From: Hydrolagus colliei
Lineage: Eukaryota
DNA: 64,000 nt
NCBI GenBank assembly: GCA_035084275.1
Contig: CM068746.1
Span: forward strand, 24,552,001-24,616,000
Direction of reading: 5' to 3'
Shown here: positions 1-64,000 of the stretch, in pieces
Layout: each line of letters starts with the position of its first letter
Numbering within the stretch: the stretch's first letter is position 1
Notes under the pieces: model-generated
The model's database searches: none
What the model was told of the DNA's origin: nothing
The model's input: only the letters and a program-made list of their open reading frames with translations
Position numbers and translations under genes: made by a program

Positions 1-11
1 TTGTATTTCAG

Positions 12-166
12 CCTTGGTCCACTGGTTAGCAAAGTGAAGGAATATCAGGTGGAAACAATTGTGGACACCCTGTGTACTAACATGCTGTCGGACAAGGAAC
101 AGTTACGAGATATTTCCAGCATTGGACTGAAAACTGTAATTGGAGAACTACCTCCAGCCTCCAGCG
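12..166 (+). CDS. CAND1: CAND1 (cullin-associated NEDD8-dissociated protein 1) coding exon, equivalent to human exon 3
   Basis: ttcag| acceptor and |gtaag donor; 155 nt; encodes [51 protein letters not shown], recognisable CAND1 HEAT-repeat sequence. Earlier exons lie outside the window. Confidence 0.96.
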
Positions 167-681
167 GTAAGCTATAAGGAATTCTCACCATTTAAAGAAT
201 GGTCTGTTGATAAAATACTGAAGATAGTGCCAAATTACCATCCTTGCAATAGAAATAGAGTTTGAAGCACAAATATTTAATAAAATAATAATCCTTGTAT
301 ATGTTATAACGCCTTATTATATTGTTAAGAAGCCTCAAAGAGCTTCCCAGGATATACTGTAAAGTGTTAAAGTGTGGTGACTATGTTTTGTGGGTGAAAC
401 ACTGGGGTGATATATATCCATTTGGGGATTATTTTTGCGAAGACATTGAATGACATTAAGTGCATTTACAGGCGGTGTGAATATATTTGTCTCATGGTGA
501 AAATTAGTACAGTAGTTTGACTTAGTTGTACAGTATATAGGTGAGTAAGTTAAGTTTATTTTGAACACTTGGCATTTAGCAGTCCTTCTGAACTGAGAAC
601 GTAGTAGCTGTTGTCAAAAGGTTAATTCTCTATTACAAATGTTTTAATTTATTAGCCTCTAAATGGAGATTTTTTTTCTAG

Positions 682-805
682 GATCTGCTTTGGCAGCCAA
701 TGTTTGTAAAAAGATAACAGGACGTCTCACTAGTGCCATAGCCAAACAGGAAGATGTCTCTGTTCAGTTAGAGGCACTGGACATAATGGCAGATATGCTT
801 AGTAG
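682..805 (+). CDS. CAND1: CAND1 coding exon 4
   Basis: ttctag| ... |gtatg; 124 nt; [40 protein letters not shown]; phase matches neighbours. Confidence 0.96.
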
Positions 806-881
806 GTATGTAAGCTAACACATCTTTAGCACAATGCGTTTTAGCGGAGCTCCATTCACTTTAATAGATGCAACCTGCACT

Positions 882-1460
882 CATTTTCTTCTTCCCTCTC
901 TCCCTTTCCCCACTTTCTCTCCCGCCTTTTCCCCTTCCCTCTCGCTTCCCTCTTACCCCCCTTTCTGCCTGATCTTGCCCCCACCCACCTTTCCCTCCCT
1001 CTCTCCCTTACCCCCCCTTTCTCCCTCCATTCTCCCCCCTCTTCCTCCCTGACCTTACCCCACCCCACCTTTCCCTCCCTCTCCCCCCTTACCCTCTTTT
1101 CCCCCTTTCTCCCCTGGCCCCATTTCCGCGACTGTTTGTGGGACACTGCTGTGCGCAATTTGGCTGCCGCGTTTCGCCCACAAATCTACAGTCGGCTTTC
1201 CTGCTCTCCTTCCCCCTACCCCGACCCCTTCCCTTGCCATCTTTCCCCCCTTTTTTCCCTAGTCCCACTTCCATGTTTGTGGGACACTGTTGTTGCAATT
1301 TGGCTGCCACGTTTCGCCCACAAATATACAGTAAATTTTCCTACTCTTCTTCATCCTGCCCCTCCCCTCCCCCCTACTCTTGTCCCTACCTAACTGTACA
1401 GCGCCTTGGGACGTCCTCTCGACGTGAAAGTTTTGATTGATTGATTGATTGATTGATTGA
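882..1460 (+). repeat. Pyrimidine-rich tract with two embedded SINE segments, an L2-type tail and (TTGA)n
   Basis: Almost pure C/T over ~882-1120; tgtttgtgggacactg...cgcccacaaat at ~1133 and ~1275; gcgccttgggacgtcctctcgacgtgaaag at ~1401; (ttga)n 1433-1460. Confidence 0.85.
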
Positions 1461-1806
1461 GCTTTGTGCCCCACATACTGGTAACAGTGATGATGCTGCT
1501 AATAGGTGATAAAGTGTAACATAGCTCATGGTACGTTTAAGCAACTAGCATTTTTGGAGTTCTGTTGATGTTGGGAAATTGCATTCATGGTCAATCAGAC
1601 TATTAAACGATAATTACATTATTGTAATTCTCAGTTAACTACTGCCAATGGAACCCTTCGTTAAATATGGACTTAACATTTGTTGATATGACAGTATTCG
1701 TCTCTATTCCCATTCACAAATATTTTGTAACTTGCTTCCTTTTTAATTTACATGAAAGATGCTACATAACTACAATTTATTATAACTTTGGAATTCTTTT
1801 TATTAG

Positions 1807-2063
1807 GCAAGGAGGTCTGCTGGTTAATTTCCATCCATCTATTCTGAACTGCCTCCTTCCTCAGCTGACCAGTCCACGGCTAGCTGTTCGGAAGAGAACC
1901 ATCATTGCTCTTGGTCACCTTGTCATGAGCTGTGGAAATCTGGTTTTCATTGACCTGATTGAGCATCTATTGACTGAGCTTGCCAAAAATGATTCTATGT
2001 CTACAACACGGACCTATATTCAGTGCATAGCAGCTATTAGTAGACAAGCAGGGCACCGAATAG
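1807..2063 (+). CDS. CAND1: CAND1 coding exon 5
   Basis: attag| ... |gtaaa; 257 nt; QGGLLVNFHPSILNCLLPQLTSPRLAVRKRTIIALGHLV...ISRQAGHRI (inside ORF 1667..2116). Confidence 0.96.
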
Positions 2064-2214
2064 GTAAAACTAAACCTAATTTATTTTCCCTCTTCAAATG
2101 TTTTCCGCTGACTTAAAACATTTAGGATTTCTAAATCTTTTAACTTGTCTGTTTACGTCCTCCCGATGTGAAAGGCGCTCTCTAAATGTAATTTTGTTTG
2201 TGGTTATTGTTCAG

Positions 2215-2320
2215 GGGAATATCTGGAGAAAATCATTCCATTAGTCGTTAAGTTCTGTAGTGTAGAGGATGACGAATTGAGAGAATACTGCATTCAAGCC
2301 TTTGAATCCTTTGTAAGAAG
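2215..2320 (+). CDS. CAND1: CAND1 coding exon 6
   Basis: ttcag| ... |gtaag; 106 nt; EYLEKIIPLVVKFCSVEDDELREYCIQAFESFVR. Confidence 0.95.
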
Positions 2321-2705
2321 GTAAGATACTGTATGTGGATTTCTTGGAATTAAAAAGTATTGCAGACCGAAATGTTGGTTGTAAATAAGTTTTTGTACAA
2401 AAATCTTTCATTCCAGTTTAATACTAATATAGTTAATCTCAAATCCTAAATTAGTGGCAATCGTGTTCTAGAATGTTTCCCTTTGTAGCCAGAGACATTT
2501 GTTTTACTCCAACTACTCATATTAGCTAACTGAGTACTTAGTAGGATAAACCTGCTGGTGTGTAATGTTAAACCGTTGCACTAGGCCTTTGGGATGTGGG
2601 AGGGAAGGGGAAGCCCCAGTGACCATCTATTACGTACCACTCAGTGATGATGTGCTGCTGCACACAAATCTTTGGGATATGTTTACTAGTTTCATAATTT
2701 TGCAG

Positions 2706-2851
2706 GTGTCCAAAAGAAGTCTTTCCTCATGTCACCACTATTATTAACTTGTGCCTGAAGTACTTGACTTATGATCCGAATTACAACTACGATGATGACG
2801 ATGAGGATGAAAGTGCAATGGAATCTGAAGGTGGAGATGATGATGATCAAG
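2706..2851 (+). CDS. CAND1: CAND1 coding exon 7
   Basis: tgcag| ... |gtaga; 146 nt; [48 protein letters not shown]. Confidence 0.95.
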
Positions 2852-3459
2852 GTAGATCATTTTTTTGAATGCCACATTGTGTTTACAACCCGGAATATTT
2901 AAATATTGCACTCACCTAGTGAGTGGGGAGGGGGGGTAACGAACCAAGTTAAGGGAAGAATCGTATTCACAACTGCTTTGACTTCGTATTTGACTAAACA
3001 TTTCTCCCCTCTCCTGAAGATGTGGTGGGTGTATAGTTCCTTCAGTAGTCTGCATACACAACCATAAACTAACTGGTGCACTGGATGAAGGGGGAGGAAG
3101 TGCATTACATCCTGGAACAACAACAAGTTGCATTTATGTAGCACCCCTCACGCAGGTTAGCGTCCCAGAGCGATTGAGAGTGGTGGAGCATGGATATGAG
3201 CCAGGGGGAGGTGACCCTAGGCATGATTGAAAAGGAAGGTCTTCAAGATGCAACCTGAAAATGGGGAAGGGTATGGCAATATTGAGAAATAGAGGAGGAG
3301 TGTTCTAGAGTTTCAGAGCTTAGTGGCTGAAAACGTGTTTCAGTAGGAATAGAAAGTGATCAGAGGAGGCATGCTCTTTCCTCGAGAAATGTGATCTGTT
3401 TGAATTCTAGTCTTAATCGTCTACCCCCCCCTCCCCCCCCATTTATTCCTTGTTTGTAG

Positions 3460-3752
3460 GAAGTGATGATGAGTATAGTGATGACGATGATATGAGCTGG
3501 AAGGTACGACGTGCTGCCGCCAAGTGTTTAGATGGGGTGGTCAGCACTCGGCATGAAATGCTACCAGAGTTTTATAAAACTGTGTCTCCTGCACTGATTG
3601 CCAGATTTAAGGAACGTGAAGAGAATGTTAAAGCAGATGTTTTCCATGCATATCTCTCACTGCTGAAACAGACCAGGCCAGCTCAGAGCTGGCATCTTGA
3701 CCCAGATGCAATGGAACAGGAAGAAACCCCTTTGACCATGCTACAAAACCAA
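3460..3752 (+). CDS. CAND1: CAND1 coding exon 8
   Basis: tgtag| ... |gtaag; 293 nt; SDDEYSDDDDMSWKVRRAAAKCL...LTMLQNQ. Confidence 0.96.
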
Positions 3753-4389
3753 GTAAGTTTGAAAGAGTTTTCACATTACCATTATTAGAACTGATCTTTA
3801 TTATGTTTGATATTAGTTTGTCTATCTTTTGTCACATTTGTATGCTTTACAAAGCATACAAATGGACAGTGTCCTTTTTTTGTATCGGGCTTCTTTTGGA
3901 TCTTTTGAACTGAAGGAATCTGATGAAATAGCTTTGGTTTTAATGCCTAGTTCATATTCCATGCTAAATGCATAATGATAACACTGTATTGTTTGCAAAA
4001 TAGTTTTCTCTTAATCTATCAGCGCCTTGGGATGTCCTCTCGACGTGAAAGGCGCTATATAAATGTAAGTTTTGTTGTTGTTGATCCAATTGAGGGGAAA
4101 GAATAATTTATGAAATATTACCCTCTTGCAAAGCACTATGTATGTAATGTGAATATCCCATGACCAGAAAAGATTTGCATTTTGTGAACCAAATGTGAAT
4201 TTGTTTCCACCTGGCTAACTTCAAGGAACTTGGAAATGTTCCCAACCTAGTGGAACATAAGAAGCTAAGTACCCTGCTGAATGTTTTAGGTTATTTACAG
4301 AATTTTTATTTTAATCTAACTGTAAGGTATAGGGATGATGAATAGAAATTTAACTCTACTCAAATGAATTTTCTTTCAAAAACCAAAAG

Positions 4390-4531
4390 GTTCCCAACAT
4401 TGTAAAAGCTTTGCACAAGCAGATGAAGGAGAAAAGTGTGAAGACCCGCCAATGCTGCTTTCACATGCTGACTGAACTAGTGAATGTGTTGCCTGGGGCT
4501 TTAACGCAGCATGTGCCAGTTCTTGTGCCTG
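4390..4531 (+). CDS. CAND1: CAND1 coding exon 9
   Basis: A-rich acceptor ccaaaag| ... |gtaat; 142 nt; [47 protein letters not shown]. Confidence 0.93.
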
Positions 4532-4934
4532 GTAATTGAAGTAGTTCTTGTTTCCCATTTAGTTTAACTATGTTCTAATCATGCTTTTAAATTTAGCCTG
4601 TATACTTGTTGCTCAATTCGGATACAATTTTGACAGAATATATCTTGTATAATTTTGCAGAAGATAATGTGTAGTTTGTCATGGTAGAGCTTCAAAAATG
4701 AGAAAATTACACTTTTTTGGTCAGTAAACGTGTTAACCCCCTAATCTACCAATATTTACAATCAGTTACATGTTCTTTACTGCCTGAAATTGCCTTTACT
4801 GCATTAATCTTATGGGATAGAATTGCTGTTAGCCAAATAATGTCCACTGGAGATTTAAAAAAAAACATGTTGGCAAAATATAAAGAGATTTTTAAAACTG
4901 AGCCAGTGCGACCAATTCTATTTTTTTCTTCCAG

Positions 4935-6428
4935 GAATAATCTTTTCATTGAATGATAAATCCAGCTCATCCAACCTGAAGATTGATGCACTCTCGTGCT
5001 TGTATGTCATCCTGTGTAATCACTCACCTCAGGTCTTCCATTCTCATGTGGAGGTCTTAGTCTTGCCTGTTGTAGCCTGCGTCGGTGATCAGTTCTACAA
5101 GATCACTTCAGAAGCTCTTCTGGTTACTCAACAGCTTGTAAAAGTAATACGGCCAGTAGATCATCAGTGTTCTTTCGATGCTGCTCCATACATTAAGGAT
5201 TTATTCACTTGCACAGTGAAGCGCTTGAAAGCTGCTGACATTGATCAAGAAGTGAAAGAGAGAGCTATCTCCTGCATGGGGCAAATAATTTGTAATCTTG
5301 GAGACCATTTAGGCAGTGACTTACCAAGCACCCTACAGATTTTCTTGGAAAGACTGAAGAATGAAATTACTAGGCTTACAACAGTGAAAGCTTTGACTTT
5401 AATTGCTGGATCTTCTCTCAAGATTGATCTACGTCCAGTCCTAGGTGAAGGAGTTCCAATCTTGGCCTCTTTTCTGAGAAAGAACCAGCGAGCGCTGAAG
5501 CTAAGCACTCTTTTAGCTTTGGACATTGTGATAAAGAACTACAGTGACAGTTTAACACCTGCCATGATTGAAGCTGTTCTAGTGGAACTCCCACCTCTTA
5601 TTAGTGAAAGCGATATGCATGTATCGCAAATGGCCATAAGCTTTCTTACCACCTTAGCCAAAGTGCATCCATCTTCCCTTTCAAAGGTCAGTGGTTCTAT
5701 TCTCACCGAGCTTATTGGACTAGTACGGTCACCGTTACTTCAAGGGGGAGCCCTCAGTGCAATGCTAGACTTCTTCCAAGCTCTAGTTGGGACTGGAACT
5801 GCAAACCTAGGTTACATGGAATTGTTGCGTATGTTGACCGGTCCTGTTTATTCTCAAAGCAATGCATTGACCCACAAGCAGTCCTATTACTCAATTGCTA
5901 AGTGTGTAGCAGCCCTTACCCGGGCCTGCCCGAAAGAAGGACCTGCTGTAGTTGGACAGTTTATCCAGGATGTGAAGAATTCTAGATCTACTGATTCTAT
6001 TCGACTCCTAGCTTTACTGTCACTTGGAGAGGTTGGACACCATACTGATTTAAGTGGGCAGGCTGAACTTAAATCTGTAATCCTTGAAGCTTTCTCTTCC
6101 CCAAGTGAAGAGGTTAAATCTGCAGCTTCCTATGCCCTTGGAAGCATTAGTGTTGGGAACCTTCCAGAGTATCTGCCTTTTGTTCTGCAAGAAATAAGTA
6201 GCCAACCAAGAAGGCAATACCTCCTCCTTCACTCCTTGAAGGAAATTATTAGCTCTTCCTCAGTTGAAGGCCTCAAACCATACGTAGAAAATATTTGGAC
6301 TTTGCTGTTGAAACATTGTGAATGTGCAGAAGAGGGAACTCGGAATGTTGTTGCCGAATGCCTGGGCAAGCTTACTTTGATAGATCCAGAGACATTGCTA
6401 CCGCGACTTAAGGGGTACTTGGAGTCAG
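4935..6428 (+). CDS. CAND1: CAND1 coding exon 10 (large 1494-nt exon)
   Basis: tccag| ... |gtagg; corresponds to ORF 4949..6520; HEAT repeats including DIDQEVKERAISCMG and CECAEEGTRNVVAECLGKL. Confidence 0.97.
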
Positions 6429-7088
6429 GTAGGTGTTTGCTTATACAAAAACAAAACACAAAATACTACAGATGCTGGGAATCTGAAACCAAAACAAAAG
6501 TTGCTGGTGTTTGCTTATAATGTCTTTATAAAATTTGTCTTGCATCATTCAGTATAAAATCCAGTATGATAAATGAGGTTTTAATAACTTAGTTGGCTTC
6601 TTCTCAAAAATTTAGCGACTGCGGGGGAAATTCCAACACTTCACAGGATTTGCAATTAAACATCTGGCTTAATCACATTGTATTGTAACCAGTTACTGTC
6701 ACTGTTTGGTGGAGAAGTGGGGGTGGGTGGGGTGAAGAGAGGGAAAAGTGTACCAATGATAAGAGAAAGTTAAAGTGAAGATGGGTTAAAAAGAAAAGTT
6801 GTGAACATTGGGGAAATAATCAATAAAATGAAGATTTAAAATTATTGCTCCATCAACAAGGTTTTAATTTTTTAATACAAATTTAAAAGTTTTCTTTTTT
6901 GTTCTTGTTTTGTTGATGGAGCAAGATTCCAAATGGATGACTATAATAGAAGATAACTAACTTAATAACTGAAAGTTAATGGTATGAATATTGGTAATGT
7001 GAATTGGTGAACTTTATTTTGTGTTTTAACAAAGTATGGCTAGTTTTCTTCATACCAGAGAGTGTTTTAATATTCTTGTTATTTGTAG

Positions 7089-7184
7089 GATCTTCCTATG
7101 CTCGAAGTTCTGTGGTTACAGCTGTGAAATTTACCATCTCCGATCACCCACAGCCAATAGACCCACTGTTGAAGAACTGCATTG
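7089..7184 (+). CDS. CAND1: CAND1 coding exon 11
   Basis: tgtag| ... |gtaaa; 96 nt; [31 protein letters not shown]. Confidence 0.95.
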
Positions 7185-7389
7185 GTAAAGTTATTTTTCT
7201 CCCATCGGGATTTTTTTGATATTAAAGGCTGTGAGTAGTTTTTTTTAAAATAGCTTCTAAACTATTATAACATTTACAATGTGTCAGCCTGATTGGTAGC
7301 ACTCTTGCCTCTGACGCAGAGGTTTGTAAGGTACAGGTACTTTCTTTTTTCTGTGCATGCTTCCTGTTCAGAGAACAATGGTAGAGTAC

Positions 7390-8250
7390 CATCTATTCCA
7401 GGATCACTGCTGTACTCACAGACTGCCTGTCTGACTGAGCCAAGTCCTGGATGAGTGCTAACTTCTTGAAGTTAAATGTCAACAAGAGCAAGGCTTTCCT
7501 GCTTGGCTCCCGTCAGCCTCCATACCTCAGGTGCTGACAGAATCTCCTCTGCATGGATGCACTCTACATCTCACGTAACCAATATGGGACTTTGGAGTCC
7601 TGTTCTCAACCCTCAATTATCCTTTCTATTCCACATCCGTAACAGGACCCTCTCTGCCTTTCCCCACCTCCACAACATCACTCAGCTCTGCCACTAATTC
7701 ACACCACAGGCCAACAAACCCCTCATGCACGCATTCATAACATTGCTGCTTGAATAAACAGTCTCTCTGCTTGTCAGCCTCCCCAACTCCTTCCACAGAC
7801 TGCAGATTATCCAGAACTCTGCAACCTGTGTCCTCTACCGCACTAGGCTCCGTGACCTTATCATTCGCCGCCCTTGCCCAACTACTGGCTTCCCATCACA
7901 CAGAGGATACAGTTCAAGATACTGATCCTCACTTTCAAAGTGTTCCTTGGTCTTGCTTCCCCACTAACTCTACGACCTTCTAACATCCTACAACCTCAGT
8001 GTACTCTGGTCTGCTTCACGTCCTTCGCCTTGTCAGCCTCGCCATTGGCAAGGGGGGGGCTTCATCCATTCTGCCCCTGCCCTCTGGAACTCCATCCTGC
8101 ACTCCCTCCACCTTGCCCCCTCTTCGACCGTGGCTTTGGTCACTTTCCTTCCCCCACCCTCCCTGATCCCAACCCCTAGCTTGGGTCCGATACACTGTCC
8201 AGCGGCTGGGGACATTTTCCCAACGTGAAAGATGCTATACAAATGCAACT
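7390..8250 (+). mobile_element. Degraded L2-clade LINE 3' fragment in CAND1 intron 11
   Basis: Frameshifted ORF2 C-terminal motif (WLPITQRIQFKILILTFK) and tail gggacattttcccaacgtgaaagatgctatacaaatgcaa. Confidence 0.8.
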
Positions 8251-8604
8251 TTTACATTGTACTGGAGCAGAAATCAGTTGATTCTGAAGGTATCAAAGTA
8301 AATACACCCTGAAGATGATTAATGTACACTCTGCTTTTGTGCGCCATCTTTTTTGTCAGCCAGGTGTATGGCACACGCAGAAACCTATCACCATGCTTGA
8401 GAATAGAATCCAAACCATGTGTGCATCTTACACATGGAAATTCCTGTGCACACTCTAGAAATTTAGTTAATGTCTAGAAACTTAGGAAATGTCTTGGAAT
8501 ATGTTGTCTGCTTCTCCTCCATCGGAAAATGAGGAGAATTCTCCGATGCTTTGGAGATTTTAAAACTAGGAATAAAACTGTACAAACGAGTGATTTTGTT
8601 TCAG

Positions 8605-8774
8605 GTGATTTCCTGAAAACCTTGGAGGATCCAGATCTCAATGTGAGAAGAGTGGCATTGGTTACTTTCAATTCAGCTGCACACAATAAACCATCACTCA
8701 TCAGGGACCTTTTAGATACTGTTCTTCCGCATCTCTACAATGAAACAAAAGTTCGGAAGGAATTGATAAGAGAG
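8605..8774 (+). CDS. CAND1: CAND1 coding exon 12
   Basis: ttcag| ... |gtctg; 170 nt; [36 protein letters not shown]...RKELIRE. Confidence 0.95.
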
Positions 8775-8891
8775 GTCTGTATGCAAAACATCGTTGTTTC
8801 TAAATGTCCTTGATTTGGCATCTTATTCTACAATCTGCTTTTTTAAATGCAAGTTTCAAGATGTTTCTCGATTCTCTCCTTTGATTATTAG

Positions 8892-9056
8892 GTGGAAATG
8901 GGACCATTTAAGCACACTGTGGATGATGGCTTGGATATCAGGAAAGCAGCTTTTGAATGCATGTATACACTTCTAGACAGCTGTCTTGATAGATTAGACA
9001 TTTTTGAATTCCTAAACCATGTTGAAGATGGACTTAAGGACCATTATGACATTAAG
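8892..9056 (+). CDS. CAND1: CAND1 coding exon 13
   Basis: attag| ... |gtact; 165 nt; [55 protein letters not shown]. Confidence 0.96.
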
Positions 9057-9309
9057 GTACTTTATTGAATGTAGAGCATATCATTTATAAGACGGTTTGG
9101 GTTTGTTTGATCATTTTTTGAAATCAGCATTAGTGAGCATTGGAGTGCCACCTACCCAGTTTGTGTCAAGTTGTGAATATGATTAAGAAAATGTTGACTA
9201 AAAAGAGTGCAAATAGACAACCTTGCTTCCAGTTTGCTGTGTTTCATGTTGCATGTTAAAGCACATGTATTTGATGTAGATGTTGCAATGTTGAACATTT
9301 TATTTGTAT

Positions 9310-9630
9310 TAGGAACATAGGAAAGAATAGGCCATTCAGGCGTTCTGGTCTGTTCTGCCATTCAACTAGATCACGATTGAACTGTGCCTCAACTAATCCA
9401 GTCAATTCTAACTTCCTGCTTTTTCCCCCATATCCCTTGATATTCTGACATACCAAAAATCGTAACAATCTCCTGTGGATGGATCCAACATCCCCAGTCT
9501 TTTGGGGAAATAGTTTCCGATTTCTACCACCCTTTGATTAGAGAGAAAAAAAATGCTCCCTGATTTCACTCTTAAAATGGCCGTGTTTTCATTTTAAGAT
9601 TTTGTCCCCTTTAATTTTAAGACTATGCCC
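9310..9630 (-). mobile_element. CR1-clade LINE 3' fragment
   Basis: Reverse strand reads ...aagggatatgggg...gaatggcctattctttcctatgttcct, the same tail type as 12207-12350. Confidence 0.65.
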
Positions 9631-9747
9631 CCCTCATACTATATTATCTTGACACATGGAAATCCATCACCATGCTAAAGAGTATCCAAATCTGAGAGAG
9701 TACCAAAAATGCCACCTATAAATGGAAATTCCTATGTTGGGAATGGA

Positions 9748-10050
9748 ATATTGTAGCTCAGTGGTTATAGCACTTGCCTTACAAACGTGAGACATGTGTT
9801 CGAATCCAGGCAGGTCAGGGCGAAACTTTGAGCAAGTGTCCTTACTCCACATGCCTGATAAATAATCCCTCCAAAAAAACAATAATAAAATTGTTCAGTT
9901 CAATCCATGACTGTTTGTGGGACATTGCTTTGTGCAATTGGCTGCCGCATTTCACCCACAAATTCACTTTACGGTGAATTCACTTTACAGTACATTCTGT
10001 GAAGCACTTTGAGGCGTCTGGAAGATGTGAAACACGCTATATCAAATGTG
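9748..10050 (+). mobile_element. tRNA-derived SINE, full length
   Basis: Box A tagctcagtgg, box B gttcgaatcc, body tgtttgtgggaca...attggctgccgc, L2-like tail; similar to copies at 16972, 21092, 33898 and 47370. Confidence 0.85.
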
Positions 10051-10304
10051 GAGGTTCACACACTGTTTCCGTAATTCTGGAAAGTATTCGGCTTCGGTTG
10101 TTAAGTCGAGGTTTGGGAATCCCTGAATGTTGTTTGGGTACTGATGGAGTTTGACCAGCTAAAACTGCAAAGCTGCCATTGTGTCAGTTTGGTTCAAATG
10201 GTAGCTATCAAACATTCAACTCACATAATGTAGATTGACAGTCCAGTGCTGGTGGTTGGGGTGGGGGGGTGGGGGGGAGGCAGTGGTCTATTGCATTGTT
10301 GGAA

Positions 10305-10430
10305 CACTCAGATGAGGTGTTAAATCGAGGTCCCCTCTTGCCTATTCAGTTGTATGTTAAAGATCCCATAGTAATATTCGAAAAGTGAATGGAGTTTCTC
10401 CTGTTTTCTGGCCAGCAATTCTCCAAATAA
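10305..10430 (+). mobile_element. DeuSINE-like relic
   Basis: cagatgaggtgttaaatcgaggtcccc...gttaaagatccca...ggagtttctcctg...ggccag resembles my recollection of the Deu-domain of SacSINE1/AmnSINE1; similar text at 44507-44610. Confidence 0.55.
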
Positions 10431-10556
10431 AAGTGGTAATTCTACTTCATCCAATGAAGCGTTCCCCAAAGTTGTAATGTGCGGTAATTAATACAACACT
10501 TCAAAAAAACTTTAACAGTAAATTAATGTCCAAGCTTTCTACCCTGCATTTAACAG

Positions 10557-10664
10557 ATGCTGACCTTCCTGATGTTAGTTCGACTTTCGACCCTTTGTCC
10601 AAGTGCAGTTCTACAACGATTGGACAGGCTGGTGGAACCTTTGCGGGCTACCTGTACAACCAAG
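10557..10664 (+). CDS. CAND1: CAND1 coding exon 14
   Basis: aacag| ... |gtatg; 108 nt; [36 protein letters not shown]. Confidence 0.95.
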
Positions 10665-11287
10665 GTATGCAATTCTGCATTGGCTGTATCTAAGTGCATA
10701 TTTATTGGAAAAAAAGGGCAACCTGGATGTATAACTGCATGCCAATTTCCCAGAGTTTCTGTACACACTTTTTCTAATCTTATTAATATACCAGAATGCT
10801 GCCTGCTTGTACATACCCTTTTGAGAATTGATTTCTGCTGTTGGTATATTGTAAAACTTAATAAATTATATTAACTTGGATTAGGAAATTATGCAATAGC
10901 TTTTAAACATGTCTGAGGTACAGTTTCAGATGGCCATAACACTAACAATAACACTAACTATTAATACTGCTCCAATGACACATTACTTTAAGTGAGAAAT
11001 GTTCCAGTTATGTAGAAAGCCTGAATTACCATCCACTTTTGAAGAAAGTAATAAGCCTTCAGGAAGAAAGGACTTAAATTAATGCATCCATTGGATATTT
11101 TTCAAATAATTACACAACATACATGAAACATGCACAATGATGTTATAATTAAAAAGCCAAATCTGTTGGTTGTCTTGTGTGGTGCTATCCTAAGGAAATA
11201 AAAAGTATTACAGTATAAAAATGCAAAAGAAATTGTAAAATGTAAGATTAAACCAATAGTTTTATTGCAATTTGTGTTCTGTGTCAG

Positions 11288-11512
11288 GTGAAAGCCAACT
11301 CTGTGAAGCAGGAGTTTGAGAAGCAAGATGAACTGAAACGTTCAGCCATGAGGGCAGTTGCAGCACTACTGACCATTCCTGAAGCAGAGAAGAGTCCACT
11401 TATAGGTGAATTCCAATCTCAAATAAGCTCCAACCCTGAATTGGCAGCCATCTTTGAGAGCATCCAAAAGGACTCTTCTTCCGCTAACTTGGAGTCAATG
11501 GACACTACCTGA
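11288..11512 (+). CDS. CAND1: CAND1 terminal coding exon 15
   Basis: gtcag| then [28 protein letters not shown]...ESMDTT and TGA at 11510-11512. Confidence 0.96.
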
Positions 11513-12090
11513 ATCTTTTCTTCCAAAGGAGGAATCTTTCATTCTTGTTTTGATGTAATGCACTGGAATTTCAGTCTGTACGCAAGCAAAAAATCTGTAC
11601 TTTAAGCTTCAAACTTATCTTTTCATTTTTACTTTTATGGAAATTACAAGTTTGTTTATTTTGTTTAATGTTGCTTTCTTAGTGTTTAATTGAGAAAGTC
11701 CTTGTAGTTAAAGTGAACAATGAGTGTAAATTACACACAGAGCGTTTCAGTTGTGATGCCATGTAAAATTCAGCAGTATTTTAGAAATGAAAGGAAATTT
11801 TAGATGTAGCTGGTGATCTAGGTATCCACAAAAGATGGTGTGCTGACTGAACTTGGATTATAACTGTTGAGCTTTACTCTAGGATTTTCTTCCTGCAACA
11901 GAGTTCATGCCATTTACCTTGTTAAAATGTGATTTTGTAAGAAAAAAAAGAAAAAAACCTTGTTCATCTCTGCCTGCTGTTTTTGTTTCAGCTTGCTAAA
12001 CAAATAGTTAAAGAACTCTGCTTTGTGAGATTTATTATTAAAATGGTTTGGCAAAGGCCTTGTATCATACCTTGGTATTTCCAGTTTACA

Positions 12091-12350
12091 ATCATAGAAA
12101 TGTTACAGCACAGAAGGAGGCCATTTGGCCCATTGAGTGTGCACCAGGTCTCAAAGCAAGCTGCACTACAATCCCACTGCCCCGTCCTATCCGCATGTCC
12201 CTTAAGGAGATATTCAAGACTGAAATTGACAGATTTCTTATGGATAAAGGGATATGGGGATAAAGCGGGCAGGTGGAGTTAGATTAGAAGATCAGCCATG
12301 ATTTTATTGAATGGCCGAATGGCCTACTCCTCCTTATTCTGTTCTTATGT
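12091..12350. mobile_element. Two CR1-type 3' ends in opposite orientation inside the putative CAND1 3' UTR
   Basis: 12091-~12200 is a minus-strand tail (atcatagaa...gaaggaggccatttggccc); ~12207-12350 is a plus-strand tail (EIFKTEIDRFL remnant, ggccgaatggcctactcct...cttatgtt). Confidence 0.7.
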
Positions 12351-12373
12351 TGAGATGGTGAGTATACCATTCC

Positions 12374-12379
12374 AATAAA
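12374..12379 (+). terminator. Candidate CAND1 polyadenylation signal AATAAA
   Basis: Canonical AATAAA ~860 nt after the stop, with GT-rich sequence downstream; an ATTAAA at 12037-12042 is an alternative. Confidence 0.5.
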
Positions 12380-12589
12380 TATTTCTGGAATTTCAATATG
12401 TAGGTGGGATGCATGGAACTGTTTGGTTTGGATCCTCCAGCATGGTGATATTTCTACATGAGTGAGATCCAGCTGACCCCCACAAAAAAATTAATCTGAG
12501 GATGATTGAATCTGACAAACTCAAAATGGCATTACTGGTGGGGATAGGATAATGAGTCCAGGCTAGATACTATGGTTCGCCACCACCAA

Positions 12590-14461
12590 TCAGCTCCTCC
12601 GCCCCCCCCCCCCCGCCTCACTTCGCAGATCCTCTCCTCAAACGATTGTTGTGAGGAGATGCTGGAGTTCCTTGAGTCCAAAATTGAGAGAATCCACTCT
12701 GCGGTTTCCTCCCCCCACCACTCCTCCACCTCCGCGCCCTCATCAGTTACCTCAACCCCTACTCACCACCTATTTCACACTTTCAACCCCACCACCCCGT
12801 TTTCAGTCACAAAAATAATTACCTCCGTGAAACCCACCACGTGCTCATTGGACCCCATCCCCACCCCCCTCCTCTGCACCCAGCTCCATTTGTTAGCCCC
12901 GCTCATTTCTGACACCATTAACCTTTCCCTCTCCTCAGGCACCGTCCCTACCTCCCTTAAAACAGCCACCATCACCCCTATCCTGAAGAAACCCTCCCTT
13001 GATGCGTCGCAACCATCAAGTTATCGACCCATCTCCAACCTCCCGTTTTTATCCAAGGTCCTTGAAAGAGTGGTTGCCTCCCAGCTCCGCTCTTTCCTTT
13101 CAACTCACTCACTTTTTGAACCCCTCCAATCAGGTTTCCGCCCAATTCATAGCACAGAAACTGCCCTGGTTAAGGTTACAAATGACATCCTAACCGCCTG
13201 TGACCAGGGCTCCCTCTGTCTCCTCGTCCTCCTTGACCTGTCTGCTGCGTTCGACACAGTCAATCACACTCCTTCAACGTCTTTCCTCCCACCTCAACCT
13301 TCAAGGCACAGTCCTTGACTGGTTCCATTCCTATCTGACCCACCGTTTACATTTTGTTTCTTCCAACGGTTTTTCTTCAAACCCCCACACAGTTTCTCAC
13401 GGCGTCCCTCAGGGCTCTGTTTTAGGCCCCCTCCTTTTCACCCTTTACACGCTCCCTCTGGGCGATGTCATCCACAAACATGGGGTAAATTTCCACATGT
13501 ATGCGGACGATACCCAGCTGTACCTTTCTGCCTCATCCCTCAACCCCCAGACCATCGATGTTCTGACAACGAGTCCTGGACGAGGGACAACTTTTTGCAA
13601 TTGAACGTGAGTAAGACCGAGGCCCTCCTGATTGGCTCAAGACAGCGCCTCCGCACATCGGGCGCTGCCAGCCTCAACATCCAAGGCTGCACTCTCCACC
13701 TCACAAAGCCAATCAGGAACCTCGGCATCATGTTCGATCAAAAACTTTCCTTCCTCCCCCACATCCGTGCCTTGACCGGCACTGCTTATTTCCACCTGCG
13801 CAACATTGCCAGGCTCCGCAACTATCTTACCCCCCGCGCTGCCGAAACCCTCGTGCATGCATACATCACCTCACGGCTGTACTACGGAAACTCTCTCCTC
13901 GTCGGCCTCCCCAGTTCCTCCATTCACAGGCTGCAGGCCATCCAAAACTCTGCAGCCCGTGTACTATCCCGCACCCGCCTCCGTGACCACATAACCCCCA
14001 CCCTCGCTCATCTCCATTGGCTCCCCATCCTCCAGAGGATCGAGTTCAAGATCCTCGTCCTCACCTGCAAAGCCTTACACGCCTTGCCCCGCCCTATTTA
14101 ACCGATTTACTTTCCCCCTATAAGCCCTCCGTTCAACAGGACTTGGCCTGCTCCAAGCCCCCCGCCCGAACCGCCCCACCATCGGAGGCCGGGCCTTCAG
14201 TTTCTCCGCTCCCACCCTATGGAATGCCATCCCTCAATCCCTCCGTTTCGTTTCTTCCCTTTCCTCTTTCAAGGCCGATTTGAAGACTTTCCTCTTCGAC
14301 CGTGCCTTTTGTTCCACCCCGAACTCTTTTACCTCCCCTTCGTGTTTCACCCCTTCCCAAACACTCCCCTCTCAGCTCGGGTCATACACCTCCTGTGCAG
14401 CGCCTTGGGACGTCCTCCCGACGTGAAAGGCGCTCTATAAATGTAATTTGTTGTTGTTGTT
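12590..14461 (+). mobile_element. 5'-truncated L2-clade LINE with frameshifted reverse transcriptase
   Basis: ORFs 12572..13318, 13200..13604 and 13595..14101 carry [47 protein letters not shown] and HITPTLAHLHWLP; tail gtgaaaggcgctctataaatgtaatt(tgt)n. Confidence 0.95.
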
Positions 14462-15235
14462 TATGGAATCCAGCTTGTGTGTGCTGCTTAGTCAGGAAAC
14501 GGGATGACAACTGATCCAAATTTGCAATACAATTTACTGTACTTCCAAAATAATGTATTTCATGTTGAGAGGAGGTCTCAAAAAGCACTTAAATATGCTT
14601 GTATATTTTTTTTAGGGTGGGAGGTAATTGGGGAAGAAATTATTTATACAAATAGATGGAGGTCCAGAATTGACGCATTCAGAAATTCCTTTTTTTAATG
14701 GGGTCACTACCCAAATAATATTCTCAATTTAAAAAAATTATGGTTGGAGGATGAGTGACAACTATATGTGAATTAGTTAGTAGATAAATGTTTGGATCTG
14801 TCAAATGAGCAGCCTGTTCCACCTTTCTATTAGATCATGGCTTACTCTATCTCAACTCCAATTACCTGCCTTTTCCCCATATCCATTAATACTTAAGGAT
14901 TACAGGGTGAGTGCTGGGTGGGTGAGTGGTTGGAAGTGGTGTTTGATCAATTTGTGAGTGTTTGTTGGGAGGATGAGTGAGTGCCGAATGGATAGATTTC
15001 AAGCACCTCACACTCGTTTTCAAATCCCTTCATGCACTGACACCTCCCTACCTCTCTGACCTGCTTACTCAGCAAACCATTACCCTCTATCTCTGCTCGA
15101 CTGGGTCCATCCTCCCACTCTTCCCCTGGCTTCGGTATCGTACGCCGTTACTGTCAAGAACTCTGGGATTCTACCCTGTTGGAGGAGTTCCATTATAAGG
15201 GTAAGTTGTTGCGAGAGTGAATGTTTGGAGGGTGA

Positions 15236-15367
15236 GTGTATTGGCTGCCACGTTTCGCCCACATATACAGTCAGTTCACTTTACGGTACAATCTGGGAAG
15301 CGCTTTGAGACATCCAGAAGATGTGATAAGGCGCTCCATCAAATGCAAGGATTATAATTATTATTAT
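15236..15367 (+). mobile_element. SINE 3' half
   Basis: ttggctgccacgtttcgcccac...aagcgctttgagac...caaatgcaaggatta(tta)n. Confidence 0.8.
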
Positions 15368-15764
15368 GGTGGTTGTGGAGCTGCAGTGTCTCGGTGGGAG
15401 GTCCTCTCTGCCACCCTCCTCTCAGTGGGGGGTCTGACCTCCCGGGGACAGAGTATACAGTCAGGCTGACCTCTTGCCACATCCACCCAGGAAACAGAAG
15501 GTGAGTAGAAGACCCGCCGCCGACATTGACTCGGGAGACGAGGTGCAATCAAGTGACTGACTCCACTCACTGAGTCGATGAAGGGAGTGGAAAGAAAGGG
15601 CATTTTTAACGCATCGGGACTGTTTGGTGGGTGAGTCGCCGAATGAAAATTCCTCACCGAGGGCAGAGTAATGAGTGACAGGGAATCGCAGAGCTTCAGG
15701 CTGCACTGGCTGGGTTGAAACTCAGGCTCCCAGAAGGTGTTTTGTGGGCAGTGAATGCAAAGAA

Positions 15765-15795
<31 letters not shown>

Positions 15796-16379
15796 ATGCT
15801 GGGTTGGGGGTGTACAGTATCTACAGCTCATCGCTCCAGCGATATCTGTGCGGTCTTGGAAAGGGGGTCATATTTATTGGGCAAAGGTCTCCACTCCCTC
15901 CCTCCCTCCCTCCCCAGGAAGACTGAGTGGATAGACTCACCAGAGTTAGAGTGAGACATTGTCAATGGTGTTGCTTTCAGCTTCAGAATTCCCCCACGCC
16001 CTCAACACACACACAACACACACACACACAACAGCAAGCAAAGATAAAACTTCACTACCACACTTAGCACTGAACGCAAATAAATGTGCATGTGACAAAG
16101 TATAGCTATTGCCTCGTTTGTGTGTGTGTGTGTGTGGGTGTGAAAGCACCTTAGATACTATGCTCTGAGTGCTTTATTGATGATCTGTTCTGAGTTGTTT
16201 GGTTGTGCAGATAGACCTCCGCTGAGAATCCATGGGAACTGGGAGGTTTGGAGTTACTGGCGATCATTGACAGACAAGGGAGCCCTTTCAGTGTCGCCAG
16301 TCCAGGGCACTGCTTCCCATGGCTGTGTAACAGTCTTGTTTTCATGTCACACAGTGATGTGTGAGCAGAGATTCAGAGA

Positions 16380-16515
16380 GAGAGAGAGATAGAGAGCTCT
16401 GGAGAATAGTCTTCAAACAATCAGCCATCTGATTCGACTACTCTCCTGATCAGGAATACTATATTTGCTCTCTAGGGTTTGTGTTTTTCTGTCCTACGAA
16501 TGAAGACATTTGGAG
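16380..16515 (+). other. Probable 5' non-coding exon of the unrecognised gene (5' boundary unknown)
   Basis: Donor tggag|gtacg at 16515/16516, following a (CA)n/(TG)n/(AG)n-rich region; splicing to 17937 is inferred, not observed. Confidence 0.4.
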
Positions 16516-16971
16516 GTACGTTAACATTACTGAGAAATAGTACTATACAGTATATGGCTTGTATTTTGTACCCAAATCCCCCCCCCCCATATTAAAGGAT
16601 CAATACCTTACAGTTAAGTAATTGTGAAGTGATCATTTGCATCAATTCATTTGTTACACTAGCACCGACTTTGAATTACAATGTGAAATAGCATCTGAAG
16701 TTTGTCATCAGAGATCCTGTATTAGATGTACACATCAAATGTTAGATGCAAACCTGCTGACTATAATAACTCTGACATTCTGTATTACTCAGTAAACGCC
16801 TTGTGGACCTTATTTTCCATGATTGTTTTGCTACTTTAATGAATCGTTGCAAGGTGTTGTGCATTGCTCTTGTTTTTCTTCGACTTGTTTTCTTTGTGTC
16901 TTATCCTCACTAAATAGTGCTTGGGAACAATTTATAAATGCTAACACAATTTAATTTGCAGGATATGTGGT

Positions 16972-17298
16972 GTCCTGTAGTTTAATGGTTATTGCTCTCC
17001 TCTTGCAAGCGCCAAACCTGGGTAGATTCCAGGCAGGGCAAAACCCTGGGCAAGTTTCTTTACTCGAAATGTTAATTTGCCTGTTAATAATCCCTCAGCA
17101 AAAAATTGGTAATTTCTATACACGACTGTTTGTGGCACACTGCTGTGCGTGATTGGCTGCCACGTTTCGTCCACAAATATACAGTCAATTCACTTTACAG
17201 TATATTCTGTGAAGTGCTGTCACACATCTACAAGATGTAATCATAATAATAAAATAATAATAAACGTGAAAAGCACTATATCAAATGCACGGATTATT
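16972..17298 (+). mobile_element. tRNA-derived SINE (diverged)
   Basis: Degenerate tRNA head, cctgggcaagtttctttactc, body and tail as in the other copies. Confidence 0.8.
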
Positions 17299-17961
17299 AA
17301 CATTAGTCAGGAAGGATAAATAATTGATCTTTTTTATTCATTTACACTGTCAATTAATATGAGTTGTTGTAGTGTGATTCTCTGTCAGGGTGAACACTCA
17401 GAATATAAATAAAATTTTGCGAAGTATTATCTACCCTGAATATCTTCCAAATGCTACTTCCTTTATGTTTCATAATAACACTTTGGATTTGTTTTCAGTA
17501 TATAGTCTGAGCTAACCCTCCAATATAGTGTGGGAGATTGTGCTATTGGATCTACTGTAGTTCGATGAGACATTAAACTGAACTGTTTGGGTGAAATTTA
17601 AGATCTCATGTTAATATTTACATTTCAAACGGTATAAAAGTGTACATTTTGCCTTTTTTTTGTTTTGGATTAAGAACATGCCATACAAAAAGAAAGTAAT
17701 TGGACTTATCATGCCTGCTCTTCTCCACAGACCAAGCAACACCTATTCTATAATGAATTGCCACACAAATATATATATATAACCAGTAAAATTGTTCTGA
17801 ATAGATATTCCCCCAACCCTACAGAAATAATCCAGCTAAAGTATACTGCACTGTTTTGTCACTCAACACTGACATTTTACCCTGTTTGTATATTGCAATG
17901 GTGATTTTTGATGCTCTCTTTCTTTGATTGCTTCAGGAAAAGATTGAAAAAGCGTTGGAAC

Positions 17962-18027
17962 ATGGGGACTCTGCACAAGACCAAATTAATAAATGGAATT
18001 AAACAAAGAGTTCCGAGAGAGCTGTCT
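17962..18027 (+). CDS. Unrecognised 678-aa protein, coding exon 1 (exon begins at 17937)
   Basis: Pyrimidine tract plus ttcag| at 17936; strong Kozak aacATGg; MGTLHKTKLINGIKQRVPRELS; |gtaagt donor, phase 0. Confidence 0.68.
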
Positions 18028-18675
18028 GTAAGTGTCAGTGTACAGTATAAATATGGAAACAAAGAAAAAGACATTTGGATCTTCCTATTGAATAGATAAG
18101 AATAAGGAATGATTCCTATGATTAACCTACAAAGAATTTAGTTGTGTTTGTTAATGGTTCAGAGTAAGTGTCCTTTTTTGAATGATCTAAATATGATAAG
18201 TATCACTTGCAATGTAATATGTTCTTAATAGAAATTCAATGATTAACAGAATGAAGAGCAGTCGGTTGACTGTTAGTGTCAGGCTTCACATTAACAGTAA
18301 AATTATGGTCCTGTAAGTGATTGTGGAAAACATCTTAAACACCACTTTGGAGGGGGTAATAATGTAGCTCTCTCATTTATATTTATACACACCTTATATT
18401 ATACCAATACCTTTATATTTGAATAGATTCAATCAAATAGATAGTTGTACACTCAATAAGCCAGTCAGGAATTTAGGTGCCTTGTTCGACCAACCCTCAA
18501 CTGACCTTCCTCCCTCACGTTCGTGCCATGATACGCGCGCTGCCTTCCCACACATTCACAACATTGATGTGAAAGGCACTTTACAAATGTAATATTGTAT
18601 TGAATGCTTTGCTAATTTATACTTAGAATGAATGGTGAGAATAACTTCAAATTGCAAAATGTTTTATACTTACAG

Positions 18676-18727
18676 AATCGTGTTACAATGCATGAAAAAT
18701 CACAGCACATACTGAGAACAATAACAA
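18676..18727 (+). CDS. Unrecognised protein, coding exon 2
   Basis: ttttatacttacag| NRVTMHEKSQHILRTIT |gtaag; 52 nt; phase 0 to 1. Confidence 0.68.
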
Positions 18728-19442
18728 GTAAGATAAACATTTATGGAAATATTATCTGAAAAATAAAACAACAACTTGTACTAGTGTAGTATCCTTCAAA
18801 CAGAATAAGGTTTGGGATGGTTGGATGGTGAAACATATTTAGGATGAGTTACAGAATTGGTTTATGTACAGAACATGTAGTTTTGAATTGTTTTGCAGCC
18901 AGCGGTTACACCCATATACAATACGTACAAGCCAGAGTAACTATAGAATCCAGGTCAATGTGGTTGAAGGAAGCACAGACACAGAGGAAGAGTGGGGAGT
19001 CAATGTGAAGGGTTTGAAGGTGACAATGAGGATCTTGAATTTGATCCCCTGGGGACTGAGGAGCTAAGATGGGGTTGATACAGTTGCTGAACCTGATCAG
19101 GAGAGGACACAAGTAGTAGAGTTTGGGATAGTTGACTAGATGGTTGAACGTAGGTAGACAGATACTTAGGAAATAATGCATTATTAAAAAAAATGGTGAA
19201 ACAGAAAGGAAATGCTGTTAATATTTTCATATTATAACTGGAAAACCATACTAGATATTCATAAAATGTCAGATCCGATTTGAAGGATCGAATAGCGTAC
19301 TCCAGTGTCCTATAATGCTGAGCATATTTTCCAAAACAAATAATAAACTCAGATATCGCATTGAATAATATTAATAATAATCCTTGCATTCGATGTACCG
19401 TTTTATCATGTCTTTGAGATTAAAGCAAATTATATCATTTAG

Positions 19443-19695
19443 ATGGCTGCTTGGCCACAACAGAACACCAACTTGGCAGTGTTTCAGAAGCAAGGTCAAA
19501 TGTACAGACTTCAGTTGCACAACTTCCAAAACTCAAGTGTGCAGTCATTGAAGGAGATGGTGCACATGAAAGCAAAATGCCGTTGTCCAGCATTGTCGAG
19601 TTTATTATGGAAAGAAAGACAACCCTTAAATGGAACGGAGTTCAATGGCAGAGGACCAGTTACTCTATACCCAGAAGTCTCCCTTTGATTATAAG
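19443..19695 (+). CDS. Unrecognised protein, coding exon 3
   Basis: catttag| ... |gtaaag; 253 nt; phase 1 to 2; GCLATTEHQLGSVSEAR...LKWNGVQWQRTSYSIPRSLPLII (frame of ORF 19451..19699). Confidence 0.75.
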
Positions 19696-20875
19696 GTAAA
19701 GAAAATTCCACTGTTTACCTACTATGAAACTCACAGGCCATTGATATAGTTAGTGCAACATCAAAAGATACTCACTGGAAGATTTGTCAAAAGCACGTTA
19801 GGAAAGGCTCCAATGGTACGCGCTCTGAGACGCCTTCCAGCGTGGAGTACATTATATAAATCAAAGTTGTTGTTGTTGTAGTACAATAGATGGAGATGCA
19901 ACTCACGGACCGGAGGCTCACTGATTCCTATTCCAAGCCACTGGTGGGGGGTTGGGTCTGAAGTACAACCAACAGAGAGATACAACCACAGAAAAGAGCC
20001 CTGGGACCAGGAGCAAAGAGGCTTGTGCCAGTGGGGAGAAAATTAGAAAAAAATTGGATAAAAATTTATTAAATTAAAAAATGATCAATGATCATTTTTT
20101 TTGATCATTGATCAAAAAATGTGATCAATGATTAGCAACATTTGCATCATAATGCTTGCTTTTGTTTTTGAATGAAACTAGGTTTATAGTACTTCTAAAC
20201 TAAACAGTTTAGTTTTGAAGTAAACATTTATGTTTTTACCTGTTTGTTACAGTGGTTAAGTGCTGTAATTTCTTGACAAAATGCAGCTTCCCCATCATCA
20301 AATGTTTCAAAAATCCAATTTAGAGTTCCTATAAAATGTCACACCTTTCTCTGAAATACCAATTGATTCAAAAAGATACTTGTTATGTAAAAGAACAGTA
20401 CATGGATTTTGTGTTATGTAGAATATTATCAAAAAATTTAAAAGAGGGAATAATTAAAAATTTTACACAGGACCCTAATGTCGGATAACATTTCTGTTTG
20501 CTCTGAAGATATTTTGTCAACAGCTGCACAGTGTACAAAAACAGACCTCTGGATCTTCTGTTACTCAGTTAATTTCAGGGGCTACAAGAAGAGAAATAAT
20601 ATGGGAGTTGTTTAAAAGAGTATGGGAAAACAAACAGGAATTGTGTCTCCAACCCACACAGACAGATTTGTACTTTCCAGTTTAGTCCATTTCTTGACAA
20701 GTCTGCATGTTGCAGTGTAATGCAAAAATAAATGTTACAAATAGATTTTACATGTAAATTTGAGCAACTATTAATGTTTATGAAGACAATGTACAACAAA
20801 ATACAAAATTGCATTCATAGAGCTCAGAGTCAAAAAGCAGTATTTTTTAAAATGTTTATTTATTAATCCATTCAG

Positions 20876-21029
20876 CAGGAAACCTCTGCAAAATTCAACA
20901 GAAGATTCAACCCTTAAAAATCCCCAAAGCAATGACTGGGATGATGATGGAGAGGCTTTATCCACATCCCCATGTCCCGTGTCAGTTTCAGAGCAGATCA
21001 CTGAGTCAACCTCACCTAAACACTGCAAG
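20876..21029 (+). CDS. Unrecognised protein, coding exon 4
   Basis: ttcag|cag| tandem acceptor ... aag|gtacag; 154 nt; phase 2 to 0; RKPLQNSTEDSTLKNPQSNDWDDDGEALSTSPCPVSVSEQITESTSPKHCK. Confidence 0.75.
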
Positions 21030-21091
21030 GTACAGTCATTTTTCAAAAGAACAAATTGAGGGTTTTTCATGTTTCTCAATTGAGAGTCCTC

Positions 21092-21400
21092 GGGAGTCCT
21101 GTAGCTCAGTGGTTCGAGCACTCGCCTTGCAAGCAAGAGACTTGGGTCTGATTCCCGGAGAGCGAAACCTTGGGCAACTTTCCTTACTCTACATGCTTGA
21201 TAATAATCCCTCAAGAAGAAAACACAATAATAAATTGGTCACTTGTGGGACACTGCTATGCGCAATTGGCTGCCGTGTTTCGCCCTCAAATATACAGTCA
21301 ATTCACTTTATAGTATATTCTGTGAAGCACTTTGAGATGTCTAGATGATGTGAAAATTGCTATATCAAATGCAAAGATTATTATTATTATTATTATTATT
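21092..21400 (+). mobile_element. tRNA-derived SINE, full length, in an intron of the unrecognised gene
   Basis: gggagtcctgtagctcagtggttcgagcactcgccttgcaagc head, ccttgggcaactttccttactc, (att)n tail. Confidence 0.88.
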
Positions 21401-21786
21401 GGATTGTGTGGCTTGGACATGGTGATTCTAATTCAAAACACATTTTTTTTAGTTATTTCTTAAATGAAAGTTACACTTGATGGAATTGTGCAAAACACAA
21501 ACACAGCAGTCAGTGTCAAAGATAGTTGTTAAAAAAATTAAATACTGGAAAGAAGATGAACACTCCAAGTTTGATTAAGCGCTCCGAGATGCCATCTGGG
21601 GTGAAGGGCACGATATAAATGTAAGTTGTTGTTCCAAAGCAGTGACATATCTTAGTGCTGAGTTAGATGGTAGATGAACCATTCTTGTGGTGTATAATTG
21701 ACATAATCACAAACCCAGCTACATGTTACAGCCTTAGAATACATTTCAGACTGTGTGCTGTTGATGATAGTTTCTTGTAAATTTAG

Positions 21787-21986
21787 GTAGGAACGAAGTT
21801 GCTGAGCAGGTCTCAAGCAAAGCGTGGAAAACATTATGGTGATGAAGATGTCAAAATTGTGAAGAGTGTGCAAAGCTCAGCAGGATTTGTTGCGAGCGTG
21901 AAATGGTCAAAAGGATGTAAGAGAAAACTTGCTATCGGCCAGCGGCTTCCTCCAATAGCCATTTTTTCAGAAGCAGAAAATAGCAG
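21787..21986 (+). CDS. Unrecognised protein, coding exon 5
   Basis: atttag| ... cag|gtgat; 200 nt; phase 0 to 2; VGTKLLSRSQAKRGKHYGDEDV...GQRLPPIAIFSEAENS (ORF 21799..21990). Confidence 0.75.
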
Positions 21987-22828
21987 GTGATTGGATTCCA
22001 TTGTAAAATATTGTTTCACTGTTGCTAAATAATGGTAATCCCACTAACGGAATTAAACACAGCTATTTATATTCAAGCAAGGTGATCTGGGGAAAACACA
22101 CAACATTTTAGCAAGACTATGGGTTTAAAGGGATCCATAAATTGTGTTCCATCTCCAGGTAGGAGGTTTGCTAGTTTGTTTGTCTTTTGAAGGGTGTCTC
22201 ACAATAGAGTGGAATGTGGCTCCATAAAACTGGACAGAAATTACTGAACCATAATTTCAGAACAGTGGAAAATCTGAGCATTTCATTCTTTGGCTTTTAA
22301 CCTGCCAAGATTTTTCTTGGAACCAAAACATATCATTTTGCACTGAATTAATGAATGGAAATAAAATGAAATCTCCCTATGTACTTAGAGGTACACATGG
22401 CCATGCCTTATTTTCTCCCACTCGTCCCTTTATTTTCCCCCCTGAAAGTGGTGACGTATGCAGGGGTACAATTTACCAGGTACTGGGTGCCTTTGCCCAA
22501 GCTAATCTTCTTATGTGCAGTTAGACAATGAGCCTGGGTGATCCCAGCAGCCACCGAAGTCTGCACATTATACACAATACATCCCAGCATTTAAACATGG
22601 TTTAAACAGCTTACATAACAAATATCAAGATTTGCATTTGCTTTGCGTAACTCACATATTAGATTTCCAAAGCATACACTTGGTTTACAAAACTCACATA
22701 ATAGACTCCCAATGGCGCCTCAATTCCTTACCCTAGCATTATTTGAAGACTTATGATGGATCACAAAATCATTTGCATGAACATTTAGAAATCTCTAATA
22801 TATTGTTTTTTTGGTGCAAAATCTGCAG

Positions 22829-22948
22829 ATCAGGTCTAAATGTCAGTGGTTCCAGCTGCCGCAAATTCCCCATTGTCCCTTTGGAACGGAAATCAAAACC
22901 CATCTCGAGCAAAAGATTTGAGCAACCAATTCCAGGCAATGGCTGCAG
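22829..22948 (+). CDS. Unrecognised protein, coding exon 6
   Basis: ctgcag| ... cag|gtata; 120 nt; phase 2 to 2; SGLNVSGSSCRKFPIVPLERKSKPISSKRFEQPIPGNGC. Confidence 0.72.
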
Positions 22949-23514
22949 GTATATGTCCACGCATTCTCATTTTGATTTAGTGATCATATGTACCACTGTG
23001 ATAATGATTCATTGTCCTTTAGTGTAAATAGTCATTCATTCATAGAAATATAATATAGTTTAACTTGTCGTGGCCTAACACACCACCTCTACAAACAAAT
23101 TGAAACTTAAATAATTAAGACAAGATATCAGGTTTAGATCATGAGTGAAGCAGTTTATGATCCACAAAAGCTTCTCGCTCCTTTGGTCCCAACTGATACA
23201 CGCAGCCTTTCTCAACATCAACACTTAGCCCTATTTTACCCAGATTATCCAGTGCTTAGTTAACCTTTCCTCTCTCACCCAACATGCTGCCGTTCTCTTC
23301 ATTCTGAAGATTAGTGCAGTTAAGCCTGTTGATGTCTTGGATGATAACCAAAGAGGCCAGGGACATACAGCAAATCTGAGATAGCCAAATGGAGGGATCA
23401 AGTGGAGAAGTTGGGTAAGAGAAGTTCAGTGGGGAAGAAGTGGTAGGAGAAGATCCTTCATTGTAAATAACGAATTGTATTTTCATTTTGATCATGTTTT
23501 AAAACATTTTTAAG

Positions 23515-24706
23515 ATCTGAACTGAAGCAAATCTCTAGCCAGCCTTACCGGGAGGGCGTCAATCAGGAATTGGAGGTGGAGCATAGGTCTGTGAGTCAGG
23601 CTGAAAATCGAGTGACAGACACTGGCTCTCACAAGTTGTGCTTTGTTGATGACTCTGCTGGAAATGGAGAGAATGTGGTCGGTGAGAAAGCTATAAACAC
23701 AGGCTTAATTCAGGAAGTGAGACCTAAAATGACCATCCATTGTCCTGTTGCATTCCCTATGATCCTGAGCTGCGATAAGCCAGAAGAAAAGAGCAACACA
23801 ATAGCTAAGAAACCCAAAAGAAAACTGCAGCGAACTATATCAAACTCCTCACTGGCAACCTGTTTAAGCAAAATGTCTTGTGCAAGCAAAACCTCAACTT
23901 CTTATAGTACAGGCAGCAAAAGCTCTGATAGCAAATCCAAAGTTAGTCAAACCACGAGTCAGGGTACAGAAGAGCACCTTATCTCAGACTTGGTTGATGT
24001 TGTGCATGAAAAGAGTAAGAGTCTACATATTGACACTGGAAGGGCTGTTCCTTTGGTGATGGGTGATGCAAGATGCCTCCGCCAGAGACATCCACTAAAG
24101 TCCTCACTGAAGAAGACATTTGACTGGCGTGGTCATTCCCAGAGAATTCTAGAAGAACCCAAGGCAACAAAAGACACAAAGTGCAACAGTATAAAGAAGG
24201 ATTTGGATACATGTGTAGAAAAGTCCTCTGCAAATAAGCAGAATGCACAAGAGACTGTTCAACCTCTTGATCTAGCATCAAGCCAAATCATGCAGGTTTG
24301 CGCATACTCGCTTCTTGAGAAATCTACAGAGATTTGCATTCAGTTCAATTGCTGTCCGCAGCAATGCTTGATGTTTGTGCAGCATAGTCCACTGCTTGCC
24401 CAGCAACAACAAAACCGGCCCAACCTAATGTCAGGTACAATGCACCAACATGGCAGCAGTCAACCAAAACCTACTGTGAATATTGAATCAAATACAACTC
24501 TAGATAATTGCTACTATTGCCAGAATTATAACGTTCAAATTCACAGGAACCAGAATCAGTTGCAACTCCCAGAGTCAGTGGAGTTGTTGTGGCCCAAAGA
24601 ATCTCCTTCACCAGAGCGAACTATTGAATTGTCCAGTTCTTGTGGAGGTAAAGTCCCTAAAATAACCATGACTTGCCCTACTCCGATTCCATATAAAACA
24701 CCTTAA
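23515..24706 (+). CDS. Unrecognised protein, terminal coding exon (Ser/Lys/Gln-rich, likely disordered)
   Basis: ttttaag| acceptor in phase 2, in frame with ORF 23570..24706 (378 aa); 1192 nt open with no transposon similarity that I recognise; TAA stop; ATTAAA at 24902-24907. Confidence 0.85.
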
Positions 24707-27700
24707 CAATAAGATAGGATCAGGTTGATTGTTTCAGTATTGTTTTATTTATGCAAAAACAAACTCTGACAGATCATTCTATCCATATTATATTGATGGA
24801 ACAAGAAAGATAACCGTTTCCAATGCCATATTTTTCATAAGAACACATTTGTATTCAATTAATGTAAATTATATTTGATGAGCCAAGTCTCTTCAGTGTT
24901 TATTAAAAAAATCAGAGAGAGAGAACCCTGTAGAAGCATTTAAAATAGAAAATTGTTGGGGAAAAATTCCATCAGGATGTAGATTTAATATTAATCCTTG
25001 CATTTGACATAGCACTTTATCACATACCAGTAGTCATTTTTTACTCAAAATACTTCACAGGATTTTACTGTAAAATGCTGTGACTATGTATGCAAACTTG
25101 GCAGACAATTTACACACAGCAATGTCCCGATTTTATCTTATTGTTGACCAGAACACCGGAAACAACTTACTCTTTCTTCAAATATTTCAGATTCTTCAAA
25201 TTATTAAATATAGCATTTTTGAGCCAGTTTTCTGCAAATTATTTTGAGAGCTAAGAAACCAGCTTCACATTTAAGACTGAATTCAACAATTTGCTAAATT
25301 CTGGAAGCTCTGAATTCTTTATGAAGAGAGTAAATCTAGAACCAGGTGGAATTCCTCCCCATGAGCAGATATACCACTACCTGAAACCTGTAGATTACAT
25401 AAAAATAAACACTTGGGAGTATTTCTCTAAAGTAATAATAAGAATCTTTGCATTTGATGTAACACTTTTCACCTCTTCTAGACTGTCAAAGCGCTTCACA
25501 GAATATACTGTAATGTGAATTGACTGTATATTTGTGGGCACCTGACACCTGAACAACATCTGAAATGAGTAACCAGGAACGGTGGTTATGGCAATAGCTC
25601 CTCCTTTCCCATGGTTTCCCATGTGTAACTGGGTCCAAAGATCAATCATTAGTTTTTACTGAGTTACTGTTTTAACTGGAATAGCAGTGAGGTACTGTGG
25701 CTGGATTAGCAGTGAGATCCTGCAGCTGGATTGATTGACCCTGGGTTAGAGAGGAGGAAAATTCAGATGAGATCATTATTTAGTGAAGTCTATCTTTTGG
25801 AAGTGCAAATATTTAGATCCATAATGAAAACAGACAAAGTCTAACATATGGTGCCCCCAATGTATAATCCACCAACACTTAGTGGCTATTGGATGAGTTA
25901 CTGATGGACTGTTGTTGCTTGTGGATTGCTGCCTTCGTAAGAGAAGGAACGGAGAGATAAATGGAAATTAAGAAAGATGTTTGGAAGAGAAAATAACAGC
26001 TAAACAATCCATTTTATTTGGTGCTAGCTTGAAAACAGCAATGTCCTATAAACAGCCATGAAGTGACTAGGCAATTTTATCTGAGGGAATATTGGCTATC
26101 ATTCATAGATACCATATAAAACTTTCCCTGAAATATTTTTTGTATGGCTTTCCAAAATATCATTGTATGTAGGATTATCTACTGACACTATGACTAAAAG
26201 GAAATGTTTTGCCTTCTTTTTCTGTAATAAGGGGAATGTATTTAATTCTTGTGCAAAATCTTCCCACTGTGCAAATGACAACAATGTGACTTACATTAGC
26301 AGTTTTGCGTAATATATATATTTTTAAAAATAAGATGACTTCTTATCCAGGAATTAAATCAGCAGTGTGTGCAGTCGTTGCATTAAACTCCAAGGGGAGT
26401 CACTGCACAGCCAGAACTTGCAAACAGAACCTCTGCATTTGTGAACTCTCAGAGACTACAAATAGCAATACATTAGCACAGTGAGTCTTGGCTGGGCTGC
26501 TCCCTCAAAATAATTGTTATCATTTCTGGGTTCAAATGAATTTGTTTTGACTGTCAATTCATTCACTAATGGTATCCAATGTTCTATATTTGAAATGCTT
26601 GTTGGAAGAATGCAATTTATAATGTTTACCAATATTTTGCAGTATGGAAGGAGCAGATATGGCTCAAATTATCTTGAATAATTTTTTTTTGCCTTTTTCA
26701 CTGTGAGACATCACATCATCAGCACGTCAGTTTCGATGTGTTTAGAATGAGTTAAATTCAGTCTAGTTTGAAATGACACCTGAATTTGATGCATATCCAC
26801 ACAATAGTGTGGAAATCCTACAGAGCAATTTAGCACTAGCGACAATTTTCATTTATATAGTACCCTTCACACAGGAGCTTGGAATGAAGCACAATCACGG
26901 AGTTAGATGCTGACAGTGGAGATAAGCTTGGTCGAGATTGAAGAGGTAGGTCTAAAAGCAGCAAGAAGACCAAATGGCACGACTGAGAAAACGTTTTCGG
27001 GAAATAAGAATCGTTTACTGCAATACTTTATGCATAGATTGTAGATAGCTTCCACTGTGAAGGAACTACAGATGAAACATATTTTTACAGCAGCTTCAGA
27101 TTCCTGTCAACTGATGGATTATTATGTAAAAGCCACCCATGCTAGTTAAAGGTTAATTACTGTTTGACCCTTGGGGAATTGTTATTTTAGTAACAGTGGA
27201 ATGGAAGGGGAATTAATTTCCAGTTATGGAATATTCATGATACTCCCAAATTAACAACTTGCATTCATATGGTGCCCTTCACATAGGGTAAAGTCTCGGA
27301 GTGCTTTGCAGGATACTTTAATGAGCCATGTTCTTTCAAAATAATTTTTCTTCTATGAAAAGTGTTTTACTTGTGTTCACAAAATCGTTTGACCTTTTCT
27401 ATAACTGGATATCAATTTAATTATAACCTTTCCATTTGATGTAGTGTCTACTCAACTAAAACACATTTCAGGTAGAATAATTACTGTAAAGTGCTGTGAC
27501 TTGTAGGTGAACACAGCAGACAGTTTATGCAAAGAAAGGATCCGCAAATGGCGTGATGTGAATGATCAATTAATCTAGTAGATTGTTAGCCAAGACGCTG
27601 AGAAAAACTTGATTCTCTTTTGGATAATAGAATATGCTAGTAAATGTGCAGCTGAACAGACAGATATGATCGATCTTAATTTAACATGGTTAGGAATTCC

Positions 27701-28644
27701 ACTTTGGTCTACGTTTGCTCATTAAAGTAGCATTTCAGTGCCTTAAATGCAACCTCAAGTACCTACATCTTAAATATAAAACAGTATTCCATACATTCTT
27801 TTAAGGCAGCTCACCACAACATGTCGGCTTTGAATGAGTTTGACAAATAAAAACAAAAGTAGATTTTATAGATGCATTCCTGATTTATCCTTTCAACTGA
27901 TTTGTCACTTGATTGTTTCTCAAACAGGTTCCTTTCTGACTCTGCCCCATGGTGATTCAGGGAGCTGTGAACCTGTGTTACGCTCTGTGCTTTTACAGGC
28001 ATCAGTAGTTATAGCGACCTCCAGCTGTTCTGCCAGGCCCCCTACCTGTAGTAATGCATTCCTTAAATATTTTTGAAGCATCGAGCCTGATCCAATAGAA
28101 CTCTGGAGCACAATGTGGTTTAAGTAAGCAATTGACAGTGCCAGGCTTTAGCAAAAATTATAAAAACATTTGAAAGTAGCTGTGGGAAAACTAAATAGCA
28201 AATATTAAAGTGCATCTCATATACAATGCCTAGGATTGCAAAAGCTTTCCTTTACTTTTTGTTTGTGTACACTTTCCTGAAAAAGCCCAAATTAGTTAAA
28301 GTGTCTTTTCATTTATTTGCCCCCAAATAAAAAAGCTTTAGTCGTTGTGAGCTTGGTTCGCTATCAAGATTGTCTATTCTCCAAGCCGGCCTGATTCAGT
28401 GCAAGTGCCAAATTTTAACCTACCCATTCTGTGTTACTGTAACTGCTGTTTATGTGGGATGATTGCACTTTAACCTGGACCAGGGGGAATAACAACAATA
28501 ATAATAGTCCCATTGGTTCCCCCCTAATCCCCTCTATCCTCCCCGATTCCAACCCCAGCTCGGGTCTGAAACGTCTGTCCAGCACCTTGGGATGTCCTCT
28601 CAACATGAAAGGCGCTATACAAATGTAATTTTGTTGTTGTTGTA

Positions 28645-28825
28645 AAAATAATCCTTATTTGAGGTAGTGTCTTTTCACGTCTTTGAGACGTCTCAAAGCG
28701 CTTCACTGAATATACTGTAAAGTGAATTTACTATATATTTTTGGGGTGAAATGTGGCAGCCAATTGCGCAGAGCAGTAACCCACGAACAGTCATGGATTG
28801 AAGTGATCAATTTAATTATTATTAC
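28645..28825 (-). mobile_element. SINE 3' portion, tail-to-tail with a plus-strand L2-type tail (~28520-28642)
   Basis: ggcagccaattgcgcagagcag is the reverse complement of the SINE body; upstream gcaccttgggatgtcctctcaacatgaaaggcgctatacaaatgtaatt(ttg)n. Confidence 0.75.
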
Positions 28826-31709
28826 TATTTGCCTGACGGTTGATTTTTTAACTCAATCTGGCAACTTCCTACTGCTTGTCTATTTAGAAATTTACAGTAT
28901 AGAGGAAGACCATTTGACCCATTATGTCAGCTAGATAGTCACGCTACCCATTAGCATTTTGGGTTGCATTGTTAACATGAGCTGAGTGGGAAGAATCCTT
29001 GCCCCTAGTGACTAGTCTGCTCCTCTAGGGTATGTCAATGAGCCAGGCTGACTGGTTTGTCATCAGCAGACGTCTGTATTCCTACCTGGTTCAGGAACCA
29101 GACTACAGCCACAGAAAATTGACCTTGGAGCCAACTCAGCTGAGCTCAGCTGATTTTTGACATGAGGTTTAGGAGGTGATGTCCCAGCTGTGTGTACTCA
29201 TTGTTGGTTTTGAAACCATATACAACAGCAACCTTATTCAGCATCAAATCAAGCTACAGATTGAAACCGAATATTGTGTATATTCATAAGATATTTTGAT
29301 GAGAGGTTAAACGGCACTGCTTTATATCTTATTGTTGTGACGCATTACAAATACGCAGTCACTACACTTAATAGTAAGATGCTGTGAAGCATTTTGTGAC
29401 GTCTCAATGTGACGTCCCCTCCCAGTTGGCCAATGCTTTGTAGAGTTGGGGATGGAATGCAACGTGAGGCAAGTGAAGAGCAAACAAACACTGGTGAGGG
29501 GAGAATGTGAAAATATTGGAATATTTGTGAAGAAATGCAGTAGTGAAGAGTTGTGAGCCCTTTGCCCACAGCTGTTGGATATGAGTGGGAATCCAATGCT
29601 TCTTTCAGTCTGCCTCCCCACTCGTGACCCAGCTGTGGTCTGTGACTGCTTCAGGGCAAATATTGAATTGTTGATGTAGCATTGAACAAGGGAGCATCCA
29701 AGTACTGGAATCTGGCCGATCTGGCCAGTCCCAAAAGTGGGTTGAAGATTTTCTACATTTGCATACACTTCAGTGAACCCGGACTTGTGTCTCCATTACA
29801 ACATGTAATGCGGCTGTGTCAACGATCCTATTATCCCGATGACTGTTATTCAAGGCACTTTTTCATTTGCAGTTCCAACTTCCTCCTCAACCGAGCAGAG
29901 GTCAGCAGATTCTCCACTGGGAGAAATCAGTCAGTGGCGCCCTTGCGTTTTCTTATGCTACTTCCGGGGTGGTATAGGTTGAGGCCTAGAGGCCACAGAA
30001 TATATAAACTACCTCCTGATGTGAAATTGTACGATATCAACCCAGGAGGTTACAGGTTGGTGTGAGCTAATTGATGAGCCAATGCTTTTCACATTGCTTC
30101 TCACATTTCACGCCGTCGAGATGTCTCAAAGCGCTTCACAAGATTTCACTGTGAAGTGGAGTGATTATTGAATGATTATGTGCCTTTCTGTAAGATAAGA
30201 TTCTGTCACACACTTGGGTTTAGACTTAGGCAACAATGTAAACATGATACAGTTTTGTAAAATATGCGATAATGTTCAGCAGCTCCAGAACTACATATCT
30301 TTAATTTATTTTCTTATGAATGCTGTTATGTGTGTCGAGTCCACTGGAGGGCAAACTGAGGAAAGGGGTGGGAGAGACCTGAGGAAAAGCAGCAATTGTG
30401 ACCAAAATCGCACCCGAAAAGATGAGTCTTAATAAGGGTTCGATGCCGGGGAGTGGGTTGGGGGTGTGGAGATGCATGAAAGTGGAGGTACCTTGGTTTG
30501 GTCGTGGAGGTAGAAAGGCTGAGAGCTCACCCACTGATGCTAGGATGGATTACGCTGTGGATGTGAAGCAGGCCAATGCTTCACCAAATGTAATTTTGGT
30601 GTTGTTGTTGTTTATCAAATGCAAGGATTATTATTCTATAAAAATTTTAACTGAAAGGAGAAATGCAGAATTTTAAATCTAAATCTCAATAACTCTCAGG
30701 TCATTTTAAAACACTGTATCAATCGGTTTTGCTTCAGCTCATATATGAATAGACCTGCAGGGGGTGCTGCAGTGCTATTGAAACATATTCTCCAACATAT
30801 TATTGTATACAGAAATTACATCACTTGTTACAGCATGAATATCCTTTTTTTGGATAATTTCCTTGTTTATTCTCGAATCTTAATGAGACATCAGAGCTTG
30901 TGTAAAAAAGATTTGAAAATGGTTCACTCCATTTCAATGGAGCATAATTGCATTTTTTTGGAGGGAACATGACTGTGACAATATGTTGTGATCATATTAG
31001 AACACTGTCAAAATGTGTTTACGTGGAAAACTCAGGTTGAACAACAAAACAACAAAATTACATTGCAAGAGCGCCCTTCACACTGGGAGGACGTCCCAAG
31101 TCGCTGGTTGAAATTGATTCAGCTGAAGAATTTTCCTCAATTACACCCGATCTGCAATTTTGCATATTTGCCTACAAAATGTAGAGTCCCTACAACTTTA
31201 CAGTATCTTTGTGAAACACTTTGATACATCCTGCTGAGTTAAAATGTGCTACAATTTTGTTATTGTAATTAATAATCTTCTTATTAATAATAAGACAAAA
31301 TGGTCTTAAGGCAGAGACAAGGTGAAAGAGCCAGCCTTAGATTAGCTGTATTAGAATATTATAATGTACATTCAAGATCAGTTGCCCCTCCACTTGGCAT
31401 AACACGTCCTCCAACCCCAATATCTATCAACCACAGCAATGTAATATAAATTTGATATGTACGAACCATTTACTCAGTATTTTGTTTCCTCTCACCACCT
31501 ACTGCCAATTATTCCTTTGAAGTTCAGATGCAACATGTTTATTTCCCTTCTTAGCATTTCAGGAAGTGCAAACAAGCTGGTAAACATCATTAGGATACCT
31601 CAGCATCTGTCACCCTTTCTTTCTGTGCACTTTTATATGATGTACAGAAATGAACAAACCTGAATTTGATTTTCAACTGGAATAACAAATTTGAAATGCT
31701 TCTCGACTG

Positions 31710-32010
31710 AAAATGGGTTTGATTCCCAGGCACGGAGAAATGAAAGGCAAGTTTCCTTATTCCACATGTATCTGTTTAACAAGCAGTAAGTAGGAACCTG
31801 GATATTAATTGATTGGGGGATTGCTTTCCAAGCGGTAATAAATCCTTTTTAAAAAAAAATGTGGTCACTCAATCTATGGCAGTTTGTGAGACACTGCTGT
31901 GCGCTGCCGTGTTTCTCTCACAAAATATAGTCAATTCACTTTACAGTATATAAAGACCCTCTCAGAGACATAATTAGGCACTGTATCAAATGCGTGGATT
32001 ATTATTATAA
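31710..32010 (+). mobile_element. SINE of a longer subfamily
   Basis: Same body and tail as other copies plus an extra internal segment atctgtttaacaagcagtaagtaggaacctgg... Confidence 0.75.
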
Positions 32011-33897
32011 GTAACCAATAACTCAAATCATTGCATTTTTTTCTCGAATTACATTTTGAAAACTCACTGGAATTCTTTCCCTAAACTCTCCACCTCGCAC
32101 TTTCCCTTTCTGCTTTCAAAATCCTTCTAAAAACCTGCTTCTTTGACTGTAACTTCGGTCACCTGCCTACTACCTACGCCCCCTCCCCCCAGCCCCCCCA
32201 CCCACATCCCTCCACATCTCCAACTCACTTAGGTTCCCACTTTGAAGCGCTTTGAGACTTTTCCTATGTGGAAGGCAATAAATGTTATTGCTGGTGGTGT
32301 TGAGCTATAGGACATTGTTGTTTCCAAATCATTTCTGAAAGCTGGGCCATTATGGTAGCCTGCATTAGAAATGGATGAGGTGGATCAAGCTTAAAAAGCC
32401 AAAGAGATGTCCCATTCTTCTCAACTTCTTACATTCAACTATTATTCCTCAACCATTTGTGGAAGATGCAAATCTCATTAAGTACTTCATCCAATGATCT
32501 CCAAGGTTTTCCACCTATTGATTCTATAAGGTCAATTTTGCAGGATTTCTTAATTAAGTAATGGATATGAGGGAACACAACTCTATAAACAGCTTGTTTT
32601 CGAATTGGCATCTGGGACTTAATTGAAAAATCTGTTAAGAAATACAGTACAGTACCTTCAAAATCAACCCCCTTGGATTCGAAAAACCAGTCTGTGGCTG
32701 CCAAAAGAAATTATAAAGTATCATTAAAAGGCAACTAGTCATAGACAGTGACACATCTATTTCAGTAGCAGGCAGTATTACTGCCAACCATAAGCGTTAA
32801 CTGCTGTCAGGTTCAAATGGTTTCTTTATTTTTAGATGATTTGCTATATTTAAAAAAACTTCAACTTTTCTGAATGTCTGTTCTTAAATCTAAAAGAACT
32901 CTCCAGTCAGAAAGAGGATATCTTTCTATGAGGATTACAGTTTTAAATGTCATTTTCTCCCCACCTCCTTCCCTTCCTACCTGTTACTGGGTTGAACTTT
33001 CTGAGAATTACTTCTCAGCTACTATTGAAGTGACAGGCATAGCAACAGTGATCACTGATTCAGTACAGTACAGCACAGTTAACCTTGCTGCTTTGAAAGC
33101 AGGTCAGCACCTCAAGGCAAAAAGCCAAGCACAAGCTGTGGAAACTGGACCCTCACCGTTAAAATTAGTTTAGCCACAGTGACAGAACGTGAATAAACTT
33201 TGTTTTGGCCATATGTTGCTGGCAACTGGATAATTTTTTTTTTGACAAATTTGAATAATTTCATGGAGATAAATGTTTATCAATTGATCCATCAAGATAA
33301 TTTATTTAAAATCATTGGGTATAGTCTCTGCACTTTGCAGTCAACTCGTGTGAAGCTATCATATAATTATCATAGCTTCACATGAGCTATGCAAATTATA
33401 GAAAATATACTGTATATCAGATACAAAATAAAATGCAAGTCTTTTACTTTTCATCTTCATTCATGCTTGATCTTTCTTCACAATTTTCCCTCCTTCACTC
33501 TTCTAACCTCTCCTGAAGGCAATAACTTAAGTTAACAGTCATTGGTAGCTCACTGGTATTCTGCCGAAAAGGATATATTGTATGTGTAATTTAACTCTAG
33601 ACTGTGAGCTAAGCCCATTTCTGTCTTCACCCTAAATCCACACATGTGTCTATCCTAGAAAAGGTCACTGGATAGAGATCGGGACCGGTAATGCTGGCTG
33701 CCTCCGTAGATCCTGCATGTCAAAGCGAATTGCAGTACACTCACTGTTCTCCTGTCTGAGAGTAGATCACTTGTGTGTGACTCAATTCGCTCAATAGTTG
33801 CAACAAAATGATAAAGTGAAAGTATATTGCTGCATTGTAGAAAGATTAAACAGTTTGCATTGGATGGGGTATCCCTGTAATCATCTATACTACTACT

Positions 33898-34230
33898 AAT
33901 AATAATAATCCTTGCATTTGATATAGCGCTTTCCACATCTTATCAACGTCCCAAAGCGCTTCACAGAATATGCTGTAAAGTGAATTGACTGTATATATTT
34001 GTGGGCGAATCGCGGCAGCCAATTGCGCACAGCAGTGTCCCACACACAGTCGTGGATTGAAATGACCAATTTTATTATAGTGATTTTTTGGGAGGGATTA
34101 TTATTAGGCGTGTGGAGTAAGGAAACTTGCCCAAGGTTTCGCCCTGACCTGCCTGGATTCGAACACAGGTCTCCCCAGCTTGGTCTCCCCAGCTTGCAAG
34201 ACAAGTGCTCTAACCACTAAGCCACAGGAG
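33898..34230 (-). mobile_element. tRNA-derived SINE, full length, well preserved
   Basis: Reverse strand: ctcctgtggcttagtggttagagcacttgtcttgcaagc...gttcgaatccagg...ccttgggcaagtttccttactccacacgcct...(tta)n; internal 14-nt duplication ggtctccccagctt. Confidence 0.9.
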
Positions 34231-36289
34231 CTATCATTCACTGATCAGTCTTTCTATAAACTCAAACTCGCCAAAGTTAGTAAATTGTCCAAGTTCAAAG
34301 AATCATTGCTTGCTTTCTCCAATGCATATGTTTGCTTGAGTTAAATAAAAGCCAGCAGTCTATTCAGCTGGTATCTTGCAGCTTGCTCCCCGTCTACAAA
34401 CTCACTCACACAAACACATGTATACACACAACTTTGATCTGGAAACACACATGTACACGCAAACAAACATGTCTAATCTCAGACTGAGAATAGATTACCT
34501 GATTCCTGGATTCTCACATTGATATCAGTACTGTGTAAAGGACAAAGGGTGGTTCATTTATTTGGGTACTTGATATTTTCTTCTTTTATGCCAATCTAAC
34601 CAAGTTGGCCTATTTCCTTTGCAAGTTTACATAGAAGTTTTGTGGTAATATCTAAAAAGGATGGGAAATAACAAAGGTTGCTACATTGAGAAGTTGATTT
34701 CCCACTGCTCTATCTCCATCATCTATCAAATGGCCGACTTCAGGCACAACACACTTTGTATGGATGTGGCTCAGGCTTTCATTGAGACATTAATCCTATA
34801 GTTAATGGCTTGAGTTAGGGATCGGAGGCTACGTGATCAAGCTTTAAACACTGCTGCTGCAAAAGCAGAGTCAATCCCAGGAGAATTTTCTCTTCAATAT
34901 GTTAGCAGCTGCCAGCTTCACAGTGGTTACACCGGCATATGTGACCTGAGACCACTGACTGTTCACAGCAAGAGCAAAAGACCAGTGAAAGAAACCAAGA
35001 ATTTTGGAAGATAAACCCATATATGCCCTTTTCATTATAGACATCAAACAGTTAAAGGCAGTAGATGTGTGAGAGTACACATTAATGAACGTTTTAGTTG
35101 TTATAACATTGTAATAGATAATCTAATTTTCATTTCAGGAAGTCAAATGTAACCATTGGATTCTGTCATTTATAAGGATCTTGTGCAAATTTTATTCATT
35201 TACTAACAATTTTGCTTAAAATGCAGGTAAATTCATCCTACCAGAGTCTATTAATGAACTGATATGGAAGCAGACGGCAATTAAAGGTGTAAATTCCAAA
35301 AGAACACTGATGATAGTGTATACGTTTGTTTGGTTACAGATTTCATTGTAGGCCTGAGAAAACTGCAAGGAAGCTGCAAACTCCACCTCTGATTATTGCA
35401 CAACAATTTCTTTTTGCATACAAAATATACAATTTAGAGTACAGTGTACAATCCTTGCATTTGAATAAATTGGATATCCTGCGAATGCTTTAAAACATTC
35501 TCCCGACGTGAACCTCGGGATTGGGCAGTTGTCTGAAAAGCAAGAGGCTGCCTCATCTATGACATGGGCTGCATTGACACGTGGGCTGTGACCCTGATAG
35601 CAAGGATGTTCCTATGCTACTATGGTGTTCAACAGCAACAACAACTTGCATTGATATAGTGCCCTCAGTGAGGAAACATCCCAGAGCAAGTCCCACAGTA
35701 TTTTCCTGTGATACTCCATAAATTAATGCAAAAAGCTTTAATAACTGGCAGCTCTGAGGTTCTAAAGGTATACTGTGGGCTAATTTAAAGACTTTATGGA
35801 ACACAAAATGTTAGGTTGAATTGGAAAATCTTAGAATCATAGAATTATACAGCACAGAAGGAGACCATTTGGCCTATCATATCTGTGCCTGCTCTCTGAA
35901 AAGAGCTGTCCAAATCAATTCAATTTCTCCACTGTCTCCCCATAGCCCTGAAAACATGATCTAACCAGATATGCAATCTTACCATCTATGCATTGAATAC
36001 AGATTTTTAATATTAAGCATCCTAATGGGTTATAAAATTAAATGTGCCCCAGGAAACACACTCAGCTGCTTATAATTCTGAATTGTAACATGAGAACATA
36101 AAAACAGATATAGGCCATTTAACCCAACAAATTAATAGCAGTTCTTGAATTTTTCTAGGCGCAGACTATTGGTAACAGAATCATCACGCTAACTGACTTG
36201 TGGGAACTCCAATTCAAAAGTAAATTGTTTTGCAGCAGAGTTCCTATAGAAGTCAAGCTAAGGCTTTTCAGTGTTTTAAAGAGTTGTGT

Positions 36290-36625
36290 CAGAAGGGAAT
36301 TTTTCTAGAAGTATATAAAATTTTAAATGGGATTGCGAAAGTAAAGCCTGAACAAGACTTTTCAATGTAATAAGAGAGATACAGATTTAGAGTTGCAAAA
36401 GGTGGTAATTTTAGGTCAGATACCAGGAAGTATTTATTTATCCAGAAGGTAATTAAACACTGGAATAGGTTGCCAAGAAGGATAGTTGAGGCCAGGGTAC
36501 TGGACCCATTAAAAAAAAATAAGCTTGAAGCTATTCTGAGAAGACAGTGGGGTGGGTATTTTGAAAGAATGAGACAGAATTAACCGAAGGGCCTTCTGAA
36601 TCCAAAGCAATCTTGTGATCTTGTG
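36290..36625 (+). mobile_element. Old CR1-clade LINE 3' fragment
   Basis: Remnants reading EVYKILNG and RKYLFIQKVIKHWNRLP, CR1 ORF2 C-terminal motifs. Confidence 0.65.
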
Positions 36626-37446
36626 AACTCTGCCTGATGTATTTTCAGTTTGCTCATTATGGAACCCAGATAGGAACCTCTGCAAATTAGACCTCATTGT
36701 GTAAGGCAAAACTGTTCCATCTCCATGCATATCAATTAGATGAATTTGAACTAAGAGTAGAGGAAACCAGAGTCAAACACGGAAGTTGCTCTTATCAAAT
36801 TCCTTTTTTCTTGTTGTGAGAACCCCATGTAAGGGGGTTATTTCTCAGGCCAAGCTATTTAGTAGTGGCAGTTCCCTGTTCAGAAATAGCTGACTGTGGG
36901 ACAGCATTTTAAGCCTCTACTGAGCAATGACCAGCCATTTTTAGCCACTGTCACGTAGCCATTCATTAGGCACAGACCTGGATGTAACTTATCCATGTAG
37001 AGGCAGTGCCAGTGAATCCAAAAAATGACCTGAGCTACTCAGCAGAAGCCAGAAAGCAATGATGGTAAAAGTAGAGAGAGCGGCAGAACTGCAAAATCAA
37101 TTAAAAATGCTACTGCCCTGAAATTCATCACATCTGTTCTAGAGTTCAATAAGGGACAGCCCTAAATGCAAAATCTTATTGGGAAGATCGCAGCAAGTTT
37201 AAAATTATATTAATTTTAAATCAAATTTTACTCTTTGTCTGATACCGGGCTCCATATCTGATTCCACATTTCCAACAAACAAGACTAAAAGCGGTAGCAT
37301 TCAGCAGTTTCTTGTGTTGCTGTTGCATAATTTCTACTGAATGAAACTCCTTCCATGAAAGCTTATCTGAAGAATTTTTTATATTATTCACTGATAATAA
37401 ATAAGAAAATGTTAATCTGTCAGAAAGCAGAGAGTTGTGGTGAACC

Positions 37447-38491
37447 GCTGCTTTTCTGACTGGAGGGAAATGTACAGTGGCGTCCCCAGGGATTGGTATT
37501 GGGACCACTGCTCTTTTTAATTTATATTAATGATCTGGACTTGTGTATAGGGAGTACCATTTCGAAGTTTGCAGATGACAAAGTTTAGGAAAAATAGTAA
37601 ATAGTGAGGAGGATAGTACTCATCAGCAAGAAGATATAGAGCGAATGGTAAAATGGGCAGACGCATGGCAGATGAAGTTTAATGTAGAGAAATGTAACAT
37701 GATACATTTTGGGAGGAGAAATGAGGGGAGGCAATATAGGCTAGGTAGAACAATTTTAAGGGATGTGAAGGAACAGAGAGACCTGGGAGTTTGTGTGAGC
37801 GATTCTTTGAAGGTGGCAGGACAGGTAGACAAGGCTATCAAAAAAGCATACAGGATACTGGGCTTTATAAATAGGGGCATAAAGTACAAAAGTCAGGAAG
37901 TTCTGACTAAACTCCACAAAACTTTGGTTAGGCCTCAGCTAGAGTACTGTTACAATTCTGGTCACCACACTTTAGGAAGAATGTTAAGGCATTGGAAAGG
38001 GTGCAGAGGAGATTTACTAGGATGGTACCAGGAATGAGGGACTTCAGCTATGAGGAAAGGCTAGAGCGGCTAGGTTTATTCTCATTGGAATAAAGAAGGT
38101 TGCAAGGAGATCTAATAGACATTTATAAGATCATGAGGGGATTCGACAGAATAGATAGGGAAAAACTGTTTCCATTGGTAGGCATTATCAGTGACACGTG
38201 GTCACAGATTAAAAATATTTTCAAAAAGAAGCAGAGGGGAGGTGAGGAGAAATCTTTTCACTCAGCGAGTTGTTCGAATCTGGAATGCATTGCCTGAAAA
38301 GGTGTTGGAGACCGATTTGATAACAACTTTTAAAAGAGAGGTAGAATATTTATTTGAGGAGGACGGGTTTGCGCGGTTATGGGGAGAGAGCTGGGGAGTG
38401 GGATTAAATAGCTATTTTCAAAGAGCCGGCACAGACTCATTGGGCCGAATGGCCTCCTTTTGTGCCATAAGATTCTATGATTCTATGATTC
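37447..38491 (+). mobile_element. 5'-truncated CR1-clade LINE
   Basis: SGVPQGLVLGPLLFLIYINDLD, KFADD, WQMKFNVEKC, LVRPQLEYC, FTQRVVRIWNALP; tail with (gattctat)n 8-mer repeat typical of CR1. Confidence 0.93.
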
Positions 38492-39670
38492 AATCCTCAT
38501 ATGACCTGTGTGTTCTGATGAGGCCACTATAAGGAGTAATATAGAGATGCATTGTATTTCCCTTTGCTGACTGCTACTAGTTACTTTTAGAAATACAACA
38601 GCAACAGTTTTGCAGTGGCAGGACATGGGAGGACATCTCAAAGCTCTATACAGAGCTGACTGAAAGACTAGGGAGTTAGGGGTGGGAGAGGGCAGAAAGA
38701 GGGCCATAACCAAAATCAATTTTTTTTTAAAAAACCTTTTAAGGCAGGTTTTAAAGGTGGAAAAGTCCTTTGCTGGGACATGAAGCAGGCATGTGTTCAC
38801 CAAGTGGAGGGAGAAGCCATTTTAATGTACATGTACAGCCATTTCCAAGGGTTAAAAGAATACTTGGCTAGATGCATTCCTCTGCATTTCACCTATTGAA
38901 TCTGCCATGCAATATTTGTAGCTATCACTAAACATCTCTTTGTGCTTTTCCTGATCATTGCTTCTAGTTCCCATATTTTCTTTCTCTGTGTGTCATTTGA
39001 TGCATCTGTTTTTCTAACATTGTTCACTCTTTCATTTTACTTCACTTTTTCTACATTGTTTTCACATTTGGGGAATTGAAGAGAGCACAAAACTGAACTG
39101 TTTACTATTCAAGACTGTAGTCTTGTGCTTTTTTTTACACACACACTGTGCACACCAAGCAGTTGACACCTCTACAAGTGAGTGTTACTCTGATCTGATC
39201 CAGTCAGAAATAGTCCTGTGAAGTGACACACAGTAAACGGTAACAACTCACAAACGACTGCAGCAAATTCTGTACCAACTAAGAACTAAATACTGTAATA
39301 AGGTAGGCACCTGAAGTGCAATGTAATGAATTCTGCAGCATTTTCAAAGGAATTTGCAAATTAATTTAGCATCTGTTGAATTCTTGGAAATTGTGTTCAG
39401 TTACCCTCTACATGTGGTAATATTTTCGGCGTTGGGCTTCCTGAAAATCATTGTTGGTGTAATGTTTCTCTTGTCAGCTGTCAACACTTGATATCAATAG
39501 ATTGGATGAGAGCATTCTGTGAATGCACCCGGCACTATTTGTTGAAAACCTGTCTGAAGTAAGATGCAGCAACTTGTTTGCTGGGCAATTTGGTCCAAGC
39601 ATGTAATGAAATAAATGGCGTTTTATTTAAATGCTGCTATGATCACTTACTGGGGAAAGTCACTGCTTGG

Positions 39671-39703
<33 letters not shown>

Positions 39704-41489
39704 CATAGAGTAAACCTCCAACTTCACAGACTCCAGTTGTACGGGATTCACACCTACCTGTCTGCACCAGGCCAGAAACCTAAAATTTAAAATTAATTCC
39801 ACAGGCCCACATGTAGACTCCCAAATTCTAACTCTACTAATGTAACGTAACTCTACCAACACCATACTGAGAATCCTCACTGTGCTTGTTGGTCTTCACA
39901 GTGGCCAGGGAAATCGGGTTTGACTCAAATAGCTTATTCATTATTTTCTGCTAACAGGATTACAATTACAATGCCAGTCCTCGTATTTACTGGCGTTTTT
40001 TAACAATGCCTGTGGATTTGTAGGTGAAATGCACTGTCAATTTGCACGCCACAGGGCCCACAATCACCCATGTGGTGAATAACCAATTTTATCTGGGGAA
40101 TTGTTGGCCAGATTGATTGCCAGATCTATGCCGAGTGGCTGATCATAATTATGATACAATATAAGTTAAGGTGCTACGATTAGTTATCACTGAGCTGTGA
40201 AGGGGAGAATTTGCCACAGTTCTTGCTACTGATCTCTATCAGGGGATGTTTGTCAGGGTTCAGTTCACAGGTGCTGGTGCTTGACTGTGTTAGATATAAA
40301 AGTTTAGAGACCCCTGAAAACTCAAAGCACATGGCTTCTGGGCAGGCTACTGAATTGGACTATTCTCCTCAAAAGGTGCCCCATATTAAAGCAATATTAA
40401 AGAACACATTTTCAATCCTTTGCGTGGGTTTGTTCAAGTTATGGAATGTTACACTGCGGAAGCAGGCTATACAGCCAGTCCAATCTACGTTTGGTATTTT
40501 TCTCCACATGAGCCACCTTGTGTGATCTCACTCTCTTGCTCACTTCCCATACACTTTAGCAGTTTCCATATTTAGCTGATCTGCTCTCATACATGAATTG
40601 TGAGACCTAATTCAATCAGCAGGAAATGTGTTAGTTCTACACTTGTGAACTAAAAGAGCTAAGCAACACTCTTATCATGTGTTGGCAGCTGGAGTATGCT
40701 CGTAAACGCGAGGTGAGATTTGAAGATAAATCTGGTAGTTCCGTACAGAGCTGTGGTGTTTTCATGGTAGCAGAGACTGTTGATTAAATACAGAAATAAT
40801 AGTTGATTGTAAGGCAACAATCTGACGATGTATTCAGATGATATCCTAAAGTCTGAGCAAGTGGCAAAACAACTATGATTTATACCCAAGATGTAAGCTG
40901 TAGCCTTGTAACTGAGCCATCCTAGTTATGTGCCAATTTTAAATATTCATTTAAGCTTCAGTGGGATTTTATTCAGCTTTTGCTAACAATTGGCATGAAT
41001 TCCATTGGAAACTTCCAGTTAACCTTTTCATGTGGATGCATGAACATGTTTAGTTACCCCAATGGCTCAGCTCAAGTGGTAATTACAACAGCAAACAACA
41101 AAATTACTTTTATAGAGCGCCTTTCACGTTGGGAGGACGTCCAAAGCCCCAAGGCATTATTAATAATAATGCATATAATAATAATTAATCCTTGCATTTG
41201 ATATACTGTAGTGCCTTTCGCATTAGTAGTGCCTCTCACAGCTCTTCACAGGATATACAGTAGAGTGCACGCCTGAAAGCTACACTCCCATGCTCACGAA
41301 TGAATTAGAGCCACTTGAACAATATGCCAGCAGGTGGCTGGGAACCGGAACCACCACCATCATCAACAACAACAACTTGCATTTATATAGCAGTCTCCAT
41401 GCCGGGCAGAGTATAAGAGCTTGAGCAGCAGTAGATGATTGAAAACTGTGATATCTGCAACTGCAAATGTACCAAGAAACAATCAACAA

Positions 41490-42085
41490 CAACAACTTGG
41501 ATTTATATAACGGCCTTCACGTCGGACGGCGTCTCAGAGTGCTTCACAATAATGGATCCCGGGGCCGAGCCAAAGGGAGGGGGAAACAGGTGGCCAAAAG
41601 TTGAAAGGAAAGGCCTTTAGTCGAGACCTGAAAGTTGGAAGAGAGGGGACGAGGTGAAAGGAGTGAGGAAGCAGTTTCCAGAGTCTCAGGGCGTAGTGGC
41701 TGAAGACACGACTGTGGAGCAGAGGATTTGGGGAACAAGGAGGAGGCCGGACCCGGCAGAGGGAAGGTAATGGGTGCTATTGTGAGGAGAGAGGAGGTCA
41801 AAGTGGTAGGGAGGTGCAGATGGAGTGGAGAGATTTGAAAACTAGAGAGAGGATCTTGAAATCGATCCTCTCCGGGACAGAGAGCCAGTGCAGTCTGGCA
41901 AGGACTGGAGTGATCGGGGAGCAGAGTTTGGGATGGGTAAGAATGTGGGCGGCAGAATTCTGGATAACATGGATTTTATGAATGGTAGCAGAGAAAAGAC
42001 TCTGCCCGTGGACAGCATTTGAATAGTCTAGCCGAGAGGTGACAAAGGCATGGACCAGGGTTTTGACGTTGATTACTGGGAAGGT
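41490..42085 (-). mobile_element. L2-clade LINE 3' fragment
   Basis: ORF 41798..42091 contains LVHAFVTSRLDYSN and ITPVLARLHWL; (aac)n tail near 41485. Confidence 0.8.
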
Positions 42086-43519
42086 GTGCATCTAAGGTTA
42101 CAAATTCTCCCAAGTCTGAATTCATTATTTTTGTTTGGTTAGCCTGGTTTCTGACACATGCAGAAATCCACCATCAATGTGAAACCAGACTGAGAGTTCG
42201 ACATATCTGCTGACCTGTTAACCTGCTAATTGCAATATTTTCACCACCAAAATAGGGTTGGTTCTATTGGTGTAGCAGACTTTATGCGCATTTTATTGTG
42301 ATTAAAAGTTCTGACATCATCTAAAACTGATAGTACAGGCTCGATGGCTGAATGGCCTCTTCCTGTTCCTGTTTTCCTATGTTCCTCAGGAGGGGGCCTC
42401 CGTTTTTGCTCCTTTAAATGTGCAACATTACTAACTGATGTTTGATAATGAGAGTAATTTACTCCTTGGCAATGAATGAATGTGGATAATGCAGAGTTAA
42501 AGCACCCCAAATTGCCTTTACACCTGCAATCCTGACTATATTTTGTAGGTTATTGTAAAACATGAGTAAACCCACTCATCGTTAACAACGGGGAATATCA
42601 GAAGCCAAAGTTCAGGGACAAAATGTCACATTCCCACAACTACCATGGGAATGCCTAATCCCTGAATATAAAGACTATGTTAATTCATCTTTCTCACGCT
42701 CATCGGGTTACCCTCCAATGCTGTGGTCAGCACCCACTGTTTTATCATAAAGCTTTTTTAAAAAAAATAAACAGAAAAGAGTGGAAGAATAAACAAATGG
42801 AATCTATGGTTTCATGCTAAATGTTTCTTTGTAAATGTTTAATGTTCTACATTGTTAGATCATTTTTAACATGTTCTAACAATGGTTAGAACATGTTAAA
42901 AAAATTAAACAAATCAGTCATTTTACTTGAAAGAAGTTACACTATATCAAATGCAAGGATTATTATTAGGTTACTCTATAAATGGAGCATGTTTGTTTCT
43001 CTCTTTACATATTTGTTCATTCCTTGTTTCTTTCTCTCTCTCTCTCTCTCTCTTCTCTCTGTTTTGCTCTTGTTTCCTTTTTCTCTTTCTCTCTTTTTCT
43101 CTGGCTGAGGTTCTTTAAGGTGGTTTGACTAAAATATGCCCAAATTAGGTGTTTCCATGGAACATAGTAGATCAAACACCACTGCTTAGGAAAACAAACA
43201 GCTACAGACACCAGTCTGGCGCTTCCTCACCTTCTGGCAAAATTTAGGTGAGCGGAAAGTGGTGCATCATATTTCAATCTGGCACATATTCTCCATAAAA
43301 TAACAAGCACCATCTCCACTGCAGCGAGACTCCATCCCATTTTCCTATCTGCAAATTTCCTGGCTACAAATGTTTAATTCTGCAGAGCAGGAAATTCCTT
43401 CGAGCTATTGGCAAACTCTGGAAATATTCTTGCCAATCCCATGTTTTAACATTTATTTTCCTTCATTACATCAAAATATTTATCAGCCAATACATTTTGT
43501 GAAAGTGTTCCTCCTTTAA

Positions 43520-43880
43520 TAACAATAACAATCCTTACATTTGATATAGTGTTTTTCACCTCTTCTAAATGTCTCAAAACAATTCATAGAATATACTATA
43601 AAGTGATTTGACTATGTATACGTGGGAGAAACATGCCAGCTAATTGCGCACAGCAGTGTCCCACAAAAAGTCATGGATTGTTTTTTTGTGTGGGAATTAT
43701 TATTATTGGGCATGTATAGTAAGTAAACTTCCGAAGGTTTCGCCTTGCCTAGAATTGAATACAGGTCTCTCGCTTGCACTGAGCTACGGTACTCCATGTG
43801 AATTGACTGTATATATGTGGGCAAAAGGTGGCAGCAGGCAAAAGGTGGCAGCCAATTGCGCACAGCAGTGTCCCACAAAA
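43520..43880 (-). mobile_element. SINE plus adjacent partial SINE
   Basis: Reverse SINE 43520-~43795 with head ending gagctacggtactcc, followed by a second body fragment gccaattgcgcacagcagtgtccca. Confidence 0.8.
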
Positions 43881-44504
43881 CAACACTTGATGGTTTTTTT
43901 CATTATTTAAATATGATAAAATTGGTGCACTGATGTCAAGTTGTGATCTGTTCCTTTTTGCATTGAATATATTGCAAATCACATTAGTCATTTGGCGATA
44001 ACAGGAGGTGTTTGTGCAGCAGCCCACAATGTTAATAGCATTGCAATTAATGGCATTCAATGGCCAATAGAAAAGTGGATTTGCATTAGGATTTGTTTTA
44101 ATATTTTTTCAGTCCTTTGGAAACGTTATCAAGATACTTCAATTTTGTTCAATAATCCACTGGATTGTGGGTTGTGGTTTCATGTTTATTTGAATCTATT
44201 GCATTACTTCTCTTTATACACTGGAGCTCAGGTTTTTGACTATAAAATGTCAACTACTTACCATAAACAGGAAAATCATGTACAAAGTTCAATTAAAAAC
44301 AAATCATAAGACACACAACACAACACCAACAACTTGTCCTTATGTAGCATTCTCCATGCAGGGTAACATCTCAGAGCTAACAGTGACAGAGCCTGAAAGT
44401 TTTCTAGGCAGGACTTGAAAAAGGGGAGAGAAGGAGGGGGCAAGGTGGAGAGATTGAGGAAGAGTTTTCCAGAGTTTGGGGCAAAGTGGCTGAATGTGTG
44501 ATCT

Positions 44505-44795
44505 CCAATGAGATATTTAAACCAAAGTCCTGTCTACTTCTTCAGTTGGACACTAACGATCCCATGACACTATCAGAAAAGTGAAGGGAGTTTCTCCCTG
44601 TGTCCTAGCAATCAATACCCCAAATAAAATTAGTTATTCTTTCAATGGATAGTTGTGGGACACTGCTTTATGTAAATTGGCAGCTGTGTTCACATACACA
44701 AATGCATATTCACTTTAGAGTGAATCCTGTGAATAGCTTTGATGCACCCTTCCAAATGCCAAGGCATGATATCAAATGAAAGGGTTATTATTTTT
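44505..44795 (+). mobile_element. DeuSINE-like element with the same 3' body and tail as the young SINE
   Basis: atgagatatttaaaccaaagtcctgtc...gatcccatgacactat...gggagtttctccctgtgtcct then tgtgggacactgc...tatcaaatgaaagggttattatt. Confidence 0.6.
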
Positions 44796-45509
44796 ATTAT
44801 TATGCTATTGTTATTCTTATTCTTATTATGAAAGCCTTGTGTTGTGTCAGACAAGGAAACCCTTCCTTTGAAATTCAAATAGATCAAAGAAACTAAATTT
44901 GTTTTGAGCTTTTTCCTTGATCGAGCACAAATATATCCATTACAAAGGGGGTAATTTTACAAAGCAATAAAAAAGTCATGACAGTAATAAAGCATAACAT
45001 CCCAGTGAACATTAAGAGGCGACACACTAACATTTGCAATCAGCATTATAGATTATGCTTCATTGCAGCAATATAATGCTCAATGCATGGCCTACTGTCT
45101 AGAAGACATAAAAAGTGCTATATTAAATGAAAGGATGATTGTTATTACAGTGTAAACAAAACTCATTGATATAAAACATTTACAGTAACATTTGGATTAA
45201 AGCAGCCACACATTAAAAGAGGAAACATCTGGCAAAGCTAATTATTGTGTAAGATTGTGTCTATTTCAGCTAATATCCCATTGGAATATTTATTAAACCT
45301 AATATAATGTAGAATACTGATGAGGGTCCGGAACACCACTGTTCATAACTGAGTGCAAACAATGAACATCAGTGTGTAATACTGTACACTGAATACTGTG
45401 TGTAATACATTGAACACCACTGCTCAATTATACCCTATGAACACCACCCTTCCACATACTTCTCATCCTTTTGAATTCCATTGTGTGATTTGTGGAACAG
45501 AATATAATA

Positions 45510-45900
45510 CAACACAATACAAAATTACATTTCTTTCTAGCGCCTTTCACGTCAGGAAGACTTCCCAAGGCGCTGGACAGTTGGGAATTTGGACCTGAGC
45601 TGGGGATCGAGTAGAGGAGGGTGATGGGCCGGGAGGGTGGGAAGGTGGCCAACGCACCGTGGAAGAGGAGGATTTTGAGACATGCCTTAAAGAAGGGAGA
45701 GGAATGAGGCAAAGGGAACGTGGGATGGAGTTTCAAAGGGTGGGGGTAGAAAGGCTGAAGATTCAACTACTGATGGTGGGGCAGGCCGGGCGGAGGACCT
45801 AATGCAGGTCATAGCCTGGTGAGCGGAGGGACAGGTTGATATTGGATCAGCAGGTTGCAGAGGTAGGAATGATCAAGGCCTTGGAGGGCCTTGAAGACAC
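45510..45900 (-). mobile_element. L2-clade LINE 3' fragment
   Basis: gcgcctttcacgtcaggaagacttcccaaggcgc tail; VFKALQGL...YLCNLL remnant. Confidence 0.75.
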
Positions 45901-46361
45901 TGTTGAGCATACATAATGATACATAATGGACTAAGTCTAATAGAAAGCTACTTTGTGTTACACTGTTCAAACCAATGAGAAACTTTGTGTAATGACTGGG
46001 TGATAAACTGCCCCCTGTAATGTGAGTTATCCTGTAGAGCTCAACCATTGTTTGGTGCAGGGGATTTTGTTGTATAGCCCTCTTTCAGTCAGTCTCAATT
46101 CTCCCTGACAGATTGGAAAAAAAAATACATCAGTCTCCTGTGAATATGCCATATAACAAAACTGTGTATGATAGTCCATTAAACAAATTTAAAATATGAT
46201 TTGAATTTGTTGTTTCCTGCATCAAGTTCAGTACTGACAGAACAGCAGGGAAACTGAACAAGTAACTACATTCACCTATAAAAGGTTAAGTAATATATGG
46301 ACTTGATGGAACACATAGTTCACAAATGACTCTGATGTATTACTGCCCTAAACCTCTGAAT

Positions 46362-47589
46362 TAATAATAATAATCCTTGCATTTGTTATAGCATTTTTCA
46401 CATCTTCTAGAAACATCTCAAAGCATTTCACATAATATACTGTAAAATGAATTGACTGTACAGGTAAACCTCTATTTACGACGGGGTTGCGTTCCTGAAA
46501 AACTGTATGTATATCGAAACGTCCTAAATCGAAACACAATTTCCCATGCAGTCCTATTATATAACCAGAGAGTGTTCTTTTCACAAAATTTTCGGACATT
46601 AACCCACTAAATAACACACAAAATCACTCAACATAACACACAAATTAACACACATAGGCAAGAAGGGGTAAACTGTATGGTATATTACGCTGGTTCTGAT
46701 CCTCAATCCAGACACTCAGCATTCTTTCCATGTTTTCCATCACATCACGCCTATGTTTTTCTAATCTGCTTGCACCTATAGCTGTAACACACCTTGAACT
46801 TGCCAGTATATTGTCCTTATTCTGTTTTATAGTAGCCACCGTCGATCTAGCTAGCCCTAAAGCCTTCCCGATGTCCGTACCTTTTTCACCAGAATCAATG
46901 CGCTTTATCACCTCCAATTCGATATTTAAAGTGGTGACTTTGTGGGGTTTCTGGCCGCTAGCAGTATTACCGCTGCTCATTTTATACTTACTGTTGCCTC
47001 TCCCCCGACTTGCTAGAAGCGCAGTAGAGGCTGTAAATCACTCGGGAATGTTCGGAAATTAGTGTAATACTGACGTGGCGTGGTGTTGCTTCAAAATCAG
47101 CCGGCTTTTAAACAATTATGTGGCGACATGCTATTGGCCAGTTCAAATGCTTGGATTTACCTGCAAGTACACTATGGGCTGTGTGTATGGACAAAAAGGA
47201 TGCAAGAAATGTGACCGCAATATTCAAAATATGTCCCGCTCATGCGCAAAAAAAATTTGGGTCCTTAAAACAAATCCAAGAGTCGTATATCGATCAAAAG
47301 GTGTTAAAAAATTATGGTCCTTCAATCGAAATGTCCTAAATAGAAGTGTCATAAATCGAGGCTTACCTGTATATTTGTGGGCAAAACGAAGCTACAAATT
47401 GTGTACAGCAGTGTCCCACAAACAGTCATGGATTGAAGTACCCAATTTCTTATTATTTTTCTTGAAGGTTTATTATCAGGCATGTGGAGTAAGGAAACTT
47501 GCCCAAGGTTTCTCCCTGACTTGCCGGGAGTTGAACCCAGGTCTCTCTCTAGTAAGGCAAGTGATCTAACCGCTGAGCTACAGGATTCC
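46362..47589 (-). mobile_element. tRNA-derived SINE split by a DNA transposon (SINE parts 46362-46460 and 47370-47589)
   Basis: SINE text aattgactgTA|TAtatttgtgggc is continuous across the insertion. Confidence 0.88.
46461..47369 (-). mobile_element. Non-autonomous Tigger/pogo-like (Tc1/mariner superfamily) DNA transposon
   Basis: TA flanks; TIRs caggtaaacctctatttacgac and gtcataaatcgaggcttacctg; ORF 46645..46980 resembles the N-terminal CENP-B-type HTH (IGKALGLARSTVATI; MERMLSVWIEDQNQRNIP); no DDD catalytic domain. Confidence 0.9.
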
Positions 47590-48882
47590 ATGAATTGAAG
47601 TTAAACTGCATAATTTATTTTTCCATTTCCCATTCTATCTCTCCTAATGGTCGTTTTGAGTGACTTCGCCAAATGAATGCCAATTGTGCTGAACTGCAGG
47701 GCATTATTAAGCAATAGTTTCCTACCCACTGAGGAAATGGAATAGGAACTTATTAGAATGCTCAAACCGATTTCACTTCACATTCTTAGCAGTTGTCAGT
47801 CAGTGGACACCTTTAACTCTACAGGTTAGCTGGTCCAGAGGTAAACACACAATAGCCCAAAGTAGATTTGCTAACATCTACAAATATGACACTGATATTT
47901 TGTCTACGGGAACTACCAATTTCAATGCTTACTTCTGTAAATATCTCTTGCCAGTGCCATTCTGTGTAAATTCAGAATGCTCTTGAAACTGTTTCCATTC
48001 ACATTTTACAAAATGTGCTGATCCTTCATGTTTTGGTATTGCCCATCACTTTTCCCACAATAATGATTTTGGTTCCATTCGAACATGCAAATGTTTTTCT
48101 CTCACAGTTTGAGCTGACAATGTTGAATCAACTTTATTCCACATAGCTCACTCAGCACCCACACTCTGGACTCCACAGGATGCTGTTCAGCAAAATACAG
48201 TAGTTAGCAAACTCATTATGAGAGTTAATGTATGTGTGTCTAGATGCAAGCATTATTGCTTTTAAATTACTAAACTCCCCTCCTCTGGGAAAATAATAAA
48301 ACATTTACAATAAAAGGAGCAGACAGAAAAGATCTGTCAGTTTGCACATTTTTCAGAGTCACTGCTTAATAAAACACTCTCCTTATAAAAAATGTCATCC
48401 TAATTAATAATTAGGCATGGCTCTTTGAGGTGCTTTCACAGGAAGCTTCTTTTGTCTGTCTGATTAAGAACTACATGATTCGGTCTGAACCCTGCAGCAA
48501 AACCAGATCGAGTATAACTACTTATTCTATTGTAACAATGCTATCAGCATGAATAGCCTTGACTGTGGCATTTGTCATGTCTGGAATGCAAATGTTTCTA
48601 AAAAGGAAGCCTGCTTTATCCCTGGTGAATCTTTTGTTAGTCTCAGCATTGTGTGGGTTTCACTGCATGAAATAATGCAGAAGACAATTGGTACCATTTT
48701 GACCTTTTCTATAAATGAAATAAACCATTTACAGTCACTGTCAAAAATAACCCATCAGATGAGATTTCACAGAACTGGCATACGTATCTCAAAGCCAACC
48801 AACAAATTGTAAAGTGTACATTGATATTTGTATAATATATACCCTATTAGCAGCCACAGTGTATAGCGCAGAAACATGAGAA

Positions 48883-48896
48883 GTTGCTATGGAAAC
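48883..48896. promoter_or_regulatory. RFX X-box consensus match
   Basis: GTTGCTATGGAAAC fits GTHNYY-AT-RRNAAC; motif match only. Confidence 0.3.
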
Positions 48897-49930
48897 TGTT
48901 CAATATAGCGGTTCCCCCAAGAGGGAATCAGGTGCATTTGAATTATGTAAATCTTGTTTGAGTGAAAACTTGATCATGCTATACTATCACTGGTGTGATT
49001 TTCTAATTACCGTGCAGGGCAAGGATCAGGTCTGGTCTCAGCATGCTCCACACTCCCTCTGCAGACTCATGGTTTATGGGTGTGCTGCTAGGGGATCATT
49101 TCCTCAATTCTATCTGTTTAAAATTTAAATAATTCGGTGCTGAAAGCAAACATAACCTCACATATCTCGTGTCATGCAATTTAGACTCAACCTGCAGATT
49201 AAACGCACCAACCGTGTGACTTTACTGCATCATTTCCAAATTATGAAAGGACCATAATTCATGATACTAAAGACAAGAATGAAATATGAGGCTTTCCTTA
49301 CAAGTGAAATAAGGCCAGAAATTCTCTGTTGCCTCTGCGATTTTCTGCTTATTATACACTTACTACAGTTTAATTCCAGGAAGATGCAACGGGGAGGGGA
49401 TTTCAATGGCAAAATATGGGTTCCTTTGAACTATTTGCTAATTGTGGAATGATATGCATAAAATATCAATGTTATTCTTATTAGTAATAAATGACATAGC
49501 ACAGAGACATTCTGACTGGAAGCTCAGCCACTGATGATGGAGCAATAGGAATGGGGAGCCAGCTAGTAACATTGAAAGAACAGAGGATAGGTGCTCAGTA
49601 CAAGATAGCATTTTGTATGAAGTGGTTGATTCATTAACTTGCTTGGTTTGATCAGAAGGTTTAGCTCACTCATAAATTTCATTAACACTTAAAAATTAAA
49701 TTGTTAAATCTTAGAGGACACGAAGTACATCAAGCATTGCCATTCGGACTTGGATTAGATAAATAGGTGTTTTGGAGAAATATATTGACATACACGCACT
49801 TTATATGCCCTGCTCATCCCTTTGATTGCAATCTCAAGGATTGCGAGACTGCTTGATGCTCCAAGTTACAATCATTGACATGAAGTTAGTCATTGTATCT
49901 TGTGGCTAATCTGCAGTGAGCTGTGTGTTA

Positions 49931-50845
49931 ACAACAACAACAACAACAATTTACATTTATAGAGCGCCTTTCACGTCGGGAGGACGTCCCAAGGCGCTGA
50001 ACAGGAGGCGTGTGACCCGAGCTGGGAGGGGAGTGTTTGGGAAGGGGTGAAACACGAAGGGGAGGTAAAAGAGTTCGGGGTGGAACAAAAGGCACGATCG
50101 AAGAGGAAAGTCTTCAAACCGGCCTTGAAAGAGGAAAGGGAAGAGACAAAACGGAGGGATTGAGGGATGGCATTCCATAAGGTGGGAGCGGAGAAACTGA
50201 AGGCCCGGCCTCCGATGGTGGGGCGGTTCGGGCGGGGGGCTTGGAGCAGGCCAAGTCCTGTTGAACGGAGGGTCCGGGTGGGCGTGTAGGGGGAGAGTAG
50301 ATCGGTTAAGTAGGATGGGGCAAGGCCATGTAAGGCCTTGTAGGTGAGGACGAGGATCTTAAACTCGATCCTCTGGAGGATGGGGAGCCAGTGGAGACGG
50401 GCGAGGGTGGGGGTTATGTGGTCGCGGAAGCGGTTGCGGGATAGTGTACAGGCTGCAGAGTTTGGGATGGCCTGCAGCCTATGAATGGAGGAACTGGGGA
50501 GGCCGACTAGGAGAGAATTTCCGTAGTCCAGCCGTGAGGTGATGTATGCGTGCACGAGTGTTTCGGCAGCGCGGGGGGTAAGATAATTACGGAGCCTGGC
50601 AATGTTGCGCAGATGGAAATAGGCGGTGCCGGTCAAGGTGCGGATGTGGGGGAGGAAGGAAAGTTTTTGATCGAACATGATGCCGAGGTTCCTGATTGGC
50701 TTTGTGAGGTGGAGAGTGCAACCTTGGATATTGAGGCTGGCAGCGCCCGATGTGCGGAGGCGTTGGCTTGAGCCAATCAGGAGGGCCTCGGTCTTATTCA
50801 CGTTCAATTGCAAAAAGTTGTCCCTTGTCCACGACTCGATGTCGT
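49931..50845 (-). mobile_element. 5'-truncated L2-clade LINE, same family as 12590-14461
   Basis: ORF 49971..50813 is nearly identical to 13595..14101 and uninterrupted; (aac)n tail at 49931; candidate TSD tgtgtta at 49924-49930 and 50855-50861. Confidence 0.95.
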
Positions 50846-53800
50846 TACCATCGATGTGTTACCAGTGATAGTGCTTGAAAATCCAATTTACCACATTTTG
50901 CAATGCTAAAATCCAAGCTTATTTATCTGGTAAATCATTGTTTGAATTTTACTTGTCGTCAATGCTATAGTGTAATGTGAGGAAAAAGCCGGGATGATAG
51001 GATCAGTTGACAACGTATATTTTCTTCCTGTTTAAAATGTCACAGGCATTTGCAGGAAAGACACCAGGTGTTATTTGTAGCTCTGAATGGTACTAACATC
51101 CCGCCAGCTTGTTTTGCATTGAATTAATTGCTGTTCAACCATCTTTCATGTAGACACTTCATATCAGTTCATTTCCATATCATGGGCTAACTAACAAATA
51201 GTTGATCATGATAATAATCCTTGCGTTTGATATAGCACATTTTAGGAGAGTGCCTAGAAGTGCTTCAAATAACTTTATTGTGAAATGTAGTGACTGTATT
51301 TTTATATACAGGCAATATTTTTATGTTTCTAATTCTTTTGTTCATTCCTCACTCCCTCCATCCTAACTTTGGTGGCTAAGCTTCCTTCCCCTGCCGTCTT
51401 GAACTCTATTTCAAAACCTCTTTACCTCGCTTCCTTCACAGCCCTCCCAAAAAGATACCTTTCCAATAATGCATCCTTAGAGTCCTTAGTTCTCACATGT
51501 TTCACTTTGCTTGGTGCTCCCTATCATATATGTTAAGTGATTTGAGATGTTCATGTATTGTGAAGATCACCAGGTGAATGCAAGTTATTGTTTGCAAATT
51601 CCTATTGACTGTGATTGATGAGCTAGTGAATGGGTGTATTAAGCTGGGTTGCTGAGCAGAAAGTTTCCATGTCTCTCGGTTTCCATTTGTGTAGTTAACA
51701 AATTAGTTATCTTATCACATTCATGTACAGAGATGTTCCATTGTCTCTTCAGTGATATGGACAAGCAAATGTTACACTGCATCTCCCAAGACAGCAGGAA
51801 CTCTGTTGCTAGGATGTTTTTTCACAAGATCATAAAATTGGTTTGGATCAAGAAGGCCTTTGTCCTATCCAATGTCATCTCTCCAGAACATCAGAAAGAT
51901 GCTTGATGTTACAATGAGTCCAATGTCCTGGCCTCTACCTTTAAATTGTATTGTTGCAATGGTGCTGAGTCTGACATTGTGATTGATTTCCAGCATGTGT
52001 GACGCCAAGTAACCTTCAGTCTGCAGGTAAGCCCTCATTTCACTTTCAATCAAAATGAACTTCCACAACAGAATAACCTTCACCTGAGACCATCTGATGG
52101 AAGGGCAGAAAAGCAACCACCATCCTATCGGAAAGCAAACAGACAGACAACAAACAGAAAATATTTTCTTTGTAGATTTTATTTATATATATATTAAAAA
52201 TCAGTCCAATCTGTTGGCGTTTGTGGATGGAGAGGGGTGGGTGGAGGGCAGACATGACCTCCAAATCTTGTCAGATGATTGTCACCAAACATAACATGGA
52301 ATTTGCATCACTCTTGACTGGTATATCCTCATGAGATTTCTTGACAGTGACTCACAATACTGAGATGTCAAAGTTTACAGGTTTCTCTTTGACAGACAAA
52401 AACCCAAGAAGCTTTGAATCCAAACTTAATACCAGGAAGTCACAAGAGACATGTGTGTGCCAGATGTTCAAATCAATTAGCCTCAGTGATTTTTCATATG
52501 TTTCCTGTTGTTTTTGTTCTATAGCCATCGATATAGTTTTTGCATTTTTTTTCAAAGAAATGATAAGCTTGCTGAGGTGAAATTAACTGCACCTTCAGTG
52601 ACCGTCAAGCTACTTGAATCAGCATGACAATTCTTAGTATCACATGTAAAGTTTATTTGTCCCAGACTTGAGATCTATAACACAAGAATTGTCTTTTAAT
52701 AGGCTTTAGAGAACATTGGAATCCAATTGTTTCATTTTAAACTCAAATTAAATATATATACAGTATACATATATATATATTTAATTTGACAATCTGCAAC
52801 TCTCAATTTATGAATGGCCATTGTCATCATTATCACTGCAGGGACTGAATATAAGTATTCCTGTGCTGTCATACAAAAGCTGCAGGAAATTGACAGTATT
52901 ACTCATAAGAGCTTAATTATCTTAGACAGTTCAGAATGTGAAATGTAAATAAAATGATTCATTAAATTTACCTGCCAAATGTTGACACTGTGTGCATGAA
53001 TGGGATAAAGGCTGACAGAACATTTCATTGCAGTGAAAAGGCCAAGATGCAAGCAGAATTAATCCTAAAAATAAACTTTTGCACAGTCTAGGTTTGATGA
53101 TTTTGTATGTGTTTTTTTTATTTCTGAGGGGGAACAATTCTGTGGGAGTGGGAAAGAGTGGGGATGTGGAATGAAATCCTGAAGCAATATTTGGAGTCTG
53201 TTCATTGTCACATTTAACCTTTCCCAGCCAAAACATGACAGCAATCAAAATGTGATAAAGAAACAAAATGCGTTCCATTCCCCTTAGAAGGAGTTTACTT
53301 GAACAGCATAAAGTGGGGGTACTATGTTCAGCTAAATAATCTGTAAAGTTATTATGTCACTATTAGATTCTACAGTAACATTCTCACATTCAATGGACCA
53401 AGGAAGATTACAAATGAATCTTTTCACTTCATTTATTTTGTTTCAACCCTCCTTCAAGCTAGAGAATTGATTGGAAATGATAATCTGTGACTCATACATC
53501 TACCTACTCTTACCATCACCCTTTGGATCTCCATCCCATAGTCCCTTCACCGTGTTCCCCACCTTGCTTCCTTCAAGGCACTTATCAAGACCCTCCTCTT
53601 TGACTGTGCATTCGGTCACTCCCCTACCCCTACCCTCCCTGCTCTAGGGACATCCTCCCAATGTGAAAGGCCCTATACAAATGTAATTTGTTATTGTAAA
53701 ACTTGTTAAAGTTCAGAGAAATGCTAGCATTCCATGTAAAGGACACGATATAAATGCTATTCATTATTTTGTGCTATTCATCACAATTTGTTGGGATCGT

Positions 53801-55819
53801 CTTGAGTGATTTCAGCTGTATGTGTATTTACCTCCTTGAGTATAAACCCAATAGTGTGAATCCAACTGGTCCGTTAAAAGTTATTGGGTTACCTCAATGA
53901 AGTTCCCTGCTCCATTTTCTCTCCTGGTGAAAGCGTACCAATTCTCCTCCAGTAGTATCAATGAAACAGTTGCTGAAGTATGATTTCTGTTATGTGGCCA
54001 ACATCAACCTCAGAGAAGCAAACCCAGCTGCACTTGTTTAATGCGCACATTTCCCACGCAAACACATTATAGCTTATCTTAGCAAAGACTAAACATATTA
54101 GTGTTAATTTGTCCCAAAGAGCGGTGTAGCTCAATGTTTGCCTCTTGTACTTCACTTGCCTTTTTAAAAAATAAGAAAATGGAATCTTGTCCAGCACTTG
54201 TTCTCTCTTCTCTGCTAAAGCTTTTGACTTTATTTCCCTTTCTCCAGTCAGTGCCCAGGAATGCCAAAAAAAACTACAGCCTTAATTGCTACCATTCGAA
54301 ATTACAATGTCCCACAAAAGCTATTATCCAGCCATTGGTGATACAATGTAGCTCTCTTTGGCAGCCACAAAATAGTTATTTTTTGCTCTATGAATCAGTC
54401 CATAGGCATGTAGACCGCTGGATTTGACGAGGATGGCCTTACCACATGCCAGAGTCCACCATTTACAACGTTGCCTGTCTACATTTTATTGCATCGGAAC
54501 TATGCCGTTGAGAAAGTAGCCAGTTAAACAGTCTGCCAATCCTGCAAGACCATAACTGAGGCAGCACCAACAGTTGCTATTGGTTTAACCAGGCATCCGT
54601 GTTTATGCCATGAAAGAAAGAGGAGCTGTAGCTGTACTGTATTGTTGAAAGTTTTGTGTCGCTTCCTTTATTAATCGGGGGCCCTCACTCGACCTTTGAA
54701 CAGTTCTGCACTATTATTTTTATCTACTACTGTCCCACTCACATTGACTAGCAATACAGTGTGGGGCAATTGCTGACCTGGAGAATTCCTAGTCTGTACG
54801 GTTCAATTTCACACGTGGAATCCTTCATTCATCTTTGTAATTGACATTGCTACATTATATTGTTTCCCACACATCCAGAGATCTAAGAATAAATGATTTA
54901 GCCCAGTTAGTAAATCAAATCAATTAAAATAGTAACTAAGCAATCAGGGGGAGTGGGTAGGTTAATCTGGTGTAAAATAGTATTTTGGATAAACTTTTAC
55001 AAACATTCTGAGATGACAATTGCACCCTGACAGACTTTACAGTTCTGGTGAATACACAAATAAATTAAATTAATGAAATTAAACTTTAATAATGGCTCTG
55101 ATTACTTGCAGATGGTTCTGCCTGGTTGCAGATGGTGTGGACACCTGAAAATAAAGATTATTTAAGGAGAAAGAACAAAATGGGACTGAGTTTCAACCTC
55201 ATTTTTAGAGTATAGATTGGATGGTAAGCCTGATGAGTAATATTGTAAAATGGGCACCAGGGTGCACTCCTCTTGTCTATGAATGGCCATCCAAATACTA
55301 CTGAATTTATTACAAGTGGAAATGCCGTACTGATGAATAAATTGTTAAGAATTATACTAATCAGCATTCTATGAGTTTTCTGCGTGATTTGTAATGGAAT
55401 CACTTAGCCTCTAATCTAACAATCCTGTTGCATGGTCCTTTCTGTGGTAATACTCAGCGCTGTATTGAGTACTGAGTATAATCATCCCAACAACACACAA
55501 CAAAATTATATTTATAGAGTGCCTTTGATGTCGGGAGGACATTGGGAGGATGTTGGGAGGAGGAAATGCATAATGATAAATGTGGAGCATTTGTTTAAAC
55601 TGCAGTTTTCGGGAAACTTTTTACAATTTTCTCTTGGTGCCAATACGTTTTCAATGTTACTAGGCCCTATTTCCAAACAGAAAAAATATTTTGCATATAC
55701 CGTTCCAACAAGGTGGATGAATGCATCCAAGACCATAATAATATATGAACAAACAATTGAATTTAATCAAACACTTAAACAATCGCTCTGATTCCTGGCA
55801 GATGGTTCTGCTTGGTCCA

Positions 55820-55945
55820 TAATAATTGGCTGTCGTATTTCGCCCACAATTGTACAGTCAATTCACTTTACAATATATACTGTGAAGCACTTTGAGACAT
55901 CTAGAAGATGTGAATAGTGCTATATCAAATGCAAGGATTATTAAT
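55820..55945 (+). mobile_element. SINE 3' half
   Basis: aattggctgtcgtatttcgcccac...tatcaaatgcaaggattatt. Confidence 0.8.
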
Positions 55946-57892
55946 ATTAAAAAATAACTGAATAAATATTTGGAAACATCTAAAAGAGCACAGGGAATAA
56001 TTGAGAATTGGAGCAGTTAGCTTCAGAGGATGCACCAATTTATGTTTCATGGGCTGAATAGCCTCCTCTATGCCATGATTTCCATATAGAAATCCCCAGT
56101 TCCATACTGCATTGAAAAAGAAGATGCAGCTTCAATCAACTATGGGACTCTATTTAACTGAAAAAATCAAGGGAAAAACTTTTTATTGGATAAATGCAAC
56201 ATTTGGATACCTTGTTGCTTCTGTTTTGCTGTGAACAAAAGAAAGGTTATGGAGATATTGTGTCAGAACATTTGAAAACACAGGCCTTCTCCTCCTGCTA
56301 CCCAGAGTTACATTGATTAGATTGAAGAACTACGCAATCAATTTTCTCCAAGATAAGACTGAATTTAAGAATTGCCAACAATTCTGTGCACTCTCAAAGT
56401 TTACGACAAAATGGTCTTAAAGGCTGAGACTTGATAGAATTTCAGACCTCAGAAGAGGGCAGGATTGGGCTTGGTTGAAATGTTACCTTCAAAGACAGAC
56501 ATTTTCCTACACAATTTCCAGGCTCATATGTGAACAAATGGACACTTGCCAAGGTAATGGGCATAATTGGTACCCGTGAAACTTGAACTCAACAGACATC
56601 AATGGTTTCAAATGCGATGGCAATGGGACAAGATGGAAAGTTGAACATAAAAAGTAAACAGGACAAAGTGTAACATTATACAACAGAATGCATTTGAAAT
56701 ATTTATTTTTTTAAAATCAGAACAATATGATGATTATCTAAAGTAGTCATTGCTGCAACAGGGGATTTCAAGCGAAATAAAATGTTTCCTGGTGGCGGAT
56801 TATGTTGTGAGTATGGTGTTCCATAGTCCAACATCATATGTCCTGGATCAAAGACTATCGTCTTATTATATATAGAATAATGGATAGCACAGGGTGATTG
56901 CAAGCTGCAATCTAATCATAGAGTTCAGACGAAATCACAATCAGAAGAGCGAAGTTCAAGCAGTTTTTGAATGTCATTCAACCCCACAGATTATATTACA
57001 GTCTTTAAATCACTCCCCGAACTATTATTTATAATAGATGCTGGGCAATTTTGTGCCAGTCATTAGGTTTAATAGTCTTACAGTTTTCAGCTGCACTGTG
57101 TTTCTGGAAGCTCTGTTAAGGTAAGGTAAGGTAAGGAGGCTGTGGTTGAGTTTTCCTTCAATAATTGGCAATTATTAATTCTCATGGTTGTGGATAAAAA
57201 TACTGCTGTTATAATGTATGATAATAACTATGCTTGCATGTCTTCTAGACATCTCAAAGTGCTTTAAAGCGCTCTTCATTGGTAATAGTGATAAAAAAAT
57301 ATAGTCAAAGTGTGAGTTTTTTTTTTAATGCTTTAAAACTCTTCCAAACAGTTTCTGTATGTGATTTAACAATTGAGATACCGCAGTATGACATTCATAG
57401 AAGATGTTTCAACATTGCACTTTTACAAAGAAATTATCTACAGTTGAATTTCACTACATAGGTAATCTAAAACATGAAGGTTTGGTGATACGCAGGGCAA
57501 AAAGGGAAGCATCAGTGATTAACACCAATTTCATATTCAGATCTTATCCATATTGCACATAGTTTAACTTGTGATGAAGTAACATTATAAGCTTTTTATA
57601 TTCAGAACAGTGTGTATAAATTTTGTGGGAATTCATTGTATGGAATTACTTGGTATATGAGATGTGAGTACAAGATGAAGGAATGTGGCATCATATTGAT
57701 CTTTTATACAGTACTGTATCTCCACACTTTGCATCACTGCAATCTTTAGTATCCTACATGCTGAACTATGCTTAACTTGAAATGCTGACTCTACTGACTA
57801 TATTTATGTCAAAACACTCAATTGAAATATATTTCTTACAGACTATATAATGTTAGGTTTATTCAACTATTCTGAAGTGAATTTAAGAGACG

Positions 57893-58022
57893 TAATAATA
57901 ATACTCCTTACATTTGAATAATCTTTAATCCTTACAATCCTTACTTATCATGTCTTTGAGATGTCTCAAAGCATTTCACAAAATATACTGTAAAGTGAAT
58001 TCACTGTATATTTTGTGGGCGA
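57893..58022 (-). mobile_element. SINE 3' half
   Basis: gagatgtctcaaagcatttcacaaaatatactgtaaagtgaattcactgtata is the reverse complement of the SINE tail. Confidence 0.7.
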
Positions 58023-59214
58023 GTGAAATGTACAACCCTTGTCATATATTTAAACTATTTATGTTCAGAAAAAAGCACAGATGATTCAGCCTGTTAACTC
58101 AGTGATAAGATAATGATTGAATTGTTACTTCTGTTCCCTCTCTTTGCAGAGAACATTTATAGGGACCTATTATTAATTGGCCTTATTGTTCTGTGCCTTC
58201 GTTGTTAGTACTGAGTACAAATTACAGACTGTGCTAAATTGAAGCTGGCTCTGGATTCTAAATTTAAAAGCGTTGATCTTACCTGGAATAGAACAGGCTG
58301 TATTTTCTCAATCAGCTGTTCAGCATTATATAGCCACTTACTATATTTGCCAGCAGTCCCTCGTTTCTCAAACTTGGCTGCAAACTCCATTGCCTGATCT
58401 GTGACAGGATTGCCACTCAGCAATGTTTGAACAGATCACTTTGCACCTAGCTTACAGAAAAATGAAGATGTATATCAGTGGAAAGAAATACTATGGATAG
58501 ATATAGTTCTTTACAGCTCAACTACAGTGCACTGATTTCTATAGAAAGGTTTAGGGAGATTAGACTTTTTGAACTGAATTAATTCCCCATCCTACTTCTG
58601 TTAAAACTCTGAAATTCTACCCTGGTTGGTCAAGATTTACTCTATTCATGTAGCATGTTCAAGTGTCCAGAATGAAGCAAATTGCTGAATTCAGTCTTCA
58701 CTTTGAAGTTAATTTTCAGTAGTGCTTGAAAGACCCATTAAAAAAAAAGTCAAATTCTAGATGCTTTGAAGTACTATATAAATAAAATAAATCTAGACCA
58801 AGGTAGAATTTCTCCTGTATTTGTTATTATGGGCATGAAAAAATATACTCATTCCTCTGCTCACCATGTACTGAAAGTAGATGTTATTTTTAAGCTGTGC
58901 AGCTTCTCTGTGGCCTTGTAATGGATGGTGAATGGCCACAGCCTTTGGTGATGTAACTCACTAGTATATTTGTATTATCTTACAAATATAACATCCCAAC
59001 ATCATTGTATGAATGCAGCAGCAAGTTTTTATCAAAATATTTTAACCATCATTACCAATTCAGCAACGTTCTATCCATTCAGAGTGTTAACACAAGGCAT
59101 CAGTTTTACTTATTGCCAAGTGCCTCTGCAATGGTTATAGATGTTTGGCTGTTTGCATTTCAATGATGTGGACAAGCTAGATTCCAAAAGTGGCAGAACA
59201 AAAAGGACTATAAT

Positions 59215-59550
59215 CATCACTCTTGCGTTTAAATCCCTCCACTCCTCTGCATCCCCCTACCTCTCTAACTTCCTCTTTCATCACGGCAGTACCACTACTT
59301 CTACTCTATTTAGTCTGGTCTCCTCCTTGTCCCCTGAATCCTCCATTCCATCACCTGCGGCCATGCCTTCAGCCACTATGCCCCAAAACTCTGGAACTCC
59401 CTTCCTCAATCCCCTCACTTCACTCCCTCCTTTTCCATTTTCAGGTCGTGCCTGAAGACCTTTCTGTTTGACCGTGCCTACAGTCACCTATTGTGAAGTG
59501 TTCTGAGTCTGACATGGAGGCCACTATATAAATCCAAGTTGTTGTTGTAA
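59215..59550 (+). mobile_element. Degraded L2-clade LINE 3' fragment
   Basis: LAFKSLH...PYLSN remnant, ctctggaactcccttcct, tail ctatataaatccaag(ttg)n. Confidence 0.7.
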
Positions 59551-59956
59551 TTGAACAAATGAGACAAGACTGTCAAATTCAGAGTGTGTTTTGGATTTGA
59601 GAGTTGTATCAAAATTGTATCCAATTAACTAGTGGGGTAAAAATTGCAAAGTTCATTTTTAACAGGATTGATATGATCACATTAAATCTGTTAAGGAACA
59701 TCCACATTTTCAACCCCTGTAAGATCTTTTCTTTATCTGCAAAATACTGTTACCATACTTTACACTGCATTTTGTGAAATAAAGTGAAAGGTGATCTACC
59801 AAATATGAGTATTATTATTATATTTATTGAGTCTGAAGAAGTGAGGTAAGCTTTTATCATTTAGTTTTTACATGGAAACATTAATCAAAGTTCTTATGTG
59901 AACAAGTGAAATACCATGGTTTATGAACATAAAATAATCTATCAATTTATCTGTTA

Positions 59957-60834
59957 CAGGTAAGCCTTGATTTACGACGCTTCTATTTAGGACACTTCAA
60001 TTGAAGGAGCATCATTTTTTAATACCTTTTGATCAATATATGACACTTGGATTTGTTTTAAGGATAAAAAAAATGTTGGCGCATGCACAGTACATATTTT
60101 GAATATCGTGGTCACATTTTGCGCATCCCTTTTGTCCATACACACAGTCCATAATGTAAATCCATAGAGTAAATCCAAGCATTTGAACTGGCTAATAGCA
60201 TGTTGTCACATCATTGTTTAAAAGCCGGCTGATTTTGAAGTGGCACTACGTCAGTATTACAGTAATTTCCGAACATTCCCGAGTGATTTACAGCCTCTAC
60301 TGTGCTTCTACCAAGTCGGGGAAGAGACAGCAGTAAGTGAAATGAGCAGCGGTAACACCGCTAACGGCCAGAAACCCCGCAAAGTCATCACTTTAAATAT
60401 CAAATTGAAGGTGATAAAGCGCATTGATTCTGGTGAAAAAGGTAAAGACATCGGGAGGGCTTTAGGTCTAGCTAGATCGACGGTGGCTACTATAAAATAG
60501 AATAAGGACAATATACTGGCAAGTTCAAGGTGTGTTACAGCTATAGGTGCAAGCAGATTAGCAAAACATAGGAGTGATGTGATGGAAAACATGGAAAGAA
60601 TGCTTAGTGTCTGGATTGAGGATCAGAACCACCATAATATACCATACAGTTACCCCCAAAATACCCCTTCTTGCCTTTGTGTGTTATGTGTGTGGTTTTG
60701 TGTGGTTTAAGATCTGAACATTTTGTGAAAAGAACGCACCTCTGGTTATATAATGGGACTGCACGGGAAATCGCGTTTCGATATACATACAGTTTTTCAG
60801 GAATGCAACTCCGTCGTAAATAGAGGTTTACCTG
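59957..60834 (+). mobile_element. Second copy of the non-autonomous Tigger/pogo-like transposon
   Basis: TA flanks; TIRs caggtaagccttgatttacgac and gtcgtaaatagaggtttacctg; HTH reading frame from ATG 60342 stops at TAG 60498-60500. Confidence 0.9.
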
Positions 60835-61049
60835 TATTTCACCAAGGGATATAATGGAATACAAAGACCAGCACAGACTAATTGGGCCGAGTTGCCTGTT
60901 TCTGTACTGTATATTGTTTGCAATCTTTGTAGGCTGGTGATGTAAATGAGCACTTGATTCAATCTTGAATAGGCCTGCAGCTCAGTTTCCGACAGAACAT
61001 AACAGGTCACCATACTTACCTGCAGGATTCAACACGTTAATGTCTATTG

Positions 61050-61548
61050 TACCTTTCTTGTTTAATGATAATCAGTCAAGGATAATAAGCATTTCCAGAA
61101 TCATGGTTAAGAGGATCCAGACCAGACTGAGAGTTCCACTTATGCAATCCACGGACATGTCCCTGTTTCTGAAATCTTTCCACCCAGAGGAATGTGCCTG
61201 CCTTGCCTTTTGGAGTGTATTAGACACAGGTTAGCAAGAGGAGTTTAACCAGCTACTGCTTTCAGCCTCTCTGCCCCCACAGTCTGGAACTCCATCCCAC
61301 AATCCGGAACTCCATCCCACAGTCCCTTCGCCTCGCTTTCTCGCTTGCCTCCTTCAAGGCCAGTCTCAAGACATTCCTTTTTAATTATGCCTTCTGTCAC
61401 CCTCCCACTTCTCTCCCTCCCCTTCCCCCTACCCTGTCCCTCCCTGGGTCCCTACCCCTGACTGTGCGGCGCCTTGGGACGTCCTCCCGATGTGAAAGGC
61501 GCTCTATAAATGTCATTTTGTTGTTGTTGTTGTTGTTGTTGTTGTTGC
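61050..61548 (+). mobile_element. L2-clade LINE 3' fragment with long (TTG)n tail
   Basis: ctggaactccatcccaca duplicated in tandem; gcgccttgggacgtcctcccgatgtgaaaggcgctctataaatgtcatt(ttg)n; 5' boundary approximate. Confidence 0.75.
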
Positions 61549-62479
61549 TCCATAGCTTGTTACGAAGAGCACAAACATCCCTCTGCTTTCCAGGTAGGAC
61601 AATGTTATCCAATTTTGGTGTGTAAGATTAGCAGAAATAAAGTGCGAAGAATTCCTGTTCCCAGTGACCAATCTGCCCCTCCAAGCCATACCAATAAGCC
61701 AGACTGGTCTGTTATTAGCAGTGCACGAGAGTACTGCGGACCTGCCTGGCCCATGAACTGAGACCATCACAGAGGATTGACTTAATTCCAAAATTTTGCT
61801 ATGTCATCTTGGAGCTAGCTCAACTTCAAGAGAACCCCAATTACCTCTTCTACAAAGAGGATTGATACAGAGTAATCTGACACATTAGCTTTATAATCAG
61901 TAAATCCCTGAGCAAACCCCCCAAAACAACAACTATTTATCAATAACTAGTGAACATATGCAATGGATAGAAAAGACCATTGATAGGTAAAATCTAGGAT
62001 GGAGGGTGCATATGCTATGTGTTATAAACACCCTGACACTAACCAGTAACTATACAGTATATGCAGGCTACTCAGTGTATATTGTCAGTGCATTTGCACA
62101 TTCCATCGCACCCACAAGTTGACTGTATTTCCCTGAATGTGTGTTGAACAGAGACAGCTATGATTACTGGTGTTGGCCCTGACCTACATGAGTGTGAAAG
62201 CCAGTAAATTTAGTCATGTAGTGGTAAATTTAGTCATGTAGTACGCCTTTACGTATTTAAGATTTTCGTAACTAACTAAAAGTGCAGGCTGCACTGGAGA
62301 CCTGCAATTTAAACATTTGGCCTATAAATTACACAAAACAACTATGTTAAAAGTTACTTTGAAGCAGTTCCTTTCACTCATATGAAGATTGTGTTGTATA
62401 AACTATGGAAATTACAGATGAGGAAATCTGATGTGTGTGACGTGCACTTGTAAATCAAAATATATTGTGGGGAGCTTGA

Positions 62480-62965
62480 CTTTACTTAGTCCTTTGACTT
62501 TAGTGACATGGGTTTGAATGCAGTTCAAACTGAAAAGATGAAAGTCCTTTTGATTTCTAACTGAAAGGACCCCTTTTGATTCTGCTGCCTACCTGTTATA
62601 AGGATTTGGGAAGTCGCAAACCTGTTGCTAGTGGAGTAAATGTGTATACAATTACTCATGCTGCGCACACATTGGCATTATATCACAAGATCATAAAGCA
62701 ATGGTTGACGAAGGCCCTTCACCCCAATTGATCTCAATCTTTGGAACACTAACCCTATAATCCTCCAATTATAGTTCCGAGCTGTTTCTTAAATGACTCC
62801 AGTATCTTGCCTTTTTCACTATCTCACTCAATGAAAAAAGGCACAAGATGACAGATTTGGGAACTGAATAATTACTTGTGGATGGACTCAACACAGGGAG
62901 CTCTCTGGAACTGGGTGACATTGTTGGGGACAGAATAGAAGCAACTTTACACTGTGTCTAACCTA
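62480..62965 (+). mobile_element. Old LF-SINE-like element interrupted by a reversed CR1-type tail (~62690-62825)
   Basis: Degenerate box B gggtttgaatgc, then cctgttgctagtgga, attggcatta and gggtgacattgttgggg, loosely matching my recollection of LF-SINE motifs. Confidence 0.35.
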
Positions 62966-62999
62966 CCTCCACAACCCCACCCCAAACCCCCTCCACCAC

Positions 63000-63300
63000 C
63001 CACTGCCTCCGCTCAGCGGCCTCCAGCCTCCTGTTTCTCCCTCATGCGTTCTGCTCCACCATAGGTGACTGATCCTTCAGCCACTGCACCCCAAAATTCT
63101 GGAACTCTCTCCCTCAATCCTTCTAGCTTGCCCCCTCCTTCCCCACCTTCAAATCCCGCCTAAAGACCTTCCTTTTTGATCGGGCTTACGGTCACCTTCC
63201 CCCTTCCTCTCAGCCTGGCTCCTTATCAGACCCCAGCACAGTGAAGTCCTCCAGGACACTACACCATGTGAAGGGCACTATATAAATGCAAATTGTTGTA
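63000..63300 (+). mobile_element. L2-clade LINE 3' fragment
   Basis: ctggaactctctccctcaatcc...ccttcaaatcccgcctaaagaccttcctttttgatcg...gtgaagggcactatataaatgcaaattgttg. Confidence 0.75.
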
Positions 63301-64000
63301 TTTGACCTCGGCAAGCCAGGGGTATTTGATAATGGGGCCTTTCACATGCTGAGCCCTAACACGGTAATGGTAATCGGATTTCAATACAATAATGCAATAT
63401 AATTTACATTTTTATAGCACCTTTCAGGTTGAGAGGACATCTCAAAGCATTTGACACTGCTGCTTGGGCATCTGAGCTGGAGGTGGGAGTTGAGAAGAGT
63501 TATTATCCATTAAAAACAAGCAACAACAAAATTGCTAAATTTACCCATTAAAAAACATTGAGAAGAAAAAGAAAAGGCCCTGTGTATGAATTAGAATCAC
63601 TGGTGGTCAAATTTCTAATACTCAATTTGAAATCTAGTTACCGGTAAATAAAACACACACAATGTGTGTAATGCTTCGGATGACCACTGGGGGCACATAT
63701 TGGCGAATTGAGCAGACTGCCTTGAGCTACCCAGCTACCTGGAGACAGCTTATTTCCCCAGACACTATGTGGTGAAGTGACAGACATGATAAGATGTTTA
63801 TCATGCCCATCATTCCAGCTGGTTTGGAGGGAGGCAAAGTTCACTGCCTGAAACTGAAAATAAAGTGAGAATTGTTTATAGGATTTACAGAGAGAATATT
63901 GCTGCTATACCGCTGGATGTGATACTACTCACGTCTACTGCTTTGTTGATGTGGAGCAGGAAGCTGGACTCAAATTTCTCACGGAGGAGTGTAATTTGTT

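Follow-up and report, generated by a model that had tools for sequence, protein, structure and literature searches.

The minimal calcineurin binder of CABIN1 is the decamer PEITVTPPTP, whose affinity is boosted by a phospho-Thr at the ninth position and in whose PPTP segment every substitution disrupted binding in cells (PMC9166766). The same +3 phospho-Thr is relied upon by calcimembrin, or C16orf74 (LDVPDIIITPPTP; PMC12612047), and peptide scans have shown that a hydrophobic residue at position -1, Lys or Arg at position 2 and a phospho-residue at position 9 each strengthen calcineurin binding (PMC6728138). An orphan gene of Hydrolagus colliei, located within a 64,000-nt stretch of DNA (the window, to which all coordinates refer; all features lie on the + strand), encodes a protein in which alignment reveals a PxIxIT-like candidate calcineurin docking motif, PKITMTCPTP (aa 663-672; 24656..24685). 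This decamer is identical to that of CABIN1 at 7/10 positions (P1, I3, T4, T6, P8, T9 and P10), and in both proteins the motif lies near the C-terminus with Thr-Pro at positions 9-10. It differs in having Met for Val at position 5, Cys or Arg for Pro at position 7 and a basic rather than an acidic residue at position 2, and beyond the motif the two proteins share no homology; the MEF2-binding segment (PF09047) was found on the CABIN1 exon of the genome and on none of the five plus 21 other members of the orphan family. The likeness to calcimembrin is that of a disordered protein whose function would centre on a PxIxIT motif and a +3 phospho-Thr, with a hydrophobic residue ahead of the Pro, whereas calcimembrin is a microprotein and the orphan family spans 330-740 aa, with neither an LxVP-PxIxIT composite (0/75 sequences) nor an MGxxxS/T start for N-myristoylation (0/75). 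The PKIIIT of A238L and the engineered PKIVIT share the PKI start and its basic position 2, which raises affinity, and differ in carrying Ile at position 5.

The GRIP1-CAND1-DYRK2-MDM1 block is otherwise stable (PMC5033493), and the orphan gene sits in it between CAND1 and DYRK2. The original prediction placed it directly downstream of CAND1, and the last coding exon of that gene (11288..11512, stop at 11510-11512; sequence and match to Labeo CAND1) indeed ends 6.4 kb ahead of the orphan ATG on the same strand, with Pfam TPR_CAND1 found on an earlier exon of the same CAND1. A Labeo rohita model in which CAND1 (aa 1-1123) is fused to the orthologue (aa 1193-1526) points to the same neighbour on the same strand, so that the adjacency has been seen in two places, the window and this fused model. 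DYRK2 is a proline-directed kinase; a functional tie to it was considered and set aside, adjacency by itself counting as no evidence.

The seven-exon gene next to CAND1 is a genuine gene. Its coding exons (17937..18027, of which the first 25 nt are leader, 18676..18727, 19443..19695, 20876..21029, 21787..21986, 22829..22948 and 23515..24706) chain into 2037 nt encoding 678 aa with a single terminal stop, exons 2-7 being preceded by AG and exons 1-6 followed by GT in phases 0,1,2,0,2,2, exactly as had been predicted. This chain is not due to chance, because every exon matches the Callorhinchus milii protein (16/22, 14/17, 73/84, 42/52, 50/66, 35/40 and 320/397 identical residues for exons 1-7), with 81% identity to XP_007903184.1 over all seven. 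Exon 2 has four codons less than its Callorhinchus counterpart, exon 3 encodes LPKL, a short helix predicted by AlphaFold and LPLII, exon 5 contains RLPPI and the terminal exon carries aa 282-678 and the TAA. Exon 6, which is symmetric, is present in Callorhinchus, Pristiophorus, Scyliorhinus and gar and not in the ray, skate, Rhincodon and Stegostoma models. The strong Kozak context reported for the ATG at 17962 was confirmed (A at -3, G at +4), and the same Met starts the Callorhinchus, Scyliorhinus and Rhincodon models. The coding part of exon 1 stands as predicted; its start does not, since a pyrimidine tract and acceptor AG (17935-17936) lie 25 nt ahead of the ATG and, ending at 17936, make this exon internal, with at least one candidate 5' exon upstream. 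Candidate poly(A) signals follow at 24902..25409 (ATTAAA at 24902 and 25203, AATAAA at 25404). The contigs of one DNA run differ from the coding sequence of the window at four sites, two silent and two replacing, a number uninformative on selection.

Between exons 3 and 4 lies a decayed 87-nt exon of phase 2-2 (20579..20665), overlooked in the original prediction, that matches Callorhinchus residues 128-156 at 76% identity. Its counterpart codes in Callorhinchus, sharks, rays and sturgeon, whereas in Hydrolagus it contains an in-frame TAA and has AT where a GT donor is expected. One exon is skipped or lost here; skipping the 87 nt restores precisely the predicted reading frame, and the Hydrolagus mRNA likely leaves them out. 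The same DNA run showed no alternative letter at these positions, although it may derive from the window's own sample. The broken exon could be the first lesion of a gene decaying in Hydrolagus, its inclusion through a cryptic donor truncating the protein: an alternative GT lies 4 nt past the lost donor, the exon is still so similar to Callorhinchus that the damage must be recent, and the Phe of a central block of the protein is lost as well. We regard this as the least probable of the alternatives considered here, as both lesions are confined to 87 nt that are frame-neutral, while 2037 nt remain open with intact splice sites, the Hydrolagus branch (0.097 in a quick tree) is not longer than that of Callorhinchus (0.11), and ray-finned relatives beyond sturgeon also lack the sequence of this exon.

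On sequence grounds the gene is the orthologue of zebrafish si:dkey-39a18.1 (LOC557637, NP_001020665.2, A1L1M3), family similarity extending along the protein. The description of the gene as unrecognised was therefore too strong, orthologues being annotated in many fish genomes including zebrafish, as uncharacterised proteins; a literature search limited to the articles themselves returned no paper on dkey-39a18.1 or the orthologue accessions and no relevant one on the motif strings, and supplements may list the gene. Pfam lends no support to the label 'micronuclear linker histone polyprotein-like' given to the Callorhinchus protein. The 87 homologue clusters all come from cartilaginous and ray-finned fishes, and none from tetrapods, lobe-fins or spiny-rayed fishes is named among them, so the gene is lineage-restricted as had been proposed, though not to chimaeras. 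It is also fast-evolving: between the window and Labeo the CAND1 exons are 72-100% identical, whereas the orphan protein aligns over a 26-aa motif block only. Teleost orthologues are about half the length of the Hydrolagus protein. The gene is single copy, with one match in its own genome, where a search for paralogues gave two weak non-coding matches only, and the family tree, a quick tree of 26 chosen rows, agrees with the species tree.

The protein is predicted to be mostly intrinsically disordered and to lack a folded domain. In the AlphaFold model of the Callorhinchus orthologue pLDDT is <50 in 604/713 residues and 82 in the motif block, the Atlas model of the gar orthologue has a pLDDT of 0.33, and in both the decamer lies in a region predicted to be disordered. 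Pfam gave no family above cut-off on any exon or on any of the tested family members (five plus 21 others), in agreement, as is AlphaFold, with the largely disordered, domain-free product originally described; a weak match of exon 5 to Leg1 (E 0.0011) fell under the cut-off and was rejected. Searches of PDB sequences returned 0 matches with the family profile and two with the motif profile that were judged to be chance. In the ESM Atlas the top feature score (0.82) was within the range of shuffled proteins, with no structure match and nothing for the C-terminal part, and no transmembrane segment was found (highest 19-residue hydropathy 0.88). Among the features originally listed, the recurrence of LPx[IL] holds in number (3 observed vs 0.41 expected, shuffle P 0.0085), for a pattern picked after it had been seen. 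The basic patch KKPKRKLQR is kept in 0/8 other cartilaginous-fish proteins, and its reading as an NLS is rejected; the Cys/Gln-rich C-terminal part is not among the conserved features.

The decamer is the most conserved part of the protein: in a full-length alignment of 32 rows with a mean conservation of 0.32, the best 10-residue window reaches 0.91. It had escaped the original prediction. PxIx[MI]TxxTP occurs in 76/87 distinct clusters, a count that is partly circular because one homologue search used the motif as query, and the Pro1, Ile3 and Thr6 core is present in 74/75 sequences; two long models, of sturgeon (522 aa) and Denticeps (310 aa), lack the motif. Across the 74 motif-bearing sequences P1, I3, T4, T6, T9 and P10 are invariant, the Thr-Pro at positions 9-10 (74/74) constituting a candidate phospho-site; position -1 is Leu, Val or Phe in 73/74 and position 2 Lys, Arg or Ser in 70/74. 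The Dallia orthologue carries PKIIMT. Position 5 is Met in 73/74 and Ile in 1/74, so that just one of the 75 sequences (PKITIT) satisfies strict PxIxIT, and at position 7 either Cys (in 46) or Arg (in 28) is found and never Pro, the full PPTP being absent. Scanning the genome with PxIT[hydrophobic]TxPTP gave 4 matches, the two in long frames being the orphan gene and CABIN1; a control scan gave 3, and the pattern alone therefore arises by chance.

These sequence preferences suggest, with a probability of roughly 60%, that the disordered protein anchors or inhibits calcineurin in the CABIN1/calcimembrin manner through PKITMTCPTP, with phosphorylation tuning the interaction. The PxIxIT groove of calcineurin A, which the Hydrolagus genome encodes, would receive positions 1-6 as a pairing beta strand, and affinity would increase once a proline-directed kinase had phosphorylated Thr671 (position 9). 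The protein would then either tether calcineurin at a location determined by its remaining short motifs or compete with calcineurin substrates such as NFAT. We infer these steps by analogy, carrying them over from CABIN1 and calcimembrin. The decamer and its flank combine the affinity-raising hydrophobic -1, basic 2 and Thr-Pro at 9-10. The Met at position 5 and the Cys/Arg at position 7 speak against docking, being non-canonical; one docking regression favours Met, itself a hydrophobic residue, and a measured value for it was not found in 12/30 supplementary files of PMC6728138.

A near-invariant RT[VI]EL block (aa 650-654; 24617..24631, from the alignment), eight residues ahead of the decamer and without counterpart in CABIN1 or calcimembrin, also counts against calcineurin. 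RT[VI]EL-x8-PxITMTxPTP might instead work as a single bipartite motif that docks another partner, its PxIxIT likeness being convergent, given that the block and its spacing are conserved from chimaera to catfish, that Met5 and Thr4 are kept more tightly than PxIxIT scans would demand and that Pro7 is never used. We consider this unlikely, since salmonids, pike relatives and herrings lose or alter RT[VI]EL yet keep the decamer, and the preferences at -1, 2 and 9-10 agree with those measured for calcineurin. It is much less probable that the C-terminus is an EB-binding motif targeting the protein to microtubule plus ends: MTCPTPI fits the spacing of LxxPTPh, described as a known EB motif in PMC10162426, with Met for Leu, and MxxPTP[ILV] occurs in 11/75 sequences, but the Leu position is Met in 73/74 (otherwise Ile), the final hydrophobic position is Ser in 60/74, SxIP is found in only 3/75 and the invariant P-x-I-T upstream would be left unexplained.

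Conservation outside the C-terminus raises the question of a second phosphatase. A central block (aa 351-359; 23720..23746) reads RITFQSP-like in relatives, and alignment places a PLKSSLKKTFDW block (aa 475-486; 24092..24127) third in conservation rank among windows. RVxF, SILK and FxxP are given as docking motifs of PP1 and PP4 in PMC8786283, and R[IL]TFxSP (RVxF-like, FxxP-like) together with LKS[SAV]LKK (SILK-like) could mean that the protein serves chiefly as a subunit targeting PP1 or PP4, [IL]TFxSP occurring in 47/75 sequences and an LKSxLK-type block in 48/75. This is improbable to a similar degree as EB binding, if marginally less so: strict SILK is found in 0/75, an RVxF-type match in 31/75 that do not include Hydrolagus, where Ile replaces the Phe, and these blocks are conserved at 0.62-0.63 against 0.91 for the decamer.

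Calcineurin docking thus remains our preferred reading of the decamer. A broader proposal is tentative, and we hold it to be rather more doubtful than not: that the protein is an ancient calcineurin anchor of jawed vertebrates, switched by phosphorylation and built on a non-canonical PxIxMT core. It would join CABIN1 and calcimembrin as the third natural regulator of the PxIxIT-xPTP kind, would have persisted from chimaeras to pike and been lost on separate occasions in lobe-finned vertebrates and in spiny-rayed fishes, and its central motif would enable it, in bony fishes, to recruit PP1 or PP4 as a second phosphatase. A testable function is now proposed for an orphan gene found in zebrafish. 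If binding holds, the protein would be an additional natural high-affinity calcineurin regulator and the PxIxIT consensus would widen to Met at position 5, and scans requiring Ile, Val or Leu there would therefore miss partners. It would also mean that fishes have retained for more than 400 million years a signalling regulator which tetrapods have apparently lost from within a gene block that is otherwise stable.

The seven coding exons at 17962-24706 (+) join, as originally predicted, into 2037 nt encoding 678 aa with no internal stop, and their GT-AG boundaries and phases were all verified. Because homology to the Callorhinchus milii protein XP_007903184.1 (713 aa; 81% identity over 676 aligned residues) extends across every exon, the locus is a genuine gene; the start Met is common to three species. 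The original prediction overlooked an acceptor 25 nt upstream of the ATG in the first coding exon, and a 5' exon must therefore exist upstream, with candidate donors at 15201, 15501 and 16516. It also overlooked an 87-nt exon (20579-20665) corresponding to a coding segment that follows exon 3 in Callorhinchus, sharks, rays and sturgeon; in H. colliei this exon contains a TAA and ends in an AT donor. Since this exon is phase 2-2, its skipping yields the predicted frame, and we infer that the H. colliei mRNA skips it; a frame-neutral exon recently decayed by a stop and a lost donor, it represents early-stage exon loss. That the whole gene is decaying in H. colliei, a reading to be set beside both this exon and the open frame of the other seven, is very improbable. 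Symmetric exon 6 (22829-22948) occurs in chimaeras, in two of the sharks and in bony fishes, but ray, skate, Rhincodon and Stegostoma models lack it, a pattern that reflects either repeated loss or alternative splicing.

The gene is single-copy in its own genome. CAND1 ends upstream at 11512, and the large DYRK2 exon lies on the same strand 54 kb beyond the gene's stop (contig C13 of the H. colliei genome, G000:C13:24631126-24632733), a linkage that runs from elephant shark to human in the accessible part of PMC5033493. A Labeo rohita model (P0044, KAI2665451.1) fuses CAND1, minus its last ~100 residues, to an orthologue of the gene, so that the adjacency is common to H. colliei and a carp; the fusion is likely an annotation error. 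Broken retroelement copies, presumably LINE-type from their translated frames, lie at 12548-14430 (+), between CAND1 and the gene, and at 49957-50858 (-), and similar copies are common in the flanking 400 kb. Other remnants include a weak reverse-transcriptase match (37579-38532 (+); RVT_1, E 0.053) and a transposase-like sequence (46645-47037 (-); CENP-B N-terminal HTH, E 2e-8) with a second, similar copy at 60308-60622. In intron 4, a weak Rfam tRNA match (21102-21158 (+), 30.7 bits) within a very high-copy repeat probably represents the head of a SINE derived from a tRNA.

Described originally as unrecognised, the gene is real and indeed uncharacterised, but it is already annotated in fishes, the zebrafish orthologue being si:dkey-39a18.1 (LOC557637); our literature search found no paper naming it. 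The zebrafish record includes AAI29133.1, which we take to be a cDNA-type accession, and a 643-aa skate-like protein on a 2285-nt contig spans the equivalents of several exons, so relatives of the gene are transcribed. Three word-seeded searches, together with a full HMMER scan against 1.84 billion representatives that returned 32 matches at E up to 0.001, gave 87 distinct homologue clusters, 63 with species names (three of the smallest from the HMMER scan being counted as unnamed). The named clusters comprise cartilaginous fishes (chimaera, sharks, rays) and ray-finned fishes (sturgeon, gar, bowfin, bonefish, arapaima, mormyrid, herrings, milkfish, otophysans, salmonids and pike relatives), and the best match of the 24 unnamed ones was always a teleost (56-100%). 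Tetrapods, coelacanth, lungfish, bichir and spiny-rayed fishes are absent from the 63 named clusters, one search having scored the top 8000 candidates, which suggests that the gene may have been lost in these groups. A quick tree built from 26 selected rows agrees with the species tree and places the H. colliei protein as sister to Callorhinchus. Salmonid orthologues P0075, P0076 and P0079, one of them mislabelled titin, carry an expanding 17-residue tandem repeat mid-protein.

Searches with the exons and family members found no Pfam family and no solved relative. AlphaFold (713-aa Callorhinchus orthologue, 32 rows) returned a mean pLDDT of 43, with 604 of 713 residues below 50, three short N-terminal helices and a pLDDT of 82 at residues 701-710. 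Conservation is concentrated in short blocks: the C-terminal decamer PKITMTCPTP (0.91), RT[VI]EL (0.69), PLKSSLKK (0.63) and a central ITFxSP block (0.62), against a mean of 0.32. The predicted basic NLS-like patch is not conserved. Cartilaginous fishes retain the first two of the predicted LPx[IL] repeats, and ray-finned fishes the third. PP1/PP4 targeting via the central blocks, judged by docking definitions in the available part of PMC8786283, is improbable, and EB binding by the motif, as defined in the portion available of PMC10162426, is very improbable. Across 40 chosen rows, all motif-bearing, P-x-I-T-x-T-x-P-T-P supplies the sole invariant columns, and the motif is present in 76 of 87 clusters, counts from the motif-seeded search being partly circular. 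Seven of the 11 clusters lacking it are N-terminal fragments (68-242 aa), and the Aldrovandia cluster is half of a split model whose adjoining half has the motif; of the remaining three, one sequence changes at the motif position and two are the sturgeon and Denticeps models.

The decamer aligns with CABIN1 residues 2146-2155, PEITVTPPTP. According to the accessible part of PMC9166766, this is the minimal peptide that binds calcineurin, and phosphorylation of its ninth Thr by p38 makes binding approximately threefold tighter. Calcimembrin uses the same groove, with a ~20-fold gain from the equivalent phospho-Thr (available sections of PMC12612047), and in peptide scans binding improves when position -1 is hydrophobic, when position 2 is K/R and when position 9 holds a phospho-residue (PMC6728138, in the portion available). 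Among 74 motif-bearing family sequences, position -1 is L/V/F in 73, position 2 is K/R/S in 70 and Thr-Pro occupies 9-10 in all. A pattern scan of the H. colliei genome gave four matches versus three in the control, those in long frames being only this gene and CABIN1. The CABIN1 exon of this genome (L158, G000:C28:10945564) encodes a decamer identical to the human one in the accessible text of PMC9166766. Calcineurin A-like exons lie at L057, L061, L062 and L051/L064 on four contigs (C1, C15, C19, C44), a PDB match supporting this identity for L057 only. Mammals have three calcineurin A genes, one fewer than the contigs here.

Because the decamer aligns with CABIN1, its flanks match the peptide scans and natural binders are more diverse than the consensus (PMC9928118, as far as accessible), we infer that this protein, predicted to be disordered, would anchor calcineurin or compete as an inhibitor, its docking switched by a proline-directed kinase; it may instead be a calcineurin substrate. 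The family differs from both CABIN1 and calcimembrin in having Met at position 5 and Cys/Arg at 7, and each PPTP substitution in CABIN1 disrupted binding in cells (PMC9166766, same part). No measured value for Met at 5 was found in the literature searched, including 12 of the 30 supplementary files of PMC6728138, and RT[VI]EL has no counterpart in CABIN1 or calcimembrin. That the same motif serves a partner other than calcineurin is unlikely. The product is neither CABIN1 nor calcimembrin, but by analogy likely acts like their calcineurin-binding tails. The calcineurin-docking reading offers a concrete and cheap test of function in zebrafish, for a gene with an apparent double loss.
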